Positions 1 to 45,993 of a DNA stretch of 45,993 nucleotides are shown here, piece by piece (position 1 is the first letter of the stretch; the number at the start of each line of letters is the position of its first letter). Under the pieces are notes generated by a model that saw only the letters and a program-made list of their open reading frames with translations, did no database searches and was not told where the DNA came from. The position numbers and the translations under genes are program-made. The stretch covers positions 1 through 45,993 of the forward strand of contig JAMOPY010000025.1 of the NCBI GenBank assembly GCA_027064305.1, written 5' to 3'. The stretch is from Methanobacteriota archaeon (GTDB lineage Archaea > JAADCQ01 > Methanopyri > Methanopyrales > Methanopyraceae).

Positions 1-2276
1 GCGGCGACGGCCTGTCCCAGCGAGAGCCCGCCGTCGCCGGCCGGGACCTCGTGGTGCTCTCGGAGGCCGGGGACGCGCCGCCGGAGCTCGAGCGTGATGA
101 TCTCGTTGTTCATCACGCCGCCGGAGGCGAGGACGGGCTCGCGCTCCCGGTGTTCCTCGATGAGTCGGGCGAAGCCGCGGGCCAGGGCGAGGTGGGCGGT
201 CAGCGCGTAGGCCCGGTCCCCGGTCTCCGCGGCCCGCGCGACGGTCTCGGAGGCGTCGAGCCGGCGGCCGTGCTTTAGCTCGAACTCGGGCTCGGGCGCG
301 TCCTTCACGCGGGCCGCGACGGCCTCGAGCTTCATGGCGGGCTCGCCCTCGTACGTGCGCCTGTAGCAGACGCCCAGGCCGGCGCTGACCGCGTCGAGGA
401 AGCGGCCGGCGCTCGTGGTGAACAGCCGGGGTCGTTCCAGCTGCGACAGCAGGACCTCCAGCTCCCGCTCCCCGTGCTTGAGAGCGTCCGGGCGCTCGCG
501 GAGGTGTCGCTCGAGGAGGTCTCGTATCTCCTCCGGGTCCCGGCCGGCGGCGTGCAGGTGCGCGGCGGTCATGCGCAGGGGGTGGTGGGTGGCCGCGTCG
601 CCGCCGGGCATGGGGACGGGCTCGAGGTGGGCGAGTCGCTCGTAGTCGTCGCCCTCCAGGAGGAGGAGCTCCCCTCCCCAGGCGTTTCCGTCCTCTCCGT
701 ACCCGTATCCGTCCATCACCAGGGCGAGGAGGGGCTCTTCGGCCGGGTTGAGCCCGTGCTCGGCGGCGCAGGCGAGGGCGTGGGCGTGGTGGTGCTGGAC
801 GCGGACGAGCTCCAGGTCGTGCTCCTCGGCCCAGCGCCGGGCGAGCTGGGTGGTGGGAAAGTTGGGGTGCAGGTCGCAGGCGACGGCGTCCACGTCCTCC
901 CAGTCCAGTCGCAGGAGCCGCATCAGGTGCTCCACGGCCCGCTGAAGGAAGTCGAGGGTGGGGGCCCGGCTCGTGTTGCCGATGTGCTGGCTGAGGTACG
1001 CCCGGCCGCGGTGCAGGAGGCAGGCGGTCACGTCCAGCTCGGGCCCGACGGCGACGACGGTGAGGTCCTTCGGGGCCCAGTCGAGCTCGATGGGCTCGGG
1101 CACGTACCCGCGGGAGCGTCGGAGGGGGCGGGGTCTGCCTCCCACCGGGCGGACGACGGAGTCGTCGCAGCGGGCCGCGATCCGGCGGTCGTGGACGAGG
1201 AAGTAGTCGGCGACGCCGCTCAGCCGCCGGAGGGCGTCCCGGTTCCGGATGGCCATGGGCTCACCGGGCGGGTTGGCGGAGGTCATGACGATGGCGGGCT
1301 CGTCGAGGAACCGGCGGAACATGATGTGGTGCAGGCCCGCGTACGGGAGCATGACGCCGACGGTGTGGAGGCCGGGCGCCACGAGGTCGGAGAGCGGGAA
1401 GGGCTCGCGCTTCGGGAGCACGACGATGGGGCGGACGGGTCCGGTGAGCAGCTCCTCGGCCGCCTCGTCCACGCGGGCGAAGGTGCGGACGTCCTCGAGG
1501 GAGCCGGACATGACGGCGAAGGGCTGCTGGGGTCGGTTCAGCCGCTCTCGGAGGCGGCGTACCGGCCCGTCCTCCGTGGTCTTGCACGCCAGGTGGAAGC
1601 CGCCGATCCCCTTGATCGCGACGATGCCTCCCTCCTCGATGATCCGGCAGGCCTCGCGGATGGCGGTCAGCTCGTCGTCCTCCACGACCTCCCCCTCGGC
1701 GTCGAGCAGCCGGTAGCGCGGTCCGCACCTCGGGCAGCAGGCGACCTGGGCGTGGTACCGCCGGTCCTCGGGGTCCTCGTACTCGCGGCGGCACTCCTCG
1801 CACAGTGGGAAGTCGGCCATGGTGGTGTTTTCGCGGTCGTAGGGGATGCCCTCGATGATCGTGAATCTGGGGCCGCAGTTGGTGCAGCCGGTGAACGGGT
1901 AGAGGTACCGCCGGTCCCGGGGGTCGAACATCTCCCGGAGGCAGTCCTCGCAGACGGGGGCGTCCGGTGGGATCTGGAGCTCGACCTCGTCCCGGGCCTC
2001 GCTCCGTTCGATGCGGAAGCCGGAGCCGGGTTCGATCTCCTCGTCGCAGGGCTCGACGCGGACCTCGCGGACGCGGGCGAGCGGTGGGTGCTCGCGCTGG
2101 AGTCGCCGGACGAGCTCGCGGACCTTCTCGCGGTCCGCGAGAACGACGATCTCGACCTCGGAGCCGAGGTTCCGGACGTAGCCGTCCAGCCCCATCTCGG
2201 TGCAGAGCCGGTACGCGAAGGGGCGGAAGCCCACGCCCTGCACGATGCCCCGGACGAGGAGCCTCCAGGCCCTCAT
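1..2276 (-). CDS. hypF: Hydrogenase maturation carbamoyltransferase HypF (3' end runs off the window)
   Basis: Translated by hand from ATG at 2276 (not in the ORF track because there is no stop in the window): MRAWRLLVRGIVQGVGFRPFAYR (acylphosphatase domain), Zn fingers CEDC..YPFTGCTNCGPRF and CEEC..HAQVACCPRCGP, IKGIGGFHLAC, HHHAH, DGYGYGEDG, TSAGRFLDA, and C-terminal PAGDGGLSLGQA. Confidence 0.95.
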   Translation of the reverse strand, partial: MRAWRLLVRGIVQGVGFRPFAYRLCTEMGLDGYVRNLGSEVEIVVLADREKVRELVRRLQREHPPLARVREVRVEPCDEEIEPGSGFRIERSEARDEVELQIPPDAPVCEDCLREMFDPRDRRYLYPFTGCTNCGPRFTIIEGIPYDRENTTMADFPLCEECRREYEDPEDRRYHAQVACCPRCGPRYRLLDAEGEVVEDDELTAIREACRIIEEGGIVAIKGIGGFHLACKTTEDGPVRRLRERLNRPQQPFAVMSGSLEDVRTFARVDEAAEELLTGPVRPIVVLPKREPFPLSDLVAPGLHTVGVMLPYAGLHHIMFRRFLDEPAIVMTSANPPGEPMAIRNRDALRRLSGVADYFLVHDRRIAARCDDSVVRPVGGRPRPLRRSRGYVPEPIELDWAPKDLTVVAVGPELDVTACLLHRGRAYLSQHIGNTSRAPTLDFLQRAVEHLMRLLRLDWEDVDAVACDLHPNFPTTQLARRWAEEHDLELVRVQHHHAHALACAAEHGLNPAEEPLLALVMDGYGYGEDGNAWGGELLLLEGDDYERLAHLEPVPMPGGDAATHHPLRMTAAHLHAAGRDPEEIRDLLERHLRERPDALKHGERELEVLLSQLERPRLFTTSAGRFLDAVSAGLGVCYRRTYEGEPAMKLEAVAARVKDAPEPEFELKHGRRLDASETVARAAETGDRAYALTAHLALARGFARLIEEHREREPVLASGGVMNNEIITLELRRRVPGLREHHEVPAGDGGLSLGQAVA

Positions 2277-3397
2277 ACTCCGAACCGCTCTTCCTGCCAG
2301 TCCTGGTCCTCAAAGTACTCGGAGAGGACCTCGGCGGCGACGCTGGTGGAGACGCCGGTGCGGGCGGCCAGGTGCACGGTGGAGAGGTTCTCGCCGTGGA
2401 CGGCGAGGACGATGGGGAGCTCCCGCTCCGCCCGCTCGGCGTCGGAGGCGGCGTCCACGAGCAGGCTGATGTCCACCTCGTCCTTCCACTTCATCTTCCG
2501 GTTCACGACGCTGCGCTTCGCCAGCTTCTCGGCCACGGAGCCCCCGCGCGGGTGCTTGCTGAGGATGGCCCAGAACCCGCGCTTCAGGACGACCTCCGCG
2601 AGGACCTCCTCGTCGTCCAGCGCCCGCTCGCCGAGCCGCGTGGGCTCGCAGACCTCCGGGTCCGGGTGGACGAGGAGGTACCGGACCAGGGTCTTGTAGT
2701 ACCGCAGGAACGTGCTCTCCGACACGTCCAGCTCGGACATGACGAGCTCCGGGTCGCGCAGCTCGTCCACCAGCTCCAGCGTCTCCATCAGCGACGGTGG
2801 GGACAGCGGGTTGGTCACGTAGGGCTCCAGGGAGAGCCGCACCCGCCACTGGTGCGAGGGGAGGAGCCGCGCGTAGGCGAACCCGTGCACCGAGGCCTCC
2901 ACGAACTCGGCGTAGTCCCGCGGGGCGGAGTTGAGCGTGTACCCGATCGTCCGCCCGAGCACGCTGTTCGAGATCGAGCCCTCGGAGGTCCGGACGAAGG
3001 ACATGTCCGGGCCCGGCTGCCGCCGGATCTCCCCGTCGTTCACCAGGAGCCTGTTCAACCTCCGCAGCGCGCCCTCCAGCGTCCCCGAGTCGTGGACCGC
3101 GGCCTCGACCGGCTCCATCGTGTACTCGCCGAGCACCTCCCGGAACAGGCTCGCCTCCCGCAGGGCCGCGACCGTGAGCATCGCCCCCTCCCTCGGGTTA
3201 CTCAGCCCGGCCAGGATGTCCCGAGCCTTCTCGTACTCCCGGTGCACCAGGAGGGCGGCGGCCGTCGAGATGAGGTACTCGTACTCGTTCGCGATCCGCG
3301 CCTCCCGGATGATCCGCGCCAGCCGCTGATAGAGCGTCTTCACCTTCCGCAGCTCCGAGCGCATCTCCATCAGCGTGGCTATCGCGTCGTGATCCAA
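2273..3397 (-). CDS. Hypothetical 374-aa protein with putative winged-HTH and C-terminal HTH motifs
   Basis: Typical codon usage. TTG start 2 nt after the mmp10 stop, and its stop overlaps the hypF start (ATGA). HTH-like segments PELVMSELDVSESTFLRYYKTLVRYLLV...PTRLGERAL and LSTVHLAARTGVSTSVAAEVL. Confidence 0.75.
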   Translation of the reverse strand: MDHDAIATLMEMRSELRKVKTLYQRLARIIREARIANEYEYLISTAAALLVHREYEKARDILAGLSNPREGAMLTVAALREASLFREVLGEYTMEPVEAAVHDSGTLEGALRRLNRLLVNDGEIRRQPGPDMSFVRTSEGSISNSVLGRTIGYTLNSAPRDYAEFVEASVHGFAYARLLPSHQWRVRLSLEPYVTNPLSPPSLMETLELVDELRDPELVMSELDVSESTFLRYYKTLVRYLLVHPDPEVCEPTRLGERALDDEEVLAEVVLKRGFWAILSKHPRGGSVAEKLAKRSVVNRKMKWKDEVDISLLVDAASDAERAERELPIVLAVHGENLSTVHLAARTGVSTSVAAEVLSEYFEDQDWQEERFGV

Positions 3398-3399
3398 CG

Positions 3400-4647
3400 C
3401 TACTCCCCCATCAGGTTGACCCTTCGGATCAGCTCCTCGAACGCGTTCAGCTCGAACTCGATGACCTCCTCCCGGGTCACCTCACAACTCGCCTCGCCGT
3501 CCAGCGTGAGCCGGTCCGGCCCACGCAGCACGATCCTCTCGAAACCGTCTCGTTTTAACAGTTCCTCCGCCGTGGAATCGTGAACCAGCGCCCGTCCGGG
3601 GAGCACCACCGTCCGCTCCAGCCCGCTCACGTCCAGCCCCCGCAGATCCTCCTCGGTGATCAGGCACGCGACGTCCTTCTCCACCGCCACCACGCTCACC
3701 CGCTCCCCGCCTCGCACGTACCGAAACACCTCCTCCAGCATCGGCGCCGCCACCCGACCCGTGATCAGCGAGCACCGCACCTCCACCTCCGGCAGCAACT
3801 CCCCCAACTCCTCCCCCAGCGACCGCAGCGCGAACGGCGCCCCCGTCTCCGGGTCCCACACCGGCGTGCCCGTCACCCGGAAGGAGAACTCCTCGTGCAC
3901 CTCCGACACGATCCGCCGGAACTCCTCGATCCCGTGCGGCTCCACGTCCAGGACCGGATCGTTGCCCAGGATGATCCCGTGCTCCCGACGCGTCCCCAGC
4001 CGCATCAGCAGGAGCGCGTCGATCCCCAGCTCCTCCAACCACTCGCACGTCTCCCACAGGACCTCCCCGTCGTTCACCCCCGGAATCAGCACGGCCGCCA
4101 CCATCACCTCCCGACACTCGTCCGCGAACACCTCCAACGCCCGCAGCGAGGCCTCGGGCGAGGGATCCCGCATCCACTCCCGCCGCAGCCCCGGGTCCGC
4201 GGCGAAGAGCGTGAACGAGACCGACTCCACGCCCAACCGGCACAGCTCCTCCGCCTCCTCCGGATCCTCGAACCCCTTCCCGCTCGTGTAACCCAGCTTG
4301 AACCTCCGCAGCCCCAGCGCGTCCCGGAGCAGGCCCAGCAGCTCCGGCAACCACGGGTAGTTGCTCACGTCCCCGCCCCCGCTCACCTCCACCAGCCCGT
4401 CCTCCGGCGGGCCCTGCATGGCCACCGTCATGTGCACCGCCTGCAGCACCGCCTGCGGGGGCCGGAAGGGCCCGTGATCCTCCCACACGCGATCCCGGCA
4501 GTACTCGCACCCCACGGTCCCCGGCGGGCAGTGCCGGCACCCGAACGCCCGCTTGCGCCGCCAGTCCACGCCCCGGAAGTAGCAGTACCGGCAGAACCCG
4601 CCGCAGTCGACCCCGGGCCGACCCCCCACGTCCGCCAGTACGGGCAC
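3400..4647 (-). CDS. mmp10: Methanogenesis marker protein 10, B12-dependent radical SAM MCR arginine methyltransferase
   Basis: [20 protein letters not shown] (CX3CX2C), extra [35 protein letters not shown]. Divergent from mcrB as is usual. Start reassigned to GTG at 4647 behind GGGGTGGT. Confidence 0.92.
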
Positions 4648-4748
4648 CCTACCACCCCGGGCGGCTCCTCGGACCGAGGCGCCCGGCCGGGCCGTCACAT
4701 GGTTTACCCTCCTACATGATAACACGGAACCGCCGACCGGTAAATATG

Positions 4749-4762
4749 GAAACCCTTTAAAC
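4749..4762 (+). promoter_or_regulatory. BRE/TATA promoter of mcrB
   Basis: GAAACCCTTTAAAC in an AT-rich island about 40 nt upstream of the mcrB ATG. Confidence 0.75.
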
Positions 4763-4798
4763 GCGGGCCGACCCGCCGAACCCCGGGGGTCCCGCCCC

Positions 4799-6133
4799 AT
4801 GGCCCGCAGGTTCGAGGACACGGTCGACCTGTACGACGACCGGGGTAACTGCGTCGCCGAGGACGTGCCCATCGAGGTGCTCTCCCCGATGCGGAACGAG
4901 GCGATCCAGAGCATCGTCCGGGACATCAAGCGCACCGTGGCGGTCGACCTGGAGGGGATCGAGAACGCGCTCCGGAACGCCGCGGTCGGCGGCAAGATGA
5001 TGAAGATCCCGGGCCGCGAGCTGGACGTGGACGTGGTGGACAACGCCGAGGCGATCGCGGACAAGGTCGAGGAGATGATCCGCGTCCACGAGGACGACGA
5101 CACGAACGTCGAGCCCATGTACGACGGTAAGCGACTCCTGGTCCAGCTCCCGACCGAGCGCGTGGAGGTGATGGCGGACCCGTACGCCGGCACCATGCAG
5201 GCCGGCATGGCCGTCGTGCACGCGATCATCGACGTGTGCGAGGTGGACATGTGGGACGCGAACATGGTCAAGGCGGCCGTCTTCGGCCGGTACCCGCAGA
5301 CGATCGACTACCACGGCGGTAACGTCTCCTCCATGCTGGACGTCTCGATGAAGCAGGAGGGCGTGGGCTACGCGCTGCGGAACGTCATGGTCAACCACAT
5401 CGTGGCCGCCACGCGGAAGAACGCGATGCAGGCCGTGTGCCTGGCCGCGACCCTGGAGCAGACCGCCATGTTCGAGATGGGCGACGCGCTGGGCCCGTTC
5501 GAGCGCCTGCACCTGCTGGGCTACGCGTACCAGGGCCTGAACGCGGACAACATGGTCTACGAGATCGTGAAGAAGCACGGCAAGGAGGGCACCGTCGGCT
5601 CCGTCGTTCGCGAGGTCGTGGAGCGCGCGCTCGAGGACGGCGTGATCGAGGTTAAGGAGGAGCTGCCGTCCGGCTTCAAGGTCTACAAGGCCAACGACAT
5701 GGACCTCTGGAACGCGTACGCCGCGGCCGGCCTCGTCGCCGCGGTCATGGTCAACCAGGGTGCGGCCCGCGCCGCCCAGGGCGTCAGCGCGACGATCCTG
5801 TACTACAACGACCTGCTCGAGTACGAGACCGGGCTTCCGGGCGTCGACTTCGGCCGCGCCCAGGGTACCGCGGTCGGCTTCAGCTTCTTCAGCCACTCGA
5901 TCTACGGGGGCGGCGGCCCGGGTATCTTCAACGGCAACCACATCGTGACGCGGCACTCGAAGGGCTTCGCGATCCCGCCCGTGGCCGCGGCGATGGCCCT
6001 GGACGCCGGCACCCAGATGTTCAGCCCGGAGGTCACCAGCAAGCTGATCGGCGACGTGTTCGGCGAGATCGACGAGTTCCGCGAGCCGATGAAGTACATC
6101 ATGGAGGCCGCCGCCGAGGAGGCGAAGCGCTAA
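4799..6133 (+). CDS. mcrB: Methyl-coenzyme M reductase beta subunit
   Basis: [49 protein letters not shown]; 444 aa. Confidence 0.99.
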
Positions 6134-6144
6134 GGGTCCCGCCC

Positions 6145-6183
6145 CCGCACGCCCCCGGCCAATCGTTACGAAACTCGTAACGA
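6145..6183 (+). repeat. Intergenic ~40-bp element with palindrome TCGTTACGA-AAC-TCGTAACGA (copy 1)
   Basis: CCGCACGCCCCCGGCCAA-TCGTTACGA-AAC-TCGTAACGA; matches the reverse complement of 28802-28841. Confidence 0.9.
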
Positions 6184-6196
6184 GGGGGTCGACCCC

Positions 6197-6760
6197 GTGC
6201 CCGAGCGCGAGCGCCCCCGCCTGCTCGAGCGCCGGGTGCCCAAGGGGGCCAAGCCCGAGATCCAGATCTTCCCGGAGCGCCTCCTCAGCGCCAAGACCGT
6301 GGAGCGGCTGCTCAACGCGATCGTCGAGCGCGTCGACGGCATCGGCCGCATCGTCCTCCACGGGCCCGGCCTCCCCAAGGTCGTCCCCTTCGGCCCCGCC
6401 CGCGGCGAGCCCGTCAAGCACCCCGAGCGACGCCCCATCCGGATCCAGGACGAAGAGGTCCCCATGAAGGTGCAGACCGGGCAGATCATCATCGAGGTGG
6501 AGGACGAGGAGCGCCTCGACGAGATCACCGCGCAGATCGAGGAGATCTGCCGGGAGATCCTCCCCTGCGACTTCCAGGTCCAGACCGGGCGCTTCACCCG
6601 ACACCGCCCCACGGTGACCGACTACCTCAAGTTCGGGGAGAAGGGCGTGAAGGAGCTGGACGACCGCCTCCTGGGCCTCGTGGAACCCCGCGCCCGACTG
6701 TCGGACCGGGTGTCGATCCTAAAGGCGAGGAGGAACGAGGAGGAAGAGGACGAGAAGTAA
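6197..6760 (+). CDS. mcrD: Methyl-coenzyme M reductase operon protein D
   Basis: [46 protein letters not shown]; located after mcrB. Confidence 0.97.
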
Positions 6761-6797
6761 GGGGGTCACCACCACGCGCGTCGGCCGGGAGACCTAC

Positions 6798-7379
6798 GTG
6801 GTCGCCTGCCGCGAGGCCATGGGCATGGGCAAGGGCGGCAGCCTCGCCCAGCGGGGCACCATCGCCGAGGCGGAGCGGAACGAGGTCATCGCCGTCGCCA
6901 TGTCCCCCGGCGCCCGGCACATCACCAAGCCCGTGTGCGAGATCACCTACGCGCTCCGCGAGGCCGGGATCCACACCAGCGTCCTCGTACTCAACGCGGG
7001 CTCCGGCGTGCCCGAGGAGGCCCCCGTCCAGACGGGCTCCACCATGGGCATCGAGCCCCGGGAGGCCGAGTACATCAACCGGCACGAGGTCGCCGTCATC
7101 CACCTCGGCAACGTCAAGCAGCACATCGTCTGGAAGGCCCGCCTCATCCTCAAGCACTGCGACGTCCGCGCCGTGATCGTCTGCCAGACGCCCGTCGACT
7201 TCGAGGACTTCGCCAAGGTCGGCTGCCGCACCCGCCTCGTCGCCCCGCCCGAGCCCGAGACCCGAGGGATCGTGGACGAGATCGTCACCGGGGTCATTCG
7301 CGGCGAGACCGTTCCCGCCTACAAGATCGAGGAGATCGTCGGGAAGGTCCGGCGCGCCCTGCGCCGCGCCCGGGCGTGA
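6798..7379 (+). CDS. mcrC: Methyl-coenzyme M reductase operon protein C
   Basis: [44 protein letters not shown]. Confidence 0.97.
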
Positions 7380-7451
7380 TTACCGCGACCGGGCGGTCTA
7401 AACACCGCGGTACCACGCGCCGTTCCCCAACGTAACCCCGCCCCCCTTGTC

Positions 7452-7468
7452 GAAACCCCTTTAAAATT
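7452..7468 (+). promoter_or_regulatory. Putative internal BRE/TATA promoter upstream of mcrG
   Basis: GAAACCCCTTTAAAATT, nearly identical to the mcrB promoter, in the 121-nt mcrC-mcrG spacer. Confidence 0.7.
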
Positions 7469-7500
7469 AGGCGGGGACCGCCCCACCGGGGGACTCCCGG

Positions 7501-8298
7501 ATGGCCGAGAACGTGCGCGACGAGATGGCCGAGAAGGCCCAGTTCTACCCGGGCGAGACCAAGATCGCCGAGAACCGGCGCAAGTACATGGACCCGACCC
7601 AGGAGCTGAAGCGCCTGCGCGAGATCCCCGACGAGGACATCGTCCGCCTGCTCGGCCACCGCGAGCCGGGTGAGGAGTACCCGAGCGTGCACCCGCCGCT
7701 GGAGGAGATGGAGGAGCCGGAGTGCCCGATCCGCGAGCTGGTCGAGCCCACCGAGGGGGCCAAGGCGGGCGACCGGATCCGGTACATCCAGTTCACCGAC
7801 TCCGTCTACTTCGCCCCGATCCACCCGTACATCCGCGCCCGCATGTACATGTGGCGCTACCGCGGCGTGGACACGGGCACCCTGTCCGGGCGACAGATCA
7901 TCGAGGTGCGCGAGCGCGACCTGGAGAAGATTTCCAAGGAGCTGCTCGAGACCGAGATCTTCGACCCGGCCCGGACCGGCGTCCGCGGCGCGACCGTGCA
8001 CGGTCACTCCCTGCGACTCGACGAGAACGGCCTGATGTTCGACGCGCTCCGGCGCTACCGCCTGAACGAGGAGACGGGCGAGGTTGAGTACGTCAAGGAC
8101 CAGGTGGGCGTCGAGCTGGACGAGCCCATCCCCGTGGGCAAGCCCGCGGACGAGGACGAGCTGAAGGAGCGCACGACCATCTACCGGATCGACGGCGTCC
8201 CGTACCGGGAGGACGAGGAGCTCATCCAGGTCGTCCAGCGCATCCACGAGCTCCGCACCCTCGCCGGCTACCGGCCGGATGAGGCCGAGGGCAAGTAA
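7501..8298 (+). CDS. mcrG: Methyl-coenzyme M reductase gamma subunit (alternative start at 7525)
   Basis: [53 protein letters not shown]. Confidence 0.99.
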
Positions 8299-8339
8299 CC
8301 TCACACCCCCCTCACACGCTCCACCCCTCCGAATATTTG

Positions 8340-8354
8340 GAAACGCTTAAGAAT
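8340..8354 (+). promoter_or_regulatory. Putative internal promoter upstream of mcrA
   Basis: GAAACGCTTAAGAAT preceded by AATATTTG, resembling the AATATGGAAACCCTTTAA context upstream of mcrB. Confidence 0.55.
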
Positions 8355-8387
8355 CCGGATGAGACCCGCCGGATGGGGTGTGGCCGT

Positions 8388-10049
8388 ATGGCCGAGAAGG
8401 AAGAGAAGCTCTTCATGAAGGCCCTGAAGGAGAAGTTCGAGGAGGATCCGGAGGACGTCACCACCCACTTCTACGACTACGGCGGCTGGAAGCAGTCCGA
8501 GCGCAAGAGGGAGTTCAAGGAGTGGGCGGACAAGATCGCCGAGGAGCGTGGCATCCCGCACTACAACCCGGACATCGGCGTCCCGCTCGGCCAGCGCAAG
8601 CTGATGCCGTACCAGGTCTCCGGCACGGACGTGTTCGTCGAGGGTGACGACCTGCACTTCGTGAACAACGCCGCCATGCAGCAGATGTGGGACGACATCC
8701 GCCGCACCGTCATCGTCGGAATGGACACGGCCCACCGCGTGCTGGAGCGCCGACTGGGTAAGGAGGTCACGCCCGAGACGATCAACGAGTACATGGAGAC
8801 CCTGAACCACGCGCTGCCCGGCGGCGCGGTCGTGCAGGAGCACATGGTGGAGATCCACCCGGGCCTCACCTGGGACTGCTACGCGAAGATCATCACCGGC
8901 GACCTGGAGCTGGCCGACGAGATCGACGACCGCTTCCTGATCGACATCGAGAAGCTCTTCCCGGAGGAGCAGGCCGAGCAGCTGATCAAGGCCATCGGAG
9001 ACCGCGTGTACCAGGTCCTGCGGATGCCGACCATCGTCGGCCACATCTGCGACGGTGCGACCATGTACCGCTGGGCCGCCATGCAGATCGCGATGTCCTT
9101 CATCTGCGCGTACAAGATCGCGGCCGGAGAGGCGGCCGTGTCCGACTTCGCCTACGCGAGCAAGCACGCCGAGGTCATCAACATGGGTGAGATGCTGCCC
9201 GCCCGGCGCGCCCGCGGTGAGAACGAGCCGGGCGGCGTCCCGTTCGGCATCCTGGCCGACTGCGTCCAGACGATGCGGAAGTACCCGGACGACCCGGCCA
9301 AGGTCGCGCTGGAGGTCATCGGCGCCGGCGCGATGCTGTACGACCAGATCTGGCTGGGCTCCTACATGTCCGGCGGCGTGGGCTTCACCCAGTACGCGAC
9401 CGCGGTGTACACGGACAACATCCTGGACGACTACGTGTACTACGGCCTCGACTACGTCGAGGACAAGTACGGCCTGGCCGAGGCCGACCCGGACATGGAG
9501 GTCGTCAAGGACGTGGCCACCGAGGTGACCCTGTACGGCCTCGAGCAGTACGAGCGGTACCCGGCCGCGATGGAGACGCACTTCGGCGGCTCCCAGCGAG
9601 CCGCCGTGGTCGCGGCCGCGTCCGGCTGCAGCGTGGCGTTCGCGACCGGTCACTCGCAGGCCGGCGTGAACGGCTGGTACCTGTCGCAGCTCCTGCACAA
9701 GGAGGGTCACGGTCGACTGGGCTTCTACGGCTACGACCTGCAGGACCAGTGCGGCGCGGCCAACTCGCTGAGCGTGCGGAGCGACGAGGGCCTGCCGCTG
9801 GAGCTCCGCGGGCCCAACTACCCGAACTACGCGATGAACGTGGGTCACCTCGGCGAGTACGCGGGCATCGTCCAGGCCGCGCACGCGGCGCGCGGCGACG
9901 CGTTCTGCGTCAACCCGCTGGTGAAGGTGGCGTTCGCCGACCCGGACCTGGTCTTCGACTTCACGGAGCCGCGCAAGGAGTTCGCCAAGGGCGCGCTGCG
10001 AGAGTTCGAGCCAGCCGGCGAGCGGGACATCATCATCCCGGCCGAGTAG
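8388..10049 (+). CDS. mcrA: Methyl-coenzyme M reductase alpha subunit (553 aa)
   Basis: [83 protein letters not shown] at 8388 follows the SD GGGGTG. Confidence 0.99.
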
Positions 10050-10073
10050 GCCGGGACGCCCCCAACCCCCACA

Positions 10074-10087
10074 CAACCTTTTTAAAC
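10074..10087 (+). promoter_or_regulatory. Putative TATA promoter of the mtr operon (T-run could also terminate mcr)
   Basis: CAACCTTTTTAAAC in the mcrA-mtrE spacer. Confidence 0.6.
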
Positions 10088-10169
10088 GTCGGAACCGCGG
10101 ATTGTTTCGTGGGGCGTAACGTAACCTCCGTTTACCCCCGTTCAACCTGCGTTCAGGGGGATTATCCCT

Positions 10170-11066
10170 TTGGTCGGCCTCACGGAGATCGGGCTGACCG
10201 CGGCCATGGGCGCGCTGGCCACCATCGCGGGCGCGTTCGAGGACGCCGAGTCCGACGTGGGCTCGCAGTCCAACCCGAACTCGCAGGTCCAGCTGGCGCC
10301 CCAGATGATGAACTTCCACCGGTACTTCAACAAGGCCATCTCCGGCGAGCCGGTCTCCTACATGATGTACGGCGCGGTGGCCGGCACGGTCACCTGGGTC
10401 ATGATGACGAAGTTCGGCCTCCCATTCCTCGCCGCGGCCGCGATCGGCGTGGGCGTGAACGCGCTCATCCACATGGCCTTCTCGACGACCGCCCACCTGG
10501 GCCGGATCGCCAGCGCGGCGGAGTTCGGGCACCCGATCTACCTGGACGTGGTCCTGTCGCACCTGGGCCCGATCGCGGGGTTCGGAGGGATCGCGACCTT
10601 CGCGATCATCTCCCTCGCGTACCTGCAGTGGTCCGCCCTTAAGCACCCGTTCCCGCTGCCCCTGCTGGCCGCGCTCTGGGGCGTGACGGTGGGCGCGATC
10701 GGCTCCTCGACGGGCGACGTGCACTACGGTGCCGAGCGACTGTACCAGCACTACCCGTTCGGCGGCGGTGTCCCGGTGGCCGCGCACGGTAACATCACGC
10801 GGAAGGCGGAGACGGGCATCCGGAACTCCATGGACAGCGTGTACTTCTGCGCGAAGTTCGGGTGCCCGCTCACGGGGCTCTGCTTCGGTCTGGTCGTGTT
10901 CTTCAGCACGTGGGCCGGCCTGTTCGGCCAGTGGGGCGCGGTGATCGCGATGCTCCTGGTCACGCTCGGCTGCCTGATCGTGAGCAACCGGATCGAGAAG
11001 TGGGCGCGGGAGAACTACGGCACGTACGAGGACGTGGAGCTGGACGAGATCTGCGACGCGGTGTAA
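10170..11066 (+). CDS. mtrE: H4MPT:CoM methyltransferase subunit E
   Basis: [44 protein letters not shown]. Confidence 0.98.
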
Positions 11067-11079
11067 GGGGGACCCGACC

Positions 11080-11853
11080 GTGGGTGAGGGTGCCAAGCTG
11101 AACGCGCGCGGCTTCGGCCTGGCCGTCCCCCTCCTCGCCGTCTCCTTCGCGATGGCCGCCGTCAACTGGACCGCGGTGAGCAAGCTGTGGGCGACGCTGA
11201 TCCTGATCACCTACGGCAGCGTCCTCGTGAACGTGGGCGTGCACTACGTGCCCGTGGGCGGCGCGCCGGCGGCCATGGCCACGGCGACGGGCGTGGGTAC
11301 GGGTACGACCCAGCTCGCCGCGGGCTCCGGACTGACGGGACTCATCACGGCCGCCGCCATGAGCGACAAGCCCTTCTCGGTCATCCTGGCGAACGGGGCC
11401 GCCGGCGCGGCCGTGATGATGGCGATCACGATGCTCGTGGGTAACCTGATCTACGTGTACGGCGTCGGCTGCCCGCCGTGCTCGGCCAAGGTGGACCGGG
11501 ACCCGCTCACGGGCTGGGACCAGGAGCCCTACGTGACCCCGGGTACGGAGGGTCACGGGATCCCCACGGTCAGCTTCGTGAGCGGGATCTTCGGGGGCCT
11601 GCTCGGCGGGACGGGCGGCGCGATGACGTACTTCGCCCTGTACAAGGTGCTCGGCATGAGCGCGGCGCTCGCCGGGGTCCTGGCCATGGGGTTCTTCTAC
11701 GCGAACGCCGTGCTGGCCTCCTACAACATCGGCGGCACGATCGAGGGGTACCACGACCCCAAGTTCACGCGGGTGCCCCGGGCCGCGGCGTGCTCGATCG
11801 CGTTCGGGATCGTCGCGTCCATCATCGCCTACGTGATGAGCACGTACGTGTAG
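11080..11853 (+). CDS. mtrD: H4MPT:CoM methyltransferase subunit D
   Basis: [57 protein letters not shown]. Confidence 0.98.
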
Positions 11854-11865
11854 GGGGAGTCCCCC

Positions 11866-12681
11866 TTGCTCGCCCGAACCCTGCTCCTGTCGGCGGTGGC
11901 CCCCGGCGGTGAGGAGGAGGAAGAGGAGGTGGAGGTGGCCGTCGCGATCCCGCCGTGGAAGCTGATCCTCGCGGGCGTGGCTTCGGGGATCGTGGGGATC
12001 TCACTCGCCTGGGTGCACCCGGTGATCCCGGCGATCGCGGCGATCCCGGTGATCATGTGGGGCGCGGACGCGGTGCGCCGCGTGGCCGGGTACGGGCTGG
12101 GTACGGGCGTCCCGTCCATCGGGTACATGGGACTGGGCGGCGGCTCGGTGGCCGCGCTACTGGCCGTGGCGATGACCAACGTCACGTACGCGCCGATCGC
12201 GGCGGCGGTCGGCACGGTCCTGGGGGCCGCGATCGGCGCGCTGCTGGGCGTGCTGGACCGGCGCGTGATCAAGATGAAGATCCCGGTGATGGAGCGGTGC
12301 AGCACGGAGATCGTGGCGGCGGGCACGCTGGCCCTCATGTGCCTGATGGCGGCCGTCGCCGGGGACTTCACGTGGTCGGCCGTGTACTCCCGGGTGATTC
12401 GGACGGGGATCATCGCCGTGCTGTGGGTGGCGTGCGCGCTGTCGCTGCTGCACCCGTACAACGCGTGCCTGGGGCCCAGCGAGACGCAGGAGCGGACGCT
12501 GTCCCTGGCCGCGGAGTGCGGGTCGATCAGCGCGATCGTGGCCGGGCTGGCGTCCGCGAACCCGATCGTGCTGATCGCCGGCGGGATCGCGTGGCTGATC
12601 TCGTTCTGGAAGTTCTGGGTTTACACGAAGCGGGACGCGGCGGACGTCGTCTGGACGGGCGTCGTCCCGAAGGGTGAGTAG
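11866..12681 (+). CDS. mtrC: H4MPT:CoM methyltransferase subunit C
   Basis: WGADAVRRVAGYGLGTGVPSIG, MKIPVM, LHPYNACLGPSE. Confidence 0.98.
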   Translation: MLARTLLLSAVAPGGEEEEEEVEVAVAIPPWKLILAGVASGIVGISLAWVHPVIPAIAAIPVIMWGADAVRRVAGYGLGTGVPSIGYMGLGGGSVAALLAVAMTNVTYAPIAAAVGTVLGAAIGALLGVLDRRVIKMKIPVMERCSTEIVAAGTLALMCLMAAVAGDFTWSAVYSRVIRTGIIAVLWVACALSLLHPYNACLGPSETQERTLSLAAECGSISAIVAGLASANPIVLIAGGIAWLISFWKFWVYTKRDAADVVWTGVVPKGE

Positions 12682-12694
12682 GGGGTAGCGTCCC

Positions 12695-13033
12695 GTGGCG
12701 ATCGCGATCGTGGATCAGGACGCCCAGATCGCGATGGACGCGGTCACGGGCGCGGTCGCGGAGTGGCGGGAGGACGTGGTGACGCTGGACGTGATGCCCC
12801 TGTACGAGGAGGTGGAGCGGCTCGACGAGTACGTCACCGACATGATGCGCGCGCTGGACCCGTCCACGACCACGTGGGGCACGCTGCCGGGTCGAGAGGG
12901 CGTGCACGGCACGGCCGCCTTCCTCACCAACTTCACCCACGGCTTCGCGATCGGGGTGATCCTGGTCGCGCTCGTGGCGTTCACGCTCGCCGCGGTGTAC
13001 AAGATGCACCTGCTCCGCATGATGGGCGTCTAG
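12695..13033 (+). CDS. mtrB: H4MPT:CoM methyltransferase subunit B
   Basis: ALDPS..LPGREGVHGTAAFLTNFTHGF followed by a C-terminal TM helix. Confidence 0.96.
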   Translation: MAIAIVDQDAQIAMDAVTGAVAEWREDVVTLDVMPLYEEVERLDEYVTDMMRALDPSTTTWGTLPGREGVHGTAAFLTNFTHGFAIGVILVALVAFTLAAVYKMHLLRMMGV

Positions 13034-13046
13034 GGGGTGAGGGTCC

Positions 13047-13793
13047 GTGCCCGAGAAGAAGGAGCCGGCGGAGGGCTGGCCCATCGTGGAGGGGGACTAC
13101 GTCGTCGGGGACCCGGAGGCGCCCGTGCACGTGGTCACGCTCGGTTCGCACATCGAGGAGGACATCCTGAAGGCGGCCGGGGAGGACAAGGTGGCCATCG
13201 CCGGCCCGTGCAAGACGGAGAACATCGGCATCGAGAAGGTCATCGCCAACGTGATCGCCAACCCGAACATCCGGTTCTGCGTGCTCTGCGGCGCGGAGGT
13301 GACGGGGCACCTCACGGGCCAGTCGTTCAAGGCGATGTACGAGAACGGGGTCGACCCGGACTCCGGTGAGATCATCGGGGCGGAGGGGGCCATCCCGTAC
13401 TTGGAGAACCTGCCGGAGGAGGCGATTGAGCGGTACCGGGACCAGATCGTGGAGCTCGTGGACCTGATCGACGTGGAGGACGTCGACGAGATCGTGAAGG
13501 CGATCGAGGAGTGCGTGGAGAAGGACCCGGGGGCCTACGAGGAGGGGCCGATGACGGTCTCGCTCGAGGAGGAGGAAGAGGAGGAGCTCGCCGAGGTCAC
13601 CGGCATGCCGGTGTCCGCGGAGACGGTCACGGTCGAGTACCGGGTGAACGACGTGCGGCTGGGCGTCAAGAGCGTGGGCGCGATGCAGCGCTACATGGCC
13701 GGCTACCTGTCCGGACGCACCATGGGCCTGCTGTTCGGCCTGGTCTCCGGGCTGGTGTTCCTGTTCGTCCCCCTCGTCCTGCTGGGAGCGTAG
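13047..13793 (+). CDS. mtrA: H4MPT:CoM methyltransferase subunit A (corrinoid)
   Basis: KKEPAEGWPIVEGDYVVGDP, CKTENIGIEKVIAN, GAEVTGHLTGQS (His ligand), C-terminal TM helix. Confidence 0.98.
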   Translation: MPEKKEPAEGWPIVEGDYVVGDPEAPVHVVTLGSHIEEDILKAAGEDKVAIAGPCKTENIGIEKVIANVIANPNIRFCVLCGAEVTGHLTGQSFKAMYENGVDPDSGEIIGAEGAIPYLENLPEEAIERYRDQIVELVDLIDVEDVDEIVKAIEECVEKDPGAYEEGPMTVSLEEEEEEELAEVTGMPVSAETVTVEYRVNDVRLGVKSVGAMQRYMAGYLSGRTMGLLFGLVSGLVFLFVPLVLLGA

Positions 13794-13805
13794 GGGGGAG
13801 CACCC

Positions 13806-14027
13806 GTGGCCGAGGAAGAGGTCCCCAAGATGATCGCGCCCGAGGACGACATTCGGGAGATCCACTCGCGCCTGGACGAGATCGAGCGGCGTCTGGACTT
13901 CGTGTGGGGTGAGGTCTACCAGCGCTTCGGCAAGCGCATCGGCCGGGACATCGGGATACTGTACGGGCTCGTGATCGGTCTGTACCTGTGCATGCTGTAC
14001 CTGCTGCTGGGGGCAGCCTTCCGATAG
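13806..14027 (+). CDS. mtrG: H4MPT:CoM methyltransferase subunit G
   Basis: RLDEIERRLDF..EVYQRFGKRIGRDIGILYG. Confidence 0.97.
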   Translation: MAEEEVPKMIAPEDDIREIHSRLDEIERRLDFVWGEVYQRFGKRIGRDIGILYGLVIGLYLCMLYLLLGAAFR

Positions 14028-14052
14028 GGTGCAACCTTGGGGGTGATGTCCG

Positions 14053-15021
14053 TTGTTCTACTTCCCGGGTAAGGAGCAGAAGGTGGTGGACATCTGCGGG
14101 GTGAAGATCGGGGGTCAGCCCGGAGAGTACCCGACGGTGCTCGCCGGCACGATGTTCTACGCCGGGCACAAGATCGTGAAGGACGAGGAGAAGGGCGAGT
14201 TCGACGAGGAGAAGGCCGAGGAGCTCATCAAGATGGAGGAGGAGCTGGCCGACGAGACCGGTAACCCGATGATGGCGCACATCATGGCCGAGTCGGAGGA
14301 GGCCATGATCCGGTACCTGGACTGGGTCGCCGACGTGACCGACGCGCCCATCATCGTGGACTCCACCGAGGCCAACGTGAAGATCGCCGCGGTCAAGCAC
14401 GCGCAGGAGGTCGGCCTGGCCGAGCGGATCGTGTACAACTCGATCAACGCGTCCGCCGAGGACGAGGAGATCCAGGCGATCAAGGAGTCCGACTGCAACT
14501 CCGCCATCGTCCTGGCCTTCAACCCGATGGACTCGTCCATCGAGGGGCGCCTGAAGATCCTCACGGAGGGCGAGGAGGGCGTCTCCGAGCAGGGCATGCT
14601 GGAGATCGCCGACGAGTGCGGCATCGAGAACCCGCTGATCGACACCGCCGCCACGCCGTTCGGCTCGGGTGCGGGCCAGTCCGTGAAGGCCGTGATCGCG
14701 GTCAAGGCCAAGCTAGGCCTGCCCGTCGGCGGAGCGCCGCACAACATCCCGTCCGCCTGGGACTGGATGCGGGAGCTGAGGAAGAAGCTCCGCGAGGAGG
14801 GCAGGGAGGACTGGGCCAAGATGATGTGGGAGTCCGTGGACTGGGGCTCCAACATCCTCGAGAACATCCTAGGGGCCGACTACCTGCTCTTCGGACCCAT
14901 CGAGAACGCGCCGGCCATCTGGGCGGCAGCGGCGATGATCGACGCGCTGATCGCCGAGGCCAACGAGGACATCGGCATCGAGCCGCAGGTCGAGGACCAC
15001 CCGGCCAACATCGTCCGCTAG
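14053..15021 (+). CDS. mtrH: H4MPT:CoM methyltransferase subunit H
   Basis: KIGGQPGEYPTVLAGTMFY, YNSINAS, HNIPSAWDW, FGPIENA. Confidence 0.98.
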   Translation: MFYFPGKEQKVVDICGVKIGGQPGEYPTVLAGTMFYAGHKIVKDEEKGEFDEEKAEELIKMEEELADETGNPMMAHIMAESEEAMIRYLDWVADVTDAPIIVDSTEANVKIAAVKHAQEVGLAERIVYNSINASAEDEEIQAIKESDCNSAIVLAFNPMDSSIEGRLKILTEGEEGVSEQGMLEIADECGIENPLIDTAATPFGSGAGQSVKAVIAVKAKLGLPVGGAPHNIPSAWDWMRELRKKLREEGREDWAKMMWESVDWGSNILENILGADYLLFGPIENAPAIWAAAAMIDALIAEANEDIGIEPQVEDHPANIVR

Positions 15022-16277
15022 TCCCCACGTCCCCACAGTCCCCTTTTCTTCACCTCCCCCAGCACCTCCCGCGCGTACCGCACCACGTACGGGTTCTCGT
15101 CCGAGAAGCGCCCCTCGTACCGCCGCAGCGTCTCCTCGATCCGTTCCCAGCACTCGTCCGGCACCCGACCCGTCGTTGCGTCCCACCCCAGCAGGTTCTT
15201 CACCCGCTTCAACCACTCCGACGCGCCCTTCGCCCCGTGCCTCAGCATCGCCTCGATCCACTCCTCGTTCGCCAGCTTCTGATCCACCAACCGCCGCAGC
15301 TCCTCCTCGATCGACCGCGTGAGCACCCGGTTCGGGTCCGTCACGTCGTGATGGTAACACTCCACCCGCTCCCCCGAGAGCTCCTCCGCCGCCGCGACCA
15401 TCCCCCCGTGGAACGCGAAGTGGCAGCAGCAACCGAGGAGATCCCACTCGTGCGAGGACTGCGCGACCGACACCGCCCGCACGTTGGACAGCGCCCGCTC
15501 GAACTCCTTGAAGGCCTCCTCGCCGAACGCGTCCCGACCGTAGGCGTACCCACCCCACCGCACGTACACCCGCGCCAGGTCCGACCGATCCTCCCACGCG
15601 GACGCGTGCACGGCGTAGTTCACGCCCGCCCCGTACGCCCCCGGCGGGTCTCCGAAGACGCGGTGACCGCCCCCGTGCCGCCTCACGAAGTTCTCCTCCT
15701 CCGACTCGTCCCGGTTCCGAACCAGCTCGAACGCCTCATCGAGGAGCTCGATCAGGTTCGGGAACGCGTCCCGGAACATCCCGCTGATCCGGACCACCAC
15801 GTCCACCCTCGGCCGGCCCAGCTCCTCGACCGGGACCACCTCCAGCCCCCGAACCACGCCCGCTCCATCCCACCGGGGCCGCACGCCCAGCAACCACAGG
15901 ACCTGCGCCAGCACCTCACCGCCCGTCCGCATCACGTCCGACGCCCAGAGCACGATCCCCACCGCGCGCGGGTACCCGCCCCGATCCTCCCGGTACCGCT
16001 CCAGCGTCCTCTCCGCGAGCCGCCGGCCCACCCGCCAGGCCCGCCGGGTCGGCACCTTCCGCGGGTCCACCGAGTAGAAGTTCTTGCCCGTGGGCAGGAC
16101 GTCCACGTCGCCCCGCGTGGGGTTGCCCGAGGGACCCGGCTCGACGAACCGCCCCTCGAGCGCCCTCACCGTAACCTCCAGCTCCCGCTCGCACGCGAGC
16201 AGCCGGCGGAGCACCGAGCGCGCGAACTCCCGGGCCTCCTCCGGGACCGCCTCCCGCACGCGCTCCTTAAGATCCAA
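15018..16277 (-). CDS. cobN: CobN/ChlH-type chelatase large subunit, C-terminal half
   Basis: LEGRFVEPGPSGNPTRGDVDVLPTGKNFYSVDP, LGRPRVDVVVRISGMFRDAF, RVFGDPPGAYGAGV, NEEWIEAMLRHG, GWDATT. Probable TTG start at 16277 after GGCGGGGT. Confidence 0.88.
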   Translation of the reverse strand: MDLKERVREAVPEEAREFARSVLRRLLACERELEVTVRALEGRFVEPGPSGNPTRGDVDVLPTGKNFYSVDPRKVPTRRAWRVGRRLAERTLERYREDRGGYPRAVGIVLWASDVMRTGGEVLAQVLWLLGVRPRWDGAGVVRGLEVVPVEELGRPRVDVVVRISGMFRDAFPNLIELLDEAFELVRNRDESEEENFVRRHGGGHRVFGDPPGAYGAGVNYAVHASAWEDRSDLARVYVRWGGYAYGRDAFGEEAFKEFERALSNVRAVSVAQSSHEWDLLGCCCHFAFHGGMVAAAEELSGERVECYHHDVTDPNRVLTRSIEEELRRLVDQKLANEEWIEAMLRHGAKGASEWLKRVKNLLGWDATTGRVPDECWERIEETLRRYEGRFSDENPYVVRYAREVLGEVKKRGLWGRGD

Positions 16278-16310
16278 ACCGGACCCCGCCCGCACGTCGT
16301 ACCACGAAAC

Positions 16311-16324
16311 GTTACTAAGGTAAC
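16311..16324. promoter_or_regulatory. Palindrome GTTAC-TAAG-GTAAC in the divergent cobN promoter
   Basis: Inverted repeat at the centre of the 73-nt AT-rich gap between the two cobN halves. Confidence 0.5.
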
Positions 16325-16350
16325 ACCGAATAAGCCTTGAGGGGGTCACC

Positions 16351-18417
16351 GTGCGAGCCCTCTGCGTGTGCTCCCGCGTCATGCTCCGGGCCGCCCGGCG
16401 CGTGGCCGAGCGACTCCCCTTCGACCTCGAGGTGGCGACCCAGGACGACGCGCCCGAGTCCGGGGACTACGACCTGATCGTCCTGCTCCGCGTCACCCGG
16501 CCCGTCGTCCCGGACGAGAGCGCGGAGATCGTGGCCGTGCCCGTCGACGGCTCCACCGGGGTTCAGTCCCTGAACACCGTGCCCGACCGGGTCGTCGACC
16601 GCGTGCGGGAGTACGTGGAGTACGGCGGGGAGCGGAACCTGGAGCACGCCCTCCGCTACCTGGCGAGCGAGGTGCTCGGGCTGGACCTGGGGTACGAGCC
16701 CCCGGAGGAGCGACCGTGGGACGGCCTGTACCACCCGGATCGCGGCCCGCTGGAGGGGCCGCCCGGGCCCTCCGACCGGGAGACGGTCGGGGTCTACCTG
16801 AGCCGGGAGATGTGGGTCTGGGGCTGCACCGACGTCCCGGACCGGCTGATCCGGGAGGTCGAGCGCGCGGGCGGTCGGGCCCTGGGCGTGTTCACCAGGC
16901 CGGGCCGCGGGCGCCCGCTGGACGAGCTCCTCACGGTGGACGGGGAGCCGGTCGTGGACGCGCTGCTGGTCGTCAAGAAGCCCTCCTTCAAGCGGGGGTA
17001 CGAGCGGGGTTTCGAGGCGCTCCGCCGGCTCGGTGTGCCCGTGATCAACGCGGTGATCTCCTGGTACCGGTCCCGGGGGGAGTGGCGCGAGTCGGAGCAG
17101 GGGCTGGGCCCGGGCGACCTGGCGTACGGGGTCGCGATGGGCGAGCTGCAGGGTCGGGTCGATCCGATTCCGGTCGGGTTCAAGGCCGAGGACGGCTACG
17201 AGCCGGAGCCCGGGCGGTGCCGGCTGGCGGCCCGGCGGGCGCTGCGCTGGGCCCGGTTGCGTCGGAAGCCGCCGGGGGAGCGCCGCGTGGCGGTCGTCCT
17301 GAACAACGGGATCTGCTCGCAGGGGGAGGCCGGGATCGGGTCGGCGATGGGGTTGGACACGTTCGAGAGCCTGGCCCGGTTGCTGCGGCGGCTGCGGGAG
17401 GAGGGGTACCGGCTGGACTGGGTGCCGGAGGACGGTCGGGAGCTGGAGCGGGAGTTCTTCCGGCGGCGGGCGTTCAACGAGTTCAAGGGCACGACCGTGG
17501 AGGACATCCTGGCCGCGGGCGGCGCGGTGGATCTGGTCCCGCTGGATCGGTACCTGGAGTGGTTCGAGGAGTTGCCGGAGGAGCTGCGGGAGCGGATGGT
17601 GGAGGAGTGGGGTGAGCCGCCCGGGGACGCGATGGTGGTGGACGACTGCATCGTGATCGCGGGGATCCGGACGGGGAACGTGTTCCTCGGGGTGCAGCCG
17701 AAGCGGGGGTGCGCCGGGACGGAGTGCAGCGGGGAGGTCTGCAGGATCCTGCACGATCCGCACTGTCCGCCGACGCACCATTACTACGCCTTCTACCGGT
17801 GGATCCGGGACGAGTTCCGGGCGGACGTGCTCCTGCACGCGGGGACGCACGGGACGGTGGAGTGGCTGCCGGGGAAGTCGGTGGGGTTGTCCGAGGCGTG
17901 CTGGCCGGAGGTCTGCGTCGGGGACCTGCCGGTCGTGTACTGGTACATTGTGAGCAACCCGTCCGAGGGCACGCAGGCGAAGCGGCGCGGGTACTCGACG
18001 CTCGTGGATCACTGCCCGCCGCCGCTGGGGGAGGCGGAGGCGGGGGTGAGGGAGCTGGAGGAGCGGCTGGAGGAGGCGGAGCGGTCGGGAGAGGTGGACC
18101 CGCGGTTGTTCGAGGAGTGGGAGGCGCGGGCGGGCGCGTTCATCGAGAGGGGACTGCACGTGATCGGGGAGCCGCCGCGGGATCCCGGGCTGCTCTCGGA
18201 GTTCCTGTACGCGCTCTGCCGGAACCGGCTGCGGGAGCTGATCGCCCGGGAGCTGGGGGTGGACCTGGGGAAGGCGCTCGAGCGCCCCGGGGAGGAGAGC
18301 GAGCTGGGGGTCACGAATCGGGAGCTCGTTCGGGCGATCGATGAGGTGGTCCGGGAGGTGTGTGAAGGGGTGGTGGAGGAGGAGCTCGGGTCCGAAAGGG
18401 ATAATCCGGTCGGGTGA
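16351..18417 (+). CDS. cobN: CobN/ChlH-type chelatase large subunit, N-terminal half
   Basis: GLYHPD, WARLRRKP, IGSAMGLDT, GNVFLGVQPKRG, HDPHCPPTHHYYAFYRW, HAGTHGTVEWLPGK, NPSEGTQAKRRG, GLHVIGEPP. SD GAGGGGGT. Confidence 0.9.
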   Translation: MRALCVCSRVMLRAARRVAERLPFDLEVATQDDAPESGDYDLIVLLRVTRPVVPDESAEIVAVPVDGSTGVQSLNTVPDRVVDRVREYVEYGGERNLEHALRYLASEVLGLDLGYEPPEERPWDGLYHPDRGPLEGPPGPSDRETVGVYLSREMWVWGCTDVPDRLIREVERAGGRALGVFTRPGRGRPLDELLTVDGEPVVDALLVVKKPSFKRGYERGFEALRRLGVPVINAVISWYRSRGEWRESEQGLGPGDLAYGVAMGELQGRVDPIPVGFKAEDGYEPEPGRCRLAARRALRWARLRRKPPGERRVAVVLNNGICSQGEAGIGSAMGLDTFESLARLLRRLREEGYRLDWVPEDGRELEREFFRRRAFNEFKGTTVEDILAAGGAVDLVPLDRYLEWFEELPEELRERMVEEWGEPPGDAMVVDDCIVIAGIRTGNVFLGVQPKRGCAGTECSGEVCRILHDPHCPPTHHYYAFYRWIRDEFRADVLLHAGTHGTVEWLPGKSVGLSEACWPEVCVGDLPVVYWYIVSNPSEGTQAKRRGYSTLVDHCPPPLGEAEAGVRELEERLEEAERSGEVDPRLFEEWEARAGAFIERGLHVIGEPPRDPGLLSEFLYALCRNRLRELIARELGVDLGKALERPGEESELGVTNRELVRAIDEVVREVCEGVVEEELGSERDNPVG

Positions 18418-18438
18418 GCCCCGCACCGGGGCCGTTCA

Positions 18439-19881
18439 ATGGGGCTATTCTCTCGGCTGTTTCGCCGCGGTCCGGAGCCGCAGGTGGCCGAGAGCGAGCG
18501 GGTCACGGGTCCGATGGCGGTCAGTCGGAACTACTTCATCGTGGCGTCGGTGGAGCTGGGTAACACGACGACGAAGTGCATCCTGACGGCGACGGACCTG
18601 GAGGAGGGGATGACCTACCTGATCCACAAGGAGGTGCGGATGACGCGGGACGTGCGCCCGCCGCGGACGGGGGAGGAGGTGTTCGGGGAGACGGTCTGGG
18701 GGGTTCAGCTCACGCGCGAGTCGGTGGCGGAGATGGTGGCGGACACGCTCAAGTCCGCGGTGCGGAGCGCGAACATCCGGATCGAGGACGTGCACTTCGT
18801 GGTTCGGTCCACCGGGGTCACGGCCGGGTTCGCCTCGCCCGAGGAGGTGGGTGAGATGATCAAGGCGCTGGCGGACGGGTGCCTGAAGGCGGGCGTGCCG
18901 CCCAACCGGATGACGGCGGCGATGAGCAAGGAGAACATCCCGGAGCCGTTCCGGGAGTACTCGCTGATCGACAAGGTCTACTTCGACGGGGCGGTCACGG
19001 GGGTGAAGCCGCCGGCGGGCAAGGAGATCGTGGCGAACGAGATGGAGGGCGAGCTGGTGATGGCGGGGATCAAGGCGGGGGCGAAGGCCACCAAGGTGGA
19101 CTTCCGGAACCCGTGCATGGCGATCGACTACGGGACCACGCTGGCGGGCCGGATCACGAACGATGAGCTCCCGTACGCGGACACGATCGGTAACCTCTGC
19201 GGGCTGGCGGGCGCGATCATGGACGCGATCTCGCGCGGGTGCGGGGAGATCGACGAGGAGACGGGCTGCGCGCTGGACCTACCTAAGGACGTGGAGCCGG
19301 ACACGGGGGAGAAGGCCCGGGAGCTGGCGGAGGAGGCGCACGAGTACATCGACATCCGGGAGGTCCCGCGCACCGCGAAGCGCTTCGGGACGGTGCCCGT
19401 GGACCCGAAGCGGGCGGAGAAGGCCGGGCTCAAGCTCATCGGGTGCGACGTGGGGGAGAACGGTAGCGACCTGCCCCGGCTGACCGAGATCGGTCGGGAG
19501 GCCTACGAGGAGGGCGGGTACGAGCTGCTGTTCGGGGTGCTGGACTGGACCGCCACGATCATGGCCAAGCGCCTCATCGAGACGGCCCTGGACCTCGACC
19601 TGATCGACGAGAACACGGCCATCGGCATCACCGGCCGGGCGGGGATCACGGGCAAGAAGCCCGAGCTCATCTGCCGGATGGTCCAGGAGGAGTTCGGGGA
19701 CTACTGGGACCCGGAGGAGGACCTGGTCTTCGTCGACGACGGGCTCGCCCGCGGGGCCGCGACCATGGCCCGGTGCATGAACTGCCTCGGCACGCCCAAG
19801 AACCCCCTGGGAGGGAACCGCGGGGGCGGGTGCATTCTCGGCCTCCGGATCAAGCACCAGCGGAAGGAGAAGGCTTCCTGA
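18439..19881 (+). CDS. Methanogenesis marker protein 14 (DUF2114 family)
   Basis: YFIVASVELGNTTTKCILTAT, HFVVRSTGVTAGF, ANEMEGEL, DYGTTLAGR, DDGLARGAATMARCMN. Confidence 0.9.
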   Translation: MGLFSRLFRRGPEPQVAESERVTGPMAVSRNYFIVASVELGNTTTKCILTATDLEEGMTYLIHKEVRMTRDVRPPRTGEEVFGETVWGVQLTRESVAEMVADTLKSAVRSANIRIEDVHFVVRSTGVTAGFASPEEVGEMIKALADGCLKAGVPPNRMTAAMSKENIPEPFREYSLIDKVYFDGAVTGVKPPAGKEIVANEMEGELVMAGIKAGAKATKVDFRNPCMAIDYGTTLAGRITNDELPYADTIGNLCGLAGAIMDAISRGCGEIDEETGCALDLPKDVEPDTGEKARELAEEAHEYIDIREVPRTAKRFGTVPVDPKRAEKAGLKLIGCDVGENGSDLPRLTEIGREAYEEGGYELLFGVLDWTATIMAKRLIETALDLDLIDENTAIGITGRAGITGKKPELICRMVQEEFGDYWDPEEDLVFVDDGLARGAATMARCMNCLGTPKNPLGGNRGGGCILGLRIKHQRKEKAS

Positions 19882-19990
19882 GCTCCCGCCCGACTCCTTC
19901 GAGGAGGTCCTGTCCGCCTTCGAGGGACTGCGCACCTACCGGGACCTGGCGGCCGCGACCCGGGAGCTCGCCGAGCGGACCGACTTCACG

Positions 19991-20428
19991 GTGCTGGGAC
20001 TCCTCCGGCGCGACCTGTGGCGCCAGGCCCGGTACATCCACCCGAAGCGCTACCGGGAGAGCATCCTGAAGACCCTGCAGCGGGTGATCGTCGAGCGGCT
20101 CCGCCGGGCGCGGGAGCTCCGGCCCGAGGACCTCCCCGACGAGCCCATCGAGGGGTACGACGAGTTCCTCCGCGTGGTCCGCGAGTACTCCGAGGACCCG
20201 GACTACGACTCCCCGCTGCTCCTGCTGTACGAGGGCCTGCTGGCCGCCTACGCCGTGTTCATCGAGGAGGAGCCCGTGCACCCACCGGGCACGACCTTCC
20301 CCGGCCTCGGGAGCGTGCGGGAGGAGGACGGCACCTATTACTGCCCGCTCAAGCGCCTGCGCGAGGATCAGCCCGGATCGTTCTGCTCGATCTGCCCGGC
20401 CGAGCAGGACCCGGAGGTGGAACCATGA
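19991..20428 (+). CDS. UPF0305/DUF2115 family protein (true start probably upstream)
   Basis: FIEEEPVHPPGTTFPG..YYCPLK..SFCSICPAEQ. The frame stays open upstream back to about 19781. Confidence 0.8.
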   Translation: MLGLLRRDLWRQARYIHPKRYRESILKTLQRVIVERLRRARELRPEDLPDEPIEGYDEFLRVVREYSEDPDYDSPLLLLYEGLLAAYAVFIEEEPVHPPGTTFPGLGSVREEDGTYYCPLKRLREDQPGSFCSICPAEQDPEVEP

Positions 20429-21342
20429 GGCCGACGGTCACGGTCGTTGGTAGTCACCCGATCGACTACGACCCGGGGCTCAAGGATCGGCTCCTGGAGC
20501 GGCTGAGGAGGCGGTCCGCGTACGCCCCCGCCATCCGGGAGGCCGTCCGGGACCAGCTGGAGGCCGGGGTGGAGCTGATCTCGGACGGCCAGGTGCGGGG
20601 CGACATGATCGAGATCTTCGCCTCGTACATCCCCGGACTCACCGCGGAGGGCGAGCCGGCGGTGATCGGCCGGGTGGAGCCACCCCGCTCCTCCCCGGTG
20701 GTGCTGGACTACCGGGAGGCCGTGAGGGCGGCGGACGGGCGGGCGGAGGTGAAGGCCATCCTCACCGGGCCGGTCACGCTCGCTCACTCCCTCAAGGTGG
20801 AAACCGACCTGTATCCGTCCAACGACCACCCCAGCCTGCTGAAGGACCTGGCCCGCGCCCTGGCGGTCGAGGCCCGCCGGCTCAGGGAGGCGGGCGCGGA
20901 GGTGCTGCAAGTGGACGAGCCCATCCTGTCCACGGGCGCCGTCAGGGTGGGGGAGGTGGCCCGGTACGTCAACCGCGTGCTGCGCGCCTTCCGGGGCGGG
21001 ACCCGGGTGCTCCACGTCTGCGGTCGGGTCGTCGACGTGTACGAGGAGCTGGAGGGGAGGATCAAGGCGGACGTCCTGGACCACGAGTTCGCGGGCCACC
21101 CGGAGAACCTGGAGGCGGTGGCCGCCGGCTCCCGTCCCGTCGGCGTGGGGGTGGTGCGCTCCGACGAGGATCGGGTGGAGCGGGTGCGCGAGGCGGTGAG
21201 GCTCCTGGAGCGGGCCCGGGAGGAGCTGGGGGAGCGGATCGAGTTCGTGGACCCGGACTGCGGCCTGCGCCGGCTGCCCCGCCGGGTGGCCCGTGAGAAG
21301 CTCCGGGTGGTCCGCAAGGCCAGAGATCGTGTGTTTTCATAA
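20425..21342 (+). CDS. metE: Archaeal short MetE-type methionine synthase
   Basis: TVVGSHP, ISDGQVRGDM, LTGPVTLA, QVDEP, Zn ligands HVC...E...DPDCGLR. ATG at 20425 overlaps the upstream stop (ATGA). Confidence 0.9.
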   Translation: MRPTVTVVGSHPIDYDPGLKDRLLERLRRRSAYAPAIREAVRDQLEAGVELISDGQVRGDMIEIFASYIPGLTAEGEPAVIGRVEPPRSSPVVLDYREAVRAADGRAEVKAILTGPVTLAHSLKVETDLYPSNDHPSLLKDLARALAVEARRLREAGAEVLQVDEPILSTGAVRVGEVARYVNRVLRAFRGGTRVLHVCGRVVDVYEELEGRIKADVLDHEFAGHPENLEAVAAGSRPVGVGVVRSDEDRVERVREAVRLLERAREELGERIEFVDPDCGLRRLPRRVAREKLRVVRKARDRVFS

Positions 21343-21407
21343 TACTCGACACGGTCAGAATAACAACCCTTAATTTCCTCGCCTCGACTCGTATGAAGGG
21401 CTGCGAG

Positions 21408-21800
21408 ATGCCGGGTCTGGAGGATCGGGTCGCCGAGATCCTGGAGCGCGGTGAGGGTAGGTACCTGATCATGGGGATGGTGCAGGCGCACGGGATGGGA
21501 CTGCGCTCGCTCGCGAGGGCGCTTAACGTGCCGGTGGAGGCGCTCGCGACGATCGAAATCGAGGGGTTCGGCCGGGTTCCCCACCCGGGGCTGGTCCGGA
21601 AGATCGCGCGGTGGATCGAGGAGCGGGGGCTCGACCCGGAGGAGCTGGTCGAGGTGGGCAGGGCCCGGTTCCGGCTGGAGTACGAGTGGGACGAGGTGAG
21701 GGAGGAACTGCCGGAGGAGCTGCGGGAGGAGCTCGAGGGGAAACACCCGGTGGAGCTGGGGTACCGGACGCTGCTCCGGGTGGCGCGGGCGCTGTCCTGA
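21408..21800 (+). CDS. XRE-type helix-turn-helix protein (alternative start at 21393)
   Basis: GMGLRSLARALNVPVEALATIE..VPHPGLVRKIARW. Upstream TATA-like CAACCCTTAATT at 21364-21375. Confidence 0.7.
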   Translation: MPGLEDRVAEILERGEGRYLIMGMVQAHGMGLRSLARALNVPVEALATIEIEGFGRVPHPGLVRKIARWIEERGLDPEELVEVGRARFRLEYEWDEVREELPEELREELEGKHPVELGYRTLLRVARALS

Positions 21801-21850
21801 GCCCTCGGCCCGTATGCCCCTCTTCACGCGCTCCGCCACTCTACGGCTCG

Positions 21851-22420
21851 TCATCGGGCGATCAGGGTTAGGAAGCCGTACAGGAAGAGGGCGCCGCCCA
21901 GCGCCCCGAGGGTGACCTGGCTGGGCGTGTGCGCGTTCATCCGCAACCTGGCCCAGCAGACGGCCCCGGTGATGGGCAGCCAGGCGAGGAGCGGCGCCCA
22001 GTCCCCCGCCCAGCACAGCAGTCCGGCCACCGCTCCCATGGAGGCGGCGTGGAGGCTGATCTTCCAGTGTCGGGTGATCAGGTACACGATCAGGCTCGCG
22101 AGCGCGTACGCGGCCAGGATCTCGGACGCGAGCGGTGAGCCCAGGAGTCGGGCCGCCAGGGCCCCGAGCCCGTTGCACGCGCACCCGGCCGCGATCGGGA
22201 GCAGCCGGTCCTCCACCCTCTCCAGGAACACGTCCGTTCCTCGGGTCCGGATGTAGGAGACCACGATCGCGAGGATCGAGCCCGCGGTGAAGAGCGTCAG
22301 CACCGAGCCCAGGGCGTCCCCGTGGGTCCAGAGCCACAGCGCGACGAGGCCCTCCGCCGTGATCGGGTTCAGAATCAGGGACAGGCCGTAGGCCAGCCGG
22401 TCGGTCGGTTCGCGTCTCAC
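21851..22420 (-). CDS. PAP2-like integral membrane protein
   Basis: Multiple TM helices, WKISLHAA and WARLRMNAHTPSQVTLG. GTG at 22420 after GAGGT. Confidence 0.75.
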   Translation of the reverse strand: MRREPTDRLAYGLSLILNPITAEGLVALWLWTHGDALGSVLTLFTAGSILAIVVSYIRTRGTDVFLERVEDRLLPIAAGCACNGLGALAARLLGSPLASEILAAYALASLIVYLITRHWKISLHAASMGAVAGLLCWAGDWAPLLAWLPITGAVCWARLRMNAHTPSQVTLGALGGALFLYGFLTLIAR

Positions 22421-22427
22421 CTCTACC

Positions 22428-22841
22428 TCACTCCCGGCCCACGAGCACCGCTCCCACGACAATGAGCGCACACCCGATCAGCGTGGTCACGCTGGGCCGC
22501 TCTCCGAGGGCGAGGATCGAGAACAGGGTGGCGAAGAGCGGATACGTGCTGGACAGGGGCACGACCCGGGAGGCGCTCCCGGCGCTGAGCGCCAGGTAGT
22601 AGAGGTACATCCCGATCCCGCCGCCCAGGATCCCTCCCAGGATCATGTACAGGAGGTACCGGGTGCCGCTGACGCGGGCGTGCCCGACGAGCGCGTACAC
22701 GGTCAGGATGAACGCGAGCGCCGCGCAGCTGCGCACGACCGTCGCCGTGAACGGGTCCACCCCGCGCAACCCGTACTTCTCCACGACCGGGGCCAGTCCC
22801 CAGACGACGGCGGTCAGGAGGGCGTAGGCCTCGGCCTTCAT
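22428..22841 (-). CDS. EamA/DMT family small transporter
   Basis: ALLTAVVWGLAPVVEKYGL, YYLALSAGSASRVVPLSSTYPL, LGERPS. ATG at 22841. Confidence 0.85.
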   Translation of the reverse strand: MKAEAYALLTAVVWGLAPVVEKYGLRGVDPFTATVVRSCAALAFILTVYALVGHARVSGTRYLLYMILGGILGGGIGMYLYYLALSAGSASRVVPLSSTYPLFATLFSILALGERPSVTTLIGCALIVVGAVLVGRE

Positions 22842-23086
22842 CCCAGGAACTCCACCCTTTCCACCCTGATCACCCTGACCCGCTCCGTCGGCGCGTTCTC
22901 CTCGGGCTCCCGGTACCCGGAGACCACCTTCACCTCCTCGTGCGGCTCGAACTCCCGGCCGCACTCCTCCAGGATCAGGTCCCCCTCCCGGAGGAGCATC
23001 GCGAACTTCCGCTCCACCTCCACGCTCCCGATCCGCACCTCGAGCTCCCGGACCGGGCCCTCGACGCGCACCCGGTTGAACTGCAC
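22838..23086 (-). CDS. Small hypothetical protein (82 aa, beta-rich)
   Basis: GTG start 4 nt after the spcS stop, stop overlaps the EamA start (ATGA), typical codon usage. Confidence 0.6.
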   Translation of the reverse strand: MQFNRVRVEGPVRELEVRIGSVEVERKFAMLLREGDLILEECGREFEPHEEVKVVSGYREPEENAPTERVRVIRVERVEFLG

Positions 23087-23090
23087 CGCG

Positions 23091-24419
23091 CTAACCACCC
23101 TCCAGCTCGCGCTCCAACCGCTCAACCGCCAGCCGGATGTCCTCCTTCCGGGCACCGATCGCCGCGTTGATGGTCACGTAGTCGGAGTGGTACCCTCGCA
23201 GCCGGCTGGTTCCGAACGGGTCGTCGGCTCGGACCCCGCGGGGCCCCGTCACCCGACGCACGTACAACCGGGCGGCGAGGTCCACCGGGTCGTGACCTTC
23301 CACGGCGATCGCGGCGGCTATGGGATTCTCCACGTCCAGGACGCGCACGTCGTCCCGCCGGCCCTCGAGCTCCTCCAGCAGTTCATCCAAAAGCGCTTTG
23401 CACTCCTTCTGCCTCTCCATCAGGCGCCGGTATCCTTTCATGCCGAGGGACAGCAGGGAGACGAGCGCGTGCGCGACCGGTGCCGCGCTGGCCCGGCCCG
23501 GGTACGCCCGGGAGATCTCCTCGAGGACCCCTCGGTCCGGCGAGTAGATGATCCCGCCGCCCACCGGGGTCAGCAGGTTCTTGTCCGTGGAGCTCACGAT
23601 CGCGTCCACGCGCCCCCGCTTGATGGCCCGGTTGATCAGGTCCCGGTAGTACTCGTGCTGGATCCCGTAGGCCGCGTTCACGACGTGCGGGACGTCGTAC
23701 TCCTCGCACAGCTCCGCGATCTCCGGGAGCGGGTCGCTCCGCCGCGGCGGGAAGAACGTCGCCGTGCTCAGCACGGCCGCGGGCGAGTCGGACCGCTCCA
23801 GCGCCTCCTCCACGTCCTCGGGCCGGGTGACGATCTCGTCGCCCTCGATCTCCGTGTCCACCACCCGCATGCCCAGCCCCGCGAGCCGCACCGCCTTGAT
23901 CGGGCTCTTGTGCGCCGCGTACGGGTAGATCACCTCCTCCCCCTCCGCCAGGGCCGACAGGCACAGGGTGAGGCAGAGTCCCGTCGCTCCCGGGACGACG
24001 AACGCGCCCTCGATGCTGTAGCCCAGCCGGCGCAGGAAGTCCTCCACCAGCCGGTTCGTCAGTCCGTACATGATCGAGGCGCCCGGGGCCTTCGGCTGCG
24101 GGTCCACCAGCGTGCCGCTGCGACCCACCCCGTGGCAGAACCCGAAGACCGACGCCTCCGCGAGCCGGGACGCCACCCGGGCCTCCCGCTCCCCGATCCG
24201 CGCGGCCCTCGGATCCTTGTCCGTGTCCATGCGCGAGAGCTCCCACAGAAAGCTCCAAATCAGGTCCTCCGGCCACCCCTCGTCCGGCACCCGTCGCTCC
24301 CGCAGCAACCGCTCCACCGGCTCCCGGTACGCCTCCAGGACCACCCGACCGCGCTCCAGCATGTGCTCGGGGATGAGACCCTCCATGTCCTCCGGATCCA
24401 GCAAGCGGGACGCCCCCAC
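23091..24419 (-). CDS. spcS: O-phosphoseryl-tRNA(Sec) selenium transferase (SepSecS)
   Basis: GLIPEHMLERG, MDTDKD..RIGEREAR, HGVGRSG..DPQPKAPG, HKSPIKA, VNAAYG, PLP motif SSTDKNLLTPVGG. Start uncertain. Confidence 0.93.
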   Translation of the reverse strand: MGASRLLDPEDMEGLIPEHMLERGRVVLEAYREPVERLLRERRVPDEGWPEDLIWSFLWELSRMDTDKDPRAARIGEREARVASRLAEASVFGFCHGVGRSGTLVDPQPKAPGASIMYGLTNRLVEDFLRRLGYSIEGAFVVPGATGLCLTLCLSALAEGEEVIYPYAAHKSPIKAVRLAGLGMRVVDTEIEGDEIVTRPEDVEEALERSDSPAAVLSTATFFPPRRSDPLPEIAELCEEYDVPHVVNAAYGIQHEYYRDLINRAIKRGRVDAIVSSTDKNLLTPVGGGIIYSPDRGVLEEISRAYPGRASAAPVAHALVSLLSLGMKGYRRLMERQKECKALLDELLEELEGRRDDVRVLDVENPIAAAIAVEGHDPVDLAARLYVRRVTGPRGVRADDPFGTSRLRGYHSDYVTINAAIGARKEDIRLAVERLERELEGG

Positions 24420-24423
24420 CGTC

Positions 24424-24762
24424 GTGAGGCTCGAGGGGGAGCGTCGGGCGGTCTCCCGGGAGGTCGCCGCCGCGCTCCGCGACCTGGAGGGGGCCGGGGT
24501 CAGCGTCGTGAGCGCCGGGGTGCGGATCGACCCCGAGGACCGGCCCGGCTTCTACGCCGCCCCGTTCCTGGACCTGCCCACCCTCGAACTCGAGCGGGAA
24601 GAGCTCGCGGAGGCCATCCGGGGCGGGACCCGGGTCCGCGCCGCCCCGGGCGCCTATAAGCTCTCGGTGCGCGGCGTCGTCATGGGGGCCGGTCGGGTGG
24701 GCGAGGACGGGATCCTGCGCGTCCGGCTTCCCCGGAAGTACGCCCGGCTCCGGCTGTGGTAG
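24424..24762 (+). CDS. Small protein, possibly NIP7/PUA-like partner of the Nop2/RsmB methyltransferase
   Basis: Stop lies 1 nt before the next ATG. VSAGVRI...LELEREELAEAIRG...VMGAGRV resembles a PUA/NIP7 pattern; family assignment is tentative. Confidence 0.55.
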   Translation: MRLEGERRAVSREVAAALRDLEGAGVSVVSAGVRIDPEDRPGFYAAPFLDLPTLELEREELAEAIRGGTRVRAAPGAYKLSVRGVVMGAGRVGEDGILRVRLPRKYARLRLW

Positions 24763-24763
24763 G

Positions 24764-25693
24764 ATGAAGCCCGGGCGCCTGCGGGCGTTCCGGGAGCGCC
24801 TCGAGCTCGTCCTCGGGGACCGGGCCGAGGACGCGTTCCGGTACCTGCTGGAGGGTCGGCCCCCCACCTACGTGCGCGTGAACACGCTGAAGGCCGACGT
24901 CGAGTCGGTGGTCGAGTCCCTCGAGCGCGCGGGCGCGCGGCTGGAGGAGACGCCGCTTCCCTACGCCTTCCGCGTGCTCGAGGCCCCGGGCCCGCTGGGG
25001 TCCTCCCTGGAGCACGTGGCCGGGCTGATTTACGTGCAGGATCTGGCCTCGATGCTGCCGCCGGAGCTGCTGTCCCCGGAGCCGCCGGGCCCGGTGATCG
25101 ACGCGTGCGCGGCCCCCGGGAGCAAGACCACGCAGCTGGCGCAGTTGATGGAGGGCCGGGGCGTCATCCTCGCCGTGGACGTGGACCCGCGGCGCGTACG
25201 GTCGCTGGCGCACAACGTGGAGCGGATGGGCGCGGTCAACGTGATCGTCGCCCGGGGGGACGTGACCCGGCTCCGCGTGGGCGCCCCGTACGTGCTCCTC
25301 GATCCCCCGTGCACGGGGGAGGGCACGTTCCACCGGGACCCGCACGCCCGGGAGACGTGGACGCCGCGGAAGGTGCGTCGGTTCGCGCGGAAGCAGGAGC
25401 GGTTGCTGCGGGCGGTCGTCCGGCTCCTGCCGCCGGGCGGCCGGTTGGTCTACTCCACCTGCACCCTGTCCCCCGAGGAGAACGAGCTCGTGATTCACCG
25501 GGTGCTCGGGGAGGACGAGCGGTTCCGGATCGTCGACGCGCGCCCCCGGTGGCTGCGGCCCCACACGGTCCCCGGCCTGACCGAGTGGGAGGGGAGGGAA
25601 CTGCGGCGCGACCTCCGCAACGCCTTCCGCGTGGACCCGGCCAGCCTGCGCTCGGACGGGTTCTTCATCGCGGTGATCGAGCGCGTCCCGTGA
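24764..25693 (+). CDS. NOL1/NOP2/Sun (RsmB/F) RNA m5C methyltransferase
   Basis: RVNTLK, YVQDLASMLP, DACAAPGSKTTQLA, LLDPPCTGEG, VYSTCTLSPEENE, DGFFIA. Confidence 0.95.
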   Translation: MKPGRLRAFRERLELVLGDRAEDAFRYLLEGRPPTYVRVNTLKADVESVVESLERAGARLEETPLPYAFRVLEAPGPLGSSLEHVAGLIYVQDLASMLPPELLSPEPPGPVIDACAAPGSKTTQLAQLMEGRGVILAVDVDPRRVRSLAHNVERMGAVNVIVARGDVTRLRVGAPYVLLDPPCTGEGTFHRDPHARETWTPRKVRRFARKQERLLRAVVRLLPPGGRLVYSTCTLSPEENELVIHRVLGEDERFRIVDARPRWLRPHTVPGLTEWEGRELRRDLRNAFRVDPASLRSDGFFIAVIERVP

Positions 25694-25740
25694 CCTCAAG
25701 TTTAACTACCGGGGGCGCGCGGCCCACGGCGGGGAGCGCC

Positions 25741-26820
25741 TTGGTCGAGGACGGGGGCGACGCGGTCGACAAGCGGGACGTCGCCATCCTCCGGGCGATG
25801 GAGGGGCTCAGCCGGGCGTTCGAGTGGATCCCGGAGGACAAGCTACTGGAGCGCCTGCCGATGGACTACGCGGAGCTGGCGTCCCGGTTGGAGAAGCTGG
25901 ACCGGTTGGGGCTGATCGAGTACCGGTACATCGACCTGTACCAGACCTACGCGGCCCGGATGAAGGAGCGGGCCTACGACACGCTCGCCCTCTGGGACAT
26001 GAAGAAGCACGACGTGTACGAGCGGCTGGGCACGGTGATCGGCGAGGGCAAGGAGGCGACGATCCTGAACGCGAAGGATCCGGACGACGAGTTCATCGTG
26101 ATCAAGCTGCACCGGTACCACGCGCCCGAGTTCCGGCGGATCAAGAAGACGCTCGCGTACGCCGCGGTGAAGGTCCGCGGCGAGGAGCTGCAGGTGGAGG
26201 ATCACCGGCTCGACGTGCCCCGGGCCAAGGCGCAGGTGGAGATGAGGGTGCTGCAGGTCCTCAACTCCAAGGGCTTCCCCGTCCCCGAGCCCCGCTCCAT
26301 CAACCGGCACGCGGTCGCCATGGACATGATCGAGGGCAACGCGCCGGGCATCCCCGCCCCGCTGCTGGCCAAGGTGAAGGTGAAGAACCCGGAGGACGCG
26401 CTCGAGGTGATCCTGGAGGACTACAAGGAGATGGTGCTCGAGGGTCACTACGTGCACGGGGATCTCAGCGAGCACAACATCCTCGTCACGCCGGACGGGG
26501 AGCTGTACTACGTGGACTGGCCGCAGGCCGTGCCCGTCGAGCACCCGTCCGCGCCCAAGCTGTGCTACCGGGACATCCGGAACGTCATCCAGCACTTCCG
26601 GCGCAAGTACCGGATCGACGCCCCGGATCCCAAGGAGGTGTACAACGAGATCGCGGACGACCTGCAGGCGCTGATGGAGGAGAAGCGGGAGGAGTACGAG
26701 GAGCATAAGGAGGCGGCCGAGAAGACCCTGGAGCGATTGGAGGAGAGCGTGGAGAGGGTGGAGGGTGACCGTGAGCGTGAGGCCGGACGTCGCGAGGTGG
26801 AGGAGGACCGGGTTTCCTGA
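25741..26820 (+). CDS. rio2: RIO2-type protein kinase
   Basis: N-terminal wHTH (ILRAME..FEWIP..YDTLAL), IGEGKEA, FPVPEP..NRHAVAM, VHGDLSEHNIL, VDWPQ. TTG at 25741; TATA-like AAGTTTAACT at about 25698. Confidence 0.92.
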   Translation: MVEDGGDAVDKRDVAILRAMEGLSRAFEWIPEDKLLERLPMDYAELASRLEKLDRLGLIEYRYIDLYQTYAARMKERAYDTLALWDMKKHDVYERLGTVIGEGKEATILNAKDPDDEFIVIKLHRYHAPEFRRIKKTLAYAAVKVRGEELQVEDHRLDVPRAKAQVEMRVLQVLNSKGFPVPEPRSINRHAVAMDMIEGNAPGIPAPLLAKVKVKNPEDALEVILEDYKEMVLEGHYVHGDLSEHNILVTPDGELYYVDWPQAVPVEHPSAPKLCYRDIRNVIQHFRRKYRIDAPDPKEVYNEIADDLQALMEEKREEYEEHKEAAEKTLERLEESVERVEGDREREAGRREVEEDRVS

Positions 26821-27451
26821 GGTCGTCCTGGCCGAGGGGAAGTCGATCGAGGAGATCGAGCGCGCCCTCCGGCGCCTCCTCCGAGCGGACGGGCTCGCCA
26901 TCGTGTCCCGGCTCGACCCGGACCGTCGGGAGCGCCTCGAACTGCCGGACGAGGTCGAGGTCGAGTACGACGGGCGGGCCCGGCTCCTGATCGCGCGCGC
27001 CCCCGGTTACGATCCACCGTACCGGGGCGGCCGCGTCGCCGCGCTCGCCGCCGGCACGTCCGACCTGCCCTACCTCCGCGAGGCCACCCTCATCCTGGAG
27101 GCGATGGGCGTTAAAACCCGGGAGTGGGTGGACGTGGGACTCGCCGGACCCCACCGGTTCTTCACCGCCCTGCGCGAGCTCCGGGAGTTCCGACCGCACG
27201 CGGTCATCGTCGCCGCCGGCATGGACGGGCACCTACCGATCGCGGTGAACGCCCTCGTGGACGTCCCCGTGATCGGCCTCCCCACGCCCTCGGGCTACGG
27301 GGCCGGCGGCTCCGGCGAGGCCGCCCTGCTCAGCATGCTCCAGACCTGCTCCCCCGGCCTCACGGTCGTGAACGTCGGGAACGGGGTCGGCGCCGCCGCG
27401 GCCGCGGCCAAGATCGTGCGCACGGTCCTCCGGGAGGGAGGGAACGATTAG
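26765..27451 (+). CDS. larB: LarB / NCAIR-mutase-like (PurE family) protein
   Basis: RRTGFPEVVLAEGK, AGTSDLP, DVGLAGPHR, AGMDG, VIGLPTPSGYG, VVNVGNGVGAA. Confidence 0.88.
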   Translation: MTVSVRPDVARWRRTGFPEVVLAEGKSIEEIERALRRLLRADGLAIVSRLDPDRRERLELPDEVEVEYDGRARLLIARAPGYDPPYRGGRVAALAAGTSDLPYLREATLILEAMGVKTREWVDVGLAGPHRFFTALRELREFRPHAVIVAAGMDGHLPIAVNALVDVPVIGLPTPSGYGAGGSGEAALLSMLQTCSPGLTVVNVGNGVGAAAAAAKIVRTVLREGGND

Positions 27452-27494
27452 CGGGCTGGAGCGCGAGGCCGCCCGGCTGCGCACGATCGAGGAC

Positions 27495-28784
27495 GTGGAG
27501 CGGTACGTCGGGATCCGGGCCCGCCTCATCAAGCGGGGAGTCGGCGGCACCTGCCGCGAGCGCGTCGAGGACTTCCTGGTCATGGAGAAGCCCACCGAGC
27601 ACACCTACGTGCCCCTCACCCTCGTCGGCGAGTGCCCCGAGTGCCGGGAGTACCACCGGGGCCGCACCTGCCCCGACTGCGGGGCCCGCCTGAGGCGCCA
27701 CCGGCTCCACCCCCAGCTCACGGTCCGGCGCCCGCACACCGTCTTCCACCTGGAAAAGTACGACTGGGACACGCTCAAGGCCGTTCGCCGCATCGCCCGG
27801 GCCCTCCACCGACCCCACCGCCACTTCGGGATCGCCGGGATGAAGGACAAGCGGGCCGTGACCGCCCAGCGCGTGAGCGCCCGCGGGGTCCCGCCGGACT
27901 CCCTCCTCCGAGTTCGGGTCCGAGACCTCCGGATCATCCCCGTCGGCGGGGCCCGGCGCAAGCTGCGCCCGGGCGACCTCTGGGGCAACCGGTTCGTGAT
28001 CACCGTGCGCGGGGCCGACGCCCGCCGCGTGGACGGGCCCCTCGCGCGCGTGCGGGAGCTGGGGGGCGTGCCCAACTACTTCGGCCTGCAGCGGTTCGGC
28101 AGCCGGAGGCCCGTGACCCACGTCGTCGGGCGGTACGTGATCCGGGAGGATTGGGAGCGGGCCGTGAAGGTCTTCCTCACCCTGGAGTACCCCCGCGAGT
28201 CCGAGGAGGCGATCGAGGCCCGCCGGTGGCTCAGGGAGCACTGGGGGGAGTTCCGGGAGGCGCTCCGGCGCTTCCCCCGCTTCCTGGACTACGAGCGCCA
28301 GATCCTGCGGCACCTGGCCCGGCACCCGGACGACTACATCAACGCCTTCCGCCGCCTGCCGATGTGGATCCGGAGGATGTTCGTGCACGCGTACCAGTCC
28401 TACCTGTACAACCTGATCCTCTCGGAGCGGCTCGCCCGCGGCCTGCCGCTGGATCGGCCCGTGGAGGGGGACATCGTCCGGGACGGCCTGCCCACCGTGC
28501 CGCTCCCCGGCTACCGGACGCGGCTCAGCGAGGGGGAGCCGGGGGAGATCGAGCGGGAGGTGCTGGAGCGGGAGGGGATCTCACCGGAGGACTTCCGGGT
28601 CCCGTCCATGCCGGAGCTGTCCGCCGGGGGCGATCGGAAACCCGCCCTGCTCCGAGTCTACCGGTTGAGGGCCGAGGTGCTCCGGGGGGACGTCGTCCGG
28701 TTCCGGTTCTCGCTGCCCCGGGGCGGGTACGCGACCACGGTGCTACGGGAGCTGATGGGCTCGGGCGGGGTCTACGCCGACTAG
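27495..28784 (+). CDS. truD: tRNA pseudouridine(13) synthase TruD with a Zn-ribbon insertion
   Basis: EDFLVME, GIAGMKDKRAVTAQ, GDLWGNRFVI, PNYFGLQRFG, MFVHAYQSYLYN, FSLPRGGYAT. Confidence 0.95.
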   Translation: MERYVGIRARLIKRGVGGTCRERVEDFLVMEKPTEHTYVPLTLVGECPECREYHRGRTCPDCGARLRRHRLHPQLTVRRPHTVFHLEKYDWDTLKAVRRIARALHRPHRHFGIAGMKDKRAVTAQRVSARGVPPDSLLRVRVRDLRIIPVGGARRKLRPGDLWGNRFVITVRGADARRVDGPLARVRELGGVPNYFGLQRFGSRRPVTHVVGRYVIREDWERAVKVFLTLEYPRESEEAIEARRWLREHWGEFREALRRFPRFLDYERQILRHLARHPDDYINAFRRLPMWIRRMFVHAYQSYLYNLILSERLARGLPLDRPVEGDIVRDGLPTVPLPGYRTRLSEGEPGEIEREVLEREGISPEDFRVPSMPELSAGGDRKPALLRVYRLRAEVLRGDVVRFRFSLPRGGYATTVLRELMGSGGVYAD

Positions 28785-28801
28785 CGGGGCGCCCGTGGTG
28801 T

Positions 28802-28841
28802 TCGTTACGATACTCGTAACGATTGGACCGGGGGCGTGCGG
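28802..28841 (-). repeat. Intergenic ~40-bp element with palindrome (copy 2)
   Basis: Minus strand reads CCGCACGCCCCCGGTCCAA-TCGTTACGA-GTA-TCGTAACGA. Confidence 0.9.
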
Positions 28842-28843
28842 CG

Positions 28844-29008
28844 CTAGTACTCGTAGAAGGCGGCGCTACCGCACTCCTCGCACAGCCCCGCGAACTCCAG
28901 CTTCCGTCGCCTCTTCACCGCCTTCTTGTACTCCTCCTTCGTGCAGTTCGGGCAGACGATCGCCGGGTCGTTCGGTGAGACTATAGGCACGTGCGAGCTC
29001 TTTACCAT
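28844..29008 (-). CDS. Small 54-aa putative Zn-finger protein
   Basis: MVKSSHVPIVSPNDPAIVCPNCTKEEYKKAVKRRRKLEFAGLCEECGSAAFYEY. SD GGGGTGAGG; TATA-like CTTTTTAC at about 29043-29050. Confidence 0.7.
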   Translation of the reverse strand: MVKSSHVPIVSPNDPAIVCPNCTKEEYKKAVKRRRKLEFAGLCEECGSAAFYEY

Positions 29009-29069
29009 GATCCTCACCCCCGACCGACCGGCGCGCCGGCCGGTAAAAAGCGGCACGGGGGTTCCGAGC

Positions 29070-30095
29070 GTGAGCGAGGTGCTGGAGCGGCTCATCCGCG
29101 GGGAGGACCTCTCCCGGCGGGAGGCGCGGGAGCTGATGAGCCGGATCGTGGGTGGGGAGCTGTCCGAGGTGCAGGTGGCCGGCATCCTGGTCGCGCTGCG
29201 CTGCAAGGGGTACGCGCCCGAGGAGCTGGCCGGGTTCGTGGAGGGGATGATGGAGCACGCCGTCCGCGTGCGGCCCAGCGTGGACGCGCTCGTGGACACG
29301 GCGGGGACCGGGGGTGACCGGCTGGACACGTTCAACGCCAGCACGCTGGCGGGGCTCACGGCCGCGGCCGCCGGCGTGCCGGTGGCGAAGCACGGGAACC
29401 GGAGCGTGACGAGCTCGTGCGGGAGCGCGGACCTGATGGAGGCGCTGGGCGTGAACCTGGACGCGGGGCCCGAGGTGGTGGAGCGGTGCATCGAGGAGGC
29501 GGGGTTCGGGTTCATGTTCGCCCCGCGGTACCACCCGGCGATGCGGAACGTCATGCCCGTGCGCCGGGAGCTGGGCGTGCGGACGGTGTTCAACGTGCTC
29601 GGACCGCTGACCAACCCGGCCCGGGAGGCGCTCACGGGTCAGGTGGTGGGAGTGTACTCGGAGCGACTGCTGGGGCTGGTGGCGGGCGCCCTAGCGGAGC
29701 TCGACGTCGAGCGGGCCGTGGTGGTGTACGGGGTGGACGGGGTGGACGAGCTCAGCGTGACGTGCGAGAACAAGGTCGTGTACGTGGAGGACGGGGAGGT
29801 GGAGGGGCCGGATACGATCGCCCCGGAGGACGTGGGGCTGGACCGGGCGGAACCGGAGGACGTGGCCGGTTCGGGCCCGCGGGAGGCGGCGGAGGAGGCG
29901 CGGGAATTGCTGAGCGGTAACCTGCCGCAGGATCACCCGAAGGTGCAGATGACGGCATTCAACGCGGGGGCGGCGCTCTTCGTGGGGGGCGCGGTGGACT
30001 CGATCGAGGAGGGCGTGGACCGGGCGTTGGAGGCGATCGAGGAGGGGGAGCCGGGGCGCGTGCTGGAGCGGGTGGTGGAGCTGTCCCGGGGCTAG
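29070..30095 (+). CDS. trpD: Anthranilate phosphoribosyltransferase
   Basis: [51 protein letters not shown] at 29070. Confidence 0.96.
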
Positions 30096-33000
30096 CCGCC
30101 GTACTCCTCGATGTAGTCCTCCGGCTTCGGCGGCTCCGGCTTCAGCCCCTTCCGCTCCCGGATCTCCCGGATGATGTCCTCCTCCATGTCCTCCGGGACG
30201 CGCTCGTACCCGGCGTGCTCCGTGGTCCAGATCGCGCGGCCCTCCGTCGCGGACCGGATGTCGTTCGCGAAGCCGAACATCTCGGCGACCGGCGCCTTGG
30301 CCTTGATGATGACCGTGTCACCCTCCTGCTGGATGTCCTCGATCGTACCGCGCCGGTTCTGGATCTCCTTCGTGACCGCGCCCATGTAGTCCTGCGGGAC
30401 GGTCACGTACACGTACTGGATGGGCTCCAGCAGGTGCGTGTCCGCCAGGAGCATGCCCCCGTAGATCGCCTTCTTGATCGCCGGGATCACCTGGGCCGGG
30501 CCGCGGTGCACCGGGTCCTCGTGGATCTCCGCGTCCGTCAGGATGACCTTCACGCCGCGGCACGGCTCCTTGGCCAGCGGACCCTCCTCCATCGCCTCCT
30601 CGAAGCCCTCCACCAGCAGCTCCATGACCTCGTTCAGGTACTGCACGCCCACCGTCTTGTCCAGGAAGAAGTTCGTGCCCTTCACCGCCTCCACGGCCTT
30701 CGCGTCGTCCCGGTCCATCCCGTGCTCGATCAGCGCCTCCTCCAGCTCCTTTTGCTTCATCTCCTCCGGGTTGATCTGACCCTCCTCGATGGCCTCGATG
30801 ATCTCCTCCTCCACGGGCTCGATCGTCACGTAGAACCGGTTGTGCTTGTTCGGGGACTTGCCCTCCACCTCGTCATCGCAGACGCCGAACACGCCCTCCC
30901 GGTACACCACGATCGGCTCGGACACCTTGATGTCCACGCCGCGCTCCTTGATCCGGTGCGCGATGATCTCCAGGTGCAGCTCGCCCATGCCCGAGACCAG
31001 GTGCTGCCCCGTCTCCTCGTCGATCTTCACCTCGACCGTCGGATCCTCCTTCGCGATCTGGTGCAGGATCTCGATCAGCTTGGGCAGATCCTTCGTGTTC
31101 TTGGCCTCCACCGCGACCGTCACCACCGGCTCCGCGAAGTGCTTCAGCTCCTCGAACGGCTCGATCGGGTCCTCCGGATCCGTGACCGTCTCGCCCGCCC
31201 ACACGTCCCGCAGACCCGTCACCGCCGCGATGTTACCCGCCGGCACCTCGTCCGTCCGGATCCGGTCCGGACCCATGTAGATGCCCACCTGCTGCACCCG
31301 GTCCTCCCGCTGCGCGCTCGCCAGGTAGACCTCCTGACCCTCCCGGATCGTGCCCGAGTACACGCGGCCCGTCGCCACCTCGCCCGCGTGCTCGTCGATG
31401 CGCACGTCCGTCACGACCATCGCCAGCTTCCCGTCCGGGTCGCACTTCCGCAGCATCTTCCCGTCCTCACTCTCCGGATCACCCGGCCAGATCTGCTCGA
31501 TACGGTACTCCTGCGCCGTGACCGGGTCCGGCAGGTGCTTCACGACCATGTCCAGCACGACCTGGTACACCGGGGCCTCCTGCGCCAGCTCCTTCTGCGC
31601 GTCCGGACCCTCCTGACACGCCTCGATGATGTCCTTGAACGTGATCCCCGTCTTCTCCATGAACGGGTAGCTGATACCCCAACCGTAGTACGCGCTACCG
31701 AACGCGACCGAACCGTCCTCCACGCTCACCTTCCACTCGTCCCGGAACTCCTTCGGCGCCATCTGCTCGATCATCTTGTTCACCTCGGTGATGATCTCCA
31801 TGAACCGCTGCTGCATCTCCTCCGGGCTCAGCTTAAGCTCCGTGATCAACCGGTCCACCTTGTTGATGTACAGGACCGGCTTCACGCGCTCCCGCAGCGC
31901 CTGCCGAAGCACGGTCTCCGTCTGCGGCATCACACCCTCGACCGCGCAGACGACCACGATCGCACCGTCCACGGCCCGCATCGCCCGCGTCACGTCACCC
32001 GAGAAGTCCACGTGACCCGGCGTGTCGATCAGGTTGATCAGGTACTCCTCACCCTCGTACTCGTGCACCATGCTCACGTTCGCCGCGTCGATGGTGATGC
32101 CCCGCTCCTGCTCCATCTCGTCGAAGTCCAGGACGAGCTGATCGCCCGCCAGCTCCTCCGAGATCATCCCCGCACCGGCCAGCAGCTGGTCGGACAGCGT
32201 CGTGTTGTGCACCACGAACCCGTCCGCTGCGAAGTTATGATGCCCCTCGACCGTGAAGTCGTACACGTAACCCTCGTACTCGACCTCCTCGACGCGCACC
32301 ACCTCCAGGAAGCACACGTCGTCCTTGGCCAGCGCCCTCAGCCTCTCGAGCGCCTCACCCTCGACCCCGGCCTCCTCCAGGGTGCTGATCACCTTCTCGA
32401 GGCTCGACTTAGTCAGGCCCACCTGGTCGCCCTCGTAGTTCGAGTAACCGTTGAACATCCTCGTGGTTGGAACGTCACCGCGAACCTCCCGGAGGACCTC
32501 ACCGCTGATCGGCACCCGCTCGAGCTCCGAGGACGACGCCTTCTCCATCAGTTTCTTCAGCTTCTTCGCCTTCTCGGGCTCCCGGAAGCCCGGGAACCTC
32601 TCGAGCGACCGGGCGCCCGACACGTACAGGGTGTAGGCACCGTCCTCCTCCCTGAGGTAGCTGGCCACGTCAAACTTCTGCAGGAGGAGCTGGAGGTCCT
32701 CCAGGAACTCCCGGCTCACGGAGGTCACCGAGACCGCGCTCCGGCCCTCCTCCACGGTGCCGTCCGCGTCGAAGTACCCGCGGATGAACTCGGCGATGCA
32801 GTCCAGCGGCGCCCTGGCCAGGAAGTCGTTGACCCGGATCCTGTGGGCCTTCTTCCTCCTCGGGTAGTCGAAGAGTGCCTCCAGGAGCCTCGGAACGGTC
32901 TCCGGGAAGTCGATCCTCTCGGTCGCGTCCTCGTACTCCCTGACCTTGACCTCTAGTCCCATGTCCCTCGCGATCCTCTTCACTTCCTCCAGGATGGCCT

Positions 33001-33871
33001 CGGATCCGTTGGTGAGCTGGTTCCAGCACCCGTCACCGAACATGAGACCCGCCAGGTAGAACAGGTCCTCGGGTTCGGGCAGCCGGATGGGCTTCGTCGA
33101 CTTGGCGTTCGACCGGTAGGAGACCTCGACGGCGTCGTAGAGGTCCGCTAGATCGATGCCCAGCTCCTCCGCCAGGTCGACGAGGATGTCGGCCCGGATC
33201 CGACCCTTCCGCAACTGGTAGTAGAAGGAGTTCTCCTTGATGTCCACCTCCAGCTCTTCCCACAGCGCCTTAATGCCGCGCTCCTTGGCCAGCTCGAGAA
33301 CGCTCTCCGCCTCCTCTTCCGGTAGGTGGACGAAGAAGTTCCTTCCGAGTCTGCGGAACACCTCGCGCTTGAGCTCCTCCTCGCTCATCCCTTCGTGGAC
33401 CAGCTTCTGGGTGCACACGATGTAATCTCCGACCTCCAGCTCGTCGGCCCTCTTCTCGACGATCTCGCCCGAGGGGTCCAGGACGAGGAACTTGTGCTCC
33501 GGGGTCGTGCGGATGCTCCTACCGTTCTTCACCTCGACCTCCACGAGCTTGTCCGCCTTCAGGCGCCACACGTGCGTGATCTCGCCCTTCACGATCTCCA
33601 CGGAGTCCTTGTCCAGGGAGGAGACCTCGACGGGCTCCTCCAGCTCGTAAACCTCCTCGTTCTCGTCACGCTTCACGAGCCTGCCGCGCTCCTTCAGCTC
33701 CTCGAACAGCTCGTCGGCCCGGACGAACCGGCCGTCCGCCAGGCAGATCTTGGTCTCCGGGGCCACGCACTTGCCGTGGTCGATGTGGGCGATGATGCCG
33801 ATGTTTCGGATCTTCTCCGGCTCGGTCATCAGCTCGCGGCACTTCTGGGCCATCTTCTCCTTACGGCCCAC
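30092..33871 (-). CDS. fusA: Elongation factor 2 precursor containing an intein
   Basis: [14 protein letters not shown]|intein|[23 protein letters not shown], diphthamide region [11 protein letters not shown]. Start is GTG at 33871 or 33880. Confidence 0.98.
32204..33769 (-). mobile_element. Intein with LAGLIDADG homing endonuclease (522 aa) in the EF-2 P-loop
   Basis: N-terminal CVAPET, block B TPEHKF, endonuclease motifs [10 protein letters not shown] and [11 protein letters not shown]-terminal VYDFTV..HNF..GFVVHN followed by Thr(+1). Confidence 0.97.
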
Positions 33872-33910
33872 GGGGGACACCCCCGGCTTCGGGCCGGCCC
33901 GTAGTCGAAA

Positions 33911-33927
33911 TGGATAAAAAAATAGTG
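33911..33927 (-). promoter_or_regulatory. T-rich tract after rps7: fusA TATA and/or terminator
   Basis: CACTATTTTTTTATCCA on the minus strand, followed by the small hairpin CCGGC-CCGAA-GCCGG before the SD. Confidence 0.5.
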
Positions 33928-33929
33928 GC

Positions 33930-34634
33930 TTACCGTGAGGCCTCGGCGATGCGCTCGATCTCCTCCTTCTTCTGGATCGAGTAGCAGTCGGTGTCGTACT
34001 TCGCGGCCGCGATGATCTCCTCGGCCAGGCACTCCTCCACGGGCTTGGGGTTTCGGAAGGCGCGCTGCTGGGTGCCCTCCGCGATGAATCGTAGGGCGAG
34101 GTCGACGCGGCGCTGTGGGGAGCAGTCCACGGCCTCGTGGTACGTGATACCTCCGTAGATGATGCGCGTGGTCTCCTCGCGCGGGGCCGCGTTCTCCACG
34201 GCCTGGACGAGGACCTGGATGGGGTTCTCGCCCGTGCGCTCGTGGATGATGTCGAACGCCTTCTTCACGATCTTGTACGCCAGGTGCTTCTTGCCCGTGT
34301 TCTTCTGCGTGCGCATCAGCTTGTTCATGAGTCGCTCGACGATGGGGACCTCGGACTTCGCGAACCGCTTCTTGGCGTGACGGCCGCCGGTGTGCGGTAG
34401 GTACGTGGGCTTGAGGCAGATGTAGTCCCGGAGGCCCGGGTCCCGGACCTCCACCTCGGTGGGGTCCCACTTGCCGAAGACCTTCATCCGGTTGAGGTTC
34501 TCCAGGTACGGGTTGCCCTCCAGGTCGGAGTAGACGACCTTCCAGCGGCGGGCGCTGGCCTCCATTCCGGGTTCCTCGGTCTCGGTGGCCTCCTCCTCGG
34601 TGGCCTCGGTCTCGGCCTCCGGCTCCTCCGCCAT
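33930..34634 (-). CDS. rps7: 30S ribosomal protein uS7
   Basis: [50 protein letters not shown] at 34634. Confidence 0.97.
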
Positions 34635-34646
34635 GCGTGGCACCCC

Positions 34647-35090
34647 TCAGCGCATGGGCTTCTCGATCTTACCCTTCAGCAGCTCGGAGAGCGCCACGTC
34701 GTTCACCTTGACGACCTTGTATCGCACGCCCGGGATGTCGCCCTTGGCGCGGCCCTTGGGGCCGCCGATGCCCTCGATGACGACCTCGTCGTGCTCGTCG
34801 ATGTAGTCGATCGCGCCGTCTCCCGGGCAGAAGGCGGTGACCTGCTTGCCGTTCTTGATCAGCTGGACGCGGACGCACTTTCGGATGGCGGAGTTGGGCT
34901 GCTTGGCCTCGACTCCCACCTTCTCGAGGACGATGCCTCGGGCCTGGGGCGCGCCCTCCAGCGGGTCCGCCTTCTCGTCGAGTCGCAGCATGCGGCGCTT
35001 GTACCGCTCGTCCTTCCACCGGAACTTCTTCCGCTTCTCCCGGAGCTTGCGCGCCGCGAACTCACCCTGTGGGCTCTTCTTGCCGGGCAC
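34647..35090 (-). CDS. rps12: 30S ribosomal protein uS12
   Basis: [27 protein letters not shown]. Confidence 0.98.
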
Positions 35091-35119
35091 GGGCGCTCAC
35101 CCCGCGGCGCGTCGTCTCG

Positions 35120-35548
35120 TTACGTGACCACGATGTCGTCGATGTCGTGCAGTCGCTCGGCGAGGATCCGGGCCTTCTTTATGTTCCTGCCGCCCTTGCC
35201 GATGGCGCGGCCCCGCTCGGACTCGGGCACGTCCACGATCGCGATCTTCTTGTTGTCGCGCTCGGTGACGCGGACGCTCTTCACGCGGGCGGGGAAGAGG
35301 GCGTTCTTGATGAACTTCTCCGGGTCGTCCGAGTACTCGACCACCTCCACCTCCATGCCGAGCTGCTCCTGCACCCGCTTGACGTTCTGACCGCGCCGGC
35401 CGATCGCCAGGCCGATCTGGCCCTCCTTAACGACGAAGATCACGCGGTCGTGCTCGTCGTCGATCACGCAGTCGATGGCGTGGGCGCCCGTCAGGCTCTC
35501 GAAAAGGGCGATCATTCGAATCTGCTCGGTTTCCAGCTTGTACGCCAC
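35120..35548 (-). CDS. nusA: Archaeal NusA (two KH domains)
   Basis: GLAIGRRGQNVK and GRAIGKGGRNI. Confidence 0.95.
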   Translation of the reverse strand: MAYKLETEQIRMIALFESLTGAHAIDCVIDDEHDRVIFVVKEGQIGLAIGRRGQNVKRVQEQLGMEVEVVEYSDDPEKFIKNALFPARVKSVRVTERDNKKIAIVDVPESERGRAIGKGGRNIKKARILAERLHDIDDIVVT

Positions 35549-35568
35549 GGTTTCTCACCCCCTCCCCG

Positions 35569-35904
35569 CTACTCGGAGACGCCCTCCTCCAGCGCCTCCT
35601 CGATCGTGGACAGCAGCTCGGACTCGCCCTCGTCCAGGACGGCGAGGGAGGCGACCACGTGCGGCCGGCCGCAGACGTCGCCCAGCTCCCGGCTCGTGCC
35701 CGGGTACACGAAGACCGGGATCTCCGCCAGCTCCGCGTAGTACTCGATGTCCTCCCGGATCTCGGCGGGGCAGTTCGCGGCCATGATCACCAGCTGGGGC
35801 CTCCCGAGCTTCAGCAGCTTGATGGTCTGGTTCGAGCCGAGCACCACCTCTCCCGTCTCGATCGCCATCCGAATCTGCCGCTCGATCTCCTGCAGGTCGA
35901 CCAA
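35569..35904 (-). CDS. rpl30e: 50S ribosomal protein eL30
   Basis: TGEVVLGSNQTIK, AANCP, ELGDVCGRPH, DEGES. Confidence 0.95.
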   Translation of the reverse strand: MVDLQEIERQIRMAIETGEVVLGSNQTIKLLKLGRPQLVIMAANCPAEIREDIEYYAELAEIPVFVYPGTSRELGDVCGRPHVVASLAVLDEGESELLSTIEEALEEGVSE

Positions 35905-35959
35905 CCCTCAGCACCCCGAGGGTGCAGAAGTAGTCTCGGCCCGTGCGCGCGGGCCCGGG

Positions 35960-35974
35960 CATAAAAAGTTTTGG
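35960..35974 (-). promoter_or_regulatory. Putative BRE/TATA for rpl30e-nusA-rps12-rps7
   Basis: CCAAAACTTTTTATG on the minus strand, about 55 nt upstream of rpl30e. Confidence 0.65.
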
Positions 35975-36019
35975 TCCGCCGGGGGCGCGGATCGGAAACG
36001 CGGGCGCGAGGGCCGCATA

Positions 36020-37321
36020 CTACTCCTCTTCCTCCTCCGCCTCCCGGAACCGCGAGTAGTCGACCGTGACCTCCACCGTGCCCGTGCCCACGGGAACCGG
36101 TCGGCCCACGATGATGTTCTCCAGGATGCCGCGCAGCTCCTCCACGTCGCCCGACGTGGCCGTCTCCGTCAGGACCCGGGACACGTACTCGAAGGCCGCC
36201 TTGGTCAGCGGGCTGCCCTTCAGCTCCATGATCGAGTACCCGCCCATCGACCGCACGCTCCGCAGCTCGCCCCAGAAGGCCATCATGTCGCTGATCAGCA
36301 TGAAGTGCCGCCGGTCGACGGAGATGCCCTGGCTCTCGTACACGTCCTCCAGCTGCTCGATGACCGCGTTCCGGCCCGCCTCGATCCCGAGCAGCACGTC
36401 GATGACCTTCGGGTCGTTCGTGTTCACCCGCGTCGCGTCCACCTCGTCCAGCTGCATGAGCTTCAGCATGAGGTAGGCGCGCTTGGCCACCTTGCTGTTC
36501 CGGGCCCGCCGCGAGATCCACTTCGGCGGCCGGCCGGAGGTGCCGTCCGGGCTCCCGCGCACCAGGATGTAGTACTCTTCCTCCTCCTCGTCGTACTGGA
36601 CCGAGGCGTGCAGCACGCCCTCGATCCCCTTGACCACCGCCTCCCGGAGCTCGTTGGCCAGCTCCGCGAGCTCCGAGATCGACTCCACGTCCGTCAGGAC
36701 GACGCGCAGGGTGTCCCCCTCCACCTGGCAGGCCCCTCCGGTGAACTCCCGGACGAACTCGGTCAGCTCGTCCTCGTCCACCCCGAGGCGCTCCATCTCC
36801 TCCCGGTCGAGGGTCGCCTCGATCACCCGCTCCTCCGGGTTCACCTCGATCTCGCGCACCAGGTCCTCGAAGCGGGTCTCCCGGATCTTCCGGGCGACGG
36901 CCTCCGCCTTCTCCTCGTCCCGGTTGTAGGGCTCCTTCAACCGCAGGTAGATCACCCAGGTGGGGGGTCCTTGGTAGGGGAGGGAGAGGACGCGCTCCAG
37001 GGCGGGGATTCCCGTGGTGACGTCGATCTCCGCCACGCCGGCCAGGTGGAAGGTCCGCATCGTCATCTGCGTGGCCGGCTCGCACATGGACTGGGCGGCG
37101 AGCACGCCCACGGCGTCGCCGGGCTCGATCATCCGGACCTTGTAGTTCCGGACGAGGGCGCGGAGGACCCGGCGCAGGGTCTCCTCGTCCGCCTCCTTCA
37201 GGTCCTCATCCTCGGCCACCCGCTCCACGATCTCCCGCTCGAGCGCGACCGGCAGCTCCACGTCCTCCTCCTCGCAGACCTCCCGGAGCAGCCCCTCGAT
37301 CCGGTCCTCGAGCCCGCTCAC
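36020..37321 (-). CDS. rpoA2: RNA polymerase subunit A'' (Rpo1C)
   Basis: IEPGDAVGVLAAQSMCEPATQMTMRTFHLAGV, LGIEAGR, VDRRH, ENIIVGRPVPVGTG. Confidence 0.96.
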   Translation of the reverse strand: MSGLEDRIEGLLREVCEEEDVELPVALEREIVERVAEDEDLKEADEETLRRVLRALVRNYKVRMIEPGDAVGVLAAQSMCEPATQMTMRTFHLAGVAEIDVTTGIPALERVLSLPYQGPPTWVIYLRLKEPYNRDEEKAEAVARKIRETRFEDLVREIEVNPEERVIEATLDREEMERLGVDEDELTEFVREFTGGACQVEGDTLRVVLTDVESISELAELANELREAVVKGIEGVLHASVQYDEEEEEYYILVRGSPDGTSGRPPKWISRRARNSKVAKRAYLMLKLMQLDEVDATRVNTNDPKVIDVLLGIEAGRNAVIEQLEDVYESQGISVDRRHFMLISDMMAFWGELRSVRSMGGYSIMELKGSPLTKAAFEYVSRVLTETATSGDVEELRGILENIIVGRPVPVGTGTVEVTVDYSRFREAEEEEE

Positions 37322-37333
37322 CGGGGCGGCCCC

Positions 37334-40177
37334 CTACTCCTCCTCTTCCTCCTCCAGCACGACCTCCTTGACCACGTCCAGCACGCGGTCCACGTCCATG
37401 CCGTCGCCCCACTTCTTCGCCGGGTCGACCCGGTCCTCGCCGTACGCCAGCTGGATGATGTTGTTCGCGCTGTCACGCACGCGCCCGTCCTCGTCCACGA
37501 TGAGGTCCAGCGCCGTGGTCACGTACCGCCGGTGCAGGTAGCCCGAGTCCGCCGTGCGGAAGCCCTTGTCGATCAGGCCCTCCCGACCGCTCATCGCGTG
37601 CAGGAAGTACTCGACCATGTCCAGGCCCTCGAAGAAGCCGTGCCGGACGAAGCCGCCCTCCTTGATGCCCGGGATCAGGCTCTTCTCGAAGTGCGGCGTC
37701 ACGCGGTCCGTGTACGAGTAGTTCACGATCTTCTCCATGATGTGCTCCGTGTTGTGCTTGGCCCGGTGCGGTCGCTCGCCCATGATCGCCTGCTGCCCGC
37801 CGATCAGCGCCATGCGCGCGATGTTCGTGATGCTACCCCGCGCGCCCGACTCCGGCATGATGTACGCCGGGTTGAAGAGGTCCCGGTTCTCCTCCAGCAG
37901 CCGCTCGACCTCGGCCCGCGGGCGGTCCAGGGTGGCCATCACCTCGCTCTCGATGTTCCGCTCGATCATCTCGCCCCGCTCCACCCGGCTCCGGTTGCAC
38001 ACGTCCTCCTCCTCAACCTCCCGGAGCCGCCGCTCGCCCTCCCGGATGAGCTTCCGCGCCCGCTTGATCGCCCGCCGGCAGATTTTCTCCGCCTCCTCCC
38101 GGAACCGCCGGTAGATCTCCTCCAGCTCGTCCATGCCCAGCGTGAACCCGTACCGCGTGACGAACCGCAGGCCCAGCCGCCCGACCTTGTCCATCACCTT
38201 GAGCGCGAGCTCCGCCGCCTCGAACCACGGGTACCCCTCGCCCTTTGAGACCTTCCGCGCCGCGTACCGGTGCACGAGCTCGCCCATGATCCCGTGCACG
38301 ACCTTCTCGTCGAGGAACCCGCGCACGATCCGCCCTCGCTTGATGACCACCGTGCCGTGCTCCTCGTCCTCCGGGCACACCTGGTTCCGGATCTTCACCC
38401 CGTCCAGCCACTCCGGTAGGAACACGCTCAGCAGCTGTCGACCCGTGACCAGCGGCTCGCCCGGGCTGGGGTGCCCGCACACGAACTCCAGCCGGTGGAT
38501 CTTCCGCTCGAAGTCCCGCGAGTACTCCGCCTCCGGCTCGAGCTCCACCTCGGACGGGTCGAACCAGTCGCCCTCCTTCTTCACCTCCTCCAGGAGCTGG
38601 TACGCCTCCTTCAGCGGGATCCACGCCCGCGAGAGCAGGTGGAGGCCCACGATCGCCTCGTGGATGGGGCTGTTGCGCACGTCCTGGTGCCCGTCCTTCG
38701 GCGGCCACAGGTGGTACACGTACGCGCCCATCAGCTCGTGCACTTCGGCCCGGGCCTCCTCGGACTGCGGCACGTGCAGGTTCATCTCGTCCCCGTCGAA
38801 GTCCGCGTTGAAGCCCACGCCCATGTAGCACGCGGCCGGCAGCCGGAACGTCTTGCCCGGCATGACCTTCGTCCGGAAGCCCAGCTCGGACTGCACGTGC
38901 AGCGTGGGCTGCCGGTTGAACATGACCGGGTCGCCGTCCATGAGGTGCCGCTCGACGATGTCGCCCGGCTCGAGGTTCTCCGCCACCTGCTCCTTGTTCT
39001 CCTCCGTGATCCGGATCCGGCTCCCGTCCCGCTTGATCACGTAGTTCGCGCCGGGGTACTTGTCCGGGCCGTTCAGCACCAGCTTACGCAGCCGCTCCAG
39101 GTTCCACTCGGTGACTCGCTCGGGCACCGTGAGCTCCTTGGCCACCATCTTCGGCACGCCGAGCGTGAACGGGTCCAGCTCCGGGTCGGGCGTGATCACG
39201 GAGCGCGCCGAGAAGTTCACGCGCTTGCCCGCCAGGTTCTGCCGGAACCGTCCCTCCTTCCCCTTCAGCCGCTGCACGATGCCCTTCAGCGGCTTGCCGC
39301 CCGTCCGGTGCCGGGCGACGGGCACGCCGCCGATCTCGTTGTCGATGTACGTGGTCACGTGGTACTGCAGCAGGTCCCACTGGTCCTCGATGATGGGCTC
39401 CGGCGCGCCCGACTCGAGCGACTCCTTCAGCCGCAGGTTGACCCGGACGATGTCCACCAGCTTGTGCGTGAGGTCGTCCTCCGCCCGCTCGCCCGTCTCC
39501 AGGATGATCGACGGGCGCATGGTCACGGGGGGCACGGGGAGGACCGTGAGCACCGCCCACTCCGGTCGGGCCCGCTCCGGGTGGAAGCCGAGGATCTCCA
39601 CGTCCCCGTCCGGGATCTTCTCCAGCCAGGAGCGGACGTCCACCGGCCACAGCCGCTCGTCGTCCATCAGGATCGTCGTCGGCTTCTGGTACGTGATCTT
39701 CGGCGCCTCGGCGCCGCAGTGCGGGCAGGATTCCCGATCCTCCGCCCGCTCGACCACCTCCGCCGCGATCGACTTGACGGGGCGGATGCCCTCGCGCACC
39801 TCGCGCCGGTACTCCTCGATGTCGTCCTCCGGCAGCCGGACCCGGCCGCACTCCGGGCACGTGGCCCGGAGCACGTCCTTGATCCGCTCGGCGAAGCGCG
39901 GGTGGAGGACCGGGCGGGCCAGCTCGATGTGTCCGAAGTGCCCGGGGCACTTGCCCGCCGGCTGGCCGCACGTTCGACACCGCAGGCCCGGGTCGATCAC
40001 GCCCATCCGCGTGTCCATCACGCCGCCCTCGATGGGGTACCCGTCCTCGTCGTACGTCTCCGGCGTGGTCACCTCCACCTTGGACATCTTCCGGATCTTC
40101 TCGGGCGGGAGGATGCCGAACAGGATCCGCCGCACGTACTTGGGTGGATCTTGAACGTGCGGCTCCTCGGCGACCAT
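37334..40177 (-). CDS. rpoA1: RNA polymerase subunit A' (Rpo1N)
   Basis: CPGHFGHIELARP, RLKGKEGRFRQNLAGKRVNFSAR, NRQPTLH, NADFDGDEMN. Confidence 0.98.
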   Translation of the reverse strand: MVAEEPHVQDPPKYVRRILFGILPPEKIRKMSKVEVTTPETYDEDGYPIEGGVMDTRMGVIDPGLRCRTCGQPAGKCPGHFGHIELARPVLHPRFAERIKDVLRATCPECGRVRLPEDDIEEYRREVREGIRPVKSIAAEVVERAEDRESCPHCGAEAPKITYQKPTTILMDDERLWPVDVRSWLEKIPDGDVEILGFHPERARPEWAVLTVLPVPPVTMRPSIILETGERAEDDLTHKLVDIVRVNLRLKESLESGAPEPIIEDQWDLLQYHVTTYIDNEIGGVPVARHRTGGKPLKGIVQRLKGKEGRFRQNLAGKRVNFSARSVITPDPELDPFTLGVPKMVAKELTVPERVTEWNLERLRKLVLNGPDKYPGANYVIKRDGSRIRITEENKEQVAENLEPGDIVERHLMDGDPVMFNRQPTLHVQSELGFRTKVMPGKTFRLPAACYMGVGFNADFDGDEMNLHVPQSEEARAEVHELMGAYVYHLWPPKDGHQDVRNSPIHEAIVGLHLLSRAWIPLKEAYQLLEEVKKEGDWFDPSEVELEPEAEYSRDFERKIHRLEFVCGHPSPGEPLVTGRQLLSVFLPEWLDGVKIRNQVCPEDEEHGTVVIKRGRIVRGFLDEKVVHGIMGELVHRYAARKVSKGEGYPWFEAAELALKVMDKVGRLGLRFVTRYGFTLGMDELEEIYRRFREEAEKICRRAIKRARKLIREGERRLREVEEEDVCNRSRVERGEMIERNIESEVMATLDRPRAEVERLLEENRDLFNPAYIMPESGARGSITNIARMALIGGQQAIMGERPHRAKHNTEHIMEKIVNYSYTDRVTPHFEKSLIPGIKEGGFVRHGFFEGLDMVEYFLHAMSGREGLIDKGFRTADSGYLHRRYVTTALDLIVDEDGRVRDSANNIIQLAYGEDRVDPAKKWGDGMDVDRVLDVVKEVVLEEEEEE

Positions 40178-40179
40178 GC

Positions 40180-42144
40180 CTACTCACCCTCCTCCCGCTC
40201 CTCCTCCCGGGACAGGGGGCCGACCTCGAGGATCGTGTCCATGCCGAAGGACTTGAGCTCGTCCAGGAGGATCTTGAACGCGTAGGACATCTCCACCTTG
40301 TCCGCCCGCACCTCGCCGCAGACCGGGCAGATCGTCTTGCCCGTGGCCGCGTGCACGTAGCACAGCTCGCCGCAGTTCGGGCACACGTACGCCTCGTACC
40401 GGTCGGACTCGTCCAGCAGCCGCTCCTTGAGGAACATGGACGCGCCCCAGGCCACCAGGTCGTCCCGCTCCATCTCGCCGAACCGCAGGCCGCCCTCCCG
40501 CGCCCGACCCTCCGTCGGCTGCCGCGTGAGCACCTGGACCGGGCCGCGCGACCGGGCGTGGCACTTGTCCTTGACCAGGTGGTACAGCTTCCGGTACAGG
40601 CACACGCCCACGAAGATCTCGGCCTCGAGCTTCCGGCCCGTGCGCCCGTCGTACATGACCTCCTTGCCCGTCGGCTCGAAGCCCAGCTCCCTCAGCATCC
40701 GCTTGATCTCCTTGTACTTGTCCTTCGGCCGGGACGTGAACGCCGAGCCGTCGATGCGCTTCCCGGCCAGCGCCGCCGCCTTGCCCGCCAGCATCTCCAG
40801 GATGTGCGCGACCGTCTCTCGCGAGGGCAGCGCGTGCGGGTTCAGGATCAGGTCCGGCGTGATCCCGTCCTCCGTGAACGGCATGTCCTCCTCCGGGACG
40901 ACCATCCCGATGACGCCCTTCTGACCGTGCCGCGACGAGAACTTGTCCCCCAGCTCCGGCACCCGCTCGTCCCGGATCCGCACCTTCACCAGCTTGTGCC
41001 CGTCGCTCGTCTCCGTGATGATCACGGCGTCCACGACGCCCGAGTCCGTGTGCCGGATCGCCGTCGAGGACTCCCGCCGCTCCTCCGCCGGCAGCTCCTC
41101 CGGCCGCATCTCCTCCAGGAAGCGGGGCGGGCTCGTCTTGCCGATGATCACCGCCTTACCCTCGACCTTCTCACCCACCTCGGCCAGCCCGTCCTCGCCC
41201 AGGTGCTTGTACGCCTCCTTCGACCGGTACCCGCGCACGCCCTTCTCCGGGATGCAGAACTTGTCCTTCATCCCGCCCGGGTACGTGCGGAGCTCGTCCT
41301 CGAACGTCTTGAAGAAGTACGACCGGGCGAGGCCCCGCTCGATCGCGGACTCGTTCATGATGATCGCGTCCTCCATGTTGTACCCCTCGTACGTGAGCAC
41401 CGCCACGATCATGTTCTGGCCGGCGGGCCGCTCGTCGTAGTCGAACGCCTCCGTGCCCCGCGTCTTCACCAGGGGCCGGTGCGGGTAGAACAGCAGGTGA
41501 CCCCGCGACTCCATGCGGAGCGGGTGATTCGCGGCGTAGAAGCCCAGGGCCTGCCGGGTCATGTTCGTACCCATCGTGTTACGCGGCGCCGAGTTCGACT
41601 CCGGCCACGGGATGCAGCTGCAGCACGTGCCGAAGATCGCGGCCGGGTCCAGCTCCACGTGCGTGTACTTCCTCCGCTCCTCCTTCGGCATCGAGTAGAA
41701 CTCCTCCAGCGACTCGGCGATGAGCGCGTTCTCCTCCTCCTCGGCGTCCAGGAACTCGATGACGCCCTCCTCCTCCAGCTCCTTCCACGAGATCTCGCCC
41801 TTCCTCAGCTTCTCCAGGTGCTCCTCCGTGAGCTTGACCTCCCCGTCCTCCACGACCAGCAGCGGCCGGACGACCCGGCCCCGGTCGCAGTTCACGTGCA
41901 CCTCGTTGAGGTCCTCGTGGTACGCGATGTTGACGCGCCGGTCCAGCACGCCCTCGCGCCGCAGCCGCCGCGCCTCCTCCACGAACGCCTCCGGGTCCTC
42001 CACGTACCCGACCAGGCGCCCGTTCACGTACACCGGGGTGAGCTCCTCTTCCTCCTCCGCGCCCGCCAGCGCCCGCTCGACCGCGCGGTCCACCCGACTC
42101 TCGATGTCACCCACCTCCGCGTCCGGATCGCGCGACTCGGCCAT
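40180..42144 (-). CDS. rpoB1: RNA polymerase subunit B' (Rpo2C)
   Basis: GYNMEDA, GDKFSSRHGQKG, RQPTEGRAREGGLRFGEMERD, C-terminal CPNC/CPVC. Confidence 0.98.
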   Translation of the reverse strand: MAESRDPDAEVGDIESRVDRAVERALAGAEEEEELTPVYVNGRLVGYVEDPEAFVEEARRLRREGVLDRRVNIAYHEDLNEVHVNCDRGRVVRPLLVVEDGEVKLTEEHLEKLRKGEISWKELEEEGVIEFLDAEEEENALIAESLEEFYSMPKEERRKYTHVELDPAAIFGTCCSCIPWPESNSAPRNTMGTNMTRQALGFYAANHPLRMESRGHLLFYPHRPLVKTRGTEAFDYDERPAGQNMIVAVLTYEGYNMEDAIIMNESAIERGLARSYFFKTFEDELRTYPGGMKDKFCIPEKGVRGYRSKEAYKHLGEDGLAEVGEKVEGKAVIIGKTSPPRFLEEMRPEELPAEERRESSTAIRHTDSGVVDAVIITETSDGHKLVKVRIRDERVPELGDKFSSRHGQKGVIGMVVPEEDMPFTEDGITPDLILNPHALPSRETVAHILEMLAGKAAALAGKRIDGSAFTSRPKDKYKEIKRMLRELGFEPTGKEVMYDGRTGRKLEAEIFVGVCLYRKLYHLVKDKCHARSRGPVQVLTRQPTEGRAREGGLRFGEMERDDLVAWGASMFLKERLLDESDRYEAYVCPNCGELCYVHAATGKTICPVCGEVRADKVEMSYAFKILLDELKSFGMDTILEVGPLSREEEREEGE

Positions 42145-42163
42145 CTCGCACGCCCCCCGCGAT

Positions 42164-43774
42164 TCAGTCGGCCCGGATCAGCCCCAGGTCCTCGAGCACC
42201 TCGAGCACCTCCTCCTCGTCCGCGTCGTCGTGCACGACCTCCGCGTACAGGGCCAGGTTCTTAATCGCACCGCAGTTCGCGCCCTCCGGCGTCTCGTTCG
42301 GGCACAGCCGGCCCAGGTGCGTCGGGTGCAGGTACCGCGCCTCCTTCGGGATCGACCACTTGCCCACGCCCAGCTCCGTGGCGGCCCGGATCCGACGCAG
42401 GTGCGACATCGTGGACATCCACGTGTGCCGCTCCAGGATCTGCGAGACGCCCGTGCGCGGCCGGTAGTGACCCGTCCGCCACGTGCCCGTCGCCATGCAG
42501 CTCCGGATGTGGTCCGTGACCTTGTCCGGCCGGACGATGTACCGGATCGTCGGCTCCCGGCCCCGGGAGTACGCGCGCTCGAACTGGTACCGCATCTCCC
42601 GCGCCAGCTGCTGGAACGCGTACTCGTACGCCTCGTACAGCAGGTCGCCCGCCAGCTTGACCCGCTTGTTCGCGTAGTGATCCCGGTCCCGGATGCTCTT
42701 CACCTTCACCCGCTTGTACTTCAGCTCCAGCACCTCCCGCACCATCCGCAGGATCTCCTCCGCCTTCCGCCGGAACACCCGCTTCAACCGCTCCTCGTCG
42801 TCCAGGTCGTCCACCTCCGCGATGTGCGGGAGGAAGTACTTCGCCAGCACCTCCTTCCCGCGCCGGATCCGGTCCTCCCGCGAGTCCTCCGCCCCGGCCA
42901 GCCGCCCGATGTACTCCAGCGCGTCCTCCTGCGTCGCGATCTCCTCCCGCACCAGGATCCGCAGCTGCTCGGCCATCACCGTCGCGAACTCGCGCCCCAC
43001 CCCGTCCAGAATCTCCTCCTCGCTCAGCCCCAGCGCCCGCAGCAGGATGACCACCGGGTACCGCCGGTGCACGGCCGGCATGTCGACCACGAGCCGACCC
43101 TTCCGATCGATCACGTCCACCGGACCGCGGTACCGCTCACCCCGCGAGTACACCCGGGACCGGATCTCGTCCAGCACGCCCCGCTCCCGGATCTTCTCGT
43201 TCACCCGCCGGTTCGGCGCGATATCCTCCAGCGACATCAGCACGCGCTCCGACCCGTTGATGATGAAGTACCCGCCCGGGTCCCTCGGGTCCTCCCCCAC
43301 CTCGATCAGCTCCTCCTCGGACATCCCGTACGTGTTGCACAGCTTCGACCGCACCATCACCGGGAGCTCGCCCACGTACACCGTCTCCCGCTCCACCTCC
43401 TCCCCGTCCTCGTACATCACGATCTCCGCGTACATCGGCGCGGAGTACATCATGTTCCGCAGCCGCGCCTCCATCGGGTAGATCCGCCGCCGCGCCCCGT
43501 CCGGCTCGATGGACGACGGCTCCCCGTACTCGATCTTCTCGAACTCGATCCGGTAGCTCGCGCCCTCCACGTCCGGCTCGATCGGCTCCAGGCTCTCGAT
43601 CAACCGCTGCAGACCCTCGTCGATCAACCAGTGGTAAGACAGGAAGTGGTGAACGATGAGCGGATGCGTCCTAACGTCGCCCACCCGCTCATCGTTCCGC
43701 CGGAGATACCCCTCGAGCAGGGCGTAGTAATCCTCCTCCGACAGGGACCGAACCGGCTCCGACAAGGGCCGCAC
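42164..43774 (-). CDS. rpoB2: RNA polymerase subunit B'' (Rpo2N)
   Basis: YPMEARLRN, DPGGYFIINGSERV, DRDHYANKRV, LCPNETPEGANCG. Confidence 0.97.
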   Translation of the reverse strand: MRPLSEPVRSLSEEDYYALLEGYLRRNDERVGDVRTHPLIVHHFLSYHWLIDEGLQRLIESLEPIEPDVEGASYRIEFEKIEYGEPSSIEPDGARRRIYPMEARLRNMMYSAPMYAEIVMYEDGEEVERETVYVGELPVMVRSKLCNTYGMSEEELIEVGEDPRDPGGYFIINGSERVLMSLEDIAPNRRVNEKIRERGVLDEIRSRVYSRGERYRGPVDVIDRKGRLVVDMPAVHRRYPVVILLRALGLSEEEILDGVGREFATVMAEQLRILVREEIATQEDALEYIGRLAGAEDSREDRIRRGKEVLAKYFLPHIAEVDDLDDEERLKRVFRRKAEEILRMVREVLELKYKRVKVKSIRDRDHYANKRVKLAGDLLYEAYEYAFQQLAREMRYQFERAYSRGREPTIRYIVRPDKVTDHIRSCMATGTWRTGHYRPRTGVSQILERHTWMSTMSHLRRIRAATELGVGKWSIPKEARYLHPTHLGRLCPNETPEGANCGAIKNLALYAEVVHDDADEEEVLEVLEDLGLIRAD

Positions 43775-43777
43775 CCC

Positions 43778-44056
43778 CTACTCGGGCGGGCTCGTCACGA
43801 CCCGGTACACGACCACCTTCCCCGCGGTCGGACTCTCCCGCTCGATCCGCACGAGCGCCCCCGGACGGATCTTCCGACCGAGCTTCTCACTCAGGGCGAC
43901 GATCACCGGATCGTTCGTGTGGATCCGGGGCAGGTCGTCCTTGCTCACCCCGAGCTCCTCCAGGATCCGCTCGATCTCCTCCTCGTCCTCGATCACCTCG
44001 TGCTTCGGAACGAGCTCGTGGTTCAGCACCACGTCCGGATCCAACCGCTCGGACAT
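43778..44056 (-). CDS. rpoH: RNA polymerase subunit H (Rpo5)
   Basis: HELVPKHEVI, LPRIHTNDP, RESPTAG..YRVV. ATG at 44056. Confidence 0.95.
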   Translation of the reverse strand: MSERLDPDVVLNHELVPKHEVIEDEEEIERILEELGVSKDDLPRIHTNDPVIVALSEKLGRKIRPGALVRIERESPTAGKVVVYRVVTSPPE

Positions 44057-44564
44057 ACCCCTTCCCCCACCCCATCGGGCACGCCTCGATGCACAGTCCG
44101 CAGTCCACGCACGCACCCTCCCGAAAGGACAGGAACACCTCCCGCACGGCCACCACGGGGGGCAGGAGGCAGTCCACCCGGGGGCAGAGCTCCCAGCACG
44201 CGCCGCACCGCCGGCACGGACCCGAGACCACCGCCCGCCCCTCCCGAACCTCGATGACCCCCTCCTCACACGCCTCCGCGCAGAGCCCGCACCCCGAGCA
44301 CCGATCCACCCGCACCCACGGGTGCGGGAGCAACCACTCCGCCCGACGCTGCACCCAAGCCACCGGACACACCAGGCCCGCGAGCCCCGGGGGCAGCCGC
44401 TCCACCTCGAGCCGCTCGCAGAGCCCGCAGACCTCGCAGAAGGCCTCCCTGACCCGCTCCCGCACCCTCAGCGAACCAGTGGGGCAGGCCTCGGCGCACC
44501 GACCGCAGGCCACGCAGGCCCGGAACTCCAGCGCCGGCCGGAACCTCCTGAAATCCCGATACAA
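43887..44564 (-). CDS. Polyferredoxin (five 4Fe-4S-type Cys motifs); 3' end overlaps rpoH
   Basis: CVACGRCAEACP, CEVCGLC..CP, CSGCGLCAEAC, CRRCGACWELCP, CVDCGLCIEACP. Confidence 0.8.
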   Translation of the reverse strand: MYRDFRRFRPALEFRACVACGRCAEACPTGSLRVRERVREAFCEVCGLCERLEVERLPPGLAGLVCPVAWVQRRAEWLLPHPWVRVDRCSGCGLCAEACEEGVIEVREGRAVVSGPCRRCGACWELCPRVDCLLPPVVAVREVFLSFREGACVDCGLCIEACPMGWGKGYVRAVGSGRGAEPRARSEARGDRGRGGDRADPGGARGEQGRPAPDPHERSGDRRPE

Positions 44565-44585
44565 AGGTCCCCGACCCGGAACCCA

Positions 44586-45993
44586 CTATCGGGCCGGCGT
44601 CTCCCGGCTCACCTCCGACCTCCCACCCACGTTCTCAATGCGCCACAGCGTGTCCGCGGCCTCCTCCAGCTCCTCATCGTGCGTCACGACGATCGCCTGC
44701 CGGATCCTCCCCTCCTCCCCCAACCGCAGCTCCCTGAGCGCCTGCGCCAACCGCTCCCGGTGCTCGGAGTCCAGGTGCTCCGTCGGCTCGTCCAGCATTA
44801 TAAAAGGCGCGAAGTTCGAGCCCACCATGGCGAGCGCCAGCCTCAACGCCAACCCAATTATAACTTTTTCCCCACCGCTCATCCGATCCGCATCGATCAG
44901 GTACCCACCCGGCGCCAACGCCCGAATCCGCTCCCCATCACCCTCAATCCTCAACGACCCGTACCGATCCGACAGCGCCTCCAACAACCGGGACGCCTCC
45001 CGCTCCACCACCGGCAACAACGCCTCCCTCGCCACGTCCCGCGAGTACTTGAACCCCTCCTTCGCCAGCTCCAACGCCCCCTTCAACGACTCGAGCGCGC
45101 GACACTCCCGCTCCGCCCTCCGAAGCCTCCTCACCTCCCTCTCCAGCCCCTCACGCTCCTTACGCAGCCCCTCCAGCCGCCCCTCGCACCGCCGAAGCTC
45201 GTCCCGAGCCCGCTCGTACTCCTCCCTGACCCGCTCCATCCGCTCCTCGAGATCCTCCAACGACCCCCACTTACCCACCAACTCATCCCGCTCCTCCTCC
45301 AGCTCCCTCAACCTCTCCTCCAACTCCGACCGCCTCTCGCGTAGCCCGCGGAGCTTGTTCCGGAGCTCCTTCTCCCGCCCCACCTCCTCCCTCAGCCGCT
45401 CGTACTCCCGGACGTCCTCCCGAACCTTCCTCAGCTCCTCCTCCAACCGATCGCGCCGCTCCCTCAGCTCCTTGACCATCCGCCCCGCCTCGTCCACGTC
45501 CCCCGGGCGCTCACCCAACACCTCGCCCAGGCGGCGAAGCAGCTCCTCCCTCTCCTCACGCTTCCTCTCCAGCTCCTCCTCGAGCCGATCCAGCTCCCGA
45601 AGCCAGCCCTCAACGGCCCCGACGACCTCACACGCCTTCCTGATCCGATCCAGGTCACCGTTCAGCAGCGAATAGGCCTCCAGTCCCTTGAGCCGCTTCA
45701 CCTCCTCCAACCGCTCCTCCAGCTCGCGAACCCCCTGCCTCAACTCCCCCCGCCGATCCCGAGCCCGCTCGAGCTCAGCCTCCACCCGGTCCCGCTCCTC
45801 CTTCAGCTCCCGCTCCCGCTCCCTCAACCGCTCCAGCTCCTTCTTGACGCGCCGGAGCTCCTCCTCGGCCTCGTCACGCAGCCGCTCCGCCCGCTCGGGC
45901 GTCAGCCTCCGCAGGCAGACCGGGCACCTACCTTCCGCCTCACGCAGCTTCTCCAACCGCTCCTCCAGCTCCCGACGCTTGGAGCGGAGCCTG
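44586..45993 (-). CDS. rad50: Rad50/SbcC ATPase, C-terminal part (5' end outside the window)
   Basis: Zn hook CPVC, long coiled coil, signature MSGGE, Walker B IMLDEPT, VTHD. Confidence 0.92.
   Translation of the reverse strand, partial: RLRSKRRELEERLEKLREAEGRCPVCLRRLTPERAERLRDEAEEELRRVKKELERLRERERELKEERDRVEAELERARDRRGELRQGVRELEERLEEVKRLKGLEAYSLLNGDLDRIRKACEVVGAVEGWLRELDRLEEELERKREEREELLRRLGEVLGERPGDVDEAGRMVKELRERRDRLEEELRKVREDVREYERLREEVGREKELRNKLRGLRERRSELEERLRELEEERDELVGKWGSLEDLEERMERVREEYERARDELRRCEGRLEGLRKEREGLEREVRRLRRAERECRALESLKGALELAKEGFKYSRDVAREALLPVVEREASRLLEALSDRYGSLRIEGDGERIRALAPGGYLIDADRMSGGEKVIIGLALRLALAMVGSNFAPFIMLDEPTEHLDSEHRERLAQALRELRLGEEGRIRQAIVVTHDEELEEAADTLWRIENVGGRSEVSRETPAR

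Follow-up and report, generated by a model that had tools for sequence, protein, structure and literature searches.

A palindromic hairpin motif within the mcr operon of a Methanopyri-type archaeon belongs to a published motif family and recurs behind protein, tRNA, and RNase P RNA genes

A perfect palindrome located between two genes of an operon may act on DNA, may act on RNA, or may be a repeat that is tolerated there, and the locus described here raises this question within the operon of a key methanogenesis enzyme. The window analyzed, i.e., the whole stretch of 45,993 nt (contig JAMOPY010000025.1 of assembly GCA_027064305.1), is a methanogen core region with hypF, mcrBDCGA, mtr genes, SepSecS, TruD, and an intein-containing EF-2 gene, and additionally holds genes for ribosomal proteins, NusA, RNA polymerase subunits, and Rad50. 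One palindromic element lies between mcrB and mcrD and a second one lies elsewhere in the window. An earlier note on this DNA had described the two as a dispersed element located just after genes, and this description is borne out as genuine by the wider comparison.

The two sites are confirmed to be copies of one short palindromic hairpin motif (Table 1). The core palindrome comprises 21 nt, composed of a 9-nt arm, a 3-nt spacer, and a complementary 9-nt arm, and a covariance model of the family scores 45.7 bits at copy 1 and 43.7 bits at copy 2, the latter on the − strand. Both copies are present where the earlier note had placed them, and over their lengths of 39 and 40 nt they differ, as it had also claimed, solely by one inserted T and the spacer. 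A chance origin of the pair is ruled out by shuffle counts: the 21-nt pattern with up to three mismatches yields two matches in the window against a mean of 0.00 in 100 dinucleotide shuffles, and the looser pattern CGTTA-N7-11-TAACG yields two matches against 0.02 expected. Perfect 9-bp hairpins with loops of 3–8 nt number 5 in the window and 3.7 in Markov controls, and the only pair among these five to share the same arm is formed by copies 1 and 2. The exact 9-mer occurs four times in the window, always inside the two elements; with one mismatch it occurs 7 times against 4.8 expected, a count reached by 22 of 100 shuffles, and is not enriched. A general inverted-repeat scan of the window returned 288 pairs, mostly G+C palindromes, and was uninformative, and Rfam gave no match in the window at the gathering score. 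The 8-mer YCACGCCC occurs 25 times in the window against 10.4 expected, and related boxes precede the hairpin in most copies behind protein genes. Similar C-rich boxes are also observed 3′ of several stop codons of the window, both with and without a hairpin, and therefore C-rich 3′ UTRs seem to be general in this lineage.

Table 1. Coordinates of the two hairpin elements and of adjoining features in the window
Feature	Position	Strand	Remarks
mcrB stop codon (TAA)	6131–6133	+	ORF 4799–6133; Pfam MCR_beta, MCR_beta_N
Copy 1, C-rich 5′ box	6145–6158	+	Box identical in copy 2
Copy 1, CCAA linker	6159–6162	+	AA before stem nearly invariant in family alignment
Copy 1, core palindrome	6163–6183	+	Arm 6163–6171, loop AAC 6172–6174, arm 6175–6183
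G-run after 3′ arm, likely mcrD ribosome-binding site	6184–6189	+	Role inferred
mcrD, GTG start	6197–6760	+	Pfam MCR_D, E 3.7e-52
TruD gene, convergent	27495–28784	+	Pfam TruD, E 9e-119; ends 17 nt from copy 2 hairpin
Copy 2, core palindrome	28802–28822	−	Arm 28822–28814, loop GTA 28813–28811, arm 28810–28802
Copy 2, 5′ flank	28823–28841	−	C-rich box 28841–28828, TCCAA 28827–28823
54-aa Zn-ribbon ORF	28844–29008	−	Stop 28846–28844, 2 nt before copy 2

Both window copies are intergenic, and no tRNA gene is found in the window. The distance of at most 11 nt between a stop codon and the start of the element, as given in the earlier note, is confirmed, with 11 nt at mcrB and 2 nt at the Zn-ribbon ORF; 13 nt separate the hairpin of copy 1 from the GTG start of mcrD. 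The Zn-ribbon ORF shows a coding-type GC pattern (0.51/0.42/0.87) and matches small zinc-finger proteins weakly, at sub-threshold Pfam scores only. Copy 2 occupies a 59-nt spacer in which this ORF and TruD converge, an arrangement that the earlier note had overlooked. At the other end of the Zn-ribbon ORF, its ATG on the − strand overlaps the in-frame ATG of a trpD-like gene on the + strand at 29006–29008, back to back, so that no more than one of these starts can be preceded by a promoter. Nothing was seen to connect the element with the HTH proteins of the window that the earlier note had suggested for binding assays, and at an E cutoff of 1e-6 ORF 2273–3481, noted as HTH, is without a match in Pfam. 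Two further peculiarities of the window were observed. The EF-2 gene (30095–34264, − strand) is split by an intein that carries a LAGLIDADG endonuclease domain, and two CobN/Mg-chelatase-like ORFs lie on opposite strands (15021–16466, − strand; 16324–18414, + strand), one matching the C-terminal part of the profile only and the other the N-terminal part only, and, taken as stop-to-stop frames, have overlapping 5′ ends.

The earlier note had not recognized the palindrome as a described element; the same palindrome has been published for Methanopyrus kandleri AV19. In that BMC Genomics article of 2017 (PMC5217627), CGTTA-N9-TAACG is listed as “tRNA downstream” and lies ~10 bp downstream of about half of the tRNA genes; its supplementary tables give 34 copies, 97% of them in intergenic positions, as well as variants with changes on both sides of the inner stem, and GTTAT-N7-ATAAC is over-represented alongside CGTTA-N7-CGTAA. 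The authors regarded the motif as specific to M. kandleri and speculated that it is the target of a tRNA 3′ maturation enzyme. By these figures, only about half of the 34 copies can be located behind tRNAs. CGTTA and TAACG, the pentamer pair used in PMC5217627, are present in the arms of the window copies with 9 nt between them, and both copies are intergenic and belong to the Methanopyrus lineage as the published ones do; neither lies ~10 bp behind a tRNA gene. The window element is a member, in new contexts, of this published, functionally uncharacterized motif family, and its occurrence behind protein genes and RNase P RNA, and in three further Methanopyri-type MAGs, extends the printed description. 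Text searches of the literature gave no other paper on the palindrome among the matches listed; the main text of Su et al. (2013) on small RNAs of M. kandleri is silent on the motif, and a study of internal operon terminators in M. maripaludis (PMC10450193) mentions neither mcr nor hairpins.

The distribution of the family was assessed by one genome scan with the exact arms over 596 Gb, which returned 46 loci. Fourteen are from three Methanopyri-type MAGs (JAMOPO 5, JBDOKE 5, JAADCQ 4), 14 represent one orthologous promoter site of the Halorubrum type, 8 represent one orthologous coding site in Prevotella/Segatella, and 10 are unrelated singletons. Loci outside Methanopyri amount to ~12 independent events vs. 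~9 expected by our own arithmetic for 596 Gb, and matches above chance are confined to Methanopyri-type MAGs. The genome-wide search proposed in the earlier note has thus provided 14 further Methanopyri-type loci; one of them, L031, shares 97.1% identity with the window across 5.9 kb and has the element in its mcrB–mcrD spacer as well. No record titled M. kandleri is among the 46 loci, and the pentamer pairs printed in PMC5217627 suggest that the inner stem in AV19 differs from the scanned arms. A fuzzy search of the fetched flanks identified four further, degenerate copies, and, with L002 left out as an assembly duplicate of L027, the alignment comprises 19 non-redundant copies. Run across 205,798 nt, the covariance model added no convincing copy to these 19 and the duplicate in L002; its best additional matches are L009 7546–7577, where a contig ends (E 0.002), and L036 15544 (E 0.04). 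At the gathering score, Rfam gave no match at the hairpins in 11 loci. The genes upstream of the copies in L038 (463 aa) and L008 (459 aa) were considered as orthologs and their comparison shows that they are not.

The Halorubrum-type palindrome (L004 10001–10021; also L006, L012, L013, L017, L019, L023, L025, L033, L034, L037, L040, L041, and L045) is located between divergent genes for an Lrp/AsnC-type regulator and a carA-like protein, beside an A+T-rich box, and looks like an operator unrelated to the Methanopyri family. The Prevotella/Segatella palindrome (L003, L018, L020, L022, L029, L030, L042, and L044) is apparently intragenic, with flanks identical across species.

Every family copy with a clear neighbor is located 3′ of a tRNA, RNase P RNA, or protein gene. 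All seven tRNA genes in the fetched Methanopyri-type loci have a copy 7–12 nt after the encoded CCA, a count in which four of the genes had prompted retrieval of their loci and three were found in the flanks, with degenerate copies. An RNase P RNA gene, which scores 87.1 bits in Rfam at a threshold of 84, is followed by a copy at a distance of ~25 nt, and copies behind protein genes lie 17–39 nt after stop codons, the genes being those for mcrB (twice), thermosome, DHQS-II (3-dehydroquinate synthase II), polyferredoxin, DUF505 (twice), radical SAM, TruD, and several unknown proteins. Five of the 19 copies lie between convergent genes, i.e., copy 2, the tRNA-Gly/DUF505 copies in L007 and L021, the RNase P/radical SAM copy in L007, and that in L043, and behind two copies there is an A+T-rich box resembling the next promoter. 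Copy 1 is located inside an operon, as is its ortholog in L031, and the copy in L024 may be as well. A run of T residues following the hairpin is absent at copy 1, at copy 2, and at the tRNA copies, no T-run is seen near the tRNA genes that bear a hairpin, and in three copies a short T-rich run precedes the hairpin. Within the window, ordinary T-runs are used after mcrA, mtrH, S7, and rpoA″, including a seven-T run between the S7 and EF-2 genes (~33910–33930, − strand) and a five-T run after mcrA, right before mtrE (~10075–10085, + strand). As to T-runs and hairpins being alternative gene-end signals, with crude gene calls that include spurious ORFs, a T-run is found at 1 of 12 hairpin-bearing ends vs. 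6 of 98 others, and these counts are uninformative, T-runs not being rarer at hairpin ends.

Two observations concern the sequences beside the hairpins. Beside orthologous hairpins in two MAGs (L009 914–1075 and L028 523–668, the latter with a masked run of N at ~573–582), ~170 nt of non-coding sequence is ~71% conserved and may represent an unannotated RNA gene, with no Rfam match at E up to 1. Furthermore, the 3′ end and trailer of tRNA-Gly in L007 (9975–10005) resemble the C-rich box and linker of the window copies (window positions 6140–6165) in sharing CCGCAC, CCCGG, and AA, in this order; by this likeness, which is G+C-rich and may be due to chance, the flank behind the protein gene might be derived from a tRNA tail.

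Conservation of the element was evaluated behind tRNA-Gly(UCC), where the JAMOPO and JAADCQ loci are ~71% identical and the tRNA end, a GAA, and both arms are invariant, with the loop flipped from GGT to ACC. Invariant arms amid diverged surroundings suggest purifying selection, and the conserved arms claimed in the earlier note are thereby substantiated as a sequence kept between distant genomes. Since the arms are conserved in sequence and not merely in pairing, a sequence-specific protein partner is suggested; for the same reason, the invariant arms in these genomes offer almost no covariation to prove pairing. The degenerate copies nevertheless keep pairing, through one double change from C-G to T-A (L001 13407) and two T·G wobbles, which pair on the sense strand only. 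The element is additionally polar: read in the direction of the upstream gene, the stem has AA before it at 11 of 11 independent oriented loci and TT behind it at 2 of 11 (Fisher p 2e-4), which is not expected of a fully symmetric DNA site. Taken together, the conserved arms, the pairing kept in degenerate copies, and the polarity suggest that the sequence itself is recognized and that the role is tied to one strand.

On this basis, the reading that we prefer, at a rough probability of 0.42, is that the element is a transcribed, protein-recognized 3′-end hairpin that serves to form or protect RNA ends. The element would be transcribed by read-through as the tail of the upstream gene, i.e., a tRNA, RNase P RNA, or certain mRNAs, and the transcript would fold into a 9-bp stem with a 3-nt loop and AA in front. 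A lineage-specific and probably dimeric protein would read the sequence of the stem, and the bound hairpin would define or protect the 3′ end through either termination-coupled cleavage or a block of 3′-to-5′ decay; on stable RNAs, the hairpin would later be trimmed off. Entry of transcription into the element is indicated by small-RNA data of AV19, in which the H/ACA RNA Nr5 continues from the ACA box into arm 1 and stops in a T-rich stretch; if Nr5 really ends as listed, inside the loop, arm 2 is absent from that RNA. The same data contain ordinary C-rich 3′ ends with a T-run, including those of 3′-UTR small RNAs. Copy 1 is predicted to fold as a 9-bp hairpin. The naked core hairpin has a predicted ΔG of −9.8 kcal/mol at 37°C and of 0 at ≥90°C, in line with the weak RNA stem at high temperature that the earlier note had anticipated. 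An additional outer helix was considered and rejected: its own flanks yield −17.15 kcal/mol vs. −16.88 for swapped flanks, 7223 of 20000 permutations do as well, and with shorter flanks 1498–4472 of 20000 permutations equal the real pairs. The apparent pairing arises from composition, C-rich upstream and G-rich downstream.

One rival explanation is a double-stranded DNA site for a dimeric or tetrameric protein, acting as a roadblock, a bidirectional terminator, or an architectural or topoisomerase-type site. The reading had been preferred in the earlier note, and several features are indeed natural for it. A free-looking loop beside a strictly conserved stem is more typical of DNA palindromes, and a loop that changes from GGT to ACC between orthologs appears to go unrecognized; a naked RNA stem is weak at ≥90°C; the listing of the AV19 H/ACA RNA ends before arm 2; a symmetric block in the short convergent spacers of 5 of the 19 copies would serve both sides; and the Halorubrum copy between the Lrp/AsnC-type gene and carA is naturally read as an operator. 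The near-palindromy of each arm, to which the earlier note had drawn attention, holds for the window arms and fails in AV19, where the inner arm varies, so that self-symmetry of the arms is not conserved. Single 9-mer half-sites are not enriched in the window, and the 3′-end placement and the polar AA flank (11/11 vs. 2/11) fit a DNA site poorly. From known polymerase footprints, moreover, a protein block only 7–12 nt after a tRNA 3′ end would probably stall the polymerase inside the tRNA, too near for a roadblock, and a block 13 nt before mcrD, within mcrBDCGA, would cut off mcrG and mcrA from their promoter. A protein block on DNA is accordingly less likely than the transcribed hairpin and is, in our estimate, improbable.

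The other rival, which is serious and to which we give a similarly low chance, is a REP-like or miniature copied repeat, selfish or neutral, that is tolerated only just after genes and whose RNA effect is incidental. REPs classically lie behind genes and in the spacers of operons, and the mcrB–mcrD junction can be seen as an ordinary junction with an insert of ~48 nt. The spacer, which the earlier note had taken to be free, is not: when each loop is grouped with its reverse complement, 16 independent loci occupy 8 of 32 classes, with 15 coincident pairs vs. 3.7–5.4 expected, a number reached in 26–500 of 100000 simulations, and this clustering implies that copies share descent. Likewise, the 5′ flanks of copies 1 and 2 are identical over 18 nt except for one T, whereas the L031 ortholog, from a 97%-identical genome, differs from the copy 1 flank at 5 positions in ~27 nt and resembles the L024 flank of its own MAG. 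The copy 2 flank thus matches copy 1 better than the ortholog of copy 1 does, and these likenesses within genomes, together with the loop classes, are signs of gene conversion or of another kind of copying between DNA sites. Arms that are identical at orthologous sites across ~71%-identical genomes are unlike those of species-specific REPs, however, and the copies are few (2 in the 46 kb analyzed here, 34 in AV19) and single throughout, never in inverted pairs. A scan of 31 ORFs of the window and 21 of the flanks revealed no transposase of any kind, and the fixed distance at 7/7 tRNA genes is unexplained by a neutral insert. A copied repeat of this kind is also compatible with an effect at the RNA level. 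In sum, the wider evidence favors what the earlier note had listed as alternatives, i.e., a termination or processing signal or a tiny mobile repeat.

A role as a tRNA 3′-maturation signal, as speculated in PMC5217627, with the window copies as non-functional strays, is very improbable, since the placement behind about half of the AV19 tRNA genes and all seven in the fetched loci, at 7–12 nt, is outweighed by a window that contains neither a tRNA gene nor an Rfam RNA, by at least 11 of 19 copies that follow protein genes, RNase P RNA, or unknown neighbors, by conservation of the mcrB copy in a second genome, and by RNase Z of two other methanogens, for which, according to PMC7479834, the acceptor stem suffices and no trailer signal is required after the encoded CCA.

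For the transcribed hairpin, the mcrB–mcrD junction provides the most specific setting. It is an ordinary junction of stop, G-run, and GTG into which ~48 nt are apparently inserted, and other gene junctions of the window have the same G-rich run ~8 nt upstream of a GTG start. Because mcrG and mcrA are located downstream in the same operon, copy 1 is not a full terminator; the space of 13 nt before the mcrD start likewise leaves no room for a promoter. The hairpin would most likely delimit the mcrB segment, as a boundary of processing or of stability. In the minimum-energy fold of the region, the G-run pairs with the C-run of the 5′ box, and such pairing would hide the putative ribosome-binding site of mcrD. 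Lowered expression of mcrD and mcrC, as envisaged in the earlier note, is therefore difficult to attribute to termination, given mcrG and mcrA downstream, and more defensible as occlusion of the ribosome-binding site; locally, the effects easiest to defend would be reduced translation of mcrD and a protected mcrB segment.

A more ambitious extension, which we regard as unlikely in its full breadth, is that Methanopyri possess a second, oligo-U-independent end signal for all stable RNA genes and chosen mRNAs, operated by the hairpin and a dedicated protein, possibly with a handover to a CPSF73-type nuclease; within the mcr operon, such a system would set the ratio of McrB to McrD/C, and it would be an archaeal counterpart of the histone stem-loop. 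To our knowledge, termination and 3′-end formation in archaea are known almost only via U-tracts and the aCPSF1/FttA nuclease. An element of 21 nt frozen across Methanopyri offers a testable handle on 3′ ends in very G+C-rich hyperthermophiles, in a culturable organism in which one oligonucleotide would serve for pull-downs and one motif for 3′-end mapping. Furthermore, the printed view of the motif as tRNA-specific and confined to one species is corrected, and a candidate regulatory boundary is placed inside the operon of a key methanogenesis enzyme.

Several known systems resemble the element in part. REP/BIME sequences are likewise short extragenic palindromes located after stop codons and between operon genes, with homogeneity within a genome, and they protect upstream mRNA from 3′ decay and bind proteins. 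The Methanopyri element differs in being far rarer, in arms that are conserved across genera, and in its fixed spacing to tRNAs. Hundreds of copies and inverted pairs, as in REP/BIME, are not seen, the family comprising 19 single copies in 206 kb chosen for them, and a Y1-type transposase gene is not found among the 52 ORFs scanned in the window and the flanks. REPs also carry a conserved 5′ head tetranucleotide next to the palindrome; this head is absent from the Methanopyri flank, which is AA, as CCAA or GAA. Archaeal oligo-T terminators occupy the same place just after genes, whereas copies 1 and 2 and the tRNA copies lack a T-run following the hairpin. The archaeal CPSF73 homolog, which terminates transcription, has been reported to work with U-tracts (PMC7515710 and PMC8716108), and these are absent at the Methanopyri hairpins. 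The element does not have the form of an intrinsic terminator, as five of nine stem pairs are A-T and G-rich or mixed sequence follows, nor that of a promoter operator, as all oriented copies are located after genes. The 3′ stem-loop of eukaryotic histone mRNAs, which has a dedicated binding protein and is associated with cleavage by CPSF73, offers an analogy only: it is also a short, sequence-conserved stem-loop located a few tens of nt behind the stop codon, whereas the loop is not conserved in the Methanopyri family, and for this family the binding protein and cleavage are proposals. Finally, although the window copies depart from the description of the AV19 tRNA-downstream palindrome in that they follow mcrB or the Zn-ribbon ORF/TruD, carry a C-rich 5′ box, and in one case lie within an operon, they share with it the same pattern, an intergenic location, and the same lineage, and their relatives in the fetched loci are found, as in AV19, closely behind tRNAs.
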